This document shows positions 1-64,000 of a stretch of DNA of 64,000 bases, piece after piece (the first letter of the stretch is position 1; the number at the start of each line of letters is the position of its first letter). Position numbers and translations under genes: made by a program. The stretch is from an uncultured bacterium (lineage in GTDB: Bacteria; Gemmatimonadota; Gemmatimonadetes; Longimicrobiales; Gaopeijiaceae), in the NCBI GenBank assembly GCA_963935005.1, contig CAWWAX010000001.1, forward strand, positions 52,572 through 116,571, written 5' to 3'. The notes under the pieces were generated by a model. The model was not told the DNA's origin. It saw nothing but the letters and a program-made list of their open reading frames with translations, and did not search any database.

Positions 1-2
1 TA

Positions 3-1577
3 GACTTAGTCGCCAGGCAAAAGACAGAGAAGACTAAGACTGGAGTCTTCACCGGAGGACATGCTCTCAATCCAGCAACTGGCGCCGTGATTCCTATTTG
101 GATAGCAGATTACGTCATGATGGGCTATGGAACAGGTGCTATCATGGCTGTTCCAGGACACGACCAGAGAGATTTTGACTTCGCCAAAGCTATGGATTTA
201 CCCATAAAACAAGTGGTATCTGCTGAAAAACAATCAGAGGACAATGTAACCAATATCCTAGAGGCCTACTCTGGAGATGGTGTATTGATCAACTCAAAAC
301 ATTTTGACGGACTTCCTGTTGCTGAGGGGAAAAAAGCAGTCTGTGATTGGTTGAAAGCTAAGGGTATGGCGTCCGTACACATCGGCTACCGTCTTCATGA
401 TTGGTGTATCTCTCGACAACGATATTGGGGGCCACCTATCCCCATTATCCATTGTGATCAATGCGGTCCCGTAGCCGTTCCAGAGGAAGACCTACCGATT
501 GTCCTTCCTCGGATCGAGAATTTTAAACCCGATGATTCTGGTATCAGTCCATTAGCTCGATTAGAAGAATGGTACCTCACAAACTGTCCTGAATGTGGAG
601 AGACTGCACGAAGAGAAACTGACGTTTCTGATACTTTCTTAGATAGTTCCTGGTATTTCCTCAGATACCCCTCGGCAGATTCCGAAGACGTTCCATTCAG
701 CCCCACCATTACTAAGAAATGGTTGCCAGTAGATTGTTATATCGGTGGCAATGAACATGCAGTGCTACACCTCCTGTACAGCCGTTTCATAACAATGGCC
801 CTCCATGACATTGGTCATGTGGATTTCCAAGAGCCATTTGTGCGTTTCAGAGCTCATGGATTGATAATCCGAGAGGGCTCTAAAATGTCCAAAAGCAAAG
901 GCAATGTAATCATCCCCGACCAAATAATAGAAAAATACGGTGCAGATACTTTTCGAACCTATTTGATGTTCCTAGGACCTTTTGACGAAGGTGGAGACTA
1001 CCAGGACGATGGAATTCAAGGTCCACATGGTTTCTTACACCGAGTTTGGGAGACAGCGATGTTATCGCTGGAAAATGATAAACAGGAGACAGATTCTAAC
1101 GTTGAACGAAAATTACATCAGACAATCCAGCAAGTGACTAACCAAATGCCTGCTCTAAGGTACAACACTTCTATAGCTGCACTGATGGAATACCTGAATG
1201 TAGTCCGGTCTAAGGGCCGCACTGCACAAAAATGTGAGATTGAACCTCTCGTGGTAATGATAGCTCCATTTGCGCCACATCTAGCAGAAGAAATCTGGGA
1301 ACTATTCGGACATAGTGAAAGCATATTTTCAGGCATGAACTGGCCCGAGTACAATGCCGATAAAGCCCGTGCTGATACCATTGAAATGGCAATCCAAATC
1401 AACGGAAAACTGAGAGCTACAATCACTATTCAAGCTAAAATGGACCGGGAAGAGATAGAAAAACTTTCGAGAGCTGAAAAGAACATCTCGAGATATTTGG
1501 AAACAGGAATAGTTAAACGAGTTATTTACGTACCCAATCGATTAATCAACTTTGTATTGGAGCCAAACAATGCATGA
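3..1577 (+). CDS. leuS: Leucyl-tRNA synthetase, C-terminal part (5' end outside window)
   Basis: The frame is open from nt 3. The translation reads ...KTGVFTGGHALNPATGAVIPIWIADYVMMGYGTGAIMAVPGHDQRDFDFA..., contains the class-I KMSKS signature (SKMSKSKGNV), and has a typical LeuRS C-terminal anticodon-binding region. Confidence 0.95.
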   Translation, partial: DLVARQKTEKTKTGVFTGGHALNPATGAVIPIWIADYVMMGYGTGAIMAVPGHDQRDFDFAKAMDLPIKQVVSAEKQSEDNVTNILEAYSGDGVLINSKHFDGLPVAEGKKAVCDWLKAKGMASVHIGYRLHDWCISRQRYWGPPIPIIHCDQCGPVAVPEEDLPIVLPRIENFKPDDSGISPLARLEEWYLTNCPECGETARRETDVSDTFLDSSWYFLRYPSADSEDVPFSPTITKKWLPVDCYIGGNEHAVLHLLYSRFITMALHDIGHVDFQEPFVRFRAHGLIIREGSKMSKSKGNVIIPDQIIEKYGADTFRTYLMFLGPFDEGGDYQDDGIQGPHGFLHRVWETAMLSLENDKQETDSNVERKLHQTIQQVTNQMPALRYNTSIAALMEYLNVVRSKGRTAQKCEIEPLVVMIAPFAPHLAEEIWELFGHSESIFSGMNWPEYNADKARADTIEMAIQINGKLRATITIQAKMDREEIEKLSRAEKNISRYLETGIVKRVIYVPNRLINFVLEPNNA

Positions 1578-3603
1578 GTCGCCAACAAGCCTACCAAAAA
1601 CCACAGATCAACTTTGTATCGATGCTATAAAGGTGCTATCCATGGACGCCGTTCAGAATGCTAACTCTGGACACCCTGGAACCCCAATGGCTCTGGCACC
1701 CGTCGGCTATCTCCTGTGGACACAATATCTAAAGCACAATCCAAATAACCCCACCTGGGTCGACCGCGACCGTTTTGTTCTCTCAGTTGGTCATGCTTCT
1801 ATGTTGCTATACTCTCTCCTATATCTAACTGGTTATGATTTATCTCTAGAAGATTTAAAAAAATTCCGACAGTGGGAGTCTAAAACTCCTGGTCATCCAG
1901 AAGTGCACCATACTCCAGGCGTAGAAACCACTACTGGACCTCTTGGCCAAGGCGTGTCCAACTCAGTAGGAATGGCTCTAGCAGAACGCTGGCTGGCAAC
2001 CAGATACAACAAAGATGGCCACAACATAATCGATCACTGCACTTACGCGCTTTGTTCAGACGGAGACCTAATGGAAGGTCTGTCACACGAAGTTGCAGAA
2101 TTCGCTGGACATCAAAAGCTCGGAAAGTTGATTTGGATTTTCGATGACAACAACATAACGATTGAAGGAAGTACAAACTTAACGAGCTCAACCGACCATA
2201 TCGAACGTTTCGAAAGCTACCAATGGCATACGGTTTGCGTAGATGATGGTTCCAACCTAAACCAAATCGATAAAGCTATTAATCTGGCCAAGTCGGAAAC
2301 TGAAAAACCTTCCTTAATAGTATTAAAAACACGAATCGCTGAAGGCAGCCCCAACAAGGTAAATAAGGCTTCGGCACACGGTAGCCCATTGGGTTTCGAG
2401 GAAATCCAAGCCACCAAAAACAACATCGACTACCCCTCTCACGAGCCCTTTTATGTTGATCCCCAAAGTCTTACAACCTGGCGTAAAACAGCTGACAGAG
2501 GTGATAGCCTCGAAGAGGACTGGAACAAACTCTTCGAGTCATACAAAGAGGTGTATCCAGAACTGGCAAGAGAGTATCTGGAAATCATGAGAGGTGCTCT
2601 TCCGCGAGATTGGGATATCGAAATCCCTAATTACCACGATGTCCAAGAGAGAAAAGCGACTCGTTCCTGGTCTGGAGAAATCCTGCAAGCGATTGCAGCA
2701 AATTGTCCCAATCTTATTGGAGGATCAGCCGACCTAGGACCTTCTAACATGACCGACATTAATGGGGCATCCAACCTGGACCATGAAACTCCTGGAGGAC
2801 GCATTCTTAGATTTGGAATTAGAGAACACGGCATGGCTGGGATAATGAATGGGCTTGCGCTACATGGAGGAATCCAACCTTTCGGTGGAACATTTCTGAT
2901 TTTTTCCGATTACATGAGACCTTCGATTAGGCTGGCAGCCCTAATGAACCTGCCCGTTAAATACGTATTTACCCATGACTCAATTGGATTAGGGGAAGAC
3001 GGCCCCACCCATCAACCTGTCGAACAACTGATGACCTTAAGGGCTATCCCCAATCTATTAGACCTGAGACCTGCCGATGCTGCAGAAACAGCAATGGCTT
3101 GGAAAATTGCGATGGAAAGGACAAGTGGCCCTACATTTTTGTCGCTCACAAGACAAGGAGTCGCTCCACTCAACAGAACAACCTTCCCCAAAGCAGAAGC
3201 GACACGATTCGGAGCTTATGTTCTAGCAGAAGCTTCGAACAGGACACCTCAAGTAGTTTTAATCGCAAGTGGATCGGAAATCGAAATAGCCTTAGAAGCC
3301 AAAGAAATCTTAGAGAACACAGCCATAGCCACTCGTTTAGTCAGCATGCCCAGTTGGTATCTTTTCTCGCAACAAACCAAAGAATATCAAGACTCAATTT
3401 TACTACCCGATTGCCCTGTTCAAGTAGCAATAGAAGCTGGCTCTTCATTCGGCTGGTATCGATGGATAGGAAACAGAGGATTAGTCATAGGCCTAGACAG
3501 GTTTGGAGCTTCTGCTCCCTCTGAAGACCTCTTCGATCAGTTCGGTATTAAAGTCGGTAAGATCGTGGAAAAAGCGACTGAAGCACTCAAGGAGAAAACA
3601 TAG
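1570..3603 (+). CDS. tkt: Transketolase
   Basis: It contains SGHPGTPMALAP (ThDP motif region), GDLMEG, and the TK motif THDSIGLGEDGPTHQPVEQL. ATG at 1570 overlaps the leuS stop (ATGCATGA). The track ORF starts at 1552, but the ATG at 1570 gives a family-typical N-terminus. Confidence 0.95.
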   Translation: MHESPTSLPKTTDQLCIDAIKVLSMDAVQNANSGHPGTPMALAPVGYLLWTQYLKHNPNNPTWVDRDRFVLSVGHASMLLYSLLYLTGYDLSLEDLKKFRQWESKTPGHPEVHHTPGVETTTGPLGQGVSNSVGMALAERWLATRYNKDGHNIIDHCTYALCSDGDLMEGLSHEVAEFAGHQKLGKLIWIFDDNNITIEGSTNLTSSTDHIERFESYQWHTVCVDDGSNLNQIDKAINLAKSETEKPSLIVLKTRIAEGSPNKVNKASAHGSPLGFEEIQATKNNIDYPSHEPFYVDPQSLTTWRKTADRGDSLEEDWNKLFESYKEVYPELAREYLEIMRGALPRDWDIEIPNYHDVQERKATRSWSGEILQAIAANCPNLIGGSADLGPSNMTDINGASNLDHETPGGRILRFGIREHGMAGIMNGLALHGGIQPFGGTFLIFSDYMRPSIRLAALMNLPVKYVFTHDSIGLGEDGPTHQPVEQLMTLRAIPNLLDLRPADAAETAMAWKIAMERTSGPTFLSLTRQGVAPLNRTTFPKAEATRFGAYVLAEASNRTPQVVLIASGSEIEIALEAKEILENTAIATRLVSMPSWYLFSQQTKEYQDSILLPDCPVQVAIEAGSSFGWYRWIGNRGLVIGLDRFGASAPSEDLFDQFGIKVGKIVEKATEALKEKT

Positions 3604-3618
3604 CCCAGAGGGGGGTGT

Positions 3619-4629
3619 TCAAGAGAAAAAACTGAAATTATTCCTCCCCTCATCCGAAATAGCCCTTTGATATACAGCGATGGCCCCCGCTGTATCTTGA
3701 AGAGCTGACCCTGTTGCATCAAAAACTATAATTTCTTCATTAGAAGTGCGACCAGTTCGATCCCCAACTATTACTTGGCCCAAGTCGGCATGGACTTCTT
3801 CCGCGGAGATAACACCTGCGGCGATTGCGTGATGCAGCTCTCCCACATTGATACATTGATCTAAGAGATCAACCACTACCTTGGCCTTAGAAAAGATCTC
3901 TACATCCAATTCCTGCTTGTCAGGACTGTCTGCACCTACTGCCGCTATAAAAATGCCATCTGGAATCATACTCGCCTTAATGAGCGGAGAACTTGAAGGA
4001 GTGCAGGTCACTAGCACATCGCTTTCCGCCAAAGCCTCTTCAACTACATCGATCGCCATTACTTCCATCTGCAATTCATCAGCCATCTCGGCTGCAAAAC
4101 GAGCTGATGTATCAGGGTCCATATCAATTGCAAAAGCTTTTTTTAAAGGCAACACTTGTTTTAAAGATCTGAGCTGCACCCTGCCCTGTGTTCCACACCC
4201 ACAAATAGTAACTGTCTCAGAGTTGGGCTTCGCTAAATATTTAGCTGCAACACCCGTGGTGGCCCCTGTTCGATTAATGGTAATTCCGACCGATTCCATA
4301 ATAGCCAATGGTGACCCATCTTCTCCATCGCAGAGAACGATGATGCCTTGAATATTTGGCAGACCAAATCGTTTTTGGTTCTGAAAAAACCCTCCGTTTA
4401 GCTTCAGCCCAAGGTAGGCTTTTCCTTTAACCAATCCGCCAGCTTTAATATGGAATTCGCCATCTTGAGTATCAATATGGAGGAGGCCCGTATCCAGACT
4501 CTTGTCCTCAGCGTAGAGTCGGAACGCATCTTCTACCAGATCAAAATAATCTTCCAATTGAAGAATCTGAGAGATTTCTTCTCCACTGAGTAGAAGAGTT
4601 TCGCGGTTTTTTACGCTTCGTGATACCAC
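3619..4629 (-). CDS. Ornithine cyclodeaminase / mu-crystallin family NAD-dependent enzyme
   Basis: It has the Rossmann-type motif ICGCGTQGR and family-typical length and layout. In-frame GTG at 4629 lies 1 nt after the upstream gene's TGA (TGAgGTG). The longest ORF (to 4713) would overlap the upstream gene by 83 nt. Confidence 0.8.
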   Translation of the reverse strand: MVSRSVKNRETLLLSGEEISQILQLEDYFDLVEDAFRLYAEDKSLDTGLLHIDTQDGEFHIKAGGLVKGKAYLGLKLNGGFFQNQKRFGLPNIQGIIVLCDGEDGSPLAIMESVGITINRTGATTGVAAKYLAKPNSETVTICGCGTQGRVQLRSLKQVLPLKKAFAIDMDPDTSARFAAEMADELQMEVMAIDVVEEALAESDVLVTCTPSSSPLIKASMIPDGIFIAAVGADSPDKQELDVEIFSKAKVVVDLLDQCINVGELHHAIAAGVISAEEVHADLGQVIVGDRTGRTSNEEIIVFDATGSALQDTAGAIAVYQRAISDEGRNNFSFFS

Positions 4630-4630
4630 C

Positions 4631-5794
4631 TCAATTCCCTGGTGGTCTGTAGCTACGAACTGGGGGCAGTTGTGCGCCGGATAGATCGTCTGGAACGCTC
4701 TCTTCAGCAACAACGGTGTGCGTTAACGTACCGATTCCCTCGATGGTGGCACTGATCGTTTCACCAGCCTGCAGGTAACCAGATCCTGTCGCCCGCTGAA
4801 CGCGCCCAGCGCCCGTTCCGCCCGACGTTCCGCTTTGCAGGACGTCACCAGGAAATACAGTGATTAGCGACGATGCGTACTCGATTAACTCTGGAATGTT
4901 GTGTATCATGTCTCCCGCTCTGGCCTCCTGAACGGTCACGCCATCGATGACCAGGCTCTGGTGCAAGCGTTCCATCGGATCGCCATAGAACTCCTTTGGA
5001 ACAATCCACGGCCCTTGGGGCGCGAACGTGTCATGGCCCTTACCGACGAACCAATCCTGACCGGATCCGTAACCACCAGGTGGACGTCCGCCACGATCGG
5101 ACACATCCATAGCAACCATATAGCCGAATACGTGGTCGTAGGCTCGACTTGCAGAGATGTACTTGCCCTCAGTACCGAATACGATTGCCAACTCAACTTC
5201 CCATTCGATCCGGTCACGGCCATAAGGAATCACGATGTCGTCGCCGCTACCGATGATCGCGCCGCGGGTCGGTTTCAGGAACAGGTAGGGTACCCCCCGA
5301 TTATCCTGTCGCTCCTGAGTCCTCGCTTGCAACTGTTCCTCGGTACAGCCTTCACATGCATGTGTATAGAAGTTGACCGCGGCATTCATGTTTTTGCTGG
5401 GATACATAATTGGAGGAAGAGCTCTTAAGTTGCTCGCCTCATAAACAAAATCTGATTTTCCTGGTCCTTCCAATCCATTATTGTGGTTCAAATCATTAAC
5501 TATCTCATATAAACGGTGTTTCAAACCAGATTCATACCGTTCAATCAGTTCTAACATATCTGATGGCATGGACATCTCTGAAATGCCAGGGTTTTTCTGA
5601 AGAGCAGTATTAGCAGAAACAAGGTCTATGACTAAATTATCTCTCAGGACAATACCCAGCCGATGCTGTCCGTCCACCTCGAATGTTCCGAGTTTAAAGG
5701 CCTCTACGTCCTCTGTGCTCGGATCACTTTGAGCAACACAGCCGATCGGAATAATTAACACTAGTAGCAACCGGAAAACTTGATTTAGCTTCAT
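4631..5794 (-). CDS. Fumarylacetoacetate hydrolase (FAH) family protein with lipoprotein-type signal peptide
   Basis: The FAH-fold core reads PYLFLKPTRGAIIGSGDDIVIPYGRDRIEWEVELAIVFG...GYMVAMDVSDR. The N-terminus MKLNQVFRLLLVLIIPIGC has a lipobox-like Cys. A strong RBS (AGGAGGcagataATG) precedes the start. Confidence 0.85.
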   Translation of the reverse strand: MKLNQVFRLLLVLIIPIGCVAQSDPSTEDVEAFKLGTFEVDGQHRLGIVLRDNLVIDLVSANTALQKNPGISEMSMPSDMLELIERYESGLKHRLYEIVNDLNHNNGLEGPGKSDFVYEASNLRALPPIMYPSKNMNAAVNFYTHACEGCTEEQLQARTQERQDNRGVPYLFLKPTRGAIIGSGDDIVIPYGRDRIEWEVELAIVFGTEGKYISASRAYDHVFGYMVAMDVSDRGGRPPGGYGSGQDWFVGKGHDTFAPQGPWIVPKEFYGDPMERLHQSLVIDGVTVQEARAGDMIHNIPELIEYASSLITVFPGDVLQSGTSGGTGAGRVQRATGSGYLQAGETISATIEGIGTLTHTVVAEESVPDDLSGAQLPPVRSYRPPGN

Positions 5795-5834
5795 TATCTG
5801 CCTCCTGAATAAATTATGACCTCCCTCTCTACAA

Positions 5835-5909
<75 letters not shown>

Positions 5910-5912
5910 AAG

Positions 5913-6299
<387 letters not shown>

Positions 6300-6352
6300 C
6301 TGCAACGTAGTCTATCTGGATTAGTATCAGAGAACAACGGCTCTACCGAGGT

Positions 6353-6913
6353 TTAGAAAATCCAATAAACACCAGCCGTGATCTCACTACTGTCATAGGG
6401 AAAAAGCTCATGTTGATCACGCCGAATTCTATACTCACCCCGAACCCCAACAGGGCCAGCGATCCGCACTCTTATACCTATGGGTACAGAGATAGTGGAG
6501 TTCCAAAATCGGACACCTTCCGGATCTGCATCGCGACGAACGAAAAGACCTCCGCTGAACCCTAAGTAAGGTTCCAAAATCCCTACGGGAAATCTTGCCT
6601 GAACTCCTGCTGTTAAAGTAGCTACATGCGAAAATATTGTACTAGACGGGCTCGCTGGAGCTGTGACTCTAGGTTTAGAGTAGGTTGCACCGAACTCAAT
6701 ACGTGTTCGATCTGAGTTTGTATAGTCAGTTGATAATGCTATTAGATCTGTGGATCCCTCATCTGCTTCTAATGCGTAACGCAGCATGCCACCAGACAAA
6801 CTGACGCCCCTAGAAGAGCTTAGAGGTGGCCTGCCTTGAGCATGTGACAAACTCGGACGTCCCAATGTCAACAGGGCAAAAACAACACAAACAAATCGAA
6901 AACTGAAACTCAT
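6353..6913 (-). CDS. Small outer-membrane beta-barrel protein (OmpW/OmpA-barrel-like)
   Basis: It has a signal peptide (MSFSFRFVCVVFALLTLGRPSLSHAQ), alternating hydrophobic beta-strand pattern, and C-terminal ...AGVYWIF ending in Phe, as in OMPs. Confidence 0.65.
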   Translation of the reverse strand: MSFSFRFVCVVFALLTLGRPSLSHAQGRPPLSSSRGVSLSGGMLRYALEADEGSTDLIALSTDYTNSDRTRIEFGATYSKPRVTAPASPSSTIFSHVATLTAGVQARFPVGILEPYLGFSGGLFVRRDADPEGVRFWNSTISVPIGIRVRIAGPVGVRGEYRIRRDQHELFPYDSSEITAGVYWIF

Positions 6914-7068
6914 TTTGAAACATCCATAGCTAAATAATCGTAAACTCCAGCTAGATTGTAGAGAAATGATGAGAGGAAAAGCAATGAACGCTTGCAGAGT
7001 TGTTTGATAGATCTGATCTTTTCGACGACGAAGATAGCCAACATCCTCTTGTTAGGAGTAATGAAAAC

Positions 7069-7590
7069 ATGAAAAACTTCAAACATCTCAACTTACTAAA
7101 ACTACTCTTCTTAGTTTTTAGTCTTTCCCCTATGACGCCACTACGAGGTCAAACAGAAACGACCACGGTCATCTACTTGGTAAGACATGCTGAAAAAGTG
7201 GACGACTCAAACGACGCGGCGCTCTCACCAGAAGGCAGAAAAAGAGCAGAGTTACTTTCTAAAGTCTTGAAAGATGCTGAGATTACTCACATACATTCCA
7301 CCGATTTCCAACGTACCCGTGATACAGTTGAACCTCTGGCCTCTCTCTTGGGAATAGCAATCCAACTATACGACCCACAACACTTAGAAACCTTTTCAGA
7401 AAACCTGATAAACACCCAGGGAGTACATCTAGTCAGTGGGCATTCTAATACCACCCCAGGGCTGGTTGAACTGCTGGGTGGACAGAGCTCTCCGATTCAA
7501 GACCACGAATATGACCGTCTCTATGTGATCGTTCGAGACGGAAAACAAACTAAAGCAACCATTCTAATCCATTACGGTATCTCTTGGTGA
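7069..7590 (+). CDS. Histidine phosphatase (phosphoglycerate-mutase-like/SixA-like) family protein, exported
   Basis: It contains the RHAEK (RHG-type) motif in VIYLVRHAEKVDD and a second His motif, VSGHSNT. A signal peptide follows the ATG at 7069. The track ORF starts at 7000. Confidence 0.75.
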   Translation: MKNFKHLNLLKLLFLVFSLSPMTPLRGQTETTTVIYLVRHAEKVDDSNDAALSPEGRKRAELLSKVLKDAEITHIHSTDFQRTRDTVEPLASLLGIAIQLYDPQHLETFSENLINTQGVHLVSGHSNTTPGLVELLGGQSSPIQDHEYDRLYVIVRDGKQTKATILIHYGISW

Positions 7591-7686
7591 ACTTTCACTC
7601 CAATTGGAAAATTGATTGCGTAAACAAACTCGCCAAAAGTAATTTTGACTAAACTGAAACGTCGTTGCTGATATAGGGAGCACATC

Positions 7687-9372
7687 TTGAAGATCAAACA
7701 TCTGATTATACTTGCCATTACTATCCTGAACTCCTGTGTCGTTTCTGCTAGCCATGATCGAACGTCTCAAGTGGACAGCGTTTTCGAACGTTGGAACAAC
7801 TTCACCTCTCCTGGTTGTGCAGTCGGTATAATGAAGGACGGTCACGTTGTTCTCGAAAAGGCTTACGGAATGGCTGACCTGCAACATGAAATTCCGAATA
7901 CTATCGAAACAGTTTTTGAAAATGGTTCTGTTTCGAAGCAATTTACGGCAGCAGCAATCGTTCTTCTTGCCTTGGAAGGAAAAATCACTCTCGACGACGA
8001 TGTGCGGTACTACATTCCTGAAGTGCCCGATTATGGCACTACAATAACTTTACGTCACTTAATGACTCACACGAGCGGCCTCAGAGACTGGGGTTCAGTC
8101 GCTGCCATCTCTGGATGGCCAAGACATGAACGCAGCCATAATCACAGTGACGTTTTAAATATTATCAGTCGCCAGACTGCGCTTAATTTCCATCCTGGAA
8201 CTGAATATTCCTACAGTAACACTGGATATAACTTGCTAGCTATGGTGGTGACACGCGTGAGCGGAATCCCCTTTGCAGAATTCTCTATGGAGAACATCTT
8301 CGAACCACTTGGCTTGGCAAATACGCAGTGGCGGGATAACCCCAGGCGAATAGTAAAAGGTCGAAGCACTGCCTACCGAGCCTTGGAAAATGGAACATTC
8401 GAGATCCTACAACCCATAGAACATGTGCATGGAAACGGTGGCCTGCTCACCACGATAGGAGACCTGCTGACTTGGAACCAAGCCTTGGAAGACGGTACAA
8501 TCGGTGGGCAGAGGTTCATAGAAATGATGCACGAGCAGGGCCGTTTGACAGATGGTTCTGAGATCACCTACGCGGGCGGACTTCAAATCGATTCCTTCAA
8601 AGGTGTAAAACGCATAAGTCATACTGGTGCTACGGCAGGCTACAGAGCGTTCGTTTCCAGGTATCCAGAACACCATCTCTCACTGGCATCACTTTGCAAT
8701 TCCAGTGATGCCAATACCGGTTTGATCAGAGATCAACTCGCTGAAATTTTCATTGGTGAATTCCTGAAGGATCCCGAGCTTCAGCAGGCTATCACACTGA
8801 CACCAGAAATAATGGCTTCCTATGCTGGACTTTATTACGAACCCGTGACGGGACAAACAAAACAATTGGAACTAAGAAACGGCGATCTCTATGACGGAAA
8901 CAACAAACTCACTCCCACCTCACCTTCTATTTTTTTAAATCCTGCTACCACAGCTGATTACATTTTTGAAACCCAGCAGGGTAATGCCAAAGAATTTTCC
9001 CTAGATGCCTGGCAGTATACGAAAAAGAGTTATCAGCAAACGAGCTCGTGGGCTCCAGATATTGAAGAATTACAGACATTGACTGGCACCTATAGCAGTG
9101 CGGACTCTAACACTACTTATATCGTTAAAATGATAAATAATCAGTTGGTGATAGAACAGGAACCTGGACGGATACAGGTCCTTACGCCTCTGTACAAAGA
9201 CGCTTTTGAAGGAAATTTTGGAGTGCCTGAATTTGACATCCATTGGACTTCAGAACGTTTCTCGTCCAATGGAGTCATAAGGTTTGAACGTGACAGCAGA
9301 AACGTAGTCACAGAATTGTCTGGATCTTGGGGAAGAGTTTTTGACATGCGCTTCAAACGTCAAAGCAATTAA
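7687..9372 (+). CDS. Serine hydrolase, beta-lactamase/PBP (class C-like) family with C-terminal extra domain
   Basis: It has the SxxK motif GSVSKQF and the YxN motif YSYSNTGY, plus an N-terminal signal peptide. The start is TTG preceded by AGGGAG. Confidence 0.8.
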   Translation: MKIKHLIILAITILNSCVVSASHDRTSQVDSVFERWNNFTSPGCAVGIMKDGHVVLEKAYGMADLQHEIPNTIETVFENGSVSKQFTAAAIVLLALEGKITLDDDVRYYIPEVPDYGTTITLRHLMTHTSGLRDWGSVAAISGWPRHERSHNHSDVLNIISRQTALNFHPGTEYSYSNTGYNLLAMVVTRVSGIPFAEFSMENIFEPLGLANTQWRDNPRRIVKGRSTAYRALENGTFEILQPIEHVHGNGGLLTTIGDLLTWNQALEDGTIGGQRFIEMMHEQGRLTDGSEITYAGGLQIDSFKGVKRISHTGATAGYRAFVSRYPEHHLSLASLCNSSDANTGLIRDQLAEIFIGEFLKDPELQQAITLTPEIMASYAGLYYEPVTGQTKQLELRNGDLYDGNNKLTPTSPSIFLNPATTADYIFETQQGNAKEFSLDAWQYTKKSYQQTSSWAPDIEELQTLTGTYSSADSNTTYIVKMINNQLVIEQEPGRIQVLTPLYKDAFEGNFGVPEFDIHWTSERFSSNGVIRFERDSRNVVTELSGSWGRVFDMRFKRQSN

Positions 9373-10385
9373 ATCGTTACTTCGTAGCGAAAAAATCCTT
9401 CAGACTTGATGACCTCCTGCTCTTTTGTCACCAAAATTCCCTCTGCTTCAGGCAGCTCATTGAGTAGGAGCATCCCCGCCTCGGGCCCTAAAACTAAGAT
9501 GGCAGTTGAAAGAGCATCCGCCGCCGCCGCCGTAGGTGCTACCACAGAGACAGCACTAGTATGATCGGGAGACGTACCTAGACGAGGATCAATAATATGG
9601 TGAACCACCAAATCTTCGGTTAGATATTGCATGTAATCCCCAGATGTCGCTACAGCTCCCTCTTCAATATTGATCACAGTGAGATAGCTATCAGGTATTC
9701 GTGGATGCTGAATGGCTAACCGCCAATTCTGACCCAACAGGTCTTTGCCTACTGCACCCATGTCACCTCCTGCGTCAATCAATCCCCCCTTAATCCCCCT
9801 CCTCTTGAGAATTTTAACGACCTTATCCACGATGAATCCTTTGGCGATTCCATCGAAACTTACCGACATTCCTGAACGTTCAAATACGATCTTATTTGCA
9901 TCCAAGGCGATATTCTCCGATCCTACTAAACTGAGCGCATCTTCAATCTCATCCGCTGATGGTGCCCCTCCCCTTTCTTCAAAACTATTTGAGTAAAGAT
10001 CTATCAAAGGCGCTACGCTAACATCGAAAGCTCCATCGGTCAGGGAATTGATCTTCAGAGCATGCCTCAATACTTCTAATATCTCTGGGGCGGGATTCTT
10101 TAGGGTTCCCTCTCGGTTAAGTATCCATACTGGTGTTCCTTCCCGATACCTGCTAAAAATATTCTCAAGCCGATCGATTTCTGTGAAAGCTTCGTCTAGG
10201 ATATTCCTAGCAAAGCTGGTATCTCGATGGACCACTGAAATCGTGACTAGGGTACCCATTTTGGTTCGAGTTTCCCTTACCAAATCCAAACCTATCTCAG
10301 CTAGAAAAGACCGTACAATTCCTAGCCCACCGATTGTCGCCATTGCAGAAATACCAGCAATCTTCAAGGCTTTACGTCTCTTCAT
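9369..10385 (-). CDS. apbE: FAD:protein FMN transferase (ApbE family), Tat-like signal
   Basis: ApbE-type motifs FDGIAKGFIVDKV and ATSGDY are present. The N-terminus MKRRKALKIAGISAMATIGGLG resembles a twin-arginine signal. The start could also be 10406. Confidence 0.8.
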   Translation of the reverse strand: MKRRKALKIAGISAMATIGGLGIVRSFLAEIGLDLVRETRTKMGTLVTISVVHRDTSFARNILDEAFTEIDRLENIFSRYREGTPVWILNREGTLKNPAPEILEVLRHALKINSLTDGAFDVSVAPLIDLYSNSFEERGGAPSADEIEDALSLVGSENIALDANKIVFERSGMSVSFDGIAKGFIVDKVVKILKRRGIKGGLIDAGGDMGAVGKDLLGQNWRLAIQHPRIPDSYLTVINIEEGAVATSGDYMQYLTEDLVVHHIIDPRLGTSPDHTSAVSVVAPTAAAADALSTAILVLGPEAGMLLLNELPEAEGILVTKEQEVIKSEGFFRYEVTI

Positions 10386-10600
10386 TACAGCTTGAAACAA
10401 TTCCATGGACTACCCACCTAACTTTGGCCACCGAAGTCTTGGCGTCAAAATTGACTGCGGTTTAATTCGAGCGCTGTTCTCACAATTACCTCTAGAGAAA
10501 TTTGAGATCTCTTCTATCGGCAAAGACATGACTACCCTATCCTGGACTAGGCGGCATCACAAGGCTTGCCCCAGTAAATTGCATCAGGAGGGACTCTCCA

Positions 10601-12226
10601 ATGATTAAAGCTATAACAGCTACTCTGACCCGAAATTGCATAACTGTGATTTCAGCTATTCTTATCGTGAACCCTGCTAGCACCTGGTTATCAGGCCAAG
10701 CACTCGATCTCTCTAATGCAACCATTTCCGATATTAACGACGCTTTCGATGAAGGAACACTGACCTCAGAGCGATTAGTGGAGCTTTATCTGGCCCGAAT
10801 AGAAGCTTATGAAAATAAAGGTCCTCGATTAAACGCTCTAATCACTCTCAACAAAAACGCCCTGGAAATCGCTCGTGGACTCGACGAAGAAAGACGAGCT
10901 ACAGGGCCTCGATCCTTACTTCATGGAATACCGGTTGTTTTGAAAGACAATGTCGACACGCAAGATATGGCCACCACAGCGGGTTCTATCCTGCTGAAAG
11001 GATCAATGCCTCCTAACGATGCCTTCATAGTAACAAAACTTCGACGAGCAGGCGCTATCATTCTAGGCAAAACCAACATGAGTGAATTCGCTTCTGGTGT
11101 TACTATTAGCTCAATCGATGGCCCTATGTTCAATCCCCATGATTTGAACCGAACTCCTTCTGGATCATCTGGAGGAACAGGCGTTGCGATAGCAGCTTCC
11201 TTCTCCCAATTGGGTATAGGTACTGATACGGGTGGTTCAGTGAGAGGCCCCTCAAGCTCTAATGGGATCGCAGGCCTGAAACCCACCCATGGACTAATAA
11301 GTCGTGACGGGATTGTACCGTTGGCCCTATCCTTTGATATGGCTGGACCCATGGCCAGGCATATATTTGACGTTGCCGCGATGTTAGGTGTTATGACTGG
11401 GGTAGACCCGAACGATCCTGCCACAGAAAAAAGCGCTGGCATGCTAGAAAATGACTATACTAAGCACCTGGATCCCAGTGCGCTGGAAGGGGCTCGGATA
11501 GGAGTGGCCCGAGATTTTTTAGGTTACGACCCCGAAGTAGACTGGATCATCGAAGCTTCACTCGAAGCCATGCGAAATGCTGGGGCGACAATAGTTGCCG
11601 TTCACTATCCTAGCTGGCTCCTCGAAGCAAAAGCTGAATTCTATACCACTATTCGTTGGCGGGAATTCAAAGATCAAATTGAGAATTATCTGGCTACTTT
11701 AGATTCACAATACCCCAGGACACTCAAGGAAATGGTCGAAATGAGTCAAAAATTCCTGGCTTCGCCAGAGCAAGGAGAACGGACGAATCCAACCCGCTGG
11801 TCCCTCTTCCAACAGGAATTGAATAGCGGGTCCCTACAGGACTATGATTATCTGGCTATGGCTAATCATGGAATTCCACTAGTAAGAGAGATCCTCCGAG
11901 GACTCCTAGAACAAAAAGATTTAGATGCAATCGTTTACCCAACTTCACCCCGTCGGCCTGGTTTGCTGGGCGAGGACCGTGGATCTTCATCACCAGATCC
12001 AGCTGTTTCCGCAACCAACCTCGCAAATCTCAGTGGCTTTCCAGACCTGATAGTCCCAGCGGGATTTACTAGTAACGGTTTGCCCGTTGGGATTTCTTTC
12101 TTTGGGCTTCCATTTAGCGAACCCACCCTTTTCGGATTAGGATATGCTTTCGAACAAATAACTAAAGCACGACGTGACCCTGTACACACACCACCACTTC
12201 CAGGAGAGAAGATCCCTTGCGCATAA
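10601..12226 (+). CDS. Amidase-signature (AS) family amidase, Sec signal
   Basis: It has the catalytic Lys context GIPVVLKDN and the GGSSGG-type motif TPSGSSGGTGVAIAA. A hydrophobic N-terminal signal is present. The RBS is AGGAGGgactctccaATG. Confidence 0.88.
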   Translation: MIKAITATLTRNCITVISAILIVNPASTWLSGQALDLSNATISDINDAFDEGTLTSERLVELYLARIEAYENKGPRLNALITLNKNALEIARGLDEERRATGPRSLLHGIPVVLKDNVDTQDMATTAGSILLKGSMPPNDAFIVTKLRRAGAIILGKTNMSEFASGVTISSIDGPMFNPHDLNRTPSGSSGGTGVAIAASFSQLGIGTDTGGSVRGPSSSNGIAGLKPTHGLISRDGIVPLALSFDMAGPMARHIFDVAAMLGVMTGVDPNDPATEKSAGMLENDYTKHLDPSALEGARIGVARDFLGYDPEVDWIIEASLEAMRNAGATIVAVHYPSWLLEAKAEFYTTIRWREFKDQIENYLATLDSQYPRTLKEMVEMSQKFLASPEQGERTNPTRWSLFQQELNSGSLQDYDYLAMANHGIPLVREILRGLLEQKDLDAIVYPTSPRRPGLLGEDRGSSSPDPAVSATNLANLSGFPDLIVPAGFTSNGLPVGISFFGLPFSEPTLFGLGYAFEQITKARRDPVHTPPLPGEKIPCA

Positions 12227-12555
12227 AATATCAGTGCCACCATTTTGATCAACCAAAAAATATCGCCATCTTTGATCCTGAAAAAATGGCAAAACAAACC
12301 TTGTTTGAGTCAGATCGCCTATTGGTCGGTCTGAATTGTTTCGAGCCAGGGCAAAAACATAAACTCCATAGCCACAAAGGGATGGATAAACTCTATCAAG
12401 TCGTGGATGGAGTTGGGTTATTTTTGCTCGAAGATAAAGAGATTCCAATGAAGGCTGGATGTATCCTCATTGCTCCTGAAAATGTCCCTCACGGAATTCT
12501 TAATAATAGTGAGAGTCGTTTGATAGTTCTGGTTGTGCTAGCACCATCACCGTAA
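12217..12555 (+). CDS. Cupin-domain protein
   Basis: It has cupin motif-1-like GQKHKLHSHKGMDKLYQVVDG and motif 2 APENVPHGILN. It overlaps the amidase stop by 10 nt. The start (TTG 12217) is uncertain. Confidence 0.7.
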   Translation: MRIKYQCHHFDQPKNIAIFDPEKMAKQTLFESDRLLVGLNCFEPGQKHKLHSHKGMDKLYQVVDGVGLFLLEDKEIPMKAGCILIAPENVPHGILNNSESRLIVLVVLAPSP

Positions 12556-12602
12556 ATTTTCTTTGTAGATTCAGTTTCAATTTTTCGAATTAGTGTAGAA
12601 CC

Positions 12603-13079
12603 CTAACGCACTACCATACTACAGATCATCCCCATGTCTTCCTGGTAACCATCCGACCTCATATACCTGTAAGCCGCGCCGTCTCCAGGGTTAGCCATAG
12701 TCTGGGCTCCTGGCACTTGGAAATCAATTACAGCCCCAGAAGAAACCAGTACAGGAGGTGTAGTACAACTCCTTCCTCTGTCTAAGTTGACTCCTAGCTG
12801 TAGTTCCTCCGGAGTAGACCATTCTAAAACAAACACCCTTACTGGATCCATGGCTGAAGTCGTTCGGAGAGTGCCCAATCTCGTACGCCCTCCCCTATAG
12901 AGAGCATAGATACCAGCATTGACATCGCCGAAATTTCTCACGTGAAGCTCAATGAGCTCTGATTCCTCTCCCTCAGGCTCGATAGACGAAGGTTGGTCGA
13001 CAGCAGAAGAGGCACAAGCCTGCGTAATAACCACCAACAGTATTAAGCTTAATCTCAGTTGTCTCATAAACCAGTTCAT
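12603..13079 (-). CDS. Hypothetical lipoprotein
   Basis: It has a lipoprotein signal (LILLVVITQAC). I recognise no family. Confidence 0.55.
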   Translation of the reverse strand: MNWFMRQLRLSLILLVVITQACASSAVDQPSSIEPEGEESELIELHVRNFGDVNAGIYALYRGGRTRLGTLRTTSAMDPVRVFVLEWSTPEELQLGVNLDRGRSCTTPPVLVSSGAVIDFQVPGAQTMANPGDGAAYRYMRSDGYQEDMGMICSMVVR

Positions 13080-13121
13080 AGTCTCTCCTAGAATTCTATT
13101 GAACTGCTCCCTCCCCCTTCC

Positions 13122-14912
13122 TCAACCATCCAAATCAGGAACCCTTTGATAAAAACCAGCCGCATCTTGAAATGCTTTTGCGACGGCTAGTATTTTTGAT
13201 TCACTGAAGGGCTTACCAACAAATACAATGCCAGTTGGAAGGCCGTCGTCACCAAAACCATTGCATACCGCCACTGCGGGGTAACAAGCATGGTTTGCCA
13301 GCTGGAAAAAATGTGAGGTTGCCGACCTCCTTGGAGGTGGGCTCGCTGTGCTAGGCGTTGGAGGTGGATCTGACGGTTGAGGATCGACCGACAACCTAGT
13401 CCTCGAGTCACCATAAGGGGTGACGTATACATCAAAATCGCCCAAGGCATCTGACAACTCTTGCATCATAATACCCCTGACCCTCTGAGCTTGAAGATAA
13501 GCAACAGCCGGTATGGTCTGATTTACTCTCCAGCCACTAGCTCGAGTCGGCCTGGTAAGTTCATCGTCTCGATTCTCTAACAAAAAGCTTTCAAAAGCCG
13601 CAGAGGATTCAGCGGACAATGCTCGTAACGGCTCCGTCGAAAAATCTTTCAAAGGAACATCAATTGGGCTTAGATTGACACCAATAGATCGTAGCATCTC
13701 CAGACTTTTACTGTCATTTGCTATCCAGTCCTCTTTCTTTCCTGGATCATCTGAAAATGCATCTTCAAAATACGCGACCTTGAACTGCGTAGCATCTAAT
13801 CCTTCATCCCAATTAAAAGGGATATCCAAAACACTCTGATCCTTTTCATCAGGCTTCGCTATAGCTTTAAAAACCAAAGCACAATCTTCAACGGTTCTAC
13901 AAATCGGCCCTAAGCGATCTCCAGTCCACCTCAAGGTCATCGCCCCAAAACGGCTAACTCGACCATATGTAGGCCTTAAACCTGAAGCACCACAAGCTAC
14001 TGAAGGACTCAGGATAGACCCACTGGTTTCTGTTCCAATAGCAAACGCAACACATCCTGCAACTGCAGCGGAGGCAGGGCCTGCGGAAGATCCGCTTGAC
14101 CCATTTTCGGAATTCCATGGATTTCTTGTACGACCCCCAAACCAACGGTCACCGCTGGCCAGCTCACCTGTTGTCAATTTGGCTATCAGAACTGCGCCCG
14201 CATCTCTCAAGAGGGTTACAACAGTAGCCTCATAGTCCATTTGCTGACCCCTGAATGCATTGGATCCCCAGGTTGTTGGATAATTCTTGACTGCCAGAAT
14301 ATCCTTCGCTCCCCATGGTAATCCGTGTAAAGGCCCCCTATAAAAACCTCTGTCGATCTCTTCATCCGCCTTTTCGGCCTCGCTCAAAGCCAGATCATCC
14401 AAGAAGGTCACTGTGTTGTTGAATTTTGGATTATATCGTTTCAATCTATCCAGATACATCTCTGTGAGTTCAACAGAGCTCACCTTTCTGCTGTGCACCA
14501 ATTCCGCCAATTTCGCCAGCGGCCAGAAAGCGAGATCTTCCAAGTTCCTCGGTCTCTCTAGGTCGGGGAAAGAACTTACACGAAAAGGTCTCTCTACCAT
14601 GTCAATTTTCATCCCTGGAACAATCGTACTGAAATGGATGGGAGGTGCCACTCCGTTTTCCAACTTGTATTCTCGCAATTCAGTGTAGCCCTGCAGGTTC
14701 CTGTTTACTCCTTCTACCAAATCTTCAGCTTGATCATCCGTAAGGTCTAATCCTGATAGTGCGCTTGCATCACGAATCATGGCTAATGTTATTTCCTGTG
14801 CCTGAGCATCTAGCATCTTAGACCAAAGCACTCCAGGTAAGAGCGAAGAACTTAATCCGATCCCCGAGAAATAACCTAGAAATCTTCTTCGGCTAGAAGT
14901 TCCAAGGTCCAT
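13122..14912 (-). CDS. Amidase-signature family amidase with twin-arginine (Tat) signal
   Basis: The start MDLGTSSRRRFLGYFSGIGLSS is a Tat motif and is preceded by GGAGG. AS motifs are GLPWGAKDI and ENGSSGSSAGPASAAVAG. A Pro-rich insert, DPQPSDPPPTPSTASPPPRR, lies near the C-terminus. Confidence 0.88.
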   Translation of the reverse strand: MDLGTSSRRRFLGYFSGIGLSSSLLPGVLWSKMLDAQAQEITLAMIRDASALSGLDLTDDQAEDLVEGVNRNLQGYTELREYKLENGVAPPIHFSTIVPGMKIDMVERPFRVSSFPDLERPRNLEDLAFWPLAKLAELVHSRKVSSVELTEMYLDRLKRYNPKFNNTVTFLDDLALSEAEKADEEIDRGFYRGPLHGLPWGAKDILAVKNYPTTWGSNAFRGQQMDYEATVVTLLRDAGAVLIAKLTTGELASGDRWFGGRTRNPWNSENGSSGSSAGPASAAVAGCVAFAIGTETSGSILSPSVACGASGLRPTYGRVSRFGAMTLRWTGDRLGPICRTVEDCALVFKAIAKPDEKDQSVLDIPFNWDEGLDATQFKVAYFEDAFSDDPGKKEDWIANDSKSLEMLRSIGVNLSPIDVPLKDFSTEPLRALSAESSAAFESFLLENRDDELTRPTRASGWRVNQTIPAVAYLQAQRVRGIMMQELSDALGDFDVYVTPYGDSRTRLSVDPQPSDPPPTPSTASPPPRRSATSHFFQLANHACYPAVAVCNGFGDDGLPTGIVFVGKPFSESKILAVAKAFQDAAGFYQRVPDLDG

Positions 14913-15155
14913 AGAAAAACCTCCATATAGATGACTAAAAATATGTTCGATGATATTTGAAGAATGCGAAACAAAAGTGAACATCGCCAGTTTTTTGCAA
15001 TGCTACTTCTTTATCACATAATTCCAACGACTTGTCATTTGTGTAATCATCAGAACATTATGCTTCATGAGAAAAAGCCCAATGCACTCAATCAGGTCAG
15101 TATTTTGAGGAAATATGGAAGTGGGTGATCGATTTAAACCTGTAAGGACAACGTC

Positions 15156-18100
15156 ATGGAAATGGTGCAAAGAATTCTTAAAGTCAGTTTTATTCTTTTT
15201 CTTGTTACTCCTCTTATTTCCGCTTTCGATAATCCACCGGATGACTTCCTTCCTCCTCTTGAGTGGCGATCTATCGGACCCAATAGGGGTGGACGATCTA
15301 TCGCAGTATCTGGGCACAAAAATCGCTTAAATGAATACTATTTTGGAGCAACAGGAGGCGGGCTCTGGAAGACAGAAGATGGGGGTTCTTCATGGAATCC
15401 TGTCACTGACGGCTACCTTGGAAGTTCTTCCATCGGAGCTGTCACCGTCTCTAATTCTAATCCTGAGATAGTCTATATCGGCATGGGTGAAGCACAACTC
15501 AGAGCAAATGTTCTGCAAGGAGATGGGATCTATAGATCCAGTGATGCTGGAGACACATGGTCACATATAGGGTTAAAAGAAACCAAAACAATAAGCAGAA
15601 TACGAGTACATCCGTCAGATCCAGAACACCTATACGTAGCAGCACTAGGATCCCCGTTTGCAAGCAATGCCGACAGAGGAATTTTCCGAACTACAAACGG
15701 CGGGAAAACCTGGGATAAAATACTTTATCGAGGGGAAGATTCGGGTGCAATTGATTTAGCAATGGACCCTAAAGATCCTGACACACTCTATGCAACTTTT
15801 TGGCAAGTATACCGGAGGCCATGGAAGTTATGGAGTGGAGGAGAAGGATCAGAAATTTTCAAATCCACAGACGGTGGAACCACTTGGAAAAATCTCACCG
15901 AAAACCCTGGATTTCCGAGAGGACCACTTGGAAAAATAACTGTCACTGTTTCTGGTGCTGACTCACAACGGATTTGGGCGAACGTAGAAGCGAACCGAGG
16001 TGGACTCTACATGTCTGACGATGGTGGCTCTAGCTGGAATCTAATTAATGACCACAGAGACCTATGGCAGAGAGCTTTTTATTTTCAGAGAATCGAAGCT
16101 GATCCAATAGATGTAAATACGATATACGTCTTAAATTTCGAACTACTTAAATCTACCGATTCTGGAAAGAATTTTACGCCCATTCCAGGCACACATAGTG
16201 ATCACCATGACCTGTGGATAGATCCGAACAATCCATCGCGAATGATCAATGGTAATGATGGAGGAGGAGTCATTACTGTAAACGGTGGCGAAACTTGGAC
16301 ACATATGAGGTACCCTACAGCTCAAATATATCGTCTCGCTACCACCGCAGACTTTCCATATCACGCTTGTGGTGCACAGCAGGATAATACAACGGTATGC
16401 GTTGCATCAGATGGTACCCACTTGAGAAATCCTAGAGGCCAAAGTGAAGATTGGATGTACGCAGTGGGTGGGGGTGAAAGCGGATACGTAGCGCCGCACC
16501 CAGCAAATCCAGATATCTTTTTCGCAGGTGCAACTAATACTCTGACAAAATACAATCGCAAAACTGGCCTTTCATTCGACGTACAACCCTACCCAAGAAT
16601 TGTAATGGGAGAACCAGCAGCAGCTATGCGAGAAAGGTGGAACTGGACCTATCCAATAACCATCTCTAATACAAACTCCAAAATTTTATATGTAGGATCC
16701 CAGTATCTGTGGAAAAGTGATGACGAAGGCGAGACTTGGAACAAAATCAGTCCAGATCTCACAAGAGCTGACCCTGAAACCCTCGAAGATTCTGGTGGGC
16801 CTATAGTAAAGGATCAGGATGGTCCGGAAATCTATGGCACCATTTATAGTGTTGAAACCTCGCACTTCGATAGTGGAGTTATTTGGACTGGTTCGGACGA
16901 TGGCTTGGTGCAGGTGACACTAGATGGAGGAAAGAGTTGGACCAATGTGACACCAGCCAATTTACCTCCAGATACACGTATTACCTCGATCGAAACATCC
17001 AGACACACGCCGGGCTCTGCTTACCTCTCAGGAATCCGATATGAAATGGATGACCGATCACCTTACTTGTGGAAAACATCCGACTACGGGGCAACCTGGG
17101 ATTTTATAGTCAATGGTATCGGTACCGATGACTTCACAAGAGTGATCAGGCAAGACCCTAAAAACCCAAACATACTCTATTCAGGTACTGAAACCGGAGT
17201 CTATATCTCATTCGATCAAGGAGGGATCTGGCACTCTCTTTCCCTGAATCTACCGACAGTTCCTGTTACGGGCCTGATTGTAGAGGAAAGAGATCTGGTA
17301 ATCTCTACTCATGGAAGATCTTTCTGGATCCTTGATGACATTGAAACTTTGCGCCAAATCAATCCATCTCTTGAATCTTCCCGAAACCACCTCTTCAAAC
17401 CTGCAGATGCAATCAGAAGAACGGTGCCCGCTATAATAGACTATCAACTTGAGAGCGAAAACACACAGGTAAATTTGGAGATTCTAGATTCGGAAGGTCG
17501 ACATGTGAGAACCTTAGTAAAAAAAGATAACTACACCCCTGGGTTCTATCGTGAAGAATGGGATCTGAGATATACTGGTGCTATTACATTTCCTGGGATC
17601 GTTTTAGAGGGTGGAAATCCCGCTGTTGGACCATGGGCACCACCTGGAACATTCCAGGCTCGTTTAACTATCGGCGATCAACAACTGACACAACTCTTTC
17701 AGGTCCAAAAAGACCCTCGCCTGACGAACATATCCGAAGCCGACCTTTTATTACAACACAACCTCGCCCTAAACATCCGAGATCACGAAAGTTCAGCCAA
17801 CCAACACGTGATTAGCATCCGAGATCTCAAGTCTCAAATAGCAGATAGATTGTCTGATTCTAAAAACCGATCTCTAAATGCGATGGGCAGTATTTTTGCC
17901 GAAAAAATCAGTCAAGTAGAAGGACAACTATACCAAGTGCTGAATCAAAGTCCTAAAGACAAAATTGCTTTTCCTATAAAACTTAATGACCGACTCACGG
18001 GCTTGCGATCACACTTGGAGCGAGGAGATGGCCTGCCCCCAAAAAGCTTTCTTAAAGTCTTCGACGAATTGTCTGCTGAATTGGAAGTACAGATCACGCT

Positions 18101-18218
18101 GCTCGCGGAAATCATGGAAGATGAATTTATCGAACTGAATCAGGCGCTGAGAGATGCTGGCTTGAGCCCAATAGAAAAACCCAACTTCTATATACCATCA
18201 AATATTGATACTAACTGA
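15156..18218 (+). CDS. BNR/Asp-box repeat protein, VPS10/sortilin-like double beta-propeller, exported
   Basis: About ten SxDxGxTW-type Asp-boxes are present (SDAGDTWSH, TTNGGKTWDK, STDGGTTWKN, SDDGGSSWNL, SDDEGETWNK, TLDGGKSWTN, TSDYGATWDF and others). It has an N-terminal signal peptide. Confidence 0.85.
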   Translation: MEMVQRILKVSFILFLVTPLISAFDNPPDDFLPPLEWRSIGPNRGGRSIAVSGHKNRLNEYYFGATGGGLWKTEDGGSSWNPVTDGYLGSSSIGAVTVSNSNPEIVYIGMGEAQLRANVLQGDGIYRSSDAGDTWSHIGLKETKTISRIRVHPSDPEHLYVAALGSPFASNADRGIFRTTNGGKTWDKILYRGEDSGAIDLAMDPKDPDTLYATFWQVYRRPWKLWSGGEGSEIFKSTDGGTTWKNLTENPGFPRGPLGKITVTVSGADSQRIWANVEANRGGLYMSDDGGSSWNLINDHRDLWQRAFYFQRIEADPIDVNTIYVLNFELLKSTDSGKNFTPIPGTHSDHHDLWIDPNNPSRMINGNDGGGVITVNGGETWTHMRYPTAQIYRLATTADFPYHACGAQQDNTTVCVASDGTHLRNPRGQSEDWMYAVGGGESGYVAPHPANPDIFFAGATNTLTKYNRKTGLSFDVQPYPRIVMGEPAAAMRERWNWTYPITISNTNSKILYVGSQYLWKSDDEGETWNKISPDLTRADPETLEDSGGPIVKDQDGPEIYGTIYSVETSHFDSGVIWTGSDDGLVQVTLDGGKSWTNVTPANLPPDTRITSIETSRHTPGSAYLSGIRYEMDDRSPYLWKTSDYGATWDFIVNGIGTDDFTRVIRQDPKNPNILYSGTETGVYISFDQGGIWHSLSLNLPTVPVTGLIVEERDLVISTHGRSFWILDDIETLRQINPSLESSRNHLFKPADAIRRTVPAIIDYQLESENTQVNLEILDSEGRHVRTLVKKDNYTPGFYREEWDLRYTGAITFPGIVLEGGNPAVGPWAPPGTFQARLTIGDQQLTQLFQVQKDPRLTNISEADLLLQHNLALNIRDHESSANQHVISIRDLKSQIADRLSDSKNRSLNAMGSIFAEKISQVEGQLYQVLNQSPKDKIAFPIKLNDRLTGLRSHLERGDGLPPKSFLKVFDELSAELEVQITLLAEIMEDEFIELNQALRDAGLSPIEKPNFYIPSNIDTN

Positions 18219-18308
18219 TTGTTTCAACGAAGAACCATCTGAACTTGCTACGGTGAGACCTGAGTCACAATATAAATTAACAAGCGTAGTAACTTAAGGA
18301 GGCATCCT

Positions 18309-19337
18309 ATGACAAAATTATCTCAAATCTGTTTGAAAGCACTCTCGTTACTGATGTTTTTCGTTGGATATGCAGAGGCCCAGAAACAGACTGTCAGAAT
18401 CATCCAGACTAACGCTGCTGGCGATAACGTCCACATCATCGATCCGATAACTAACGAGGTTGTGGACGTAATATTGGGAATACCCATAGCCCATGGAGTC
18501 ACGTCCCATCCCGATGCTAGTCGTTTTTACTTCAGTAACGAAGTTGAACATACCTTGGATATAGTCTCTAGCCAGACTCTTAGAGTAGTCAGGCAAATCC
18601 CTTTGAGTGGACGTCCTAACAACATAGCTATTACTCCAGATGGTCAAAAAGTGTATGTAGCGATCAGAGACGATCTCAAGCCTGGTGTTGACGTGATCGA
18701 TCTAACTGAAAACGAGGTGATCAAGACCATCCACATGTTAGGGGGAGTCCATAACGTTTTTATAACCCCAGATGGCCGTCACATAGCCGCTGGCATGATC
18801 GGAGCAGAGACACTCACCATCATAGATACCGAAACTGACGAACCCCTATGGTCCATGCACTTTGATGGTGGTGTTAGGCCAATGGCATTTGAAGCTAACC
18901 CTGATAACTCGACTAAAAGAATCTTTGTTCAAATTTCAAATTTCCACGGAGTTTATGTAGTTGATTTCGAGCAAAAATCCGTCACCGAAAAACTTTGGAT
19001 GCCTGAGTTGCCCATCTCCCAAACAGACAACGATGCTTTACAGGGTTCACCGGGCCATGGGTTAGCAGTTTCACCCAATGGATCCCAATTGTGGTCGACC
19101 AGCAAACCCAATGGTTACGTCTACGCTTGGTCTCTTCCTGATCTAACATTCCTTGGGGGGGTCCGAGTGGGCCGAGTGCCTGACTGGCTTACAATGACAC
19201 CCGATGGAAAATACTTATACGCCGCAAATGCTGGCTCTAATGATGTCTCGGTAATCGATACTGAAAACATGGTTAAAATCGCAACAATCCCAGTAGGCCA
19301 AGTCCCGAAACGTAATCACACGGTGGTCTTTCCATGA
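18309..19337 (+). CDS. YVTN-family beta-propeller repeat protein, exported
   Basis: Repeated blades read ITPDGQKVYVA, ITPDGRHIAAG, VSPNGSQLWST and MTPDGKYLYAANAGSNDVSVID. It has a signal peptide and the RBS AAGGAGG. Confidence 0.8.
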   Translation: MTKLSQICLKALSLLMFFVGYAEAQKQTVRIIQTNAAGDNVHIIDPITNEVVDVILGIPIAHGVTSHPDASRFYFSNEVEHTLDIVSSQTLRVVRQIPLSGRPNNIAITPDGQKVYVAIRDDLKPGVDVIDLTENEVIKTIHMLGGVHNVFITPDGRHIAAGMIGAETLTIIDTETDEPLWSMHFDGGVRPMAFEANPDNSTKRIFVQISNFHGVYVVDFEQKSVTEKLWMPELPISQTDNDALQGSPGHGLAVSPNGSQLWSTSKPNGYVYAWSLPDLTFLGGVRVGRVPDWLTMTPDGKYLYAANAGSNDVSVIDTENMVKIATIPVGQVPKRNHTVVFP

Positions 19338-20173
19338 ACCACTCTGAGAGAAAAAATATATTGGTTTTCATACTACTCCTTTTTTTGCCACATAGCTTAT
19401 CAGCCCAACGTTCACTGAGTTTTGAAGCTTTTCGCGAAACGGTAGAACCTATATTTATACAACCACGTGGCGGCCACGGGCCGAGTATTTCCCCTTGTGC
19501 TTCTTGCCACATAAACAGTGGAACACCGCTCAGGCTCCAACCACTTCAAGAAACGGAAAGTGGTCAGGTTTACTGGTCAGAAAACCAATCTAAAAAAAAC
19601 TTTGAAGTCGTATCTAAGTTAGTAGTGCCAGGACAACCCGAAAGAAGCAGACTCCTCCGAAAACCGTTAGTTGTGACAGCTGGAGGAACAGCCTTCCACG
19701 TGGGCGGTAAGTTTTGGCAAGATCAAAACAACCCAGAATGGCAGATAATAGCAGACTGGATAGGTAACAGTGATGCACCGACAGACCTTACTGAATTAGA
19801 AACAACACCTTCTCCGCTAGACTTCAATTTCTTCCAAACTTGCGTCCAGCAAATTTTTCTAAATAAGCGTGAAGGTCGTATGGAATGCACCAACTGCCAT
19901 GGCTCAGGCCCTCGCGGATTCGCACAAGACATTCCAGAAGATCGATCCTACTGGAATTTTGAAGAATCTCGGGAAAATTTTGAGATCCTCAAGCGGTACG
20001 TAGAACCAGGATATCCCCTCAGAAGCCGTTTCTTGACTCACCCATTGGCACCTGAAGATGGCGGAGATAATTACCACAGTGGTGGGCGTCGGTGGTTTTC
20101 GAAGGAAGATCCCGAATGGAAAATGCTAGCAGCTTGGGTCAAAGGTGAGGATGCTCGATGTCTCAGCTACTAA
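19334..20173 (+). CDS. Exported protein with two CXXCH haem-c motifs (internally duplicated, PSCyt-like module)
   Basis: CASCH and CTNCH each sit in one of two homologous halves of about 120 aa (YWSENQSKKNFEVVSKLVVPGQPERSRLL versus YWNFEESRENFEILKRYVEPGYPLRSRFL; NPEWQIIADWI versus DPEWKMLAAWV). It has a signal peptide, and its start overlaps the upstream stop (ATGA). Confidence 0.7.
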   Translation: MNHSERKNILVFILLLFLPHSLSAQRSLSFEAFRETVEPIFIQPRGGHGPSISPCASCHINSGTPLRLQPLQETESGQVYWSENQSKKNFEVVSKLVVPGQPERSRLLRKPLVVTAGGTAFHVGGKFWQDQNNPEWQIIADWIGNSDAPTDLTELETTPSPLDFNFFQTCVQQIFLNKREGRMECTNCHGSGPRGFAQDIPEDRSYWNFEESRENFEILKRYVEPGYPLRSRFLTHPLAPEDGGDNYHSGGRRWFSKEDPEWKMLAAWVKGEDARCLSY

Positions 20174-20200
20174 ACAAGATAGATTCCCTTGATCACTTGA

Positions 20201-21151
20201 CTAGGTACTGCAACTACTGACCAACCCCTGCAAAGTCGAATCAGCGAGTACCTTGAAGTTTTTTCTAACGTAAGAGCCAACGACCCCTGTTCCTGATTTT
20301 CCTTGCAGGCTGGGAGTTCTAATCTGTCCAGATGGATGAAATTTACCAGCCCTTGCCCAATTGACGAAATTCCTGTCCACTGCCGCCACGCTTATATCTG
20401 CGGTAGTACTCTCTGGAAGACCCTCCTGTAGCTGGAGAAATACGTCTCTATGTAAGCCATACCGATCAAATAAGCCTACTTCGGCGGGGAAACGCATCTT
20501 GGTATCATCTGAAGAAATTGCAAGACCGAGGAGATGAAGTGGCTGAGGAGGAAGATCTTCTTCTGGCAAATAATTAAACACTCCATCTAAATCCCAAATA
20601 TTAGCTTCAACAATATAAGCCCAGGCGTCTTGACTCTCACTCCAGCTCAATTCTAATATCTGATCTCTCTGTAAACGACAGAACTTCTGACTATTTCGAG
20701 GAGTCTTCATGACAAAGTCACCAGGCAATGTGGTCTGCCCAAAAAGCTCACCGACACCACCGTCTTTGATGCTCACCTGAATAGCCTGTCCTGGTTGAAC
20801 AGACAGCAATTCCCCCAAACGATAACAAGTGCCCAAGGAGCCACTTATGGCTGATGTTTCTCTCTGGACCCATTCTGGAATACATGTTGAAGTGCCAGCA
20901 GAATCTTCAACCAAAGGCACACTCCGATCTCCCGATGTCAGAGTTATATCTGCACCCAAAACGGGTCCATAGTCCTTGCTTCCTAAAACACGATGGAGGT
21001 ATGCAGTCGCCTCTAGGGGGTTAGAGCCATCTTTTGCAATATAAACTTCCGCTATAAGGAGACTCTCTGGTGACACCAGAGATACACTGTCCATTTCACA
21101 TCCTGTCAAAGAGAATATTCCCAGGATGAACCACCTCGTTAAATACCTCAT
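20201..21151 (-). CDS. Lipoprotein, DUF4249-like partner of the upstream TonB-dependent receptor
   Basis: It has the lipobox FSLTGC and a 4-nt overlap with the receptor gene. The family assignment rests on the typical pairing and size, not on a search. Confidence 0.55.
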   Translation of the reverse strand: MRYLTRWFILGIFSLTGCEMDSVSLVSPESLLIAEVYIAKDGSNPLEATAYLHRVLGSKDYGPVLGADITLTSGDRSVPLVEDSAGTSTCIPEWVQRETSAISGSLGTCYRLGELLSVQPGQAIQVSIKDGGVGELFGQTTLPGDFVMKTPRNSQKFCRLQRDQILELSWSESQDAWAYIVEANIWDLDGVFNYLPEEDLPPQPLHLLGLAISSDDTKMRFPAEVGLFDRYGLHRDVFLQLQEGLPESTTADISVAAVDRNFVNWARAGKFHPSGQIRTPSLQGKSGTGVVGSYVRKNFKVLADSTLQGLVSSCST

Positions 21152-23508
21152 CTAAACCTCATCTCAAAACCGAAAGTCGGTAAAATAGGAAACATTGAAA
21201 ATCCCCTGCGAGTCCATTTGGTGGTATCTACTGATGTGCTATCCTCATATGTATAGAAGTAAAAGAGAACATTCCTCCGATCATATACGTTGAGGACGTT
21301 TATATAAGGTGTTATGAGTCCCGCACCAAAAATATTTTTGAACTCTTTTCTTATACTAAGGTCCAAGCGATGGCGAACAGGATATCGTTCCCCATTCTTG
21401 GGACCGAGAAAAACGGTATTGCCACGATCATCAGGACTTAGCTTTCCATCTGAAACACGATGGCTGAAGGAAGAGAACACTCCTACTGCTTCTGTAAAAG
21501 GCAGGCCAGTCCCGAAGTTCCATCGCAAACCTACTTGCGCAGAATCCCAAAAATCATGATTTAAGACCACATCAACATCTATTCTCCTGTCGAAGATTGG
21601 AGGAAATTCAATTTCATCCGCGAACCCAACAGATCTGTAGTCAGGGAAAGTTCGTAATGCCTTCAACCAGCCCACTGTAATCCACCCTGTAGTGTTTCCC
21701 CTAAAACGTTGAGCGAACAAATCTACTCCGTAGGACCGCCCTCGACCCCTAAGGAAATCATCCGCTGGATCATTAGGGTTCTCTCCAAAATTCTCCGTAA
21801 TAACATCATCAAACTCTCGCAAATATCCTTCTAGAGAAAAAAGCCAGCTATTGCCTACTCTCCATTCCAATCCAAGTTGGCCCTGGTCTGATAGAACTCG
21901 TGGTACATCCGGGCCGCTCAAGACCCATATATCAATTCCAAGCGGCAAATCTTCATCTCTAACCGAATGTACAAATTGTGTATATCGTCCCATTGACGCC
22001 TTAAAGGCTAGTCTTCGTCCAACCAAAAACCTCTTAAAGGATAACCTGGGGGAAATCTCATCCATTCTCTGAGCGTCTTTCCTGAGCCAAGTATCAAACC
22101 TAATCCCTGGCTCAATCACCCAGGAATTTGAAGGTCGCCATTGAAGCTGAGCATAGCTTGAGGTGCCAGTACCCGGGCCCCCTACTTTCCAGAATTGTGT
22201 TCCTCCACCTCTGATTGAATTCTGGTAATCCATTAAACGACCCTCAACACCGATCTTGGCGGTGACTCCGCGTTTCGGGCGACTTTCCCAATCCAAACCC
22301 ATGGTGGTTTGAGAAATCTTTGAACTAAACTCTACATCTCCAAAATCAGGAAATTTGAGATCGGTAGAGAATTTTGAATAACCCAATTTTACATCAACGG
22401 ATCCACCACCCGAAGTTGGATGAGTCCAACTGCTTCCTATAAGTGCATTTCCAAAGTCCCAGTCTAAACTCAAAGGAAAAGAATCGGTATAATCTATCCC
22501 TAAAACGTCCGCACCTTTATATCCGGTGATGGTGAGTCTATCGCCTCCTTCTGTCCAGCCTTCAAAAACGAACTGGCCATCTTCCAGTCTGTACGGGATT
22601 TTGTCTGTAAGAAGATCAAAATAGGATCGTCTTCCTGAAACTCTCCAGCGAGCATCCCTGAGACCTAGTATATTCTTGACCTTTTTAGGTAAACTTCCTC
22701 CTAATGCACCCCTGGACATCAGCAAAGAAACAGCTCCCTGTGCCTCCAGTTGACCGTTTCCTGGGTCACTTTCTATGCTAAGCACAGAAGAAACCCTCCC
22801 GCCATACTCTGCTGGAAACCCCCCCGCACTAAGTTCAGCTCTCCGAACCATATCAGAGTTAAAAACGGAAACTAGCCCTCCTAGGTGGGCTGGATTAAAA
22901 ATTGGGATCCCATCTAAAAGAATCAAATTCTGATCAGCCGATCCCCCGCGAACATTAAATGATGCCGAAAAGTCTGATGTGCTTACTACTCCTGGAAGAA
23001 CTTCCGCAACACGAATTGGATCTGGTTCAATAAATCCAGGAATAGTCTTGATGTCTGCTGCTTCGATAGCTCTAACGGTCAAACCAGCTTCTTCTTCGAA
23101 TGCGATCTCAGCTGGCTCACGAGTTCCTTCTACAGTAAGGCCCTCTATCTCCAAAGCTTGGATTTGGAGCTCAATATCTATGATCCGAGTTTCCGTATCG
23201 CCCAACTGGAATTCCTGGATATAAGCCATAAAACCCAACCTCTGCACTTCCAGTCGGATGAGACCTCCAGGCAAATCTTCTAACTCAAAAAACCCGAGGT
23301 CGTCGGTAGTTGTTAACGCAACAATTACATCCGTATTAGCATTGACAACGCGAGCTAAAGCCCCATCCAATGTAGCGCCCTGTTCGTCTCTAACGCGTCC
23401 CATCAAGTGCCCCGTCTGAGCAACTACTATATCGGAGGCAGCAAGCGTGGAGAGAAACACCAACGCCACAAATTTGATTGGTTTCACATATCTATTTTTT
23501 TCAATCAC
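21148..23508 (-). CDS. TonB-dependent receptor with N-terminal carboxypeptidase-regulatory-like domain
   Basis: It has a signal peptide, a CarboxypepD_reg-like N-terminus (GHLMGRVRDEQGATLDGALARVV...FELEDLPGG), a plug region, a long beta-barrel, and a C-terminal FGFEMRF. Confidence 0.88.
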   Translation of the reverse strand: MIEKNRYVKPIKFVALVFLSTLAASDIVVAQTGHLMGRVRDEQGATLDGALARVVNANTDVIVALTTTDDLGFFELEDLPGGLIRLEVQRLGFMAYIQEFQLGDTETRIIDIELQIQALEIEGLTVEGTREPAEIAFEEEAGLTVRAIEAADIKTIPGFIEPDPIRVAEVLPGVVSTSDFSASFNVRGGSADQNLILLDGIPIFNPAHLGGLVSVFNSDMVRRAELSAGGFPAEYGGRVSSVLSIESDPGNGQLEAQGAVSLLMSRGALGGSLPKKVKNILGLRDARWRVSGRRSYFDLLTDKIPYRLEDGQFVFEGWTEGGDRLTITGYKGADVLGIDYTDSFPLSLDWDFGNALIGSSWTHPTSGGGSVDVKLGYSKFSTDLKFPDFGDVEFSSKISQTTMGLDWESRPKRGVTAKIGVEGRLMDYQNSIRGGGTQFWKVGGPGTGTSSYAQLQWRPSNSWVIEPGIRFDTWLRKDAQRMDEISPRLSFKRFLVGRRLAFKASMGRYTQFVHSVRDEDLPLGIDIWVLSGPDVPRVLSDQGQLGLEWRVGNSWLFSLEGYLREFDDVITENFGENPNDPADDFLRGRGRSYGVDLFAQRFRGNTTGWITVGWLKALRTFPDYRSVGFADEIEFPPIFDRRIDVDVVLNHDFWDSAQVGLRWNFGTGLPFTEAVGVFSSFSHRVSDGKLSPDDRGNTVFLGPKNGERYPVRHRLDLSIRKEFKNIFGAGLITPYINVLNVYDRRNVLFYFYTYEDSTSVDTTKWTRRGFSMFPILPTFGFEMRFR

Positions 23509-23819
23509 AACGATTTCGTCTTTTTCCAGGCAACCAAAACGCCCAACACTCGATCAAATGTGTTGCAATTTTCATGCCCAATAAAGCAATAATCGATCAA
23601 ATCTTGCAGTGCATATAATTTGTCAAAAAATAACTCATGACACCAGACAAGTTCCTTCTATTCCTAGACACATAGACTGGACACTGTGGTATCTAGGATG
23701 TCTGACCACAGTCCTTCACATTTGCGACAGGAATTAGTAATCCCTAGATTTTTATGGCTGTCTTAACATTTCAGCTGGCTTTCGTAGGTTTTTATGTCCT
23801 TTTTCAAGGAGTTTAAATC

Positions 23820-24296
23820 ATGGTCGATCGTATAAAGCCAATCCTTTTCACTACCGTTGCCGTCTTTGTGGTCACCTACTCAGGAGTACGGTTTCTCTTT
23901 GCGCCTCAAATGGGTCCGGACTATGCTAGCAGTGCACCCTTTAGTCCAGAGCTAACGTCGCTTCTCGGGTCGTTAGTTTTTGTCCTTTTCTTCGACTATG
24001 CCATCGGCATGGTAGGCGACGTGATGAAAACAGCTATGGTCATAGCTCTCTCTCAAATCATGATAGTTGATGTTTACTATGTGATTAACGGAGAAAGAGG
24101 AGTTGTGCCAGCTGTTATGAGTGCTGGTGTACTACTCGCTAGTTGGTTCGTGGCGGCGAAGACCTATACTCATTTCTCTGATAGTGAATCAGTCGAAGAT
24201 TCTTCGCTTGAAACCATGGAAGAGCCTGATCCTGAGCCCTACTCTCCTCCAGTAGAGAATCCTGGGGAACCAAACAGCTCATCTTTCCCATATTAG
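23820..24296 (+). CDS. Hypothetical 4-TM membrane protein with acidic C-terminal tail
   Basis: The RBS AAGGAG lies 8 nt upstream. It has four hydrophobic segments and a C-terminal SESVEDSSLETMEEPDPEPYSPP. Confidence 0.6.
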   Translation: MVDRIKPILFTTVAVFVVTYSGVRFLFAPQMGPDYASSAPFSPELTSLLGSLVFVLFFDYAIGMVGDVMKTAMVIALSQIMIVDVYYVINGERGVVPAVMSAGVLLASWFVAAKTYTHFSDSESVEDSSLETMEEPDPEPYSPPVENPGEPNSSSFPY

Positions 24297-24441
24297 AAAA
24301 GAGCTGATAACGGTTAAAAACTGGGGAGTATATGAATGATTTCCCTATGTAAAAGTGGGAGATGACCTTTTTCTAAGGCCATTTCCCACTTTTCATTTTC
24401 TAACAACTCATTGGACCAGACTACTCAATAAACCGAATTCT

Positions 24442-26298
24442 TCACCATCCTACTGCATATGCGGCGCGACGAGGATCCGCTCCAGCCATAAATGTTCCCA
24501 AATTGGTATTCTTCAAAATCGCTTGAATACTTCCCAATGAGTATGATGGAGCCAATTCAACATTATGCCCCAAGTCCTGTAAACCCTGTAAATGCTCTAC
24601 TGAAATTCTGTCTTCAATTCTCACAGTGATTTCAGAACCAGCTCTATAAAAATTGGGTGCCGCGAATAGACTAAAGCGTGGAGCCTCTATAGCCTCTTGC
24701 ACAGGCATTCCTAGATCGAGAACGTTAACTAGTACCTGAAATTGTGTTTGCCCGATCGTTTCGCCACCTGGAGTTCCTAGAGCCAGGACGAATTCACCAT
24801 CCTTAAGTACAACAACTGGTGAATTATTTAGAATAGGAACCTGTCCTCCTCTGGCATAATTAACATGTCCAGCGTAAGGGGAAGTAGAACCTATGCGTGT
24901 TCCATTGTTAAAAGTGATACCAGTATTTCCAACCACAACTCCTGTCCCAAAAGAACCGCCATGCGTCGGTGTACATGCTACAATATTACCCTCTTTGTCC
25001 ATGATAGAAAAACTGGTAGTACTCCCTGGATGACTGACCTCCCTATCTGAACCCATTTGCAAGTTTCTCCCTGCATTCCAAAATTCATTGGGAGCTTCAT
25101 CATGACCATCAGGCTTGCCTGCCATCGGATACGTCATGCTCCTAGCTTCCGAAATCAGATCACTCCGAAGAGAAAGGTAGTTTTCATCCAGCATGCCCTC
25201 GATCGGAACAGAGAAGTGTTTGGGGTCGGCAACGTACTGGTAAATGTCAGATTTGGCCACTTGAATTGCTTCGATCATTAGATGAGTGAGAAGAGAACTC
25301 CCAGCTCCAAGTGCTTTTATATCAAACCTTTCGATGAGTTTCATCTGCATCAATACTTCCATTCCGCCCCGGGATGTCGGAGGAGAGGAATAAATGTCAT
25401 ACCCTCTGTATTTCACATGAAGAGGACTGCCCCATATGGGAGCAAACTGCTCAAAATCTTCCTTAGTAAATAATCCTCCCTCTTCCTCATAAAATCGAGT
25501 GAATTCATCTGCAATATCACCCCTATAAAATCGATCGAAAGCGGCATCTAGTGCCTCAGCACGACTCTTGCCCCCACTGAATGCCGTTTTTTCTGCTTCC
25601 ATCAATTTTCGAAATGTGGATGCTAACTCTGGCATCCTGAAAATCTCTCCAACCTCAGGTATTTCATTTCCTGGTAGAAATATTTGAGCGCTGGAAGGAT
25701 AGCTCCTGAACAAATCCTGTTGAGATGTTATAGCTTGGACTACTGAGGCTTCTATTGGATGACCATTTTCTGCGTATTCCACAGCCGGAATTAATACCTC
25801 GGATAAGCTCATGGTACCGTACTCTTTAAGCATTGATATCCAACCCCCCAACAAACCAGGGACCACACCAGCATAGATCCCTTTGTTGAGCTCTTCTGCT
25901 GCCCGTTCACTCGCCACCAAAGCTTTAGGAGCGGCACCTGTAGCGCTTAGAGAATGAACGTCTCCAGATGTTTTGTCGAAATAGGTAAGAAAGCCATTTC
26001 CTCCTGCACCCGACATCTGAGGTCGGACAACGTTTAGTGTCGCTAGCACTGCCACTGATGCATCTATTGCGTTACCACCAGCCATGAGGATTCGTAATCC
26101 TGCCATCGACGCCAAGGGATGGCCAGCTGTCACCAAACCATTGACTCCAGAAACTGCTGGACGGTGACTCGTCTTTCCTTCACTCATTTGTAATGGGTAA
26201 GCATTTTCTTGTGCCGTGATTAGATCAACGTTGGAGAACATCAGGTTCATATAGACAATAAAACCTACAAAAACTGTTCTAAGAATAAATAGACTCAT
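24442..26298 (-). CDS. ggt: Gamma-glutamyltransferase
   Basis: This is an Ntn-hydrolase with the autoprocessing/nucleophile site ...HPGSTTSFSIMDKEGNIVA, the motif GTPGGETIGQT, and a signal peptide. Confidence 0.9.
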   Translation of the reverse strand: MSLFILRTVFVGFIVYMNLMFSNVDLITAQENAYPLQMSEGKTSHRPAVSGVNGLVTAGHPLASMAGLRILMAGGNAIDASVAVLATLNVVRPQMSGAGGNGFLTYFDKTSGDVHSLSATGAAPKALVASERAAEELNKGIYAGVVPGLLGGWISMLKEYGTMSLSEVLIPAVEYAENGHPIEASVVQAITSQQDLFRSYPSSAQIFLPGNEIPEVGEIFRMPELASTFRKLMEAEKTAFSGGKSRAEALDAAFDRFYRGDIADEFTRFYEEEGGLFTKEDFEQFAPIWGSPLHVKYRGYDIYSSPPTSRGGMEVLMQMKLIERFDIKALGAGSSLLTHLMIEAIQVAKSDIYQYVADPKHFSVPIEGMLDENYLSLRSDLISEARSMTYPMAGKPDGHDEAPNEFWNAGRNLQMGSDREVSHPGSTTSFSIMDKEGNIVACTPTHGGSFGTGVVVGNTGITFNNGTRIGSTSPYAGHVNYARGGQVPILNNSPVVVLKDGEFVLALGTPGGETIGQTQFQVLVNVLDLGMPVQEAIEAPRFSLFAAPNFYRAGSEITVRIEDRISVEHLQGLQDLGHNVELAPSYSLGSIQAILKNTNLGTFMAGADPRRAAYAVGW

Positions 26299-26471
26299 TT
26301 TACATCCTGATTCAAATTTCTAAGTAATCTCATGATACAAAAGAAATAACATCTTTCTGGACTTCACGCTTCGATTAAGCTAGCAATCTAAACAAAGTAG
26401 CCACCTTGATATACTATTCTTAGTAAAGCAATCTAACCCTGAAACTTACTATGCTGGATTAAAGACCTTCT

Positions 26472-27110
26472 ATGTATACCGTAAAAGAGATCTACTATAC
26501 ACTACAAGGGGAAGGCAGGCATACTGGACGCCCTGCAGTGTTTCTTCGATTTTCTGGATGCAACCTCTGGACTGGGCGGGAAAAAGACAGAAGTAAAGCT
26601 ACCTGCCAGTTTTGTGACACAGACTTCGTGGGGGTAGATGGACCAGGAGGAGGCAAATACAAAGACCCTTTGTCATTATCAGAGGCTGTCGAGAAAACCT
26701 GGACGGACGCGGTTGAATTCGATCGAAATAGATACGTTGTTTGTACGGGAGGGGAACCACTTCTGCAGCTGGACTCTCCAGCCATTGAAGCACTTCACGA
26801 AAAAGGATTTAAAGTAGCAGTTGAGACGAATGGAACTATAAGCCTACCCAAGGGAATCGACTGGACTTGTGTCAGCCCAAAAGCAAATACAAAGCTCACT
26901 GTCAGAGCTGGGGAAGAGCTCAAATTTGTATTTCCCCAAAAGGATGCTAACCCGAGTCAGTTTGAAAATTTATCTTTCGACCACTTTTCATTACAACCTA
27001 TGGATGGTCCTGATCTAGCGGCCAACACAGCTAAGGCAATCGCATACTCCCTGAGAAATCCCAGATGGACTCTGAGCATTCAAACCCATAAGATCCTCGG
27101 AATAGAATAG
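26472..27110 (+). CDS. queE: 7-carboxy-7-deazaguanine synthase (radical SAM)
   Basis: It reads YYTLQGEGRHTGRPAVFLRFSGCNLWTGREKDRSKATCQFCDTDF, with a CX14CX2C cluster motif as in the Burkholderia-type QueE, followed by CTGGEPLL. Confidence 0.9.
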   Translation: MYTVKEIYYTLQGEGRHTGRPAVFLRFSGCNLWTGREKDRSKATCQFCDTDFVGVDGPGGGKYKDPLSLSEAVEKTWTDAVEFDRNRYVVCTGGEPLLQLDSPAIEALHEKGFKVAVETNGTISLPKGIDWTCVSPKANTKLTVRAGEELKFVFPQKDANPSQFENLSFDHFSLQPMDGPDLAANTAKAIAYSLRNPRWTLSIQTHKILGIE

Positions 27111-27160
27111 AAACTAGTTAAACTAACAGAGCCTTGACCTTTTACTTGATCTGATGGTAT

Positions 27161-28540
27161 TTGTTTTCCAGATGGCCAAGAAACCTTAACGGAGATTCAA
27201 GACCAGTGAAACCTAGACGATTTATTGCTTACACAGCCCACACACTAAGATCATTTCTCTATCTTACACTTCTCTGGTCTTTCTTTACAACGAACAATGC
27301 CTCAGCACAATCAGACCAAGTGACCGTGATCAAGGCAGACAAAGTCATCATCGGTGACGGTACAACAATGAATTCCGTATCTCTAGTTGTCATCGGTGAT
27401 AAAATTTCTGAAGTAGGACCTTCCGCATCAATAGAAATTCCTTCAGGTGCAAATGTCATAGATCTATCAAATCACACGTTACTACCAGGCCTTATGGACA
27501 TGCACACGCACATCAACTCTTCGGACCATGACGGTGGAGACATGTCTGTCCTCCGTGAACATGGGGCACATGGAGCCATCTACGGTGTTGTAAATGCTGA
27601 AAAAACCTTACAGGCTGGATTTACCACCATCCGCAACGCTGGAGCACTTCACTACGCAGACGTAGCCCTGCGTGACCTGATAGCCCAAGGGATCGTTCCA
27701 GGTCCGCGCATGTATGTTGCTGCTGCATCCCTAGGAATTACTGGCGGACATTCTGACGTCAACGGGTGGAGTCCTTTAATAGACATCCCCGGCACTGGAA
27801 TGGTAGTTGATGGACCTGATAATCTACGAATGGCTGTTAGAACTTTGGCAAAATTTGGGGCGGACCATATCAAGATTGTAGCAACTGGTGGAATCCTATC
27901 GTCGGGAGATGCCGTAGACCATCCCCAGTACAGCGATGAAGAACTCCGTGCCGTTGTTGAGGAAGCAGATAGACTAGGTCGCAAAGTCATCGCCCATGCT
28001 CATGGAGCGGAAGGACTAAAAGCAGCTGTCCGAGCTGGCGTTGCGTCTATAGAACACGGCAGCCTAGTAGATGATGAAGGTATCGAACTAATGAAGGAAA
28101 AGGGGGCTTTCATAGTCCCAACGCTTTTGATACTGGATGAAATCATCGAGTTTGGAGAAGAACGCGGTATCCCAGACTATTCCATCCAAAAAGCCATAGA
28201 GATGTCTGCTTTGAGAGAAACAGCACTGAGAAAAGCCTATCAAGAAGGAGTCCGTTTCGCATTCGGGACTGACGCTTCTGGCAATTTACACGGACGCAAT
28301 GCACAAGAATTCAAAGTTATGATTGAAACTCTTGGAGCCACCCCGATGCAAGTCATTCAAAATGCCACCTCTGACGCAGCAGAACTACTCGGAATACTCG
28401 ATCAGGTTGGCACTTTAGAGGCAGGAAAATGGGCCGACCTAATAGCTGTACCAGGAAATCCTTTGGATGATATAACCCTGCTTGAAACAGTGAGTTTTGT
28501 GATGAAAGCTGGAACAATACACAAACATATGGACAACTAG
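27161..28540 (+). CDS. Amidohydrolase-superfamily metallohydrolase (imidazolonepropionase/Xaa-Pro-dipeptidase-like), exported
   Basis: It has the metal ligand motif GLMDMHTHI, plus HAHG and FGTDA, and an N-terminal hydrophobic signal. The start codon is uncertain (TTG 27161 or GTG 27206). Confidence 0.8.
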   Translation: MFSRWPRNLNGDSRPVKPRRFIAYTAHTLRSFLYLTLLWSFFTTNNASAQSDQVTVIKADKVIIGDGTTMNSVSLVVIGDKISEVGPSASIEIPSGANVIDLSNHTLLPGLMDMHTHINSSDHDGGDMSVLREHGAHGAIYGVVNAEKTLQAGFTTIRNAGALHYADVALRDLIAQGIVPGPRMYVAAASLGITGGHSDVNGWSPLIDIPGTGMVVDGPDNLRMAVRTLAKFGADHIKIVATGGILSSGDAVDHPQYSDEELRAVVEEADRLGRKVIAHAHGAEGLKAAVRAGVASIEHGSLVDDEGIELMKEKGAFIVPTLLILDEIIEFGEERGIPDYSIQKAIEMSALRETALRKAYQEGVRFAFGTDASGNLHGRNAQEFKVMIETLGATPMQVIQNATSDAAELLGILDQVGTLEAGKWADLIAVPGNPLDDITLLETVSFVMKAGTIHKHMDN

Positions 28541-28543
28541 ACT

Positions 28544-29437
28544 ATGGCTATACTTAGAGTGCAACATATAGGAATGGTGGTCAAAGATCTCCACGCTTCA
28601 TGTGCCCAATTCAGAAACGCCTTAGGTCTTGAAGCTATCGATTTTCGAGATGACCAAGGTCAGGGGATGCAATTAGATGCAAGGATACTACTAGGCAACG
28701 AATGTTGGTTGCACTTGGTCGAAAACTGGAATCCCGAATCCAGAGTGAATCAGTTTCTCCAAGAGAAAGGGGAAGGTCTCGAGCACATATCCCTAGAAAC
28801 TGACGATATCGAAGGAGATGTTGAACACCTTAGAAAAATTGGTATCCCTATCTGGGAAGACACAATTTTTGACGCTAACGATGGATATGAAGCTTTTGTA
28901 TTTCCAGACCAACTACCTGGACTGACCATCGAACTTATTCAGTCCCACGATCGCAGTTGGTTTTATCCGCCAGAGTCAGTCGACGCAGCTGTCAGTGAAA
29001 CCCTTGAGATAACCAAACTCCAGCATATCGGATTATGCGTAAATAACCTAAACCAAGCCTGTGATCGCTTTGAGAAACTTTTCGGGCTTAAAGCACAGGA
29101 TCTCAGGGATGACCAAGGTCAAGGCATGCAATTAGACGCCAGGATACTCCTCCCAAATCAATGCTGGCTGCATTTGGTCGAAAACTGGAATCCCGAATCC
29201 AGAGTGAATCGCTTTCTCCAAGAAAGAGGCGAAGGCATGGATCATATTGCTCTGCGAACCAAAGATATCCATCACGATATTGACCACTTGAGAGAGAATG
29301 GTATTCCTATTTTTGAGGATCGCATCCTAGACGCCAATGACGGATATGAAGCTTTTGTATATCCTGATGAACTTCCAGGCATGACAGCTGAACTCATCCA
29401 ACCCCATGCTCATAGCTGGACCTATCCGGACTCGTAA
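28544..29437 (+). CDS. VOC (glyoxalase/methylmalonyl-CoA-epimerase-like) protein consisting of two tandem full-length copies
   Basis: Two halves of about 145 aa are readily alignable (DDQGQGMQLDARILL..CWLHLVENWNPESRVN.FLQE.GEG..HI.L.T.DI...DANDGYEAFV.PD.LPG.T.ELIQ). Confidence 0.8.
   Translation: MAILRVQHIGMVVKDLHASCAQFRNALGLEAIDFRDDQGQGMQLDARILLGNECWLHLVENWNPESRVNQFLQEKGEGLEHISLETDDIEGDVEHLRKIGIPIWEDTIFDANDGYEAFVFPDQLPGLTIELIQSHDRSWFYPPESVDAAVSETLEITKLQHIGLCVNNLNQACDRFEKLFGLKAQDLRDDQGQGMQLDARILLPNQCWLHLVENWNPESRVNRFLQERGEGMDHIALRTKDIHHDIDHLRENGIPIFEDRILDANDGYEAFVYPDELPGMTAELIQPHAHSWTYPDS
28715..29210 (+). repeat. Intragenic tandem duplication in the VOC gene: 37-bp identical cores at 28715-28751 and 29174-29210 (offset 459 bp = 153 codons)
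   Basis: TTGGTCGAAAACTGGAATCCCGAATCCAGAGTGAATC occurs twice. The flanks are similar but diverged. Confidence 0.9.
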
Positions 29438-29477
29438 GTTTATTCAAAAATATTCTCCTGAAACAGAAAGTCACAAA

Positions 29478-30569
29478 ATGAGAACTACCACTGGAATTTT
29501 AAGACGAATTCAAGGAGTAGAATCAAGTTCTCGAAGCATCGTGTTGATCTCTAGAAACACCCTCATTTTATGTTTCGTGATCTTATCAGGGTGTGGAGAT
29601 AGCCAAGATCCAATTAAACCTTCTCTCTCCAAAGATTTAATCCCATGTATAGAGGCTTCAGGTGTATGTTCTCAATCAGTTCAATTGGGGCTGCAATCAT
29701 TCCTTCCGATATTGAGAACACACTCCTTAGACAGAGGGGACCCACAAGTTCAGACCGCCATCATCATAGTCCACGGAACGACAAGAAATCATTCTTCAAA
29801 TTTCAAAACGATGATCTTAGCAGTCCAGCAGAAGGATCCATCCCTAAACGAAACAATTGTCATAGCACCTAAGTTTCAAATAGCAGAAGACAGTCCCACT
29901 GCTAACGAACCATTTTGGACCAACAGTGGATGGAAAAAAGGGCACCTCTCTGTCACCGACAGCAAACCTAGGCCACGGGTTAGTTCATACACCGCTATTG
30001 AGAAAATCATAGAGATCTTGAGCGTAAAGGCTAGATTTCCTGAATTAAGAGAAGTCATTGTGACTGGGCATTCGGCCGGGGGACAAGTTGCACACAGATT
30101 TGCTGCGGGCAGTCGGGCAGAAGAAATCTTTGAACATATCAACATCCGCTATATTGTGGCCAATCCCTCTACCTATCTATACCTCGGACCAGAGCGTCTT
30201 ATCGATGGAAATTTTAGCTCACCGATACGCTCAGAATGCCCAGAATACGACTATTGGCATTATGGCCTGCAGGATCTTAACACTTACATGCGATCCATAA
30301 GTCGAGAAAAAATTAAAGACAACTTAGTCGCCAGGAACGTTACCATCCTGATCGGAGATCAAGACGTGGGCTCTTACCAGTTAGACGTGTCCTGTGGTGC
30401 CAACTTACAAGGCGAAACCCGATTTTCCAGAGGCCAGAACCTGATTAGTTACATGGATTCACTCTTCCCGGCCAACAACCACACTCAAAAGGTCGTTTCG
30501 GGCGTATCTCACTCAGGAAAAGGTATGTACACCTCACCCGAAGGAATATCTGTACTGTTCCCATCTTGA
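29478..30569 (+). CDS. Alpha/beta hydrolase, probable lipoprotein
   Basis: It has the nucleophile elbow GHSAGG and the lipobox ILSGC. The start is uncertain (ATG 29478, or GTG/TTG 29541/29544). The track ORF from 29406 overlaps the VOC gene. Confidence 0.7.
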   Translation: MRTTTGILRRIQGVESSSRSIVLISRNTLILCFVILSGCGDSQDPIKPSLSKDLIPCIEASGVCSQSVQLGLQSFLPILRTHSLDRGDPQVQTAIIIVHGTTRNHSSNFKTMILAVQQKDPSLNETIVIAPKFQIAEDSPTANEPFWTNSGWKKGHLSVTDSKPRPRVSSYTAIEKIIEILSVKARFPELREVIVTGHSAGGQVAHRFAAGSRAEEIFEHINIRYIVANPSTYLYLGPERLIDGNFSSPIRSECPEYDYWHYGLQDLNTYMRSISREKIKDNLVARNVTILIGDQDVGSYQLDVSCGANLQGETRFSRGQNLISYMDSLFPANNHTQKVVSGVSHSGKGMYTSPEGISVLFPS

Positions 30570-30576
30570 TTATCTA

Positions 30577-31704
30577 CTAATTTTGACCTACTCGAAATTT
30601 TTGCACCCTTCGTCCAGTAGAAGCTTCTCCAACATACAAATTACCTTCTGAATCTGCACTCATTCCATGGGGACGCAGGAATTGCCCTACCTGTCTTCCT
30701 CCCCTACCGAACTCACCTATAATTTCTAAAGTTTCTCTTTCCAAAATCCACACCTTGTGATTGGTACCATCAGCCATATAGAGCCACTTCTGTTCCTCAT
30801 CAGGAGAGAGCGCGAATACGAAAGCAGACCCCGAGGCTAGTGTTCGAGGGGCAATGATCTTCTCCATTACAAATTCTCCATTTTGGCGAAATACCTGTAT
30901 TCGATTACCTCTTCGATCGGCTACATAAATCAGGCCGTCGTTAGTCCCTAGGATGCCATGGACTGTAGAAAACTGACGGACAGGAGGACCTTCTGGATTT
31001 CGGTCGCCATAATCATACTCATCATCTGGAATTTCACCATAAGCTCCCCAATGCCTAAGATATTTCCCAGATTCTCCATCATACACCACTACTCGACGAT
31101 TTCTATATCCATCGGCTATATAGGCCTCATTCGTTGCAGGATCAACCCAAATGCCCGCAGGTCCACCTAGTAGATGTTTGTCGTTACTTCCAGCATTTTG
31201 GTCATACTCTCCTAGAACCAAAACCACATCCCCTGAACGAGTAAATTTCATTACCCGATGGTGCCTATAACTCCCTACCCAAACAAAGTCGTTGTGATCT
31301 ACAAAAATCCCATGGGGATTTCTTGGAAAGTCTTCTACATCTTGAGAAGAATCTCCCCAGGCCTGGACTACCTGACCGGCCTGATCAAATTCGATAACCA
31401 CAGGGGCGGGAGCACAGCATGTGCCAATTGGAGGGTCCTGGACGGCTGATGTCTCCTCTGCCGTCAACGTCTCTGGAAGGTGGGTTATCCAAATATGCTC
31501 CTTCTGATCTACAAACACGCCTGTTACTGATCCTAAGATCCAATTGTTAGGCAACTCTAGTGGCCAAGTAGGATCCACAGAAAAGGATGGGACACTCCCA
31601 TTTCCTGGGCTACTATTAGATTCATCTCCAGCTTCCGATCCACATCCTGTCTGTAAAATGAACAATAAAAAGCCCAAGCTAATCAAGTGTATTCGTTTCA
31701 TCAT
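30577..31704 (-). CDS. NHL-repeat six-bladed beta-propeller lipoprotein (peptidyl-hydroxyglycine-lyase-like)
   Basis: It has the lipobox LQTGC and repeated blades of the type G.FV....G..YV.D..N.R.Q.F (HGIFVDHNDFVWV, AGIWVDPATNEAYIADGYRNRRVVVY, HGILGTNDGLIYVADRRGNRIQVF, HGMSADSEGNLYVGE). Confidence 0.65.
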   Translation of the reverse strand: MMKRIHLISLGFLLFILQTGCGSEAGDESNSSPGNGSVPSFSVDPTWPLELPNNWILGSVTGVFVDQKEHIWITHLPETLTAEETSAVQDPPIGTCCAPAPVVIEFDQAGQVVQAWGDSSQDVEDFPRNPHGIFVDHNDFVWVGSYRHHRVMKFTRSGDVVLVLGEYDQNAGSNDKHLLGGPAGIWVDPATNEAYIADGYRNRRVVVYDGESGKYLRHWGAYGEIPDDEYDYGDRNPEGPPVRQFSTVHGILGTNDGLIYVADRRGNRIQVFRQNGEFVMEKIIAPRTLASGSAFVFALSPDEEQKWLYMADGTNHKVWILERETLEIIGEFGRGGRQVGQFLRPHGMSADSEGNLYVGEASTGRRVQKFRVGQN

Positions 31705-31943
31705 TTAGTCTCCCGCTTGCTTCAAATATTTTGTGGTAAAGATTGCAAATCCTTTAGATTCACATTTCAGTCTAAACCACTGCTTCTCTGCCACACATTC
31801 TCCAGGATCGACACAATACAAAGATTCTTCCTATTCCTACTCCTTGCGACACAGTGTCTATTACATACACTGTGGTAACAACAAGATAGTTCTGCTGGCG
31901 ATTTATGGAAATTCTACAAACAATTCACTAAAGAGTAACGGCG

Positions 31944-32852
31944 ATGACTGTTGAACCAGGCAAGACTAGAATTGGATGGATTGGATTGGGTGTAATGGGA
32001 CGCAGCATGTGTAAACACCTCATGGACCGTGGATTCAGCACAACTGTGTTTACACGGACCAAAGAGACAGCTAACGAACTTCTAGAGAAAGGAGCGGAGT
32101 GGCGAGATAACCCAATGGAAGTGGCAAAAAACAGTGACGTAATTTTCAGTATAGTCGCTTTCCCTAGTGATGTCCGAGAAGTTTTCCTAGGCGCTAATGG
32201 CCTACTTAAGGGGTGTGCCCCTGGAAATATCCTTGTAGACATGACTACGAGTGATCCTTCCCTGGCTAGGGAAATCTACCGACAAGCAACAAAGGTAGGA
32301 GTAGCTACTGTCGATGCTCCAGTGTCCGGGGGAGACGTAGGGGCCAGAGAAGGACGGCTGTCGATTATGGTAGGAGGCGAAGAATCTACTATCAAGATAA
32401 TAAGACCCTGCTTTGAGGCTATGGGAACCACTATCGTCAACCAAGGAGGTCCTGGATCTGGTCAACACACTAAAATGGTAAATCAGATATTGATTGCATC
32501 TGGTATGATAGGCGTCTGCGAAGCTTTGCTTTATGCACACACATCTGGATTAGATCTAGAGACAGTCATGAAATCCGTGAGTTCCGGAGCAGCAGGAAGT
32601 TGGTCTCTGGATAACTACGGCCCTAGAATAATTAATAACGATTTCGAACCTGGTTTTTTTGTAGAACACTTCATCAAAGACATGGCCATTGCTCTCAATG
32701 AAGCCGCGCGAATGAACTTATCGTTGCCTGGCTTAGCGATGGCCCACCAACTATACAATGCGTTGAAAGCCCAAGGTGGAGGGCGAAATGGAACTCAAGC
32801 TCTTCAGTTAGCCTTGTCCCGTCTTTCTGCCATAGATTGGGAAAAAAGATAG
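31944..32852 (+). CDS. NAD(P)-dependent 3-hydroxyisobutyrate/2-hydroxy-3-oxopropionate reductase family dehydrogenase
   Basis: It has the N-terminal GxGxxG motif ([13 protein letters not shown]), the family motif DAPVSGG, and [11 protein letters not shown]. Confidence 0.85.
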
Positions 32853-32936
32853 TTCTATTGAATTCCGCAGTCATAGGAAAGTGCTTTTCAGAAAATTCGC
32901 TGATGGTAATGATAACCACCTGGGCTCACACATTCC

Positions 32937-34127
32937 CTAATCGTTTAAAACCTGAGTCAGTACTCCTTCCAGCCTTTCTACCGTGCGATCTATATTCGCT
33001 AATTTGTCCAGACCAAAAAGCCCTAGACGAAAAGTTTGAAAATCTTTGGGTTCATCACACATCAAGGGCACTCCCGCAGCTACCTGCATCCCTAGTTCGG
33101 AGAACTTTGCACCATTCTGTATACCAACATCATCTGTGTAGCTCACTACAACACTGGGAGCCTGAAAATCCACTTCAGCTACACTCTTGATATTGACTCC
33201 CTCAAGTAAATCCCGAACTCTTTTACCCAACTCTCCCTGCTTCTGCTTAGCTTCAGCAAAACCGAATGCCTCCGTTTCCTTCATTACTTTGTGGAACTGT
33301 CGCAGGGAATCCGTGGGCATAGTAGCATGATATGCATGTCCACCATTTTCATAGGCGTCCATGATCTCCTTCCATTTTTTTAAATCACCAGCAAAACTTG
33401 TACTGGTAGTTGACCCCAGTTTGTCGACAGCTCGGGAACCTAGCATAATTAAACCACTGCATGGGGAGCCACTCCAACCTTTCTGGGGTGCGGAAATCAG
33501 GACATCAACACCCGTTGCTTCCATATCAATCCATAAGGCTCCCGAAGCCACACAATCTAAGACGAAAAGGCCCCCAACTTCGTGTACAGCTTCTGCTACA
33601 GCACGGATATAGTCGTCTGGCAAAATAATACCCGCTGCCGTCTCCACATGGGGAGCAAACACGACCTCGGGTTTGTCCCGCTTGATACAGTTAATTACCT
33701 CATCGATCACTGGGGGCCTGAAGGGAGAATTATTCTTTTCAGATAGGCGGCTCGCCTTTAGAACAGTACTTTCTGATGGAATAGAACCCATTTCAAAAAT
33801 TTGAGTCCAGCGATAACTAAACCATCCATTCCGGATTACCAGACAATTTTTGTCGGTTGCAAACTGCCTGGCCACAGCTTCCATACCAAATGTTCCACCA
33901 CCTGGAACCAGAACCACTGATTGAGCCCCATAAACTTGCTTCAGAGTTCCAGAAATATCCCTCATGACCCCCTGAAAAGACTGGGACATGTGGTTCAGTG
34001 AGCGATCAGAGAATACTACCGAGTACTCTAAAAGTCCTCCTGGATCGATATCAAATCTTTCGTTTTCCATTTGGTTTCCATTTGGTTTATAGCCGTTGAA
34101 ACAGTTGCTTGATGTAACCCTATCCAT
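32937..34127 (-). CDS. Class V (AGXT/serine-pyruvate type) PLP-dependent aminotransferase
   Basis: It reads SLNHMSQSFQ...VLVPGGGTFGMEA, with a PLP-Lys context of SAPQKGWSG. An alternative start lies at 34070 (MENERF...). Confidence 0.8.
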   Translation of the reverse strand: MDRVTSSNCFNGYKPNGNQMENERFDIDPGGLLEYSVVFSDRSLNHMSQSFQGVMRDISGTLKQVYGAQSVVLVPGGGTFGMEAVARQFATDKNCLVIRNGWFSYRWTQIFEMGSIPSESTVLKASRLSEKNNSPFRPPVIDEVINCIKRDKPEVVFAPHVETAAGIILPDDYIRAVAEAVHEVGGLFVLDCVASGALWIDMEATGVDVLISAPQKGWSGSPCSGLIMLGSRAVDKLGSTTSTSFAGDLKKWKEIMDAYENGGHAYHATMPTDSLRQFHKVMKETEAFGFAEAKQKQGELGKRVRDLLEGVNIKSVAEVDFQAPSVVVSYTDDVGIQNGAKFSELGMQVAAGVPLMCDEPKDFQTFRLGLFGLDKLANIDRTVERLEGVLTQVLND

Positions 34128-34314
34128 ACGAGGTATATAAATCTAGTAGTGTTACTTCTCAATGTGGTAGTACCCCACTATACTGCTAACCAGAAAATCT
34201 GGGGCCAAGATCATTAAAATCTGGCCGACTAACTTGAGAGATATTAGTCATAAAGATGTGCACCTCTTGGAAAAGGTTGTATACATGTCAAATAACATGA
34301 CTGGATTCAGAGAA

Positions 34315-35901
34315 ATGAAGTGTCTGAACTTAACCTTCACGATAGCTTCTCTTCTGTTAGTTGCTTGCAATTCCATGGACAATCGAGAAGTCCAGCATGT
34401 CGACAGTGTCTCGAAAAGCAACCCTCCAAATTTCTCCCGGCATCAATTCGAAGTCTTCTCTGACGCTGGAGCACAAACCAACGCCTGGGGTGATTACGAC
34501 TCAGACGGAGACCTCGACCTGTACGTTGGATTCCGTGGTAAAACTAACAGATTATATCAAAATAGCAGGGGTATTTTCACAGATGTAGCGCCTAGCGTTG
34601 GCTTGGCAGACGAAGAAGAGACACGAGCAGTAGCTTGGGGTGATTACGACTCAGACGGAGACCTCGACCTGTACGTTGGATTTACCGCTGATTCAACCAG
34701 TCACAACAAACTCTATGAAAACCAAGGCGGAGGAACATTCTTCATTGATAAATCATCACAACTGGGATTAGACAGATCTGGGACTACCCGTCAACCTTCG
34801 TTCATCGATTATGATGGCGATGGTGACTTAGACCTTTTCGTAGCTTTCCGGGATCAACTCAATCGGCTATACCAGAATGAACAAGGGAGTTTTACAGACG
34901 TGACAGAGATCTCCGGGATTGGAGATCCCAGACGTACAGTCGGAGCATCTTGGTTTGATGCGGATGGTGATGGTGACTTAGACCTTTTCGTAGCAAATCA
35001 GAACGGAGACCGAGACGGTCTATTCCTTAATCTAGGTGATGGTTCATTCGAAGACGTCGCCGAAGATTTAGGAATTGACCAGCCAGGAAGGACTGCGTCC
35101 CAAGGAAGCGTGGGAGTCGCCGTTGGAGACTACGATAACGATGGAGACTTAGATTTATTTGTTGCATCCTATGGACCAGATCTGATCTGGGAAAACCAAA
35201 ATGATACGCTAGGTTTTATCAAACGATCAGCAGGCAAAGGCTTCGACGGAGATCACCATTCGGTTGCAGCTACCTTTGCAGATTACGACAATGATGGCTG
35301 GCTCGATCTGTATGTGGGTACTTTTATTAGCACTATAGCTGAAGAACCAGATTATCTATTCCGAAACGTGATTGGAGATTTCCAACTAGTGACCCCCAGC
35401 CTGATATTAGAAAAAGGGACGAGTCATGGAATTTCCTGGGCAGACTATGATAGAGACGGTGATCTTGACCTTGCAGTTGCCAATAACCATACCGATGGCA
35501 CTCACGCTTTATATAGAAACGAACTTGGTGGTCCTAGCACTGGAAACTCTCTCCAAGTAGTCGTCCTGGACAGTAATGGAAACTGGACACGGGCTGGTGC
35601 GACTGTCACTCTATCTGCTTCTACTTGGGACAGTTCCATGGAAGGTCAGCCGAGTTACACCACATCAAGAATAGTCGATACTGGGGGAGGATACAGCTCA
35701 CAGGGAGCAACTCCCGTTCACTTTGGCATTCCCAACGGGGTTGAATTGGTTAATCTGACCATCCAGTGGTATGAGGATGGCACGCAAACTCAAACTGTCT
35801 CCGATTTCGATTATAGTATCTACTCTGGCCAAGTTCTAGAAATACTTCTCGATCCAAGGCAGTCGCTATCAAGACAAGGTCAGGAGTACCCCTGTAAATG
35901 A
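34315..35901 (+). CDS. FG-GAP/VCBS repeat protein with C-terminal ASPIC/UnbV-like domain (CRTAC1 family), lipoprotein
   Basis: About eight repeats of the type WGDYDSDGDLDLYVG / DYDGDGDLDLFVA are present. The C-terminus reads DTGGGYSSQGATPVHFGI. The lipobox LLLVAC follows the ATG at 34315. Confidence 0.85.
   Translation: MKCLNLTFTIASLLLVACNSMDNREVQHVDSVSKSNPPNFSRHQFEVFSDAGAQTNAWGDYDSDGDLDLYVGFRGKTNRLYQNSRGIFTDVAPSVGLADEEETRAVAWGDYDSDGDLDLYVGFTADSTSHNKLYENQGGGTFFIDKSSQLGLDRSGTTRQPSFIDYDGDGDLDLFVAFRDQLNRLYQNEQGSFTDVTEISGIGDPRRTVGASWFDADGDGDLDLFVANQNGDRDGLFLNLGDGSFEDVAEDLGIDQPGRTASQGSVGVAVGDYDNDGDLDLFVASYGPDLIWENQNDTLGFIKRSAGKGFDGDHHSVAATFADYDNDGWLDLYVGTFISTIAEEPDYLFRNVIGDFQLVTPSLILEKGTSHGISWADYDRDGDLDLAVANNHTDGTHALYRNELGGPSTGNSLQVVVLDSNGNWTRAGATVTLSASTWDSSMEGQPSYTTSRIVDTGGGYSSQGATPVHFGIPNGVELVNLTIQWYEDGTQTQTVSDFDYSIYSGQVLEILLDPRQSLSRQGQEYPCK
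34486..34682 (+). repeat. 47-bp perfect direct repeat (34486-34532 and 34636-34682), 150 bp apart, in frame
   Basis: TGGGGTGATTACGACTCAGACGGAGACCTCGACCTGTACGTTGGATT occurs twice. It encodes the WGDYDSDGDLDLYVGF blades. Confidence 0.95.
34819..34994 (+). repeat. 26-bp perfect direct repeat (34819-34844 and 34969-34994), also 150 bp apart
   Basis: GATGGTGACTTAGACCTTTTCGTAGC occurs twice. It encodes DGDLDLFVA. Confidence 0.95.
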
Positions 35902-36136
35902 TCTCTTTAGACCGTTGGAGTTCATTTGCCTCTATGTTAGCTTCCCTAGCATCATTGGTTCTGGTTAATTTTGGCGTCTGGACTCGGTCCCAGAACCCCT
36001 AGATTCCTACTGACTCTTGCTAGACGAATAGACGTCTATGGAAATAGCGTGGATATAGATCTGGGGACTTCTTATACAAAAACAATAGTTAGAGCATCCG
36101 GCTGTTACGCTGGAAAAGTAGGCTGAACCAACTGTA

Positions 36137-37981
36137 ATGGAAAATTCCCAAAACCTCAGGCAGACACCCATTGCTGACCGTGACCGTTCCTTAGTCCTTC
36201 TGGCAGTTTTGCTGGCATTGTTCCTGGCGGCCCTAGACCAAACAATCGTCTCCACAGCTTTGCCTAGAATCGTCACAGATTTGCAAGGAATCAAACGTTA
36301 CGCTTGGGTGGCCACTGCATATTTGATCACCTCTACAGCCTTTGCACCGATTTATGGCAAACTGGCGGATACATACTCTCGTAAGAAAATAGGCACTAGT
36401 GCAGTACTATTGTTTCTGTTGGGATCTATACTGTGCGGCTTATCTGGCGAATTTGGCGACCTGCCCATTATCGGAGACGGTATGAATCAGCTAGTGCTTT
36501 TTAGGGGCATTCAGGGGGCCGGTGGTGGTGGTATTTTTGCCATGACCTTCATAATCATCGCTAGTCTATACCCTCCAGCAGAGCGGGGAAGGTATCAAGG
36601 ATTCGTCGGTGCCGTCTGGGGAATAGCCTCCGTTCTCGGACCGCTGATGGGAGGGTTACTTACCGACCATGCAGGAAACTTTATTCCCGGTATTGAGGGT
36701 TGGCGTTGGGTCTTCTATGTCAATATCCCTTTTGGAGTAATTGCTCTGTGGTTTATGAAAAATCACATGCCCTCACTTAAACCTCCTGGAAAACCCACTC
36801 GGCCCGATTTCCTCACTGCTATATTACTAATCAGTGGATTGATCCCGCTGGTGCTAGCCCTACAAATTGATAAGCAAAAATATCCCTGGATCCCAAGCAT
36901 GATTGCCCAAGAATCCAGTTCACCAGTATGGCACTCGTGGTTGACGTCAGCACTGATGGTTATCACCTTGCTTCTGTTAGCACTCTTCATCAAGCGTTCC
37001 CGACAATCGAAAAGTCCCGTCTTAGATTTTCGGCTCTTTGAAAACCGTGTTTTTCGAGCGGCAAACCTAGCATCATTCTTCTACGGTGCCAGCTTTATGT
37101 CTGTCGTTATATTCCTGCCACTCTTCCTCGTTAATGTACTAGAAGTGTCCGCGACAAGAGCTGGAATAGTCCTAATCCCATTTTCATTTGGGATCAGCTT
37201 GGCCGCGACCTTGTCTGGTCAACTGGTTTCAAGATATGGACACTACAGACTTCAGATTTTCTGTGGAGGCCTGATCTTCTTGTTCTCTTCACTGTTATTA
37301 GCTCAAATGGATAGCAATACCTCATATTTTGCAGTGATGTTCTACACTACACTCTGCGGAATCGGAGTGGGTCCTTCACTTCCATTACTGACCCTTGCTA
37401 TCCAAAATGCAATTGACGTTCGTCTGATTGGACAAGCTACCAGTGCATCACAATTTTTCAGACAAATCGGTTCGGCCATGGGGGCTGCAGTGATGGGAAC
37501 AGTCCTAGCAACCACATTAGGTATCTCATTTTCCACCTTGGAACTACCCGCCTCATTGGAAAATGAAAGAACTGAATCAATCCAGAACATCGCTGCCACG
37601 GGTGGTTCCGGACTCGGTGAACGAATAAGAGAAATCTACCTTAACCTGGGAAACGAACTAGAAGCGATACAATCCGACTCAGAAAGTCTTAGAAGGTTGA
37701 GTAGCCATCCAGACATGCCCGACGAATTCTCCGCTCAAATCCTGGAAATTAGAGACTCTCCTGGTGACAATCTGTCGTTTGTTGCAGAAAACCTGAGATC
37801 TTATGGAGTGAATGCGTCCATACAACTCGATAATAACATTAAGAACGGCTTTACAGCCGCTACAAGAAGAATCTATTCGCTGACTTTCATCATCTTGATA
37901 CTAGCCAGCCTTGCAACCCTTAGAATTCCAGAGATTCCTCTTCGAAAAACACACGACAATGCGCAACATAACGAGACCTGA
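36137..37981 (+). CDS. MFS transporter, DHA2 (EmrB/QacA-like, 14-TM) family with soluble C-terminal extension
   Basis: It reads LDQTIVSTALPRI and has GKLADTYSRKK (motif A-like), many TM segments, and a hydrophilic region of about 130 aa before a final TM. Confidence 0.85.
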   Translation: MENSQNLRQTPIADRDRSLVLLAVLLALFLAALDQTIVSTALPRIVTDLQGIKRYAWVATAYLITSTAFAPIYGKLADTYSRKKIGTSAVLLFLLGSILCGLSGEFGDLPIIGDGMNQLVLFRGIQGAGGGGIFAMTFIIIASLYPPAERGRYQGFVGAVWGIASVLGPLMGGLLTDHAGNFIPGIEGWRWVFYVNIPFGVIALWFMKNHMPSLKPPGKPTRPDFLTAILLISGLIPLVLALQIDKQKYPWIPSMIAQESSSPVWHSWLTSALMVITLLLLALFIKRSRQSKSPVLDFRLFENRVFRAANLASFFYGASFMSVVIFLPLFLVNVLEVSATRAGIVLIPFSFGISLAATLSGQLVSRYGHYRLQIFCGGLIFLFSSLLLAQMDSNTSYFAVMFYTTLCGIGVGPSLPLLTLAIQNAIDVRLIGQATSASQFFRQIGSAMGAAVMGTVLATTLGISFSTLELPASLENERTESIQNIAATGGSGLGERIREIYLNLGNELEAIQSDSESLRRLSSHPDMPDEFSAQILEIRDSPGDNLSFVAENLRSYGVNASIQLDNNIKNGFTAATRRIYSLTFIILILASLATLRIPEIPLRKTHDNAQHNET

Positions 37982-38044
37982 GCTGAGGACAACACACTTT
38001 ACCTAAAAAGCTCAATGGGCAATAGCTAAAGAGCTGACCTAGAA

Positions 38045-38521
38045 CTAAGAACGGTTTTTTTCAGGATATACCGGCAAGGCACCTGAACGAGTCTTCCGTT
38101 TAAAGAATGGTTTTAGTACGTACCGATGTGCTAGTATCGCCCAAGTACAAAGGAGTCCCAGTCCTAAATGTGACCAAGAAAGAACCTCCAGTGAGAGTTC
38201 ATTAATGACTATCTGAATCAAATAACCAGTTAACACTAGAGGGAAAAAAGTAAAGGTCGCCCACACACCACTCTTTCTCCCTGTTGGGAGATTGGACTTC
38301 AAGCTTCTCCAAATGTGGTTAGTTGCAATCAGACCTACTGCAAAAAGCATTGCTGGTGCAAATATTATATGCACTTTCAGAGCCCACGGTTCCAAGGGAT
38401 GATTGATAATCGCCCAAGGATCATCCGTTGTCATAAACCTCTTCATATATATGTAAATGACACCGCTGACAGCGGTGACGATAGTGCTGATATACAAAAA
38501 CCAACGGTGAAATTGAGTCAA
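38045..38521 (-). CDS. Small His-rich 4-TM inner-membrane protein (possible b-haem electron carrier; PepSY_TM/DUF4405/cyt-b561-like)
   Basis: Four hydrophobic helices are present. His pairs bracket TM2 (H51, H69) and TM4 (H118, H132), and H5 lies in TM1. It is the last gene of the apbE operon. The start is TTG with a weak RBS. Confidence 0.6.
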   Translation of the reverse strand: MTQFHRWFLYISTIVTAVSGVIYIYMKRFMTTDDPWAIINHPLEPWALKVHIIFAPAMLFAVGLIATNHIWRSLKSNLPTGRKSGVWATFTFFPLVLTGYLIQIVINELSLEVLSWSHLGLGLLCTWAILAHRYVLKPFFKRKTRSGALPVYPEKNRS

Positions 38522-38532
38522 CGTTTAAGATT

Positions 38533-39081
38533 TTATAAAGGATCGATCACAGCATGCAAAGCCATGACCCTACGGACAGCTGCAGTAACAGCTCTCGCCG
38601 TTAAAGTTGCACCAGTTATGGTGGCGATATCGCCCTTTTGTGACAAGTCTCGATCTAGTTTTCGATTTTCAAATTGAGCCATCCATCGTCCAGGAGCACG
38701 GTAATTGGGAGGTTCCTGAAATCGCATTGTCTCAACACGTATGACACGATCTTCAGTATCGACCGCCACCATAATCACTTCCTGCAGTGTCCGAACCCTA
38801 TGAGCATCGAAATAGGCTATCCCAACTGGATTCCCATCCGTATGTGCTATGTAAGGTATGACTAGATTGTTGTCTATAGGAATATTTTCACCAGCCAATT
38901 TTCTCGCCTCTTCCTTCTGTTCGTCATTAAGGAAAAAGGTCTTTCTCTCAACTACTGACCCCGGGAATGCCAGCTGAACACCTTCGGTGATAGTTAAGGT
39001 TTGGGCAGATGAAAACTGGGTAGCAGTGAGAATACTCACCGCTACCCAGAAGAAAGCTCGTTGGAGAACTAGTACAGCCAT
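38533..39081 (-). CDS. Exported FMN-binding-domain protein (ApbE flavinylation substrate)
   Basis: It has a signal peptide (...ATQFSSAQ) and the FMN_bind-type motif GDIATITGATLTARAV, where [ST]GAT is the flavinylated-Thr context. Confidence 0.8.
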   Translation of the reverse strand: MAVLVLQRAFFWVAVSILTATQFSSAQTLTITEGVQLAFPGSVVERKTFFLNDEQKEEARKLAGENIPIDNNLVIPYIAHTDGNPVGIAYFDAHRVRTLQEVIMVAVDTEDRVIRVETMRFQEPPNYRAPGRWMAQFENRKLDRDLSQKGDIATITGATLTARAVTAAVRRVMALHAVIDPL

Positions 39082-40352
39082 CCTACAACGAAATTGATTT
39101 GGTTAATCCCCGAATTAGTACCAGTTTCATGCATCTGATAGTCACCCTTGAAGACCACTTGGGTTGCTGGCTTCCAAGCAAATCCAATCGAGGTGGCTGT
39201 CAGGTCTTTACTAGCACTGGCGCTGTATCCAGAAGCAACCGCCTTATGCGTATTAACCCTCTCGTATCGCACGTAAGGAATGAATGCTGACTCTGTATCC
39301 TGCTTGGTTCTTAGTAGGTCATAGCCCGCTTGAACAAACCAGCCACCCATTGCTTCACCGATTCCAGCTGAGCCCGTAAAACTATTAAGCTGGTTCAATT
39401 GGGCCACATCGCCCACGGAAGCATGTGCCCAAAGAGCTCTAAGATCAAATCCATTGACTTTATAATCCATATGGAGATCCCAAATAGTTACGCGTCCTCC
39501 CACCTCAGAACCATTCAATTCTGCTCCCTGTCCTGTATTTCCAGTGTACATAGAGGCTCCTAACAATAACCCTGGAGTACCAATATAATCCCAGCGAGCA
39601 GCGATGCCAAAGTTTTCAGCCTTTGCTTTCGCGCCTTTTTGGCGACCCCCACGAAGACCACTCGAGCTAAATTTAACTCCATTGAGTGAGTTCATCGTAT
39701 ATACACGCCACGAAGTTGTTTCTGTTTCTCCGAACAATCCGATCCCGTTCTCTCTCCAGGTAGTCGGTATGATCTTATTTTCAGTCAAAGGTCTTTCCGT
39801 ACCCAAAAATATCGGAGGTTCGTGAAGTTCGTTTGTTAGACCCAAAGGTGCCAGCAACATACCCGCACGCATACCCACATTGTCCGTAAGCATGTAGTCT
39901 ACGTAAGCAAACTCCAAGTAGATTTCTTTCGCATGTTCAACTTCGATTTCCGAGTTGAACAACAAACGATCATTGAACTTGTATCCAGTATAAAGAATAG
40001 CTCTTAATGCATCAAACTGATCGGTTTTTCCCGAGGCTGATCCATCTTGCTTCTTCCCTGCGTAGTTCTCGTAGAGAAACTCTCCATATCCTCCAATCGA
40101 TAAACCGCTCTCGATTTTATATACCCTAGAAGCCGCTGGTCCAAATCCTCTTTCGCCAGAATCCATGTCGACAACGACGTCTCCTAAATCCATTCTTTCT
40201 AGCTCTCGAGCGAGAGCTTCAACATTTCGTTCTAGCTCTGCAATACGAGCTGAGTCCGCTTGTTGTGCAGCTACTTCTGGGGTCGGAACTACCGACACCA
40301 GAAACATGCACAGCGCAGGAACGATCAATGATGTCCTACTATTTGTGGTCAC
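39069..40352 (-). CDS. Outer-membrane beta-barrel porin with N-terminal coiled-coil segment
   Basis: It has a signal peptide and a heptad-like ARIAELERNVEALARELERM. A long alternating-strand region follows, with many aromatic girdle residues, ending ...FVVGWLY. The start is GTG with the RBS AAGGAGAG. Confidence 0.75.
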   Translation of the reverse strand: MTTNSRTSLIVPALCMFLVSVVPTPEVAAQQADSARIAELERNVEALARELERMDLGDVVVDMDSGERGFGPAASRVYKIESGLSIGGYGEFLYENYAGKKQDGSASGKTDQFDALRAILYTGYKFNDRLLFNSEIEVEHAKEIYLEFAYVDYMLTDNVGMRAGMLLAPLGLTNELHEPPIFLGTERPLTENKIIPTTWRENGIGLFGETETTSWRVYTMNSLNGVKFSSSGLRGGRQKGAKAKAENFGIAARWDYIGTPGLLLGASMYTGNTGQGAELNGSEVGGRVTIWDLHMDYKVNGFDLRALWAHASVGDVAQLNQLNSFTGSAGIGEAMGGWFVQAGYDLLRTKQDTESAFIPYVRYERVNTHKAVASGYSASASKDLTATSIGFAWKPATQVVFKGDYQMHETGTNSGINQINFVVGWLY

Positions 40353-40353
40353 C

Positions 40354-41379
40354 CTATCTCTCCTTTAATGAGTGTTGTGGTACTGTGAAAAAGTTTTGAA
40401 AAGAAGTTGTCCACTTACTGGACAGTTGTCCGTGGTTATCACGAATAAATAGAGCGGCTATGTTTCCCTGTTTACTAGCCCACTCGAAGCCTTCATCTGG
40501 ACCCATTACCAATAATGCTGTGGCGAGAGCATCGGCTTCCATGGGATCATTAGAAATGACCGACACACTGCCCCAAGGATCAACTGGAAAGCCCGAATGC
40601 GGGTCGAGAATATGTCCGAATGATTCATTCTCGATCTCTATGAATCGTTCAGACAAACCGGAAGTAGCAATTGATTGATTTGTCAGCCTTACACTGAACA
40701 CCGATCCAGTTCGATCACTGGGATGGGCGACTTGAATAATTCGACCAGATCCTGCAGTCGGGTTTCTAGAATAGACCAAAACTTGCCCGCCAAAATTAAT
40801 TTCAGCATAACTGACAGATGTGCCCAGTAACGGAATAAGGCTAGCAAGTGCAGCTCCTTTACCGAATGCTCCGGTTTCTATCCAGGAAGTACTGAATTTT
40901 TTTGTAGCGGTATGATGCACAACATCTAGATCAAAAGCATCCAATTGTGCGTGGCGTGTTGCTGTCTCAAGTTCCCGGCTGTTCGGCACCCGGCCTTCGC
41001 CTCTCAGGTCCCATACCTTCATCAATGATCCCATGAAAGGACTAAATGAACCCTTCGTTTCTTTCGATATTTCTTCCGCCCTGACGAGCAATGTGAACAA
41101 TTCTCGAGACAGAGGTATCCTCTCGCCGACAGGAGATGTATTGAGCAAGCTTAACTCTGAATCCGACCGCCATGTACTGACGATACTTTCAACTCTTTCC
41201 AGTTCACGGATTGCTCTTTCAGATGCTTGTATAGCGAATTCTCGTGAATCCGCTTCAATGATTACACCAACAGATGTACCCATTACCCAAGCCTCTCTCT
41301 CGACTCGTACCGTCAGGTTTTCTTGTTGGCCTGCTATTGGATTTAGTAGGTATAGTAGGAAGGAAGCTAAGTAAAACAT
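40354..41379 (-). CDS. apbE: FAD:protein FMN transferase (ApbE family), Sec signal
   Basis: ApbE motifs GAFGKGAALASL, IATSGLSERF and DALATALLVMG are present. It has an N-terminal hydrophobic signal. Confidence 0.85.
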   Translation of the reverse strand: MFYLASFLLYLLNPIAGQQENLTVRVEREAWVMGTSVGVIIEADSREFAIQASERAIRELERVESIVSTWRSDSELSLLNTSPVGERIPLSRELFTLLVRAEEISKETKGSFSPFMGSLMKVWDLRGEGRVPNSRELETATRHAQLDAFDLDVVHHTATKKFSTSWIETGAFGKGAALASLIPLLGTSVSYAEINFGGQVLVYSRNPTAGSGRIIQVAHPSDRTGSVFSVRLTNQSIATSGLSERFIEIENESFGHILDPHSGFPVDPWGSVSVISNDPMEADALATALLVMGPDEGFEWASKQGNIAALFIRDNHGQLSSKWTTSFQNFFTVPQHSLKER

Positions 41380-41419
41380 TTCAATTGTTCTGAGCCACGA
41401 ACTCTGTTTTAAATGGGAT

Positions 41420-41434
41420 TGAGAATCATTCTCA
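41420..41434. promoter_or_regulatory. Fur-family-type 7-1-7 operator candidate
   Basis: This is the perfect palindrome TGAGAAT-C-ATTCTCA. It matches the 7-1-7 Fur box TGATAATnATTATCA at 13 of 15 positions and lies 41 nt upstream of the apbE (40354-41379) start. Confidence 0.6.
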
Positions 41435-41593
41435 TATAAGTTACAACAGAATTTACTAGAATCACTTGAGAGGTCAATAGGGGGTACTGATGTCCTAAGC
41501 CTTAGAATTTTCGGAAAAGGATTTTTGATAATTCGTCCGACAAACTCCTTTGCCTATCCTTAAATCATTTTAGCGACAGGGGTAAGATTACCC

Positions 41594-41621
41594 ATGAAAA
41601 CATCTCAGTAGATGTTTTCAT
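41594..41621 (-). terminator. Strong hairpin just downstream of the M28 peptidase stop
   Basis: ATGAAAACATCT-cagt-AGATGTTTTCAT forms a 12-bp perfect stem with a 4-nt loop, 6 nt after the stop at 41628. The U-run lies inside the stem rather than trailing it. Confidence 0.5.
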
Positions 41622-41627
41622 AAAAGA

Positions 41628-43088
41628 TCAGCTTATGGGCACTCTTGGAATTTTTTCATCCCTCATGGCTGCATGATACAGGAATACAGCCAATACAATC
41701 GCATTCTCCCTTAGATCTTCTTCGGATACCCTTTCGTAAAAATCCATGTTGGTGTGATGTGTCCGGACATCATAATCACGATAATCCTGCAGTGTGTTAA
41801 AACCCGGCAACCCAGCACGACTGAAAGACAGATGGTCGGTACTCCCTATATTCTCTATGACATTTTTTCGGGCTCCGATATCTGTCAGTGGTTCCAGCCA
41901 AGCATCAAAGATTTCTTTTGCTGAAGAGTTCTCTTGCATATACCATCCATAGATAGCACCTGTGCCGGGATCATGATTGAAGTAAACGGAAAAATTATCA
42001 CGGTTTCTGGTGTTATCCGGACCGTAATGTTTCTCCACATATTGTCTGGAACCGTGCAATCCCTGCTCTTCCGAACCCCAAAGAGCCATTCTTATTGTTC
42101 GCCTTGGAGCAATACCCAGCTCTTTTAGAATTCTCATGGCCTCCATCGTCGCCGCAGTCGCATCAGCATTGTCGGTCGCACCAGTAGCTGAATGCCAAGA
42201 ATCCAAATGTGCTCCCACCATCACTATCTCTTCACCAATTTCTGGGTCTGTTCCCTTTATTTCTCCCAAAACGTTATAGCCATTCGTGTCCTCTTCGTGG
42301 AATTCTGCTTTGACGCTAACTTTGAGTTCTACAGGCTCCCCAGACTCCAAGAGTCTCACCAACATATTGTAGTGTTCCGACGCTGTTATAACTGTAGAAA
42401 CTGCAGTTTCCGGGTTGTCACGACCCAAAACGAACATCGTCCCATGTTCGCCTTGGCTGGGCCTAAGAACTGCACCAACTCCAGCATCATGCAAAAGTTG
42501 CGCAAGAGTTGCACGATCTGCTGGCATCTCAGTAGGAAGGAAGCGAGGAGCACCAATACGAACTGATTCCTCTGAGTCAGCAGGCTGCAGTCGATCTTCT
42601 TTAATAAACTCTGACTGTGGTTTGGCTACCAAAACTATCTTTCCTCTAAGATCTCCCGCACGATCAGCAATCTCTTTGGCTGTCCAATCTCCGATATAAA
42701 TGGGTGCTCCCTGCAGGACACCCACTGTACTCGGTGTCCAAGCTTCAGGGAACCCGATAATTGGAAAATACCGTGGTCCAATCATCTCAAGGGTCAAACC
42801 TTCTAGAGTCCAGCCTCTTCCGTATTCCCAGCTTTCCAAGTGAACTTCCTCTAGTCCCCATTTTTCCAGATTTTCCATAGACCAATCAGCGGCCCTCTTA
42901 TAGGCTGGTGTTGCTGAAAGCCTAGGTCCAATGACGTTGGTTAAATAACCAAAATGTTTCATAACCTGAGATCGTTCGGTGCCTTCCTGTATGATCCGTT
43001 CAACAACTTCTAAATCGACAGGTTCTTGTGCATCGACTGTTCCAAAAGCAATTGACAAAAAGAGGAGCATAGAAATGCTATACTTCAT
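41628..43088 (-). CDS. M28-family aminopeptidase with PA domain, exported
   Basis: It contains GAHLDSWHSATGATDNADATAATMEAMRIL, WGSEEQGLHGS and STDHLSF. A signal peptide follows the ATG at 43088 (RBS GGAGAA). The longer track ORF overlaps the upstream gene. Confidence 0.88.
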   Translation of the reverse strand: MKYSISMLLFLSIAFGTVDAQEPVDLEVVERIIQEGTERSQVMKHFGYLTNVIGPRLSATPAYKRAADWSMENLEKWGLEEVHLESWEYGRGWTLEGLTLEMIGPRYFPIIGFPEAWTPSTVGVLQGAPIYIGDWTAKEIADRAGDLRGKIVLVAKPQSEFIKEDRLQPADSEESVRIGAPRFLPTEMPADRATLAQLLHDAGVGAVLRPSQGEHGTMFVLGRDNPETAVSTVITASEHYNMLVRLLESGEPVELKVSVKAEFHEEDTNGYNVLGEIKGTDPEIGEEIVMVGAHLDSWHSATGATDNADATAATMEAMRILKELGIAPRRTIRMALWGSEEQGLHGSRQYVEKHYGPDNTRNRDNFSVYFNHDPGTGAIYGWYMQENSSAKEIFDAWLEPLTDIGARKNVIENIGSTDHLSFSRAGLPGFNTLQDYRDYDVRTHHTNMDFYERVSEEDLRENAIVLAVFLYHAAMRDEKIPRVPIS

Positions 43089-43147
43089 AGTTTTCTCCAC
43101 AGTAGGTATGAAAAATGATCCAAACATTTCACCAAACATTCTTCTAA

Positions 43148-44395
43148 TTATACGAGGGTCTTGCACCACCTCGAAACATCCAAAGTGTATAACTGTCGGA
43201 CAACTCCTTCGTGAACCGAATCAATACATATCAATTTCCCCTCCCGGTCCCAGCGAGGATGTAAATCACAGCGAGCATCTTTGGTAAGGCTGGGATCTGC
43301 AAAAAAATCTCCCAAGTGGATCACTTCTTCCGTCTCCATGTCAAACAGTAAAAGACTCCGCTTGAAGTCATCGGGATCTGGATAAGTATCTGTAAGTAAC
43401 CACTTCTTATCTGGGCTACATGTAAAGTGTCCATTCTCCCGTAGGATATGCCCCCCTATTTCTTCAACATCGTCAGATCTGTCGAAATAACGGTGATACC
43501 GACTCCGACCGTTCCGGGTTGACCAAGCCAAGATCTGATTATCATCCAACCAAACAGGATGCGAAATCTGATTCACATTTTTTTCATACTCATAGGTCCA
43601 AACTTCATCCGTCTGTCCTACTAGCAGTGGATATTCACTCGACTGAAGAACCTTAACATCAGAACCATCAGGGCTAATAGTCATTAACCGATGGAACCAC
43701 TGATTTTCATCAGCTACACACTCGGACCACCGATGCAGAAATAAAATGCGGGTCCCAATCGGATTTACCGCAGCATGCGAAAACCAATGGGTCGCCTTCG
43801 ACATAGAATCTTCAGTGGAAAAATCAGAAGCGTCCCTGTAGCTAAAGATGAGCATCTCTTTTCTTGTTTCCAGATCGACATAGAAAAGCCCATCGTTATC
43901 CGGACAGCCGTCCAAATTATAATCCACGGGATGACTGGAGTAACCGATTGCAGGATGCGTAACTGCAAGCCGGTCATAGTTATATGAAACTATGAAATCA
44001 CCCTGCGGAGAGGCTGCTGCCAGTGGCCTTCCATACAATGTCTCTTCATTCCTATCGATATCAAACATTATCGTTCCGTACCCCTCAGGTATCGCCCTAT
44101 TAAAAAGAATTTTTTTCCCGGAACGATTCTCAAGCCATTGAAGCATTGACCCTTGTTGCCAATTCCAGCTGTTTGTGGTCGTCAGAGGAATGAAGCTATT
44201 CCTTCTCTCCATATCGCAATATCCTACCGCAGCTAAGGTGTCCCCAGTCGGAAGGTCCATTCCGGAAATTCTATGGAACAACAAATGATTATTTGATTGA
44301 TCCCAAGGACATTTGTCGTAGTAACCAAAAAAACAATGCGAAGAACCGTCCGAAACCATCCTAACATCGGGTACGTTGAGTTCCTTACTACTCAT
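43148..44395 (-). CDS. Hypothetical cytoplasmic protein, TolB/oligogalacturonate-lyase-like beta-propeller suspected
   Basis: This is a long ORF without a signal peptide. Propeller-like segments include SPDGSDVKVL, CSPDKKWLLTD and DLHPRWDREGKLICIDS. It is coupled by ATGA overlap with the upstream SDR gene. The function is unknown. Confidence 0.5.
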   Translation of the reverse strand: MSSKELNVPDVRMVSDGSSHCFFGYYDKCPWDQSNNHLLFHRISGMDLPTGDTLAAVGYCDMERRNSFIPLTTTNSWNWQQGSMLQWLENRSGKKILFNRAIPEGYGTIMFDIDRNEETLYGRPLAAASPQGDFIVSYNYDRLAVTHPAIGYSSHPVDYNLDGCPDNDGLFYVDLETRKEMLIFSYRDASDFSTEDSMSKATHWFSHAAVNPIGTRILFLHRWSECVADENQWFHRLMTISPDGSDVKVLQSSEYPLLVGQTDEVWTYEYEKNVNQISHPVWLDDNQILAWSTRNGRSRYHRYFDRSDDVEEIGGHILRENGHFTCSPDKKWLLTDTYPDPDDFKRSLLLFDMETEEVIHLGDFFADPSLTKDARCDLHPRWDREGKLICIDSVHEGVVRQLYTLDVSRWCKTLV

Positions 44396-45333
44396 CTTAC
44401 TCCAGTCAAACCTTCACTCAGAATTCTGAGAAGATCTCTTGCTTCTGGATCATGTGCCTGGTCATGCGCCCTTCCTACTTCCATACCCCTGAAATATTGT
44501 CCAGGTACGACATCTCCCGACCGGATAAGCTGCATCACTGCGTCGGCGCCTTCGTTCACACTGGTTCTAGGCTGCACTCCAGCCCTTCGGACCATTTCTG
44601 TGTCCATATAGGTAGCAGGATGCAGTGAAACAGGGATGACTTCCGTACCCTGAAGTTCTTCTGCCAAATCAAGCGTGAATAATATCTGTGCTAGCTTGCT
44701 CTGTGCATAAGCTCGGCCACCTGAAAAATTATTTTCTATCATTACATCATCGAAATCAATCGCAGTCTGGGCAGCAGAAGAGACATTCACAATACGGGAC
44801 GGCTGACTATCAAGAATTAGTGGCATCAGCATCTTTGTGAGAAGAAATCCAGCCAAGTAATTCACCTGAAAACGTAATTCATGACCGTCCTCAGAAATCA
44901 TTCGCTGATCTGGAGCGGAGCCAAAACCTGCATTATTGACTAACACATCCAAGCGACTATAGTCCGTCAAGATTCGTTCTCCTAATGCCCTTATTTGTTC
45001 AAGAGAGGAGAAGTCGGCCCTATAGAATCGGGCACTACCAGAACCTTCCGCAATGATTTGCTCCACCAGCTCATTTCCTCTTTCAGAATTCCGGCCATGA
45101 ACAATCACGTGCGCCCCTTGAGATCCGAGCCTCCGAGCCACTTCCCTACCCAGGCCCCCAGTAGAACCCGTGACCAAGATTACTTCTTGACCAGGTTGTG
45201 GTGGTGGACCGATTTTTTCCAGACTATAGTCCCCCAAATAATAGGGAACTGCCAAACTCGGAGTGGCAATAAGGATTAAAGACAAGAAGCCAATCAGAAC
45301 AAACCTATACTTGACTACGCCAGGCAACTGCAT
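44392..45333 (-). CDS. Short-chain dehydrogenase/reductase (SDR), N-terminal membrane anchor or signal
   Basis: It has TGSTGGLGREVA (TGxxxGxG), NNAG and YAQSKLA (YxxxK). Confidence 0.88.
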   Translation of the reverse strand: MQLPGVVKYRFVLIGFLSLILIATPSLAVPYYLGDYSLEKIGPPPQPGQEVILVTGSTGGLGREVARRLGSQGAHVIVHGRNSERGNELVEQIIAEGSGSARFYRADFSSLEQIRALGERILTDYSRLDVLVNNAGFGSAPDQRMISEDGHELRFQVNYLAGFLLTKMLMPLILDSQPSRIVNVSSAAQTAIDFDDVMIENNFSGGRAYAQSKLAQILFTLDLAEELQGTEVIPVSLHPATYMDTEMVRRAGVQPRTSVNEGADAVMQLIRSGDVVPGQYFRGMEVGRAHDQAHDPEARDLLRILSEGLTGVR

Positions 45334-45533
45334 TCTCCGCCTCCTTATAAGGTGGTTACAGGAAGATCATAAGAATCATTGGAATATTCAGCAATGAAAG
45401 CAAAATAAGCTGTAATCATTCGCTCGTTTTATTTATAAAAACGCTTTATAGAGATGACGGGAGACTAACCTGGCCATAATATGGTATGGATGCAGTAAAA
45501 CTCTAGGACTGAAAAACTAGCATCCCAGTCCAA

Positions 45534-47822
45534 ATGGACCCAGAAGAGGAACCTATGACTATAAGGGAACTAAAGAACTTGAATACCAATAACACCAGTG
45601 TGATCTCATTGCTTTTGGTAATTATCTTTACTGGTTGCGAGTCCGTTTCCTCTGACTTTCAAGAATTAGCAGAGAGTCATCTGCCTCAAATAGAAGGTGA
45701 AATCAACATTCCTGGACTTCGTTCTGAAGTAGAAATTATTAGGGATTCCTGGGGAGTACCCCACATTTATGCTGATAATATGGATGACTTATTCTTCGCC
45801 CAAGGTTTTGTTCAGGCACAAGACAGACTCTGGCAAATGGATATGTATCGCAGGGCTGGTGAAGGACGACTATCAGAAATATTGGGTGGACAATGGCTGG
45901 AACATGATCGCAGTGCAAGATTACTTAAATATAGGGGCCCATGGACAGAAGAAGAATTCAGTAGCTACCATCCCGAGGGATACCGTATCCTGACCGCCTT
46001 CTCCTCTGGAGTGAACGCCTACATAGACCATGCCACCTCATCGGGAGAATTACCTGTTGAATTCACTTTGACAGGTATTGAACCGGAACCATGGACAGCT
46101 GAAACTCCACTCTTGAGAATCGCAACAGCGATGCCCACTCGAGATGGCATGAGGGAAATCTCCCTCGCTCAAAGTGTATTGGACCTGGGTCCAGCAGAAG
46201 CAAACCGACAAGCTCGGCCGACTCCTTTTAGAGACTTGGTCGTCCCGAGAGGGCTGAACCTTCCAGTCATCAACCAAGACATCGCAAATGGACTAAGAGG
46301 ATTCCGTGGTACAATAGTAAGACCGAATGTGATCGAACCTTACAACTCTTGGGATAATAGACAGGCGTCAGTAAATCTGGGCCCCTTCGAGCATTCTCCC
46401 GGAAGTAACAACTGGGTGATCAGCGGCGACCTCACAGCTTCGGGAAAAGTTATTCTGGCGAATGACCCGCACCGTGGTGTCACAAATCCTTCTCTGCGCT
46501 ATATGGTTCATCTGGATGCTCCAGGATGGACAGCTATCGGCTCTACAGAACCTGTGCTGCCCGGTGTAGCTATCGGACACAATGGAAGGATTGGATGGGG
46601 ATTAACTATTGTGGGAACAGATCAATCAGATGTATACCAAGAAACAGTGAACCCAGAAAACCCGAATGAAGTTTTATGGAACCGAGAATATGAATCGATA
46701 CGGGTAGAAACGGACACCATCTACGTGAAAGGTGAAGAGCCACAACTGGTTGACCTAAGGTTCACACGGCACGGACCTATCTTCTTTGAAGACCAAGAAA
46801 ATGATTTGGTTTATTCACTGCGTTCTACCATGCACGAACCTGGTACGACTGGCTACTTGCCGGCTCTGCGACTAAATGAGGCTAATGATTGCTCTGAATT
46901 CCTTGAAGCCATGAATTATTGGATGGCACCTACTGAAAACATGATCTGCGGTGACATTCAAGGGAATATAGCCTGGCAAGCTGCCGCCTTATCCCCAAAA
47001 AGAGATGGCTGGCACGGTAGATTACCAGTTCCTGGAACGGGCGAATATGAATGGGATGGTTTCCGGAATGATCTACCTACAGAGTTCAATCCCTCTCGGG
47101 GCTGGATAGGAACCGCCAACCATGACATCCATCCGCCTAACTATGACCCTCCTCTTTTCTTCAAAACGGCTCCTGCACTCACTCCTCGAATCTTGAGAGT
47201 GCAAGACGTCTTAAATAACGGGAGTCAATTCACAATCCAAGATTCCAAAGACCTTCAACACGACGCCTACTCTTCCTCTTCCTTTGCATCTCTTGAGTTA
47301 CTGAGAGGCTGGGTTGCAAGTGACCCAGAAGTAGAAGCCTTTCGCCAAGAAGTAGAGTCTTGGGACGGAATATATGGACGGGATAGTCGGCCAGCTGCAA
47401 TTTTCAGCCATCTACAAGGACTTCTCCAGGACGAGCCGATCACAGAAGACGTCTTTATCCAAGCTCTCAACAGTATCCAGCAAGAACAAGGTGAAGACTC
47501 TGATCAGTGGAGATGGGGTAGAATCCAAAGAAGTGAATTCCCCCACGATCTGATATCTGCATATGATATCGAACCCGTCGAAAGGCGGGGAGGAGCGGGA
47601 ACTGTAGCTGCTACCGGTGCAACTTTTAGAGAAATAATAGACTTCTCTGACCTGGACGGCTCACAGGCTACGATCAGCCCAGGACAGTCTGGTCGACCCG
47701 GAAGTCCATTCTATGATAACCTGGCTGAAAGCTGGGGTAACCAAGAATACTTCCCTCTTTCCTTTAGTAGAGAAGCGGTAGAACGAAATGGCCAGTATAC
47801 CTTGACCCTAAAACCGATGTAG
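45534..47822 (+). CDS. Penicillin-acylase-family Ntn hydrolase (penicillin/AHL-acylase-like), lipoprotein
   Basis: The autoprocessing/nucleophile site is ...HSPGSNNWVISGD, with family blocks DRLWQMD and NDPH. It has the lipobox IFTGC. The start is 45534 or 45555. Confidence 0.88.
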   Translation: MDPEEEPMTIRELKNLNTNNTSVISLLLVIIFTGCESVSSDFQELAESHLPQIEGEINIPGLRSEVEIIRDSWGVPHIYADNMDDLFFAQGFVQAQDRLWQMDMYRRAGEGRLSEILGGQWLEHDRSARLLKYRGPWTEEEFSSYHPEGYRILTAFSSGVNAYIDHATSSGELPVEFTLTGIEPEPWTAETPLLRIATAMPTRDGMREISLAQSVLDLGPAEANRQARPTPFRDLVVPRGLNLPVINQDIANGLRGFRGTIVRPNVIEPYNSWDNRQASVNLGPFEHSPGSNNWVISGDLTASGKVILANDPHRGVTNPSLRYMVHLDAPGWTAIGSTEPVLPGVAIGHNGRIGWGLTIVGTDQSDVYQETVNPENPNEVLWNREYESIRVETDTIYVKGEEPQLVDLRFTRHGPIFFEDQENDLVYSLRSTMHEPGTTGYLPALRLNEANDCSEFLEAMNYWMAPTENMICGDIQGNIAWQAAALSPKRDGWHGRLPVPGTGEYEWDGFRNDLPTEFNPSRGWIGTANHDIHPPNYDPPLFFKTAPALTPRILRVQDVLNNGSQFTIQDSKDLQHDAYSSSSFASLELLRGWVASDPEVEAFRQEVESWDGIYGRDSRPAAIFSHLQGLLQDEPITEDVFIQALNSIQQEQGEDSDQWRWGRIQRSEFPHDLISAYDIEPVERRGGAGTVAATGATFREIIDFSDLDGSQATISPGQSGRPGSPFYDNLAESWGNQEYFPLSFSREAVERNGQYTLTLKPM

Positions 47823-47896
47823 GGAAACAAAAAAGAATTGAGCTTGGATACACCTGTCGACCGAAGTGGCGGAAATACGCCTTAGGCCCTTCTCCC

Positions 47897-48781
47897 CTAG
47901 GCCCTCTTGGTCTCTCTCATGGTATTAGACAACTTCCCAAGGTTACCGATCTCTACTGCATAACTATCACCTTCGGTCATCCATGCCTTATCTTCCCTGC
48001 CCATGATGACTCCAGGAGGAGTTCCAGTGATAACGACATCACCTGGGTCGAGAGTTATGTACTGACTGATATAGCTGATGATCTCTGCGACCGTAAAAAT
48101 CATGTCTGAGGTATTGCTGTCCTGACGAATCTCTCCATTCAGCCAACCCCGGATAGAAAGATCTTGAGGATCTGGAACTTCATCACTAGTCACCAGATAA
48201 GGCCCTATTGGCAAGAATCCGTCCAAGGCTTTCCCAAGCAACCACTGTCCCGATCGGAACTGTAGTTCGCGCTCACTGATGTCATTAGAAGTGCAGTAGC
48301 CGAAAACTTTATCTAAAGCATTCTCGACGGAAACTCTTTGTGTCTTTTCTCCCATGACAAAAGCCAGCTCTGCCTCGTAGTCAACTCTAACCAGGCCGGT
48401 GATATCTATATCCTGACCCGGGGCAGCTATGGAGTTATTAAACTTGTTAAATAGTACCGGCTCATTTGGAATATCCATACCTGCTTCAGCAGCGTGTTCT
48501 CGATAATTCAAACCCACACAAATAACCTTATGAGGGTTGATTACGGCTGGACCGAATTCCACATCCTCCTCGTTATGGCAACATCCAGGACTCTCCAAGG
48601 CTTTCTCTATTAGTCTCTTCCACTCAGAAAGATCGCCAACACCACCCTTTACCAAAGCATCATAGGTACATGGAATTTCCACACCTATCCGACTAGAAGC
48701 TGCCTGTACATCAACAACTTGTTCATCCGATTTCAATCCGAGTTTGAAATCACCATCTTTCTTAAAGGTCAGGAATCTCAT
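47897..48781 (-). CDS. FAH-family hydrolase/isomerase (cytoplasmic)
   Basis: It contains KVICVGLNYREHA, DYEAELAFVMG, NDISERE and PGDVVITGTPPGV. Confidence 0.88.
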   Translation of the reverse strand: MRFLTFKKDGDFKLGLKSDEQVVDVQAASSRIGVEIPCTYDALVKGGVGDLSEWKRLIEKALESPGCCHNEEDVEFGPAVINPHKVICVGLNYREHAAEAGMDIPNEPVLFNKFNNSIAAPGQDIDITGLVRVDYEAELAFVMGEKTQRVSVENALDKVFGYCTSNDISERELQFRSGQWLLGKALDGFLPIGPYLVTSDEVPDPQDLSIRGWLNGEIRQDSNTSDMIFTVAEIISYISQYITLDPGDVVITGTPPGVIMGREDKAWMTEGDSYAVEIGNLGKLSNTMRETKRA

Positions 48782-49018
48782 GCGTCAAATCACCTTTTCA
48801 TAATTATCAAAAACCCTGGTCACCCTAGGATCTATAGAACCCATATCCGAACAGCCTGTAAAGGAATAACTACAATTTTACATTTTTCATATCAACAAGG
48901 ATAACTTATGTCTCCCCTTTGACCACAGAGTGATATCTCTTCTGTGGCGGATTAACTTGCCGTCCCTTATGGTTTCACATCTATCCTCACAGACATCTCA
49001 AAAACTCACAGCAAACAC

Positions 49019-50608
49019 ATGAACCCAGAAAAACTCAAAGATCGACTGGTTGCAAATATCTATTCTGCAGGTATACCTGCCAGTGCAAATGACATTGAAC
49101 GAGTCATTTCTCAGGAATGTCTGGAGCGAGTCGCTTCCCTACATAAACTGTCTAAAACCGTGGAGAATTCCACAAATCCCGACTACTTGGCAGACTGGGA
49201 TCTCCTTCAACCGTTAAACAAATCGACTGCGCATGAGAATGGAGCACATTTCGCATTACAAGAGACCTCCTCAGATGAACCTCTAACTATCAGCCAACTC
49301 AGCCGTCGAATAAAAGGCCGGCAGATCTCTCCCGTTGAGTTGACAAAACAAACCTTAAATCGAATCAGTGAGAAAGACCCTCAACTCAATGCATTCCAAA
49401 GTGTTCTCACAGACCAAGCATTACGGGCTGCTGAACAAGCAGAAACGGAAATAAGTGCTGGGCGGTACCGCGGTCCTTTGCATGGAATTCCTGTAGCCAT
49501 CAAAGATCTTATAGCCATGACAGGGACTATTAGGACATCTGGCTCAATACTAAACAACCAGATCAGCAACTTTAATGCGGGTGCCGTAGACCGCCTTCTC
49601 AAAGCGGGTGCCATCATCGTTGGCAAAACACGTCTTTCTGAATTTGCCTATTGGCCAGGTTCAAGTAATCCCCACTACGGTCCGACCAGTAATCCGCATA
49701 ATTTGGATTATGATGCTGGTGGGTCCAGCAGTGGATCGGGTGCGGCAGTGGCCGCTGGCATCGTCTGTGCGGCACTAGGGTCCGACACTGGTGGATCCAT
49801 CAGAATCCCAGCCACACTCTGTGGACTAGTGGGATTGAAAGCAACATTCGGACGAGTGAGTCTATCAGGCTGTACACCACTTGCTTGGTCACTTGACCAT
49901 CTCGGACCCCTAACAGCCAACGTGGAAGATTCGGCTCTCTTGTTGAGTGTACTAGCTGGCCATGATCCTCTGGATTCGAGAACTAGAAAAAATAGTGAAT
50001 TTACTGTACCTGCAGACTTGAACGCAGGAATTAATGGTCTACGGATCGGTATATTGAGAGAAGACGGGTTTTCACAACCCGTAAATGATGGTGAAATACT
50101 TGATTCTTGGAACACGACGCTGACTCTCTTGGAAAATGCTGGTGCTGACCTAGTAGAGATCGACCTTGAAGACATCTCTACACTCTGGCTGACCAGTAAC
50201 GCTATCCTAGCTGTTGAAGCAGCCACATTTCACACGCCTAATCTTATCGAACACTATCAGGACTATGGAAGCTTCTGTAAAGATCGTTTGCTCGCAGCTT
50301 TCGCGTTCAGTGGAGAGGATTTCTTACAAGCACAGAAAATACGTCGAGTCATTCGGAATAAATGGGACCAACTATTGCAAAACTTCGACTTAATCTTAAC
50401 CCATTCTCAACCAGACGGGACTCCTCTGATCGGGGAACCTTCCTCCACACGACTCATGAACTCTTTCAACATTTTAGGATGGCCAGCCATCAGTGTCCCT
50501 ATAGGTAAAAATCGGGAAGGCCTCCCACTTGGTATTCAGCTCGTTGCTAAGCCTTGGAAAGAAGGATTACTATTGCGAGCGGCCCAAACAATTGAGTCTT
50601 CCCAATGA
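49019..50608 (+). CDS. Amidase-signature family amidase (no signal peptide)
   Basis: It contains GIPVAIKDL, GGSSSGSGAAVAAG and GSDTGGSIRIPA. Confidence 0.88.
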   Translation: MNPEKLKDRLVANIYSAGIPASANDIERVISQECLERVASLHKLSKTVENSTNPDYLADWDLLQPLNKSTAHENGAHFALQETSSDEPLTISQLSRRIKGRQISPVELTKQTLNRISEKDPQLNAFQSVLTDQALRAAEQAETEISAGRYRGPLHGIPVAIKDLIAMTGTIRTSGSILNNQISNFNAGAVDRLLKAGAIIVGKTRLSEFAYWPGSSNPHYGPTSNPHNLDYDAGGSSSGSGAAVAAGIVCAALGSDTGGSIRIPATLCGLVGLKATFGRVSLSGCTPLAWSLDHLGPLTANVEDSALLLSVLAGHDPLDSRTRKNSEFTVPADLNAGINGLRIGILREDGFSQPVNDGEILDSWNTTLTLLENAGADLVEIDLEDISTLWLTSNAILAVEAATFHTPNLIEHYQDYGSFCKDRLLAAFAFSGEDFLQAQKIRRVIRNKWDQLLQNFDLILTHSQPDGTPLIGEPSSTRLMNSFNILGWPAISVPIGKNREGLPLGIQLVAKPWKEGLLLRAAQTIESSQ

Positions 50609-50671
50609 CTATCGTTACTATTTATAACCGTAGAAATCTACTTGAACCAATTGATTAATAGGAGACCATAC

Positions 50672-51802
50672 ATGCGACATTCTACCAAAGCATTCAGTTT
50701 GAAGTTCATCACAATCGGTATTCTAGTCGCTTGTCAGACACCTTTAATCGGGCAAGAATTTGCTCGCGATCAGGTAATTGACTACATGGAACAACTAAGA
50801 GTTGACCATGACCTTCCAGGAATATCGGTAGCTGTAGCCGTCGATGGGAAAATCGTTTTTTCCGAAGGCGTTGGTTACGCTGAATTGGACAATCGCACTC
50901 CGGCCACTGGACGCACGGTTCACAACATCGGCTCCGTCTCTAAAGTCTTCGCGGTCGTCGGACTCATGCAACTGGTAGAAGCGGGATCGATCGATCTCGA
51001 TGCTACCCTCCAACAATATATGTCCTATTATCCAGAACAGCCTTCTCCGATAACTATTCGTCATATTCTAACCCATACCTCTGGAATTCGACATTACAGA
51101 AGTGGTGAATTCGGACCCTACGGACTATTAAGATTTCGACATTATGACAGCTTTGAAGAAGCCACTCGTTTATGGCGTGACGACCCTTTGGTTTATGACC
51201 CAGGCACCGCATGGATGTATTCATCCCACGCTCACAATTTACAGCATGGTATTGTCGAATCTGTGACCAATGAGAAGTATGAAGAATATCTCAAATACAA
51301 CGTTTTTGAACCTGCAGGAATGATGGCAACCCAGTTCGATGTCCCAGCCCGAGTAGTGAATAACAGAGGGAAAGGCTATGTCCGTGACGAAAATGGACAA
51401 TTCATTAATGCTCCAAACGAAGATCCAAGCTATAAGTACGCTGGTGGAGGAATACTATCCAATGTCGAGGATATGGTTCGCTTAGCTCTAGCAATTAACA
51501 ACGGAATTTTGCTAGAGCCCTCCACGGTGTCAGAAATGCACAGACCACAAATTGACCCTTCTATCAAAGAATACGGATCTGACACACCTCTGGGTCACGA
51601 ACAGGGCTTGGCATGGTTCATTCGTACAGACCAGGCTGGTCGCCGCTATCCAAACCACACTGGAACAGTGAAAGGGACCCGTTCTTTTATTGCTAATTTT
51701 GCCAAGCAAGGAGTGGTAGTCGCATTACAAGTCAACAGTCTACCTTTCGATTCTGCTCGATACGGTGAAGCAATCGCGCAAATGTTCTTGGGAAACAGAT
51801 AG
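50672..51802 (+). CDS. Serine hydrolase, beta-lactamase/PBP family, exported
   Basis: It has the SxxK motif GSVSKVF, and the RBS AGGAG lies 7 nt before the ATG at 50672. It has a signal peptide. The track ORF starts at 50642. Confidence 0.82.
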   Translation: MRHSTKAFSLKFITIGILVACQTPLIGQEFARDQVIDYMEQLRVDHDLPGISVAVAVDGKIVFSEGVGYAELDNRTPATGRTVHNIGSVSKVFAVVGLMQLVEAGSIDLDATLQQYMSYYPEQPSPITIRHILTHTSGIRHYRSGEFGPYGLLRFRHYDSFEEATRLWRDDPLVYDPGTAWMYSSHAHNLQHGIVESVTNEKYEEYLKYNVFEPAGMMATQFDVPARVVNNRGKGYVRDENGQFINAPNEDPSYKYAGGGILSNVEDMVRLALAINNGILLEPSTVSEMHRPQIDPSIKEYGSDTPLGHEQGLAWFIRTDQAGRRYPNHTGTVKGTRSFIANFAKQGVVVALQVNSLPFDSARYGEAIAQMFLGNR

Positions 51803-51838
51803 ATCAAGTAAGCTTTGTTTGCGCAACAGAGAGAGGAA

Positions 51839-52630
51839 TCAATCTATCCTCTCTGGCTCCATAACACGCTCCACCACTTCATCTCCGACCCGACTCACAT
51901 AATAGACTTTGGCATCAGCTCGAGTAGATACCACTCGTCTTACCTCATTATCTTCAAAGTAAATTCCCGCATCATTGTCACAAGCATACCCAGGCATCAA
52001 TTCGCCCGACTTGATGAGCCTCTCATAAAGAGGCCTGCGAGCCGCTTCGGCATCGTAATGAGGCGAATGACTTCCTTTGAGAAAACCCAGACATTCAATT
52101 TTTGTGACTTCTTTAGGCCTGGAATCAGTTGTTCCTTCTTCGAACCAACACAAAGAACCAGCACTAGCTCCTCCTAAGACAATTCCTCTGTCCCAAGCCT
52201 CTTTTAAAATCACATCGATCCCCTGAACCTTCCAAATCGCCTGTTGGTTGAGAGTGTTTCCTCCAGAAACCACTATCCCATCCATCGAGAGTAGGACATC
52301 TTCAAAACTTTGATCCATTCTATAACTACTTATAAAACTCTCTTGGACGAACGGGACAACGTTCAGATTAGCACAATTCTGAAACCAGCTGATGATTCCT
52401 GATGGACGGTCGGCAGACGCTGTAGGTAAGTAGCAAAGTCGTGGCCTTTCCTTGCCAGTAAGTTCAGCCATGTAACGAATAAAAGCTTCCCTGAAGCCAC
52501 CACCAGCGATAAGGATTTTCCTTCCTGCAGCTGCAGTCATCACCGGGTTGGCATCCCGAGAAACCAAATCTTCTGAGTTTAACGCGATAGAACTCAAAGC
52601 CGAAGAAACAATAAATTTCCTTCTCTTCAT
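51839..52630 (-). CDS. S51 peptidase (dipeptidase E / cyanophycinase-like), Tat-like signal
   Basis: It has the nucleophile context GGASAGS and the motif GGNT. The N-terminus is MKRRKFIVSSALSSIAL. The RBS is AGGAAGG. Confidence 0.75.
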   Translation of the reverse strand: MKRRKFIVSSALSSIALNSEDLVSRDANPVMTAAAGRKILIAGGGFREAFIRYMAELTGKERPRLCYLPTASADRPSGIISWFQNCANLNVVPFVQESFISSYRMDQSFEDVLLSMDGIVVSGGNTLNQQAIWKVQGIDVILKEAWDRGIVLGGASAGSLCWFEEGTTDSRPKEVTKIECLGFLKGSHSPHYDAEAARRPLYERLIKSGELMPGYACDNDAGIYFEDNEVRRVVSTRADAKVYYVSRVGDEVVERVMEPERID

Positions 52631-52730
52631 GATAACCTTCCTTGATCTGAAGCCCGCCCTGCCACGAGAAAACCGCCTGCGATAATCCTACCTCATCTAA
52701 AGAGATTAAGAAACGACAACAGTAACAACC

Positions 52731-53516
52731 CTAGCCGTATCTGCCTTCTATATAGTCTGCCGTCCGCTGATGAATCGGATTCAGAAACAAATCTTCAGTA
52801 TTTTGTTTCTCTACCAAGTCCCCAAGTAACATGAAAGCAGATTCCGTACTCGCACGCCTAGCCTGAGCCATATTATGGGTGACTATCAGAATCGTATACT
52901 CTCCAGCTAAGGTCCAAATCATCTCCTCTAGAGCTTCTGTAGCCTTTGGATCCAATGCAGAAGTAGGCTCGTCCATTAGGATGACGGACGGCTTGAGTGG
53001 AATGAGGCGAGCTATGCAAAGTTTCTGCTGGGCCTCAAGAGAAAGTCCAATAGCTTGTCCATCTAACCGATCTTTCACATCATCCCACAATAGCACCGTT
53101 CTAAGTGAATCCTCTAGGATCTTCTCCTCTTCCCCCTTAGAGAGGTTCTTGCTTGACCCATGAATCCTATGGGCGAATAGGACATTGTCTCGAATAGACA
53201 GAGGTAGAGGATTGGGGCGCTGGAATACCATGCCCACCCGTTTCCTTAACTGTGACAAATCTACACTTTCATCTAAAACGTCATGGTCTAGGATACGGAT
53301 AGACCCTGAAATTCGCGTATAAGACCCTAATCGTTCGTTGATTCGGTTGATCGACCTGAGCAAGGTTGACTTTCCACATCCTGACGGACCTATAAGAGAA
53401 GTTACGGAGCCCTTCTTTACTTCCAAATCGACGTCAAAAAGAGCCTGGAAGTCCCCATACCAAAAACTTAATTTCTCCACTTGAATAGCAAATTCTGTAC
53501 TCTCCAGACTATCCAA
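52731..53516 (-). CDS. pstB: Phosphate ABC transporter ATPase, copy 2 (canonical Walker A/Q/B/H loops, degenerate signature LSLEA)
   Basis: It contains GPSGCGKST, VGMVFQRPNP, ILMDEPTSALDP and IVTHNM, and ends with the PstB-typical C-terminus DYIEGRYG. The signature motif reads LSLEAQQK instead of LSGGQQQR. Confidence 0.9.
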   Translation of the reverse strand: MDSLESTEFAIQVEKLSFWYGDFQALFDVDLEVKKGSVTSLIGPSGCGKSTLLRSINRINERLGSYTRISGSIRILDHDVLDESVDLSQLRKRVGMVFQRPNPLPLSIRDNVLFAHRIHGSSKNLSKGEEEKILEDSLRTVLLWDDVKDRLDGQAIGLSLEAQQKLCIARLIPLKPSVILMDEPTSALDPKATEALEEMIWTLAGEYTILIVTHNMAQARRASTESAFMLLGDLVEKQNTEDLFLNPIHQRTADYIEGRYG

Positions 53517-54273
53517 AACGACCCTCCACGTAATCCCGTGTACGCTGGTCTTCTACTGTGCCAGTGAAGAAGTTTTCCGTTTCACCTACTTCTACCAGTT
53601 CTCCTCCAAGAAAAAAAGCTGTTCTGTCAGCCAATCGCCTTACTTGCTGAACCAAGTTGGTCACCAAAACCACAGTCATCTCATCCTTCAATTCCTTTAA
53701 GACATCTTCAATTCGCATAGTCGTAACCGGATCCACAGCTATAGAAAATTCATCCAACAGAAGAAGCTCTGGGTCTTGAGAAAGTGCTCTAGCGATGGTG
53801 AGCCTCTGCTGTTGTCCACCCGAGAGCAAGCTACCCAGCTGGTATAACCGATCCTTAACTTCATCCCAGAGAGCGGCGCGTATCAAGCATCGCTCCACAA
53901 TGCCATCTAGCTGGTTCTTGTCTTTGACTCCGGAGAGCCGGGGAGAAAGCGCCACGTTCTCATAAACACTCAGTGGCAGTCCCACCGGCAGAGGAAAAAC
54001 AACTCCAATCCTCTTTCTAAGGGCATAAACATTTTGCGCCTGACTAACTTCCAGTCCGCCAAAGCGTATCGATCCTTGAACATCCATAGAATCCTTGAAC
54101 TCATCCATCCTATTTATAGCGTTGAGAAAACTCGTCTTCCCACTCCCCGCTGGGCCAATTATCCCAAATATCTCATTCTTCCGAATCTCTAGGTTATCGA
54201 TCCGAAGAGCGATGTCATCCTCATACCGGATGGTTAAATCACGAACCAAAAGCTCTATCGATGGATCTACCAT
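53509..54273 (-). CDS. pstB: Phosphate ABC transporter ATPase, copy 1 (canonical signature LSGGQ, degenerate Q-loop and H-loop)
   Basis: It contains GPAGSGKTS, LSGGQQQRLTIARAL and LLLLDEFSIAVDP, and ends DYVEGRFG. The Q-loop reads VVFPLP (Q to P) and the H-loop reads LVTNLV (H to N). Confidence 0.88.
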   Translation of the reverse strand: MVDPSIELLVRDLTIRYEDDIALRIDNLEIRKNEIFGIIGPAGSGKTSFLNAINRMDEFKDSMDVQGSIRFGGLEVSQAQNVYALRKRIGVVFPLPVGLPLSVYENVALSPRLSGVKDKNQLDGIVERCLIRAALWDEVKDRLYQLGSLLSGGQQQRLTIARALSQDPELLLLDEFSIAVDPVTTMRIEDVLKELKDEMTVVLVTNLVQQVRRLADRTAFFLGGELVEVGETENFFTGTVEDQRTRDYVEGRFG

Positions 54274-55136
54274 TTCTTCTGCCCTCTGACATACGATCGA
54301 AGGACTATGGAGGATGTATTCATGATCAAGACCATCGATACTAAGACCAAGGCTACACTATAAGGAAGCGTTTCTGGGACACCAGGAACCTGAGTAGAGA
54401 CGACGAAAAGATGTAGCGACATTGCCATGGTTTGGTCCAAAATACCCTGTGGAAGAAAAGGGAGGAAAAATGCTGCTCCCGTAAACATGATAGGTGCTGT
54501 TTCACCCGCAGTCCTGGAAACTTCAAGGATCACTCCAGTCAAAATCCCACTTATTGCATTGGGTAATACTACCTTCCGAATCGTCTGCCATCGGGTAGCA
54601 CCCATTCCCCAGCAAGCCATTCTAAATTCTGGAGGGACTGCCTGTAGCGACTCGCGAGTCGCTACAATGACCACAGGTAAGGTCATAATCCCTAAAGTGA
54701 GACTAGCAGCCAGGATACTAGTTCCGAATCCAGCAAAAATCACAAACGCCCCAAGTCCAAATAAAGCATGCACAATTGAAGGGACCCCTGCGAGATTGAT
54801 AATGGCCAAATTGATCAGTCGGGTTAACCAAGTGTCCGAAGCATATTCAGACAGATAGATTGCAGTTGCCACACCTAATGGTATCGAGAAGATCAGTGCG
54901 ACCACCACCAGCCAAATCGTACCCAAAAGGGCAGGGAATATTCCACCTGCAGTCATCCCATTGGTTGGTGCACTAAAAAGAAATTCAAACGAAATATTCG
55001 GGCCGCCTTTATAGATTAAGACAGTCAGGATAGTTAACACGGGCAAAGCTAACAGACAGGTTACCAATCCAAACAGAATAGATACCAACTTCTGCACACT
55101 GTGATTATGCCGATTTAGCTCGGTGGCCTCAAACAC
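54267..55136 (-). CDS. pstA: Phosphate ABC transporter permease PstA
   Basis: It has six TM segments and the EAA-loop-like ACWGMGATRWQTIRKVVLP. Its position follows pstC. Confidence 0.88.
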   Translation of the reverse strand: MFEATELNRHNHSVQKLVSILFGLVTCLLALPVLTILTVLIYKGGPNISFEFLFSAPTNGMTAGGIFPALLGTIWLVVVALIFSIPLGVATAIYLSEYASDTWLTRLINLAIINLAGVPSIVHALFGLGAFVIFAGFGTSILAASLTLGIMTLPVVIVATRESLQAVPPEFRMACWGMGATRWQTIRKVVLPNAISGILTGVILEVSRTAGETAPIMFTGAAFFLPFLPQGILDQTMAMSLHLFVVSTQVPGVPETLPYSVALVLVSMVLIMNTSSIVLRSYVRGQKKW

Positions 55137-56078
55137 TTAATTTCCCCTATTGCCTTTAACAACAATATCCGCGATCAGGTTGATTATGAAAGTGACAAGA
55201 AAAAGAAGTATTCCGAGTGTAAACAAAGCTCTGTAGTGCTCAGAACCAACAGCAGTTTCACCTAACTCTGCAGCGATTGTCGCTGTTAGAGCTCTCACCG
55301 AATCAAATGGACTAGTTGGCAGATTGATCGAATGACCGCTAGTCATCAGGACTGCCATAGTTTCTCCAAATCCTCTACCCACTCCCAATAAAATCGCCGC
55401 AACAAGCCCATTTTTTGCTGCTGGCAAAACCACTTGGAACGTTACCTGCCATTTTGTAGCACCCAGTGCCTCTGCCGCTTCTCTATAATGATCGGGCACA
55501 GCCTTGAGTGCATCCTCGGCAATAGTCGTCATAATTGGAGCAGCCATCAAAGCCAGAATGATTCCCGAATTGAGGATTCCCAAGCCCACTGGCACATCAA
55601 ATAGGTCTATGATCAAGGGATTCATCATCGAAAGTCCTATGAATCCCCAAACCACTGAAGGTATAGCAGCAAGGAGCTCAATTAGAACTTTTAGAACTTC
55701 TCGTACTCGACCAGATGCAAATTCGGAAATAAAAATCGCAGCACACAGTGAGAGGGGTACTGCCAGAAGCATCGCAAAACCTGTGACGCTAGCTGTTCCA
55801 ACTACCAAAGCCAATATCCCATAAGTAGGGTTCGATAGAGAAGTGGGTCTCCATGTTGGGGATAGAAGGAAATCCTTAAAGCTGAAAGATTCAAACAAAA
55901 AACTGAACCCTTCTTTAGTGATAAAAAAGAAAATACTGATGATTAAAAAAATGGCAGACACGCCTGCTATGAACATCAGCAACTCGAAGAACTTATCCCA
56001 ATACCAAGCACTGTCTCTCACATCCAGGTCTTGGCCCATTGACACTTTTTTGTCACTGTTCATTAAACTATTTAGCAT
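55137..56078 (-). CDS. pstC: Phosphate ABC transporter permease PstC
   Basis: It has TM segments and the EAA loop EAAEALGATKWQVTFQVVLPAA. Confidence 0.88.
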   Translation of the reverse strand: MLNSLMNSDKKVSMGQDLDVRDSAWYWDKFFELLMFIAGVSAIFLIISIFFFITKEGFSFLFESFSFKDFLLSPTWRPTSLSNPTYGILALVVGTASVTGFAMLLAVPLSLCAAIFISEFASGRVREVLKVLIELLAAIPSVVWGFIGLSMMNPLIIDLFDVPVGLGILNSGIILALMAAPIMTTIAEDALKAVPDHYREAAEALGATKWQVTFQVVLPAAKNGLVAAILLGVGRGFGETMAVLMTSGHSINLPTSPFDSVRALTATIAAELGETAVGSEHYRALFTLGILLFLVTFIINLIADIVVKGNRGN

Positions 56079-57150
56079 CCGTTCCGGCTAAAATTGTCAG
56101 TAACTTCTGGACGGAACCAGCAACATCCTGGTAAAAGCTCTCCATATCAGAAGCATCGGATCGCTTCCAGTGCAGAACTGTCGTCCTAAAAGGGACATCT
56201 CCTAGAAAATCGTCAGCCACACCCTCGTCTCCCGAAAAAACGACCACAACATGGAAATGGTTAGACAGTTCCGAAATAGGAATCAATTTTTTCGAACGTG
56301 CATGTCTAAGATCAAGGCCTTTGCCATCCATGAAATGGACTAGGTCTTCTTCTAGGTACTTGTCCTCTTCCACGTTCCATCCTGCACTCTCATAAACACC
56401 ACTCTCTGGAAACGCCTTGGCAGCATATTTTTCGGCTACATGAGCCTCGAAATTATGCTTTTCGTCTAAGAAAAGGATGCGGAAAACTCGCGGCTTGCGT
56501 TGTTCTCCTGAAAACGCAAAAACCGTTTGTTCAGAAAGATTTTCCGCTTGTTCTTCCATCCTCCTGAAAAGCATCAGCACCCTACTAAGACTGAGAACGT
56601 CTACCACACTAGTGTCGGCTGTCGATCCCAATTCCATCACCTCATTGAACACGAGACTTAGGGCATGGTCAGACCTTTCGGCGTGCCAATATGTCTCCCT
56701 GGCACTCTCTACGTCTCCCTGCCGAAAGGCTTGGATCGCTTTTTCTAAGGTGTACCGAGCCTGTTGCGCGATCATTTCAATTTGCTTGATAATTCTATCT
56801 GGAGGCACTGCCTCTATCCTCACAATCTGCCTCCCGATGGAACCCGCATAGTCACCGATCCTTTCCAGGGCAACCGAAAGGCGCAAAACGGCAGAGGCAT
56901 ATCGCAGGTGTTTACCACTCGGAGCATGTCTAACTACGAACGCATGCACCAATTCGTCAATTATTTCTATTTTCCGGTTTACACGACGATCGCCTAAAAC
57001 AACTTCATTAGCCCCTTCGAAGTCCCTATGAACAAACGAGTGTAAGACTTTCCCGATCTGTTCCAAAATTTCATCCGAAACCTGATCAATATGAGTCCCG
57101 ATCTCTTTTAGATCTGACTCTATACGTTCAGCATAATGTTGATGTTCCAT
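56068..57150 (-). CDS. phoU: PhoU-domain protein fused to a C-terminal ArsC/LMW-PTP-like domain lacking the CX5R P-loop
   Basis: The N-terminal ~220 aa carry the PhoU repeats (LERIGDYAGSI; the second repeat is degenerate, RRMEEQAENLSE). The C-terminal ~140 aa aligns by eye with ArsC/LMW-PTP: ILFLDEKHNFEAHVAE versus IxFxCxGNxCRSxxAE; VYESAG versus VYSAG; GLDLRHARSKKL; HVVVVF; LHWKRSD. Confidence 0.8.
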   Translation of the reverse strand: MEHQHYAERIESDLKEIGTHIDQVSDEILEQIGKVLHSFVHRDFEGANEVVLGDRRVNRKIEIIDELVHAFVVRHAPSGKHLRYASAVLRLSVALERIGDYAGSIGRQIVRIEAVPPDRIIKQIEMIAQQARYTLEKAIQAFRQGDVESARETYWHAERSDHALSLVFNEVMELGSTADTSVVDVLSLSRVLMLFRRMEEQAENLSEQTVFAFSGEQRKPRVFRILFLDEKHNFEAHVAEKYAAKAFPESGVYESAGWNVEEDKYLEEDLVHFMDGKGLDLRHARSKKLIPISELSNHFHVVVVFSGDEGVADDFLGDVPFRTTVLHWKRSDASDMESFYQDVAGSVQKLLTILAGTDAK

Positions 57151-57164
57151 CTCTCACAGCTCTC

Positions 57165-58028
57165 CTAAACGCAGACTACCGATGTCACCGGCGCATACCC
57201 TTTTCCTAGCAGAATACACTGGCCTTCTTCACCAAGAAGCCATTCCATATAAGCCCCCACTACCCCTTCAGCTTGACCAGCAGTGTACATGAACAGTGGT
57301 CTGGCAATCGGATACGTTCCGTCAATCGCTGTTCCAATGGACGGAGAAACGCACTCGGTCGATCCATCTGAAGTCACACAAGGCATGAATATTTCTTCAG
57401 TAGCATAGGCTAGTCCACTATAGCCGATGCCACAAGGAGTGTTGCCGACAAGATCCACGACTTCCGACGATCCATTCATATCCCTAGATCCCAGCCGAAA
57501 ATCTCTTTGTTCTCCCAGCACTGCTTCCTGAAAATATGCATACGTACCAGAATTATTCTGCCGACTTACTCGAACAATTTCCCCACTCGAGCAACCAGGA
57601 ACCTCGATACCCAACTGGCTCCAATTATCGAAATTTCCACCGTCCCCATAAATGTCACCCAGTTGGGCAAATGAAATCGACTTTATAGGATTGTTCGGAT
57701 GAAGAAAAATAGCCACTGCATCGAAGCCAACTGTGTGTTCTACCGGATCTACTCCATTGGAACGAGCTGCTTCAAGTTCTTCTTCCCTCATCCTCCGACT
57801 AGAATTAGCAATATCGACCGTCCCGTTTATCATTGCTGAAATTCCCGTCCCCGAGCCACCTCCTGTTACTGCAATCGCAACACTAGGATCCACCGATCCA
57901 TATTCCTCGGCCCATGCCTGCGCAACATTTACTAGCGTATCAGACCCTTTATTCTCAATTAAAATTCTGTCCGAGTTTCCCCCACACGCCAATACAAATA
58001 CCAGTGTAAATAAAGACCTTTTCATCAT
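57165..58028 (-). CDS. pstS: Phosphate-binding lipoprotein PstS (PBP-like_2 family)
   Basis: It has the lipobox VFVLAC, then GSDTLVNVAQAWAEEY and TGGGSGTG. It is the first gene of the pst operon. The start is ATG 58028; the track ORF extends to 58088. Confidence 0.88.
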   Translation of the reverse strand: MMKRSLFTLVFVLACGGNSDRILIENKGSDTLVNVAQAWAEEYGSVDPSVAIAVTGGGSGTGISAMINGTVDIANSSRRMREEELEAARSNGVDPVEHTVGFDAVAIFLHPNNPIKSISFAQLGDIYGDGGNFDNWSQLGIEVPGCSSGEIVRVSRQNNSGTYAYFQEAVLGEQRDFRLGSRDMNGSSEVVDLVGNTPCGIGYSGLAYATEEIFMPCVTSDGSTECVSPSIGTAIDGTYPIARPLFMYTAGQAEGVVGAYMEWLLGEEGQCILLGKGYAPVTSVVCV

Positions 58029-58066
58029 CTTTCTTTCTCTTGCATCTAAGAATAAACATGAGTCAC

Positions 58067-58083
58067 TACTTTGTGAAAAAAAG
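58067..58083 (-). promoter_or_regulatory. 17-nt motif CTTTTTTTCACAAAGTA (read on minus strand) upstream of pstS
   Basis: It is a perfect reverse-complement copy of 58135-58151 and lies 39 nt upstream of the pstS ATG. Confidence 0.5.
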
Positions 58084-58134
58084 TACAATCCTTATGCAAA
58101 AAAAGCAACATCAGATGTCACTCGATCTCTTGTG

Positions 58135-58151
58135 CTTTTTTTCACAAAGTA
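58135..58151 (+). promoter_or_regulatory. 17-nt motif CTTTTTTTCACAAAGTA upstream of the divergent porin gene
   Basis: It lies 57 nt upstream of the porin ATG at 58208. A TATACT -10-like hexamer sits at 58169-58174. Confidence 0.5.
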
Positions 58152-58207
58152 TATCTTTGGCTTCTGGGTATACTTTTCCTATACCAAACATTAACTTTTA
58201 GATCATT

Positions 58208-59317
58208 ATGGGAAATGAAATGCTAACAAAAAAAGTTCTCTGGAGAACACTCCTACTGACCAGCGGCATATTCTGTGGTCTTGGATCTTCTCCGCTAATG
58301 GCTCAAGTCACCCTGAAAAGCCGAGCCTCAGAACTTACTATTACGGGACGAACCCACACCCAATTCAACACCACTTCAGTAGATGATGAAATGGGATCAG
58401 AGTTCCTTCTCCGCCGCACCCGTCTCACTGCAGAAGTCACAGTGAGCGATTTAGTTTCGGGAAAAGTTCAGCCCGATTTTGGTGCAGGAACAATTTCTCT
58501 AAAAGACGCTTACCTCAGACTGTCATTTAGTCCATCATTCCGTATAACATCAGGTCAATTCAAGCGAGCTTTCGACATTTTCGAATTGACGAGCTCCACA
58601 CAAACTCTGGTTATCGAAAGAGCTGGCGATATACGGGGGATTGGCACATGCTCGGGGACTGGAAATCTTTGTTCCTACAGTAGATTTACAGAAAGCCTAG
58701 AGTACTCAGACCGTGACATTGGAATAGCCGTCGATGGTTCGCTTTCAACGACCAACGCGAACTACTCGGTCGCTATCACAAACGGTTCCGGTGCCAATAC
58801 AAAAGAGACCTCTGGAGCAAAATCTTTTTCAGGTCGCTTAGAATTCCCTGTTTCAGGGAAGTTCACCCTATCACCCAACTTCAGCGTTCACGATTACCTA
58901 AACTCTGTATTTAGCCAGGACAGACATGGAGTTGCCTGGGGAGCCGACTTAGAATGGGGTAGCCATGAAACCCTGGGTGTGCACCTGAAGGGTGGTATCA
59001 TCTTCGGTGATAATTGGAAGAATCTCGATGTCGAAGGGAAGCCTAGTAGCTTCAAATCATTTCAGTCTATATTGGCTTATAGACGATCTACCCCAAACAA
59101 TGCTTTGGTAGAATTCGTCGAGCCTCTGGTTCGTGTCAGTTGGGGTGACCCCGACAGAAGTGTCTCTAACGATGGTGGGATGCTGACCACTTTTGGCGTT
59201 GTTACCCATTTTGTGGGCCGCAATAAGATCGCTGTAAACGTAGACACCTGGAATCCTGCCCTCGGGTCACTACCTACCGAGTTCTCTTTAAAAATCCAGT
59301 CTTACTTCCATTTCTGA
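58208..59317 (+). CDS. Outer-membrane porin, probably phosphate-selective (OprO/OprP-like)
   Basis: It has a signal peptide (...SSPLMAQ), a beta-barrel pattern and C-terminal ...QSYFHF. It is divergent from pstS. Anion/phosphate selectivity is inferred from context only. Confidence 0.65.
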   Translation: MGNEMLTKKVLWRTLLLTSGIFCGLGSSPLMAQVTLKSRASELTITGRTHTQFNTTSVDDEMGSEFLLRRTRLTAEVTVSDLVSGKVQPDFGAGTISLKDAYLRLSFSPSFRITSGQFKRAFDIFELTSSTQTLVIERAGDIRGIGTCSGTGNLCSYSRFTESLEYSDRDIGIAVDGSLSTTNANYSVAITNGSGANTKETSGAKSFSGRLEFPVSGKFTLSPNFSVHDYLNSVFSQDRHGVAWGADLEWGSHETLGVHLKGGIIFGDNWKNLDVEGKPSSFKSFQSILAYRRSTPNNALVEFVEPLVRVSWGDPDRSVSNDGGMLTTFGVVTHFVGRNKIAVNVDTWNPALGSLPTEFSLKIQSYFHF

Positions 59318-59348
59318 GACCAAACGGAACTTATAGGCAGGAAAAATG

Positions 59349-59385
59349 CTTAGGGGTCTCGCTATCACTGATCCTAAGTCTTTTT
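59349..59385. terminator. Candidate bidirectional rho-independent terminator between the porin gene and a convergent small ORF
   Basis: The hairpin is CTTAGGG...(loop)...TCCTAAG, a stem of about 7 bp. TCTTTTT follows on the plus strand and CATTTTT on the minus strand. Confidence 0.5.
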
Positions 59386-59685
59386 CTGGCGGGCAATTTG
59401 CTTTAGGAAAATTTTTCCAAAGAGTAACGTAGCCAAAGAGACCAAGCCAAGACGTAATAAGGCCACTGAAGTGATTCTCTGACATCCCGGATGTCTTGCA
59501 CTGCCAAGCTCCAACTGTGCTAGATCAGGAGACATCTGTACCCATTGGCTACTGCTACACCAGGAATCGAAACCTTGGGCCAGCTCCCCTTCAATGAACA
59601 AAACTTGTGGAGTAGACACAAAAGCCAGAAGCCCCAAAAAAATCGCAAGAATGACTAGTAGCCAAACGCTTCGCCTGTCTTCCAT
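59374..59685 (-). CDS. Hypothetical small protein with N- and C-terminal TM segments
   Basis: The ATG at 59685 is preceded by AAGGAG at a 12-nt spacing. Hydrophobic segments are WLLVILAIFLGLLAFV and ALLRLGLVSLATLLFG. I recognise no family. Confidence 0.4.
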   Translation of the reverse strand: MEDRRSVWLLVILAIFLGLLAFVSTPQVLFIEGELAQGFDSWCSSSQWVQMSPDLAQLELGSARHPGCQRITSVALLRLGLVSLATLLFGKIFLKQIARQKKT

Positions 59686-59903
59686 TTCCAGTTTAAACTC
59701 CTTGCATCGATGACCAATTAGCATTGTATCATAGCCAACAATCATCTGTAAAACAAAAATCACCCAAGCAGGAAGGCTTTAAGCTCTTCACGATTCTACC
59801 TTGCCCCTCTAGGGCATGACAGGACCTATGGTCAGGGCCCATTCTCCGTTGTAGGATCAAGACATCGAGAAAATTGCCTACTCAGCCAAGCTGGAAACAG
59901 ACC

Positions 59904-61700
59904 ATGAAACGTACTTTATTGACTACCATACTAGGACTTTTGTCCCTTTACACACCCTCACTTAATAGCCAGGAACCCCAGGACCGTCCATTCTGGAGAC
60001 CAGTCGTCATGGGAACCCATGGGATGGTTGCGGCAGAACATCCCCTTGAGGCACTGGCAGGGTGGGAGATCCTGGAAGCTGGCGGAAACGCATTTGACGC
60101 TGCTGCTGCAGTTTTCTATATGACCACCGTGGTTGAGCAACACCAAGCAGGAATGGGTGGAGATGCTTTCATGTTAGCTTACGTAAAAGAACTCGACCGA
60201 GTCGTGTTTATTAATGGAACTGGTCCAGCTCCAGAATTGGCCACTCGATCCTATTTTCAGGAGTTGGGATCTATCCCCAATTCTGGACCCAATGCAACGG
60301 ACGTTCCCGGAGCTGTCGGTGGATTTGACCTGGCTTTAACTACCTTCGGTTCAATGAGTTACTCCCAAGTTCTTCAACCTGCCATTCGGGCCGCTCGAGA
60401 AGGGCACCCCTTAGATTTCTGGGCTTCCACCTACCACGAACGTGCCGTGGATAAAATCAGTGAATATCCCAGTTCAGTAAAAGTTTTGATGCCCGAAGGT
60501 CGCCCCATTGCTGCTGGAGAGATCTTTCTACAAAAGGACCTGGCTAGCTCCATGGAAAAAATTGTGAGCGCTGGAGCAGATGCATTCTATCGCGGTGATC
60601 TCGCATTGCAGTTTGACAAAGTCTACCGCGAACATGGAGGGCGCCTGCGCTATAGTGATTTAGCGGCATACCAACCAGAATTGCTAGATCCAATAAAAAC
60701 AAGCTATGAAGGCCTTGAGGTTTACCAAAGTGCCCCAAATTCTCAAGGCATCGTGATGTTAATGGCTCTCAATCTACTTGAAGGTTACGACTTGAGATCC
60801 ATGGGTCACAACAGCGCTGACTACCTCCACGTCGTCACGGAAGCTATGAAACTGGCGTTTGCCGATCGGAACCGATGGATTTCCGATCCCAAATATATAG
60901 AGATACCAGTAAACGAACTCCTTTCCAAAGAGTACGCCCAGACTAGAAGTCGCCTTATCCGGATGGACCAAGCGATGTCATCTCCACCTCCTGGAAATCC
61001 TATCAAAGGAGAAGCAGTGTTAGAGGGAACCTCGGTGGATTATGTGACGGATATAACCCGAGTACATTATCCAGATTCATGGACTAAAAGCGAGGGTGAA
61101 ACCTCCTCCTTCTCTATTTCGGATCAATTCGGCAACTTGGTTTCTGTAACCCACAGCGTCAATGGTAGCTTTGGCAGTGGCATGTATGTCGAAGGCACTG
61201 GAATAGTGCTTAATAATCGCATGCCCTACTACTCGTTAACGGATGGTGATGTCAACGAAATGGTTCCTGGTAAAAGAACCAGACATACCATTAACCCAGC
61301 ATTAGCCACAAAAGATGGCAAACCCTATCTAGCCTGGAACACTCCAGGTGGTGACAATCAACCACAAGCTATGCTTCAATCTTTCCTGGCTGTGGTACTA
61401 TTTGGAGCCAATGTTCAACAGGCTGTAGAATCTCCAACCGTAACTAGTTCAGCCTTTGCGGCTTCAAATTATCCCAATACAAATCGAGGCATGTTGACCA
61501 TGCCTGTAGAATTAGGAAATCGTGTTGCAAGTAATCTTGCGAGCAGAGGGCACAAGATAGAAATACTGCCTCTACAGCAACCCTACCGTCAAGCAACATC
61601 TGGAGCTGGAGCAGTCAAAATGATAATGATCGATCCCGAGACAGGTATTATGCATGGAGGCGTGAGTCCTGCTAAAAGTGACTACGTAATCGGAAGATAA
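59904..61700 (+). CDS. ggt: Gamma-glutamyltransferase (second copy)
   Basis: It has the nucleophile context SEGETSSFSISDQFGNLVS, plus GTPGGDNQPQA-like NTPGGDNQPQAM. A signal peptide follows the ATG at 59904. Confidence 0.88.
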   Translation: MKRTLLTTILGLLSLYTPSLNSQEPQDRPFWRPVVMGTHGMVAAEHPLEALAGWEILEAGGNAFDAAAAVFYMTTVVEQHQAGMGGDAFMLAYVKELDRVVFINGTGPAPELATRSYFQELGSIPNSGPNATDVPGAVGGFDLALTTFGSMSYSQVLQPAIRAAREGHPLDFWASTYHERAVDKISEYPSSVKVLMPEGRPIAAGEIFLQKDLASSMEKIVSAGADAFYRGDLALQFDKVYREHGGRLRYSDLAAYQPELLDPIKTSYEGLEVYQSAPNSQGIVMLMALNLLEGYDLRSMGHNSADYLHVVTEAMKLAFADRNRWISDPKYIEIPVNELLSKEYAQTRSRLIRMDQAMSSPPPGNPIKGEAVLEGTSVDYVTDITRVHYPDSWTKSEGETSSFSISDQFGNLVSVTHSVNGSFGSGMYVEGTGIVLNNRMPYYSLTDGDVNEMVPGKRTRHTINPALATKDGKPYLAWNTPGGDNQPQAMLQSFLAVVLFGANVQQAVESPTVTSSAFAASNYPNTNRGMLTMPVELGNRVASNLASRGHKIEILPLQQPYRQATSGAGAVKMIMIDPETGIMHGGVSPAKSDYVIGR

Positions 61701-61736
61701 AAAATATAGAGCTTGGACTTTATCACCTCTCAAAGG

Positions 61737-63041
61737 TTAAGAGAGACTTGCCCTTTCTCTAACTGGAGTCTCATCAACCTTCTGGAGAAGTGCCAACCCT
61801 ATCACGAAAAGTATAGTGATCGACATCACGGAAAGCTTCTGATTTCCCCCTGTTAGAATAGCTACATATCCGAACATTAAAGGTCCAACGAAGGAGGATG
61901 ACTTACCACACAGAGCGTAAAATCCAAACATTTCTCCCTCTTTGCCCACAGGTGTCAACCTGGCCATTAGCGTTCGACTGGCGGATTGCACTGAGCCGAG
62001 ACCCACGCCTGCGATCAGACCGAGGAACGCAAATCCTAGCTTGGAACTTTCGGGAAGAAAATAGATCCCCAAAGCAACCGATATCCACAAAACTAAAACA
62101 CCGTTAAGGATTTTCTTGGGTCCCAACCGGTCGGTCGGTTTCGCCAACAGAAAGGCCCCTGCCAGTGCAGAAATCTGTATCAGCAAGAAGAGATAAATCA
62201 ATTCATTTTGAGTGTACCCAAAAGTCGTTGAGGCCAATGTAGTAGCCATATAGGTAGCTGTGAGAACTCCGTCTATATAGAAAAAATATGCAATGAGGAA
62301 GTTTCTAATTTCTTTTTGTGCCATCACCTCTTTCCAAAGTGTTCTCACATTACTGATTCCCCACTCCGCTCCCTTGGCAATACTTTCCTTGCCACGGGAA
62401 TCGTCAGGTGGAAGAAATAAAAACGATGGGATAGAAAAAATAAGAAAAAAGGCTGATACCATCAGCCATACCAAATTCAGATTTCCAATAAAACTTAGAA
62501 TGAGCAATGCAAATCCAAGCCCAAATGCTGACCCGAGGTAACCTAGAGCAAACCCCTGCCCAGAGACCTGACCTTGTCGGCCAGAGGGCACTAACTCAGA
62601 CAAATAGGCATTGTAAAACGGGAGACAGCCTTCGAATCCCACATTTGCAAGAACAAACAGTGCGAAAGCCCAATAAACCATTCCTGGTTCGATGGTTGGA
62701 AAGAGTGTGACTCCTATCAGGCAAAGAGCCACGTAAAATCCCATAAACTTCTTTCTGACTCCACAACGATCTGCAATAGCCCCTAGTATTGGGGAGGTTA
62801 TAGCCGTAAGAAGGACCGAGAGCGCTACAGCCCGACCCCACCACCAATCACCTTCACCAGATTCGTTTCCAACCACAGTATTGATAAAAAATGCTTGAAA
62901 CACCACAGACGAAATTACTGCAGGATAAACTGAATTTGCAAAATCAAATAGGATCCAGGATCGCACTTCAGTTTTTTTATTTTCTGCCGCAGGAAGTTCG
63001 TGTTGCAAGTTTATCATCAGTTTTTCCTCTTTCGACATCAC
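61737..63041 (-). CDS. MFS transporter (UMF1/Atg22-like family)
   Basis: It has about 12 TM segments, with WILFDFANSVY near the N-terminus, which is typical of UMF1-type MFS. Confidence 0.8.
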   Translation of the reverse strand: MMSKEEKLMINLQHELPAAENKKTEVRSWILFDFANSVYPAVISSVVFQAFFINTVVGNESGEGDWWWGRAVALSVLLTAITSPILGAIADRCGVRKKFMGFYVALCLIGVTLFPTIEPGMVYWAFALFVLANVGFEGCLPFYNAYLSELVPSGRQGQVSGQGFALGYLGSAFGLGFALLILSFIGNLNLVWLMVSAFFLIFSIPSFLFLPPDDSRGKESIAKGAEWGISNVRTLWKEVMAQKEIRNFLIAYFFYIDGVLTATYMATTLASTTFGYTQNELIYLFLLIQISALAGAFLLAKPTDRLGPKKILNGVLVLWISVALGIYFLPESSKLGFAFLGLIAGVGLGSVQSASRTLMARLTPVGKEGEMFGFYALCGKSSSFVGPLMFGYVAILTGGNQKLSVMSITILFVIGLALLQKVDETPVRERASLS

Positions 63042-63191
63042 ATCGTTTCTGATACTAAGACGGACCGATCACCTTCATCTTCCTTACTGGAATTGCTAAA
63101 CTATAGCTAGCGCCGTTAAAATGCACTTTGTTCAAGAGCCTGAATCTGGCTTACCTAGTGCCTCATAACATTGAAATAGAAGGTTGGAAAC

Positions 63192-63815
63192 ATGGAATTG
63201 CAACAAAACAGCATCTGTCTCCTTCTAATGATCACCCTCTCTGGCTGTGCTACAACAGCAGGAGGAGATTTAGGGCCTCGGACCGATCCAAACGAAATAA
63301 CGGCAGAAGAGCTAGGCGATGGGATATATTCCCAAATGTCTGTCATGGAAGCCATCGGAGCACTGAGACCGACTTGGGTCAGGAGTACAGCTCGTCCTTC
63401 TACATTTAATCCGACAGTACCTTCGGTTTATGCAGATAACACACACCATCCCCTGATCTACTTAGAAACACGAAGAGCAAACGAAATCGGTGGAATCAGA
63501 CGTATCTTTTCAGGAGATGCTACTCTCAGATTTGGAAGTAGCAAGCCACCTGGGGGAGACGTAATAGAGGTCCTAGAAATGAGGCTATCCAGAGCTAGGA
63601 CCAGCTCTGGGTCGGTTCCATTAGGACCCGGAGAGTGTAAGCGTAAAATAGTAAAAGGAGCTGCGGGAGGAACATTCGCTGGCTTCAGCGTCAGTCGTAT
63701 CTTGGGTGCTTCCGACGGAGGACGCGCTGACGGGTCAAGGCCAAACGCACTTCTTCCGACACTAACCGGAACGGTGCTAGGGTTCTTTTCTGGAATAGCT
63801 TCTTGCTATAAATAA
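63192..63815 (+). CDS. Hypothetical lipoprotein with Gly-rich C-terminal hydrophobic tail
   Basis: It has the lipobox LTLSGC. The C-terminus reads GAAGGTFAGFSV...LTGTVLGFFSGIASC and is glycine-zipper-like. A weak hairpin follows the stop. Confidence 0.6.
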   Translation: MELQQNSICLLLMITLSGCATTAGGDLGPRTDPNEITAEELGDGIYSQMSVMEAIGALRPTWVRSTARPSTFNPTVPSVYADNTHHPLIYLETRRANEIGGIRRIFSGDATLRFGSSKPPGGDVIEVLEMRLSRARTSSGSVPLGPGECKRKIVKGAAGGTFAGFSVSRILGASDGGRADGSRPNALLPTLTGTVLGFFSGIASCYK

Positions 63816-64000
63816 ATCTGAAGTGCTGGGCCCCAGTTCACTTCGCACATCCATCTTCCATGAGATTAGGCTGTGCCAGCATCGCTGTCTTGGAGGGGTT
63901 CACATCCAATCGCCTAAAGGCTTATGAAATCTCAGCCAAGGACTACCCGTGACCTGAGGTATGGCCTAATCCCTGACTGAAATTCATAACCCCAAACTAC

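What the first reader, a model, noticed from the sequence alone, without database searches (positions are those of the whole stretch)
38045..41434. Fur-box-fronted apbE - porin - FMN-binding protein - His-rich 4-TM operon: candidate iron-regulated extracytosolic flavin reductase with its own outer-membrane channel
Seen in sequence: four minus-strand ORFs are packed with a 1-nt gap (TAGgGTG), a 13-nt overlap and an 11-nt gap. The first is an ApbE flavin transferase with a signal peptide. The second is a 427-aa porin-like beta-barrel with an N-terminal coiled-coil-like segment. The third is a 182-aa exported FMN-binding-domain protein carrying ITGATLT. The fourth is a 158-aa 4-TM protein whose His pairs bracket TM2 (H51/H69) and TM4 (H118/H132). 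A perfect 15-bp palindrome, TGAGAATCATTCTCA, lies 41 nt upstream of the apbE ATG; it matches the Fur-family 7-1-7 box TGATAATnATTATCA at 13 of 15 positions. Established knowledge: ApbE covalently attaches FMN to the Thr of [ST]GA[ST]-type motifs in exported FMN-binding domains (NqrC/RnfG paradigm). Small bis-His four-helix membrane proteins can pass electrons across the membrane. Fur boxes mark iron-repressed promoters. Inference: this is an iron-starvation-induced module that delivers electrons to a periplasmic flavoprotein and is linked to a dedicated outer-membrane channel, for example for reductive release or uptake of iron from ferric chelates. ApbE-linked extracytosolic reductases are known as a class. 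I cannot assign to any characterised system a porin embedded between the flavin transferase and its substrate together with a Fur-type operator.
Basis: partly seen in the sequence, partly recalled or inferred. Interest (0 to 1): 0.72.

Follow-up and report, generated by a model that had tools for sequence, protein, structure and literature searches.

The report
Iron-regulated porin–flavoprotein–cytochrome uptake operon
A four-gene operon, common in Gemmatimonadota and some other soil and marine bacteria but not annotated, pairs a dedicated outer-membrane pore with a flavin-carrying periplasmic protein and a small membrane protein that probably binds haem; its regulators and neighbouring genes indicate that it helps the cell take up iron.

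Summary
Four tightly packed minus-strand genes encode ApbE, a 16-stranded porin, an exported FMN-binding protein with a TGAT flavinylation site, and a four-helix membrane protein with His pairs on helices 2 and 4. A perfect 15-bp palindrome precedes them.

The module recurs in 164 non-redundant loci. The FMN protein follows the porin in 136 of 137 loci. A small His-rich four-helix protein follows in 126 of 127. The four membrane His are about 98-100% conserved in 272 homologues.

The palindrome is a conserved operator. Forty-eight copies with at most one mismatch occur in about 1 Mb, all directly upstream of this operon.

In other lineages, 28 of 50 loci carry a fur or dtxR gene just upstream. 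Thirteen loci have FeoB or FTR1 iron permease genes in the same gene string.

Iron-regulated iron acquisition is therefore well supported by comparative genomics. The proposed electron path is quinol, then two haems, then FMN, then ferric iron entering through an acidic-ladder porin. That path is inferred, not shown.

The porin and the four-helix protein match no Pfam or NCBIfam family above threshold, and I found no published description. I rate it a new variant of the known flavinylation-linked iron-assimilation systems. Interest is about 0.65.

The parts
41420..41434 (.). Fur-family-type 7-1-7 operator, TGAGAATCATTCTCA. The extended consensus across loci is rrT-TGAGAAY-S-RTTCTCA-Ayy.
   Evidence: It is the only exact match in the window. 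All 48 copies with at most 1 mismatch in about 1 Mb lie upstream of orthologous operons. In L044 the box lies between a fur gene and the barrel gene. In L112 it precedes a fur gene.
41450..41477 (-). Weak sigma-70-like promoter candidate, TTGACC-16-TAAATT. It would place the operator at about +9 to +23.
   Evidence: This is only a consensus scan, and the number of hits in the region is no greater than in shuffles. A similar layout, TTGACA-N17-GAATAC followed by the box, is conserved in the FTR1/fur lineage.
40354..41379 (-). apbE, an exported FAD:protein FMN transferase (341 aa).
   Evidence: PF02424, 187 bits, E 6e-55. The N-terminus is hydrophobic with no lipobox Cys. It lies upstream of the barrel gene in 98 of 119 loci and is fused to the 4-TM protein in other lineages.
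39069..40352 (-). Outer-membrane 16-stranded porin of a family with no Pfam or NCBIfam model (427 aa). It has a signal peptide, an N-terminal coiled-coil helix (29-65), and invariant motifs NSEIEVEH (133-140), NELHEPP (174-180), TTWRENG (197-203) and LRGGRQKG (233-240).
   Evidence: No Pfam or NCBIfam hit. More than 5,700 homologues. AlphaFold2 model pLDDT 75.7. Foldseek matches OmpT, OmpF and OprP at E 1e-13 to 1e-11; OprP aligns over 426 columns with TM-score 0.57. The motifs are invariant across lineages that share 41-50% identity.
38533..39081 (-). Exported FMN-binding-domain protein (182 aa), the predicted ApbE substrate. The flavinylation motif is TGAT and the target residue is Thr159.
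   Evidence: PF04205, 34.1 bits, with weak RnfG similarity. The [ST]GA[ST]LT motif is present in 74 of 78 orthologous loci. The gene follows the barrel gene in 136 of 137 loci.
38045..38521 (-). Four-helix inner-membrane protein (158 aa) of a family with no Pfam or NCBIfam model. It is a putative di-haem cytochrome b-like electron conduit. The proposed ligand pairs are H51/H118 on the periplasmic side and H69/H132 on the cytoplasmic side. H41 lies in the periplasmic NHPLEPW loop.
   Evidence: No family hit above threshold. 1,068 representatives at E<=1e-3. AlphaFold2 model pLDDT 82.5 with four helices. The best Foldseek match is cytochrome b of complex III, E 0.18, TM-score 0.60, which is not significant. 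His conservation is 98-100%. There are weak DUF4405 hits.
39016..39049 (-). 15-bp mRNA hairpin just after the barrel stop codon, inside the first codons of the FMN-protein gene.
   Evidence: Found. MFE z-score -5.2. It is kept in L007, where a T-to-C change turns a G-U pair into G-C. Hairpins of at least 12 bp occur at this position in 30 of 160 loci, against 2 of 167 in a control region.

Best explanation
This is a Fur-family-repressed operon for iron acquisition.

Proposed mechanism:
1. ApbE, in the periplasm, covalently attaches FMN to Thr159 of the exported FMN-binding protein.
2. The 158-aa four-helix inner-membrane protein binds two b-type haems through H51/H118 and H69/H132. It carries electrons from the quinol pool across the membrane to that flavoprotein.
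3. The dedicated trimeric porin has a lumen-facing Asn-Glu-Glu-Glu-His ladder and an invariant acidic, His-containing constriction loop. It admits iron (ionic or weakly chelated) across the outer membrane.
4. The reduced flavoprotein converts Fe(III) to Fe(II), or keeps it as Fe(II), at or near the periplasmic mouth of the pore.
5. Inner-membrane transporters such as FeoB or FTR1, encoded elsewhere in this genome, then import the iron.

Status of each part:
- Shown by sequence and family analysis: gene identities, synteny, motif and His conservation, conservation of the operator, and linkage to iron regulators and transporters.
- Inferred: haem binding, the electron donor, the direction of electron flow, the porin's substrate and iron-responsive repression.
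For: Components:
- ApbE and FMN_bind score above the Pfam thresholds.
- The flavinylation motif is conserved in 74 of 78 loci.
- The barrel has a 16-strand porin fold.
- The 4-TM protein is a four-helix bundle with near-invariant His on helices 2 and 4. The spacing on helix 4 is 14 residues, as in cytochrome b.
- Its best structural neighbour is cytochrome b. Hits to DUF4405, a family shown to bind haem b (PMC11334425), are weak.

Module:
- The order barrel, FMN protein, 4-TM protein holds in about 99% of 164 loci.
- 4-TM/ApbE fusions exist, and a fifth hydrophobic helix in them gives a consistent topology.

Regulation:
- The operator is conserved and specific to this operon.
- A fur or dtxR gene lies directly upstream in 28 of 50 informative loci.
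- The Fur paralogues score best against ferric-uptake Fur models.
- The DtxR paralogues keep the Cys-Glu-His primary-site ligands of DtxR.

Iron transport links:
- FTR1 lies divergent from fur in 8 loci and directly follows the 4-TM gene in L034.
- FeoB lies directly upstream on the same strand in 4 loci.

Precedent: flavinylated extracytosolic iron-reductase systems are an established bioinformatic class (PMC8238504).
Against: - There is no experimental evidence for any step.
- The window contains no iron transporter gene, no fur gene and no second operator.
- The regulator cannot be assigned a metal from the box alone, because Fur, Zur, Mur and PerR boxes are similar. The adjacent DtxR-like proteins score slightly better against MntR models than against DtxR models, all below cut-off.
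- The structural match of the 4-TM protein to cytochromes is not statistically significant, and no family model reaches threshold.
- The His spacing on helix 2 is 18 residues rather than 14.
- Pore-lining positions are inferred from strand periodicity, not measured from coordinates.
- Frequent 4-TM/ApbE fusions could mean that the 4-TM protein serves ApbE, for example by supplying flavin or anchoring it, rather than transferring electrons.
Confidence: 0.6

Rival explanations
1. The architecture is the same, but the metal is manganese or another divalent cation. The operator would then bind a Mur-like or MntR-like sensor. The porin would be a Mn(II) channel analogous to MnoP of Bradyrhizobium, and the flavoprotein would reduce Mn(III/IV).
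For: The short DtxR-family neighbours score higher against MntR models (80 and 73 bits) than against DtxR models (50 and 54 bits), all below cut-off. Fur-family boxes do not reveal metal specificity. The acidic ladder would suit any divalent cation.
Against: FeoB and FTR1, both iron transporters, are the linked permeases in 13 loci. tblastn with FTR1, FeoB, Fur and DtxR queries found only these, and no Mn or Zn transporter was noticed in the Pfam-annotated loci. The Fur paralogues score best against Fur models. By my reading they keep the Fe-site ligand pattern of E. coli and P. aeruginosa Fur (sequences; the ligand positions are from memory). The DtxR paralogues have Cys at the position that is Glu in MntR.
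Confidence: 0.1
2. The 4-TM protein is not an electron carrier. It would be an accessory of ApbE, for example exporting FAD to the periplasm or anchoring and activating ApbE. The flavoprotein would then receive electrons from another source.
For: At least 8 of the top 150 family representatives are N-terminal fusions of the 4-TM domain to ApbE. How FAD reaches periplasmic ApbE in Gram-negative bacteria is generally unclear (my own knowledge).
Against: The invariant residues are four membrane-embedded His in two pairs on alternate helices, which is the classical bis-His di-haem pattern. In acidobacterial versions an unrelated 4-TM protein that is also His-rich, with a 14-residue His spacing, takes its place. 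Fusions of operon neighbours are common and do not imply a shared catalytic step. No other transmembrane electron route is encoded in the module.
Confidence: 0.1
3. The module is a dissimilatory or energy-linked conduit. It would be a porin-flavoprotein analogue of MtrAB or Cyc2, used either for extracellular Fe(III)/Mn(IV) respiration or for Fe(II) oxidation feeding electrons into the quinone pool.
For: A porin tightly coupled to a redox protein recalls porin-cytochrome conduits. The direction of electron flow through a di-haem bundle cannot be read from sequence.
Against: A 16-stranded porin cannot house a 150-aa flavodomain, and one FMN cannot span the outer membrane (fold; the rest is inference). 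Linkage to Fur or DtxR repressors and to the assimilatory transporters FeoB and FTR1 points to acquisition. No multihaem cytochromes and no CXXCH motif are present; the barrel has one Cys, in its signal peptide.
Confidence: 0.07
4. The module is a peroxide or redox-stress defence under a PerR-like Fur paralogue. A periplasmic flavoprotein would detoxify oxidants or quinones that enter through the porin.
For: One adjacent Fur paralogue type (L112) scores marginally best against a PerR model. Cytochrome b561-type proteins can act in periplasmic superoxide chemistry (my own knowledge).
Against: The other three paralogue types tested score best as Fur. Iron transporters are the recurrent neighbours. 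No peroxidase, catalase or Msr genes recur in the neighbourhoods.
Confidence: 0.05

Closest known systems
Flavinylation-associated extracytosolic iron-assimilation systems: PepSY-like/DUF2271/DUF4198 clusters, MsrQ-like clusters with VIT1, and P19-FTR1 clusters with an FMN_bind gene (Meheust et al. 2021, PMC8238504)
   Same: An apbE gene lies next to a secreted ApbE substrate and a His-rich transmembrane protein proposed to carry electrons. Fur regulation and linkage to iron permeases, including FTR1, are also shared.
   Different: The transmembrane component here is a 158-aa four-helix protein with no PepSY, MsrQ, NapH, DsbD or NQR/RNF match. An outer-membrane porin is an obligatory, highly conserved member of the operon. 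Neither paper mentions a porin. DUF2271 and DUF4198 do not match the four proteins, and no P19 hit appears in the loci annotated with Pfam.
DUF4405 and FezC transmembrane cytochromes (Huang et al. 2024, PMC11334425)
   Same: These are small membrane proteins whose most conserved residues are four central His. They are found in apbE clusters, and haem b binding was shown experimentally for DUF4405 and FezC. The present family gives faint DUF4405 hits: E 0.92 for the window protein and E 0.007 for the fusion P0353.
   Different: DUF4405 is described there as a six-helix protein, whereas this one has four helices. The hits are far below the Pfam gathering score. The reported DUF4405-apbE clusters are in Proteobacteria and Firmicutes and carry Flavodoxin_4 substrates, not an FMN_bind protein plus a porin.
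Cytochrome b N-terminal four-helix bundle (bc1/b6f), Ni/Fe-hydrogenase cytochrome b and cytochrome b561 (CybB)
   Same: All are four-helix bundles. His pairs lie on helices 2 and 4, as on helices B and D of cytochrome b. The 14-residue spacing on helix 4 matches. The best Foldseek hit is cytochrome b, 7tgh chain 3C, TM-score 0.60.
   Different: There is no significant sequence or structural E-value. The spacing on helix 2 is 18 residues. An extra invariant His sits in a periplasmic NHPLEPW loop.
Substrate-specific trimeric porins OprP/OprO (phosphate; arginine ladder) and general porins OmpF/OmpC/OmpT
   Same: The fold is a 16-stranded barrel with a long loop 3 between strands 5 and 6. OprP aligns over the full length (426 columns, TM-score 0.57). 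A ladder of identical charged residues on one strand is a shared concept.
   Different: Sequence identity is 10-15%, and there is no hit to any Pfam porin family. The ladder is acidic (N133, E135, E137, E139, H140), which implies cations rather than anions. There is an N-terminal coiled-coil stalk. The gene is translationally coupled to a flavoprotein gene.
DUF3570, an ApbE-flavinylated protein of about 420 aa (PMC8238504)
   Same: The size is similar and the gene is adjacent to apbE.
   Different: There is no DUF3570 Pfam hit and no conserved [ST]GA[ST] motif; it occurs in 1 of 26 sequences and is not conserved. Here the flavinylated partner is a separate FMN_bind protein.
Listeria flavin-based extracellular electron transfer (Ndh2, DMK, EetA/EetB, FmnB, PplA)
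   Same: An ApbE-like enzyme flavinylates an extracytosolic FMN-binding protein. That protein receives quinol-derived electrons and can reduce ferric iron (background in PMC8238504 and PMC9973259).
   Different: That system is Gram-positive and has no outer membrane or porin. Its membrane components differ, and its role is respiratory rather than Fur-regulated iron assimilation.

Membership tests
ApbE (PF02424) FAD:protein FMN transferase | Full-length match to the ApbE profile above the curated threshold. | tested here: met
   187 bits against a cut-off of 25.6, covering profile positions 1-266 of 266. The NCBIfam ApbE equivalog scores 94 bits, below its cut-off of 498, so this is a divergent member.
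ApbE (PF02424) FAD:protein FMN transferase | Extracytosolic location (signal peptide or lipoprotein signal). | tested here: inconclusive
   The N-terminus MFYLASFLLYLLNPIAGQQ is hydrophobic and has no Cys. No signal-peptide predictor was available. In fusion homologues a hydrophobic helix precedes the ApbE domain.
FMN_bind (PF04205) ApbE substrates (NqrC/RnfG paradigm) | FMN_bind domain above the gathering score. | tested here: met
   34.1 bits against 22. RnfG models give only weak hits, far below their cut-offs, so this protein is not an RnfG or NqrC orthologue.
FMN_bind (PF04205) ApbE substrates (NqrC/RnfG paradigm) | Conserved [S/T]GA[S/T] flavinylation motif. | tested here: met
   TGAT at residues 156-159. 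The motif is present in 74 of 78 orthologous loci.
FMN_bind (PF04205) ApbE substrates (NqrC/RnfG paradigm) | Covalent FMN actually attached. | not testable with these tools
   This needs co-expression with ApbE followed by UV-fluorescent SDS-PAGE or mass spectrometry.
Trimeric 16-stranded porins (OmpF/OprP class) | 16-strand barrel fold with an inward-folded loop 3. | tested here: met
   The AlphaFold2 model has 16 strands and a 32-residue loop between strands 5 and 6. There are 295 PDB matches at E<=1e-3, all of the listed top 50 being outer-membrane beta-barrel porins or channels, mostly of the OmpF/OmpC/OprP class.
Trimeric 16-stranded porins (OmpF/OprP class) | Sequence membership of a described porin family (Porin_1, Porin_4, Porin_O_P and others). 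| tested here: not met
   There is no Pfam or NCBIfam hit for the window protein. Among 18 homologues the only hits are one weak match each to Phenol_MetA_deg and DUF2490. A profile search against PDB sequences found nothing.
DUF3570 flavinylated proteins | DUF3570 profile match and two conserved [S/T]GA[S/T] motifs. | tested here: not met
   No DUF3570 hit. The motif is absent from 25 of 26 sequences.
DUF4405 / flavinylation-associated transmembrane cytochromes | Profile match to DUF4405 (PF14358), PepSY_TM or Ferric_reduct (MsrQ). | tested here: inconclusive
   The only DUF4405 hits are below threshold: E 0.92 for the window protein and E 0.0073 (17.2 bits against a cut-off of 26.7) for the fusion P0353. 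There are no PepSY or MsrQ hits.
DUF4405 / flavinylation-associated transmembrane cytochromes | Four highly conserved membrane-embedded His arranged as two bis-His sites. | tested here: met
   H51, H69, H118 and H132 are 98-100% conserved in 272 sequences. They lie on helices 2 and 4 of a confident four-helix model. The His-His geometry could not be measured because model coordinates are not exposed.
DUF4405 / flavinylation-associated transmembrane cytochromes | Binds haem b. | not testable with these tools
   This needs expression of the protein and a pyridine haemochrome assay or spectroscopy.
Fur-family-regulated (iron-repressed) operon | 7-1-7 inverted repeat related to TGATAATnATTATCA in the promoter region. 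| tested here: met
   The site matches at 13 of 15 positions. It lies 40 nt upstream of the ATG and downstream of a weak promoter-like site.
Fur-family-regulated (iron-repressed) operon | The site is conserved at orthologous promoters beyond the background level. | tested here: met
   All 48 matches with at most 1 mismatch in 984 kb are at this promoter. Weaker Fur-like boxes occur at the same place in most of the remaining loci, including acidobacterial ones.
Fur-family-regulated (iron-repressed) operon | Genetic association with a Fur-family regulator and with iron-transport genes. | tested here: met
   A fur gene lies directly upstream in 21 of 50 informative metagenome loci and a dtxR gene in 7 of 50. 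A fur gene is also upstream in Gemmatimonadota locus L044. FTR1 is linked in 9 loci and FeoB in 4.
Fur-family-regulated (iron-repressed) operon | The same box occurs at other iron-regulated promoters of the same genome, and expression responds to iron. | not testable with these tools
   Only 64 kb of this genome are available, and they hold no other site scoring above 11.4 bits against 27.2 for the operator. Expression data are needed.

The most novel reading that the evidence does not exclude
The porin and the flavoprotein together would form a TonB-independent reductive iron gate at the outer membrane.
- Fe(III) is captured on the invariant Asn-Glu-Glu-Glu-His ladder and the NELHEP loop inside the pore.
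- The covalently flavinylated protein docks at the periplasmic mouth, possibly guided by the porin's coiled-coil stalk, and reduces the bound iron.
- Fe(II) is released into the periplasm for FeoB or FTR1.
- The flavin is recharged across the inner membrane by a previously unrecognised minimal four-helix di-haem cytochrome.

This would be the first outer-membrane channel whose transport is driven by redox chemistry rather than by TonB or diffusion. It would explain how siderophore-independent iron crosses the outer membrane in Gemmatimonadota, at least some Acidobacteriota, and further unassigned lineages.
Probability: 0.25. Interest if true: 0.85.

Novelty: new variant of a known kind. Interest (0 to 1): 0.65.

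Why it matters
How iron that is not bound to siderophores crosses the outer membrane to reach FeoB, FTR1 or EfeU-type transporters is usually put down to diffusion through general porins.

This module is present in at least 557 species-level genomes, mostly Gemmatimonadota. Metagenomes contain many more copies from unassigned lineages. It suggests a dedicated, iron-regulated route: a specific porin coupled to a periplasmic flavin reductase, powered by a new minimal transmembrane cytochrome.

It defines two large protein families that no Pfam or NCBIfam model covers:
- the porin, with more than 5,700 homologues;
- the four-helix His protein, with about 1,000 representatives at 50% clustering.

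It gives Gemmatimonadota a candidate Fur-type operator consensus. It also extends the catalogue of ApbE-dependent extracytosolic redox systems to one that includes an outer-membrane component. All parts are small and could be tested by heterologous expression.

Tried and rejected
1. Assigning the barrel to a known porin family. Pfam and NCBIfam gave nothing, and so did a PDB sequence-profile search. Only the fold matches.
2. DUF3570-like flavinylated barrel. Rejected: no profile hit and no conserved motif.
3. Assigning the 4-TM protein by sequence. There is no Pfam, NCBIfam or PDB hit. Foldseek gives only non-significant cytochrome-like neighbours. His-His distances could not be measured because model coordinates are not exposed.
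4. Homology between the Gemmatimonadota 4-TM protein and the acidobacterial substitute. hhalign probability is 0.7%, so they are unrelated or beyond detection.
5. Defining the regulon of the operator. There is no second site in the window or in about 1 Mb of flanking DNA from related genomes. A collection-wide DNA pattern scan was judged useless, because thousands of chance hits are expected for 12-15 specified bases.
6. Conserved additional genes in Gemmatimonadota flanks. None was found beyond the four. A histidine kinase in 17 loci and TyrS in 9 loci look like lineage synteny.
7. Window neighbours are unrelated: an MFS transporter, an M28 peptidase, a short-chain dehydrogenase and a penicillin amidase.
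8. Taxonomic placement of the metagenome loci via barrel identity. They are only 49-59% identical to any named genome, so they remain unassigned.
9. The palindrome as a terminator hairpin. Rejected: 7-bp A/T-rich arms around a 1-nt centre cannot form a stable stem-loop.
10. Literature search for a prior description of an apbE, porin and FMN_bind cluster. None was found.

Full report
**Observation**

The four minus-strand ORFs are at the stated coordinates:
- apbE, 40354-41379
- barrel, 39069-40352
- FMN protein, 38533-39081
- 4-TM protein, 38045-38521

The junctions are a 1-nt gap, a 13-nt overlap and an 11-nt gap. Pfam confirms ApbE (187 bits) and FMN_bind (34.1 bits against a cut-off of 22). 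Neither Pfam nor NCBIfam recognises the barrel or the 4-TM protein. The palindrome TGAGAATCATTCTCA sits at 41420-41434, 40 nt before the apbE ATG, and is the only exact copy in the window. The predicted flavinylation site is Thr159 in TGAT. The His residues of the 4-TM protein are at positions 5, 41, 51, 69, 118 and 132.

**Source organism**

The barrel is 96% identical to that of a Longimicrobiales MAG (ANT-84) and 89% identical to a second one. The window is therefore from a low-GC marine member of Gemmatimonadota, with 45.9% GC.

**The module is real and widespread**

A scan of one genome per species found at least 557 genomes encoding a barrel relative. The best 80 are almost all Gemmatimonadota, with a few Acidobacteriota. 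A metagenome scan added 80 more divergent loci, and look-ups of fusion proteins added six.

Across 164 non-redundant loci:
- The FMN-protein gene directly follows the barrel gene in 136 of 137 loci where this can be seen.
- A small His-rich four-helix membrane protein follows in 126 of 127. In 112 it belongs to the window's family, and in 14 it is an unrelated substitute. The single exception is masked by Ns.
- apbE is immediately upstream in 98 of 119, downstream or fused in 10, and out of view in 11.

Flanking genes differ between genomes, and the window's neighbours are unrelated. The invariant core is therefore porin, flavoprotein and 4-TM protein, with apbE usually attached.

**The parts**

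Barrel:
- It is the most conserved member: 47-64% identity where ApbE shows about 40%.
- The AlphaFold2 model (pLDDT 75.7) has a signal peptide, a helix of about 37 residues and 16 strands.
- Foldseek finds only trimeric porins. OprP and OprO give full-length alignments.
- Between strands 5 and 6 lies a 32-residue loop, the position of the constriction loop L3 in classical porins.
- NELHEPP, TTWRENG, NSEIEVEH on strand 3 and LRGGRQKG are invariant even between lineages that share 41-50% identity.
- By strand periodicity, N133, E135, E137 and E139 face one side, which I take to be the lumen. This gives an acidic ladder capped by H140, the converse of the arginine ladder of OprP, and suggests cation specificity. 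This is an inference.
- The barrel has no conserved [ST]GA[ST] motif, so it is not a DUF3570-type flavinylation substrate.

FMN protein: it keeps the [ST]GA[ST]LT motif in 74 of 78 loci.

4-TM protein:
- The model is a confident four-helix bundle (pLDDT 82.5).
- Charge distribution puts both termini and the 70-84 loop in the cytoplasm (read from the sequence).
- H51 and H118 then lie towards the periplasm and H69 and H132 towards the cytoplasm, on helices 2 and 4. This is the arrangement of helices B and D of cytochrome b.
- These four His are conserved in 98-100% of 272 family members, and H41 in the periplasmic NHPLEPW loop in 98%.
- An exhaustive profile search finds 1,068 representatives at E<=1e-3.
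- The best structural neighbour is cytochrome b of complex III (TM-score 0.60), followed by hydrogenase cytochrome b and haem A synthase. None is significant.
- Hits to DUF4405, a family shown experimentally to bind haem b in apbE clusters (PMC11334425), are faint.
- At least eight distant members are fused N-terminally to ApbE through an extra hydrophobic helix, which fits the predicted topology.
- In three genome loci (two labelled Acidobacteriota: Vicinamibacteria and Marinacidobacterales) and 14 metagenome loci, the position is taken by a different 4-TM protein. It has THMHL...LTHL (His residues 14 apart) and RFVHPG motifs, and no detectable homology to the window's family.
- Replacement by a non-homologous protein that is again His-rich argues for a required inner-membrane redox partner.

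**The palindrome is an operator**

- Upstream of apbE in 62 orthologous loci, the best match to the palindrome has at most 3 mismatches in 56.
- Over 984 kb of loci plus window, all 48 matches to TGAGAAnnnTTCTCA with at most 1 mismatch lie directly upstream of the operon.
- The symmetrised consensus extends to rrT-TGAGAAY-S-RTTCTCA-Ayy.
- Most remaining loci carry weaker Fur-like boxes or overlapping hexamer arrays at the same place. The acidobacterial versions have TGAAAnnCATTATCA.
- In the window, a weak promoter-like site (TTGACC-16-TAAATT, 41477-41450) would put the operator just downstream of the transcription start. A similar layout is conserved in another lineage.

**Which regulator and which metal**

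The box alone cannot distinguish Fur, Zur, Mur and PerR. Gene neighbourhoods help.

Regulators:
- Among 50 metagenome loci with enough upstream sequence, 21 have a Fur-family gene and 7 a DtxR-family gene within 500 nt of the operon. All but one are on the same strand.
- PF01475 and PF01325/PF02742 hits confirm the family assignments.
- Three of four Fur paralogue types score best against ferric-uptake Fur models, ahead of PerR and Zur. All are below equivalog cut-offs, as expected for distant phyla.
- By eye, the commonest type keeps the His/Glu/Asp ligands of the Fur iron sites (sequences; ligand positions recalled from the P. aeruginosa and E. coli Fur structures).
- The DtxR-like neighbours keep Cys-x-x-Glu-His, where MntR has Glu-x-x-Glu-His. 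Profile scores nevertheless slightly favour MntR for the short forms. The long forms carry a FeoA domain and score best as DtxR.
- In the Gemmatimonadota chromosome CP070792.1 (L044), a fur gene is followed by the exact box TGAGAACGATTCTCA and then the barrel gene. In L112 the same type of box precedes a fur gene that leads the operon.

Transporters:
- Eight loci have an FTR1 iron permease (90 bits, two REGxE motifs) divergent from fur-apbE-barrel-FMN-4TM. Their shared intergenic region is highly conserved and contains TGAGACTGAGTCGCA.
- Gemmatimonadota locus L034 has a lipoprotein-FTR1 fusion directly after the 4-TM gene.
- Four loci read fur-feoB-(small zinc-ribbon ORF-dtxR)-apbE-barrel-FMN-4TM on one strand.
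- Two unrelated inner-membrane iron importers and two unrelated families of iron-type metalloregulators have therefore been recruited next to the module in different lineages.

This is the strongest evidence that the module serves iron acquisition.

**Mechanism**

Shown:
- component identities;
- conserved flavinylation site;
- conserved bis-His pattern;
- porin fold;
- conserved operator;
- linkage to iron genes.

Inferred:
1. ApbE flavinylates Thr159 (NqrC/RnfG paradigm).
2. The 4-TM protein binds two b haems and moves quinol-derived electrons outward. It has no cytoplasmic NAD(P)H domain.
3. The flavoprotein reduces Fe(III).
4. The porin is the entry route, and its acidic, His-containing lumen binds iron.
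5. FeoB, FTR1 or similar transporters complete import.

The near-obligatory pairing of porin and flavoprotein, and the exceptional conservation of the pore interior, suggest that the two act together at the outer membrane. That reading is the novel case.

**Rivals**

I keep four rival explanations: manganese as the metal, an ApbE-accessory role for the 4-TM protein, a dissimilatory conduit, and a PerR-controlled stress function. The evidence for and against each is listed in the rival section.

**Comparison with what is known**

Meheust et al. (PMC8238504) catalogued ApbE-linked extracytosolic systems. They include Fur-regulated PepSY-like clusters, MsrQ-VIT1 clusters and P19-FTR1 clusters with FMN_bind proteins. 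Huang et al. (PMC11334425) added the DUF4405 and FezC cytochromes.

The present operon works like these. It fails membership of each defined subclass: there are no PepSY, MsrQ, NapH, DsbD, NQR/RNF or DUF2271 matches among its four proteins, and no P19 hit in the annotated loci. It also adds an outer-membrane porin that neither paper mentions. Literature searches found no description of it.

I therefore class it as a new variant of a known kind, built from two protein families that Pfam and NCBIfam do not cover.

**Limits**

- There are no expression or biochemical data.
- No genome-wide regulon could be derived.
- Model coordinates could not be inspected, so pore-lining positions and His-His distances are inferred from sequence periodicity.
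- The metagenome loci have no taxonomy. Their barrels are only 49-59% identical to any named genome.

Noticed in passing
window 39016-39049 (minus strand): A 15-bp hairpin followed by a T-run lies just after the porin stop codon, inside the signal-peptide codons of the FMN-protein gene. Its MFE z-score is -5.2. It is kept in L007, where a change converts a G-U pair to G-C. Hairpins of at least 12 bp occur at the same position in 30 of 160 loci, against 2 of 167 in a control region. It may set the porin-to-flavoprotein ratio. GC-rich signal-peptide codons could be a confounder.
   Followed up: partly
L052 7802-8359; L080 7766-8341; L084 about 7880-8370; 14 metagenome loci: In acidobacterial-type versions, the 4-TM gene is replaced by an unrelated 4-TM protein of about 160-190 aa. 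It has conserved THMHL...LTHL and RFVHPG motifs and no Pfam hit. This looks like non-homologous replacement of the inner-membrane partner.
   Followed up: partly
L086-L090 (for example L087 8001-9449): Natural fusions of the 4-TM domain to ApbE through a fifth hydrophobic helix. In these lineages the gene order is barrel, FMN protein, (4TM-ApbE).
   Followed up: yes
L091 2262-3599: One 445-aa protein joins the 4-TM domain to a Phenol_MetA_deg-like outer-membrane barrel domain, downstream of the usual barrel and FMN-protein genes. It could be a gene-call fusion or a second barrel partner. I did not resolve this.
   Followed up: no
L087 5511-6002; L090 200-787; L120; L121; L145: Short DtxR-family repressors next to the operon lack the SH3/FeoA domain. 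They end instead in Cys-rich tails (for example CEGCARLGVC and CPRSEDCGLCHAEC). They keep the primary-site Cys-Glu-His but not the ancillary-site His. This may be a distinct subfamily of metal sensors.
   Followed up: partly
window 5835-6296 (minus strand): Bacterial class A RNase P RNA (293 bits), immediately followed by a tRNA gene.
   Followed up: no
whole window: GC content is 45.9%, low for Gemmatimonadota; related loci are mostly 57-73% GC. There is a marked excess of C over G on the plus strand (C 0.249, G 0.209). This fits a low-GC marine Longimicrobiales lineage with the plus strand as the lagging strand.
   Followed up: no
L004 2150-6803: In one Gemmatimonadota genome, the operon is preceded by an MMPL transporter, a TP_0789-like protein and a second barrel with weak Porin_4 similarity. 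This is a separate envelope gene cluster of unknown relation.
   Followed up: no
L040, L049-L053, L057-L069 upstream regions: A sensor histidine kinase of about 730 aa recurs on the opposite strand upstream of the operon in 17 Gemmatimonadales loci. It is probably lineage synteny rather than part of the module.
   Followed up: no

What the first reader, a model, noticed from the sequence alone, without database searches (positions are those of the whole stretch)
52731..54273. Two tandem PstB ATPases with complementary motif degeneration: predicted one consensus and one degenerate ATP site in a phosphate importer
Seen in sequence: both ORFs are clearly PstB-like, including the C-terminal DY(I/V)EGR(Y/F)G. 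Copy 1 (53509-54273) keeps Walker A and a canonical LSGGQQQR signature, but its Q-loop Gln is Pro (VVFPLP versus VFQKP) and its H-loop His is Asn (LVTNLV versus VTHNM). Copy 2 (52731-53516) keeps Walker A, Q-loop, Walker B and H-loop (IVTHNM), but its signature is LSLEAQQK. Established knowledge: each ABC ATP site is built from Walker A/B, Q and H loops of one NBD plus the signature motif of the partner. Inference: a copy1/copy2 heterodimer would have one fully canonical site (copy 2 loops plus copy 1 LSGGQ) and one site degenerate on both faces. This is the asymmetric architecture known from heterodimeric exporters. I am not aware of it being described for Pst importers; duplicated pstB genes such as B. 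subtilis pstBA/pstBB exist.
Basis: partly seen in the sequence, partly recalled or inferred. Interest (0 to 1): 0.62.

Follow-up and report, generated by a model that had tools for sequence, protein, structure and literature searches.

The report
Phosphate importer with one dead ATP site
This marine bacterium's only high-affinity phosphate pump is driven by two different ATPase subunits whose altered motifs all fall into the same one of the two ATP pockets; many bacterial phyla share this design, which is known from drug exporters, and I found no paper describing it for phosphate uptake.

Summary
pstB1 (53509-54273, minus) keeps Walker A/B and LSGGQQQR, but its Q-loop Gln is Pro and its H-loop His is Asn. 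pstB2 (52731-53516) is canonical except for the signature, LSLEAQQK. Ungapped alignment to the solved E. coli PstB confirms the positions.

This is a conserved module. In 49 of 49 related loci from 9 or more phyla, a type-1 gene is followed directly by a type-2 gene with the same changes. The 69 ordinary PstBs I compared, including B. subtilis PstBA/PstBB, are all canonical at these positions.

Each type is one clade. The two trees mirror each other, and both types diverge at the same rate. Less-diverged relatives join the same two clades, which points to one origin and stepwise decay of a single composite site.

In six closed genomes the pair is the only PstB. Metatranscriptome contigs cover both genes.

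The most likely reading is an obligate B1/B2 heterodimer. It would have one catalytic site (B2 loops plus the B1 signature) and one non-catalytic site that may still bind nucleotide. The module also carries a PhoU fused to a dead ArsC/LMW-phosphatase domain, and a changed PstA coupling helix.

I found no paper describing this. It is a new variant of a known kind. Other agents of this scan have flagged the same design in other genomes.

The parts
53509..54273 (-). pstB1, the type-1 ('Q/H-less') ATPase subunit, 254 aa. Walker A GPAGSGKTS (nt 54130-54156). Q-loop position is Pro94 (VFPLPVG, 53980-54000). Canonical signature LSGGQQQR (53803-53826). Walker B LLLDEF (53746-53763). D-loop SIAVD (53731-53745). 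H-loop position is Asn206 (LVTNLV, 53650-53667). Overlaps pstA by 7 nt.
   Evidence: Clade-specific invariant changes. 120 of 120 best database homologues share VxPLP and VTNL.
52731..53516 (-). pstB2, the type-2 ATPase subunit, 261 aa. Canonical Walker A (53364-53390), Q-loop Q99 (53208-53228), Walker B (52965-52982) and H-loop H214 (52869-52886). The signature is LSLEAQQK (53022-53045). It has a TTG start that overlaps the pstB1 stop by 8 nt, with GGAGGG upstream.
   Evidence: Invariant G160L, G161E and R165K in the clade.
54267..55136 (-). pstA permease. The coupling-helix (EAA) motif reads FRMACWGMGATRWQ (54585-54626). The Cys-Trp pair is specific to operons with the asymmetric PstB pair.
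   Evidence: TIGR00974 at 253.9 bits, above its cut-off. EACW in 48 of 48 related loci, and in none of the ordinary PstA EAA loops that my pattern recovered.
55137..56078 (-). pstC permease. EAA motif YREAAEALGATKWQ (55446-55487).
   Evidence: TIGR02138 at 277.7 bits, above its cut-off..
56068..57150 (-). PhoU fused to a C-terminal domain with the ArsC(pI258)/LMW-phosphatase fold. The CX5R phosphate-binding loop of that domain is replaced (ILFLDEKHNFEAH, 56440-56478). The gene lies between pstS and pstC.
   Evidence: Pfam PhoU. AlphaFold model with pLDDT 88. Foldseek: PhoU 4q25 TMt 0.94 and ArsC 1jf8 TMt 0.78. The fusion is conserved in related loci and absent from 47 PhoU genes next to ordinary PstBs.
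57165..58088 (-). pstS phosphate-binding protein. The true start is probably the ATG at 58028, giving MMKRSLF....
   Evidence: TIGR02136 at 207.9 bits, above its cut-off of 206.6. Pfam PBP_like_2..
58067..58151 (.). 22-nt inverted repeat (95% complementary, arms 58067-58088 and 58130-58151) in the divergent pstS/porin control region. It is a candidate operator.
58208..59317 (+). Outer-membrane porin of the phosphate-selective OprO/OprP kind, transcribed divergently from the pst operon.
   Evidence: Pfam Porin_O_P, E = 3.5e-10.

Best explanation
The six-gene operon pstS - phoU::ArsC-like - pstC - pstA - pstB1 - pstB2 encodes a high-affinity phosphate ABC importer. Its two nucleotide-binding subunits are different proteins that work as an obligate PstB1/PstB2 heterodimer.

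ABC ATPase domains dimerise head to tail. Each ATP site is therefore built from the Walker A/B, Q-loop and H-loop of one subunit and the signature motif of the other.

- Site 1 (PstB2 loops plus the PstB1 LSGGQ signature) is fully canonical. It should bind and hydrolyse ATP and drive the transport cycle.
- Site 2 lacks the Q-loop Gln (Pro94) and the H-loop His (Asn206) on the PstB1 side. On the PstB2 side it faces LSLE in place of LSGG. It should not hydrolyse ATP.

PstB1 keeps the A-loop Tyr, the Walker A Lys/Thr and the Walker B Asp-Glu. Site 2 therefore probably still binds a nucleotide and serves as a structural or regulatory hinge, as in heterodimeric exporters. That would give about one ATP per cycle.

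Shown here: the motif states, their strict pairing, the co-evolution of the two genes, a single origin, sole-PstB status in closed genomes, and in situ RNA-derived contigs.

Inferred: the heterodimer itself, the lack of hydrolysis at site 2, nucleotide occupancy, and stoichiometry.
For: 1. Motifs were verified against the solved E. coli PstB.
2. In 49 of 49 related loci (19, 30), type 1 is followed immediately by type 2 with the same motif states. The phyla include Pseudomonadota (including Accumulibacter), Planctomycetota, Acidobacteriota, Myxococcota, Verrucomicrobiota, Poribacteria and Binatota, plus the window's Gemmatimonadota.
3. Each type forms one clade with 100% SH-aLRT support on a long stem, and the internal topologies mirror each other.
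4. Mean pairwise identity is 0.653 for both types, with r=0.86 between them, so B1 is not decaying.
5. The substituted residues are themselves invariant: P94, V97, G98, F176, I178, N206 and L207 in B1; L160, E161 and K165 in B2. All 69 ordinary PstBs have Q, GG and H.
6. Less-diverged pairs join the same two clades. L059 has Q to A with LSLGQ in the partner. L121 has Q to A and H to N with LSAEQ in the partner. The clade support is 99% for the Q-less side and 83-92% for the partner side, so successive changes hit the same composite site.
7. The genes overlap by 8 nt and an RBS precedes the TTG start, which implies coupled translation.
8. The pair is the only PstB in five closed genomes of the window's family and in a closed Thermoanaerobaculia chromosome. 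No other PstB was found in the window's own MAG.
9. Metatranscriptome contigs at 99% or higher identity cover both pstB genes and the rest of the operon.
10. In E. coli, a signature mutation (Q160K) or a catalytic-Glu mutation (E179Q) in PstB abolishes transport (PMC5775613), so these motifs matter in this family.
11. One intact site can suffice in an importer (HisQMP2, cited in PMC3971661).
Against: There is no biochemical or structural evidence for the heterodimer, and the tools could not model a two-chain complex.

PstB1 keeps the catalytic Glu, unlike many exporter degenerate sites, so some residual hydrolysis at site 2 is not excluded.

Most type-1 proteins also deviate in Walker A (GPANSGKT in place of GxxGxGKT). 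Together with the Glu in the partner's signature, this could mean that site 2 binds no nucleotide at all.

The PstB1 D-loop, which reaches into the consensus site, is also altered (IAVD), so site 1 is not strictly canonical in every element.

The RNA evidence is short contigs from metatranscriptomes, where DNA carry-over is possible.
Confidence: 0.8

Rival explanations
1. PstB2 homodimers are the real motor, with the LSLE signature still functional. PstB1 is an accessory or regulatory paralogue that is not part of the transporting complex. This would resemble E. faecalis, where PstB2 is required, PstB1 is accessory, and excess PstB2 can replace PstB1.
For: E. faecalis genetics show unequal roles for tandem PstBs (PMC12096839). 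PstB2 keeps every catalytic loop.
Against: A B2 homodimer would carry LSLE at both sites. The two Gly residues are 100% conserved in 69 ordinary PstBs, and an E. coli signature mutant is transport-dead (PMC5775613). PstB1's LSGGQQQR is invariant in 50 of 50 loci, which makes sense only if it completes a working site with PstB2. The genes are translationally coupled, always adjacent, and evolve at equal rates. The Firmicute pairs are canonical in both copies and lie elsewhere in the tree.
Confidence: 0.07
2. PstB1 is a decaying duplicate on its way to becoming a pseudogene, and the complementary pattern is coincidental.
For: It has lost two catalytic residues and scores below the PstB equivalog cut-off.
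Against: The frame is intact in all 50 loci. Identity across phyla is 56-78%. Its rate of change equals that of PstB2. The replaced residues are invariant. There are thousands of homologues at 74% identity or more. RNA-derived contigs cover it. The earliest-branching relatives already show the paired pattern.
Confidence: 0.01
3. The operon imports a different oxyanion (phosphite, arsenate, thiophosphate or similar), and the NBD changes reflect a different transport job and not an asymmetric Pst.
For: The module has its own PstS subtype, which only just passes TIGR02136. It also carries a PhoU fused to an ArsC-like domain and altered coupling helices.
Against: PstC and PstA pass the PstC and PstA equivalog cut-offs. 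An OprO/P-type porin is adjacent. In six closed genomes this is the only PstB-type system. The ArsC-like domain lacks its catalytic Cys and Arg. This rival concerns the substrate and would not remove the site asymmetry.
Confidence: 0.05

Closest known systems
E. coli PstSCAB (PDB 9k3s, 9k3x, 9k3y; PMC12976172)
   Same: It has the same transporter family and subunit set: PstS, PstC, PstA and two PstB, one docked on PstA and one on PstC through coupling helices. B2 scores 240.7 bits and B1 201.1 bits against E. coli PstB over the full length, including the C-terminal DYxxGRxG tail.
   Different: E. coli uses a PstB homodimer with two identical canonical sites. Here there are two diverged subunits (38-39% identical) with one canonical and one degenerate site. 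phoU is internal to the operon and fused to an extra domain, and the PstA coupling helix carries Cys-Trp.
Heterodimeric ABC exporters with one degenerate site (TM287/288, TmrAB, BmrCD, PatAB, TAP1/2, CFTR; reviews PMC7756269 and PMC3971661)
   Same: The logic is the same. Catalytic-loop changes in one ATPase domain and signature changes in the partner fall into one composite site. The other site stays consensus, and the nucleotide-binding residues of the degenerate site are kept.
   Different: Those are type IV exporters whose ATPase domain is fused to the membrane domain. Their typical change is Walker B Glu to Asp or Ser. Here the system is a binding-protein-dependent type I importer with free ATPase subunits. 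The catalytic Glu is retained, and the Q-loop Gln (to Pro) and H-loop His (to Asn) are lost.
Tandem PstB paralogues of Firmicutes (B. subtilis PstBA/PstBB; E. faecalis PstB1/PstB2, PMC12096839)
   Same: Two adjacent pstB genes sit at the end of a pst operon, and in E. faecalis their roles are not equivalent.
   Different: All four motifs are canonical in both Firmicute copies (PMC12096839). The copies are about 60% identical and lie in other parts of the PstB tree. They are a separate duplication.
Importers with fused double ATPase domains and one degenerate site (RbsA and NupO of B. subtilis, PMC11466899)
   Same: They are importers in which one of the two ATP sites is predicted to be incompetent.
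   Different: Those have two ATPase domains fused in one polypeptide, belong to a different transporter class and substrate, and the degenerate half lacks the Walker A Lys. Here there are two separate subunits and the Walker A Lys is kept.

Membership tests
PstB, phosphate ABC transporter ATP-binding protein (NCBIfam TIGR00972 equivalog) | Whole-protein HMM score at or above the curated cut-off of 343.2 bits | tested here: not met
   B1 scores 276.3 bits and B2 scores 312.4 bits. PstB is still the best family for both, with full-length coverage. No genome of the window's family reaches the cut-off either.
PstB, phosphate ABC transporter ATP-binding protein (NCBIfam TIGR00972 equivalog) | Operon context with pstS, pstC and pstA, and the PstB-specific C-terminal tail DYxxGR(F/Y)G | tested here: met
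   pstS, pstC and pstA pass their own cut-offs and lie directly upstream. The tails read DYVEGRFG and DYIEGRYG.
PstB, phosphate ABC transporter ATP-binding protein (NCBIfam TIGR00972 equivalog) | Full set of catalytic motifs in each subunit (Q-loop Gln, LSGGQ, H-loop His), as in 69 of 69 ordinary PstBs | tested here: not met
   B1 lacks the Gln and the His. B2 lacks the two Gly of the signature.
ABC transporter nucleotide-binding domain (Pfam PF00005) | Pfam gathering score, Walker A GxxxxGK[ST] and Walker B hhhhDE | tested here: met
   Scores are 84.5 and 90.7 bits against a cut-off of 25. Walker A and Walker B are present in both subunits.
ABC transporters with asymmetric ATPase heterodimers (one consensus site, one degenerate site) | Two different ATPase polypeptides whose non-consensus residues map to the same composite site | tested here: met
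   This follows from sequence and the established head-to-tail dimer geometry. The B1 Q and H loops and the B2 signature form one site. The B2 loops and the B1 signature form the other.
ABC transporters with asymmetric ATPase heterodimers (one consensus site, one degenerate site) | Physical heterodimer on the membrane subunits | not testable with these tools
   Only single chains can be modelled here. The indirect support is strict adjacency, coupled translation and mirrored trees.
ABC transporters with asymmetric ATPase heterodimers (one consensus site, one degenerate site) | The degenerate site binds ATP but does not hydrolyse it | not testable with these tools
   The A-loop Tyr, Walker A Lys/Thr and Walker B Asp are conserved in type 1, which fits binding. 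Hydrolysis has not been tested.
Firmicute tandem PstBA/PstBB pair | Membership of the same duplication clade, with both copies canonical | tested here: not met
   B. subtilis (L064) and other Bacillota pairs are canonical in both copies and fall in other clades.
PhoU (TIGR02135 / Pfam PF01895) for the gene at 56068-57150 | PhoU fold and family score | tested here: inconclusive
   The Pfam PhoU domain passes (65 bits against 23.5). The fold matches PhoU 4q25 at TMt 0.94. TIGR02135 scores 99.5 bits, below its cut-off of 130.25. The protein carries an extra ArsC-like domain.

The most novel reading that the evidence does not exclude
The degenerate site may be a purpose-built regulatory pocket and not just a dead ATP site. 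Its replaced residues are invariant across more than nine phyla: Pro94, Val97, Gly98, Phe176, Ile178, Asn206 and Leu207 in B1, and Leu160, Glu161 and Lys165 in B2. It co-occurs with a PhoU fused to a phosphate-loop-less ArsC/LMW-phosphatase domain and with a re-tooled PstA coupling helix (ACW). Together these could form a built-in sensor or brake. The pocket might hold a nucleotide permanently, be closed by the signature Glu without nucleotide, or read cytoplasmic phosphate or energy status. Its output would gate the single catalytic site and feed Pho signalling. If so, this would be a natural type I importer that runs on one ATP per cycle with allosteric control.
Probability: 0.25. Interest if true: 0.8.

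Novelty: new variant of a known kind. Interest (0 to 1): 0.62.

Why it matters
How many ATP molecules an ABC importer needs per cycle, and whether the two sites act alternately or together, has been argued for decades. The arguments rest mostly on engineered half-dead mutants of the histidine and maltose permeases. This module is a natural type I importer that appears to have fixed one dead site, and it is under strong selection. It occurred in roughly one in ten of the sampled species genomes of Gemmatimonadota, Planctomycetota and Acidobacteriota. It also occurs in the polyphosphate accumulator Accumulibacter. In several closed genomes it is the only Pst system.

It gives a direct experimental handle on three things: stoichiometry, allosteric cross-talk between sites in an importer, and the link between PstB conformation and PhoU/Pho signalling.

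There is also a practical consequence. Both subunits fall below the curated PstB cut-off, so automated annotation labels them generically, and phosphate-uptake capacity in these environmentally abundant lineages may be under-called.

Tried and rejected
1. Shifted-motif artefact: rejected. The alignments to solved E. coli PstB have no gaps around the motifs.
2. Assembly artefact: rejected. More than 15 runs, from about ten studies, hold at least 0.89 of the sampled words, and hundreds of homologues share the states.
3. Same duplication as Firmicute PstBA/PstBB: rejected by motifs and by the tree.
4. Independent convergent origins of the other odd PstBs seen among cluster representatives (VFAxP with VTNN; LSLGQ, LSAEQ, LTEEQ): not supported. 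They join the same two clades. Support on the partner side is only 83-92% SH-aLRT from a quick search.
5. Pfam scan of the PhoU C-terminal 142 aa found nothing. Structure prediction plus Foldseek was needed to identify it.
I obtained genome handles first.
7. Encoding contigs for P0143 and P0126 were too short to show the partner's signature. The contig for P0153 was long enough.
8. Literature searches for PstB with degenerate, consensus-site or heterodimer terms, and for the literal motif strings, found nothing relevant. The library lacks most subscription-journal papers, so absence is not proof.
9. I could not assign which of PstA or PstC docks PstB1. The Cys-Trp coupling helix of PstA and the smaller residues after the PstB1 Q-loop position suggest PstA-B1, but this is a guess.
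10. I did not compute dN/dS and did not model PstB1 alone. Neither would settle the heterodimer question.
Full report
**What is in the window**

On the minus strand lies a tightly packed operon:
- pstS, 57165-58088
- a 360-aa PhoU-like gene, 56068-57150
- pstC, 55137-56078
- pstA, 54267-55136
- pstB1, 53509-54273
- pstB2, 52731-53516

Neighbouring genes abut or overlap by 7-11 nt, except pstS and the PhoU-like gene, which lie 14 nt apart. pstB2 starts at a TTG that overlaps the pstB1 stop by 8 nt, and GGAGGG lies just upstream. A porin of the phosphate-selective OprO/P kind is transcribed divergently.

PstC, PstA and PstS pass their NCBIfam cut-offs. Both PstB copies hit PstB (TIGR00972) best and over their full length, but below the curated cut-off (276.3 and 312.4 bits against 343.2). 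The two copies are 39% identical.

**Checking the observation**

Alignments to the solved E. coli PstB (PDB 9k3x) have no gaps around the motifs.
- In PstB1 the Q-loop Gln is Pro94 (VFPLPVG against VFQKPTP). The H-loop His is Asn206 (VTNLV against VTHNM).
- PstB1 keeps Walker A (GPAGSGKTS), the A-loop Tyr, Walker B with the catalytic Glu (LLLDEF) and the signature LSGGQQQR.
- PstB1 also has an altered D-loop (SIAVD for SALD) and Phe in place of Pro after the catalytic Glu.
- PstB2 is canonical everywhere except the signature, which reads LSLEAQQK for LSGGQQQR.

**Not a one-off**

The best 120 database homologues of PstB1 (74-99% identical) all carry VxPLP and VTNL. They are labelled as Gemmatimonadota, Longimicrobiales and even a Sedimenticola.

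A scan of one genome per prokaryote species returned 19 loci with PstB1 relatives at 56-76% identity. They come from Gamma- and Betaproteobacteria (including Accumulibacter and Chromatiaceae), Planctomycetota, Myxococcota, Acidobacteriota, Poribacteria, Binatota and Verrucomicrobiota.
- In all 19, the type-1 gene is followed at once by a type-2 gene.
- In the 18 whose partner gene is complete, the type-2 signature reads L[SQAL]LE.QQK with canonical catalytic loops. In L012 the partner is cut off by the contig end. The type-1 gene has Pro at the Q position, Asn at the H position and an invariant LSGGQQQR.
- Thirty further loci sampled from Acidobacteriota gave the same result, 30 of 30.

By contrast, 69 ordinary PstBs from the same scan are 100% Q, GG and H at these columns. 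These include the tandem pairs of B. subtilis and other Bacillota.

**Prevalence**

Hits to PstB1 at type-1 strength (E at or below 1e-78, i.e. well above the score of ordinary PstBs) were found in evenly sampled species genomes as follows:
- 23 of 201 Gemmatimonadota, 22 of them in the window's own family
- 22 of 251 Planctomycetota
- 40 of 301 Acidobacteriota

**Evolution**

In a maximum-likelihood tree of 111 PstBs, type 1 and type 2 are each one clade with 100% SH-aLRT support on long stems. Their internal branching mirrors each other.

Among the 19 genomes with both genes complete (18 loci plus the window), mean pairwise identity is 0.653 for both types, and the two sets of distances correlate at r=0.86. 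The 'defective' subunit is as constrained as its partner.

The substituted residues are themselves invariant. In type 1 these are S42A, Q94P, N97V, P98G, F99L, P176F, S178I, H206N, N207L and M208V. In type 2 they are G160L, G161E and R165K.

A search of cluster representatives revealed less-diverged relatives.
- An Anaerolineae pair has Q to A but keeps the His, with a partner signature of LSLGQQQR (L059).
- A metagenomic pair has Q to A and H to N, with a partner signature of LSAEQQQR (L121).

In a second tree, all Q-less PstBs form one clade (28 rows, 99% support). All signature-degenerate partners form another (24 rows at 83%; the inner 22 at 92%). The simplest reading is one ancient duplication followed by stepwise loss of catalytic elements, every one of them in the same composite ATP site.

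**Is it used?**

In five closed genomes of the window's family, and in a closed Thermoanaerobaculia chromosome, the pair is the only PstB-type gene. The window's own MAG (85% complete) has no other PstB either. Accumulibacter, a gammaproteobacterial MAG and Limisphaera also carry a canonical PstB elsewhere.

Near-identical DNA is present in many independent seawater metagenomes. Short contigs from four marine metatranscriptomes match pstB2, pstB1, pstA, pstC, the PhoU gene and pstS at 99% identity or more. DNA carry-over cannot be excluded for these.

**Mechanism**

Established knowledge is that ABC ATPase domains dimerise head to tail. Each site then uses the Walker A/B, Q-loop and H-loop of one subunit and the signature of the other (reviewed in PMC3971661 and PMC7756269). 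In E. coli PstSCAB, one PstB sits on PstA and one on PstC (PMC12976172).

It follows that neither a B1 nor a B2 homodimer has a complete site. A B1/B2 heterodimer has exactly one complete site: the B2 loops plus the B1 LSGGQ. E. coli PstB with a signature mutation (Q160K) or a catalytic-Glu mutation (E179Q) does not transport (PMC5775613), so these motifs are not dispensable in this family. One intact site was enough in the histidine permease (Nikaido and Ames 1999, as cited in PMC3971661).

I therefore consider an obligate heterodimer with one catalytic and one non-catalytic site the best explanation, at about 0.8. The conserved A-loop Tyr, Walker A Lys and Walker B Asp of B1 suggest that the dead site still binds nucleotide. 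That point, and the expected one ATP per cycle, are inferences.

**Other features of the module**

1. The PhoU gene is internal to the operon. It is fused to a roughly 140-aa C-terminal domain that Pfam does not recognise. An AlphaFold model (pLDDT 88) matches PhoU (4q25, TMt 0.94). The C-terminal part matches pI258-type ArsC and LMW phosphatases (1jf8, TMt 0.78). The CX5R loop is replaced by DEKHNFE, so it is a pseudo-enzyme. The long PhoU (353-376 aa) is present in 13 of the 19 related loci, and its C-terminal domain is detectable by sequence in 9 of them. The C-terminal domain was not detected in any of 47 PhoU genes next to ordinary PstBs.
2. The PstA coupling helix reads EACW in 48 of 48 related loci and MACW in the window. 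No ordinary PstA loop that my pattern recovered has Cys-Trp there. PstC reads EAAEA in the main subgroup. This asymmetric re-tooling of the two docking helices fits two different ATPase partners. Which permease takes which partner remains open.

**Comparison with what is known**

The logic is that of heterodimeric exporters with a degenerate site, such as TM287/288, TmrAB, BmrCD, TAP and CFTR. Here, however, the system is a binding-protein-dependent type I importer with free ATPase subunits. The residue pattern also differs: Gln to Pro and His to Asn, with the catalytic Glu kept.

Firmicute PstB1/PstB2 pairs are a separate duplication with all motifs canonical (PMC12096839). Degenerate sites in importers have been noted for the fused double ATPases RbsA and NupO (PMC11466899).

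I found no paper on degenerate PstB in the searchable library. Other agents of this scan reported the same design in other genomes. Those notes are not independent evidence, but everything they state that I re-tested held.

**Verdict**

This is a new variant of a known kind. Interest is about 0.6. It is a solid, widespread and apparently undescribed natural asymmetric importer that makes the ATP-stoichiometry question directly testable. Its biochemistry is still entirely inferred.

Noticed in passing
window 56068-57150 (minus): PhoU is fused to a C-terminal domain with the ArsC(pI258)/LMW-phosphatase fold. The catalytic Cys-X5-Arg loop of that domain is replaced (ILFLDEKHNFEAH), so it is a pseudo-enzyme. 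The gene lies between pstS and pstC. The fusion is specific to operons with the asymmetric PstB pair.
   Followed up: yes
window 54585-54626 (pstA) and 55446-55487 (pstC): The coupling-helix (EAA) motifs are re-tooled asymmetrically. PstA reads (E/M)ACW in 49 of 49 operons of this type, where ordinary PstA has EA[SA][YL]. PstC reads EAAEA in the main subgroup. In the window's PstA even the EAA Glu is replaced by Met.
   Followed up: partly
window 58067-58088 and 58130-58151: A 22-nt inverted repeat (95% complementary, TACTTTGTGAAAAAAAGTACAA) lies between the divergent pstS and OprO/P-like porin genes. It is a candidate shared operator. The left arm overlaps the longest pstS ORF, so pstS probably starts at the ATG at 58028.
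   Followed up: partly
L059:3305-5533 (Anaerolineae MAG) and L121:1802-3203 (metagenome contig): These are less-diverged asymmetric PstB pairs. L059 has Q to A with the His kept, and LSLGQQQR in the partner. L121 has Q to A and H to N, and LSAEQQQR in the partner. They look like intermediate stages of the same degeneration series.
   Followed up: yes
L022:5600-7268 (Poribacteria MAG): Downstream of the asymmetric pair lie a weak PstA-like ORF and a third, very divergent PstB-like ATPase (VFRKPIP, LSIGQQQL, FATNKR) on a long branch. Its role is unknown.
   Followed up: no
window 53509-54273; type-1 homologues generally: Most type-1 proteins have GPA(N/Q)SGKT in Walker A. The second Gly of the ABC consensus GxxGxGK[ST] is lost. 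The window's own clade has regained or kept Gly (GPAGSGKT; 88 of the 120 closest homologues).
   Followed up: partly
window 51839-52630 (minus): A peptidase S51 (cyanophycinase/dipeptidase E family) gene lies 100 nt downstream of pstB2 on the same strand. I did not test whether it belongs to the operon.
   Followed up: no
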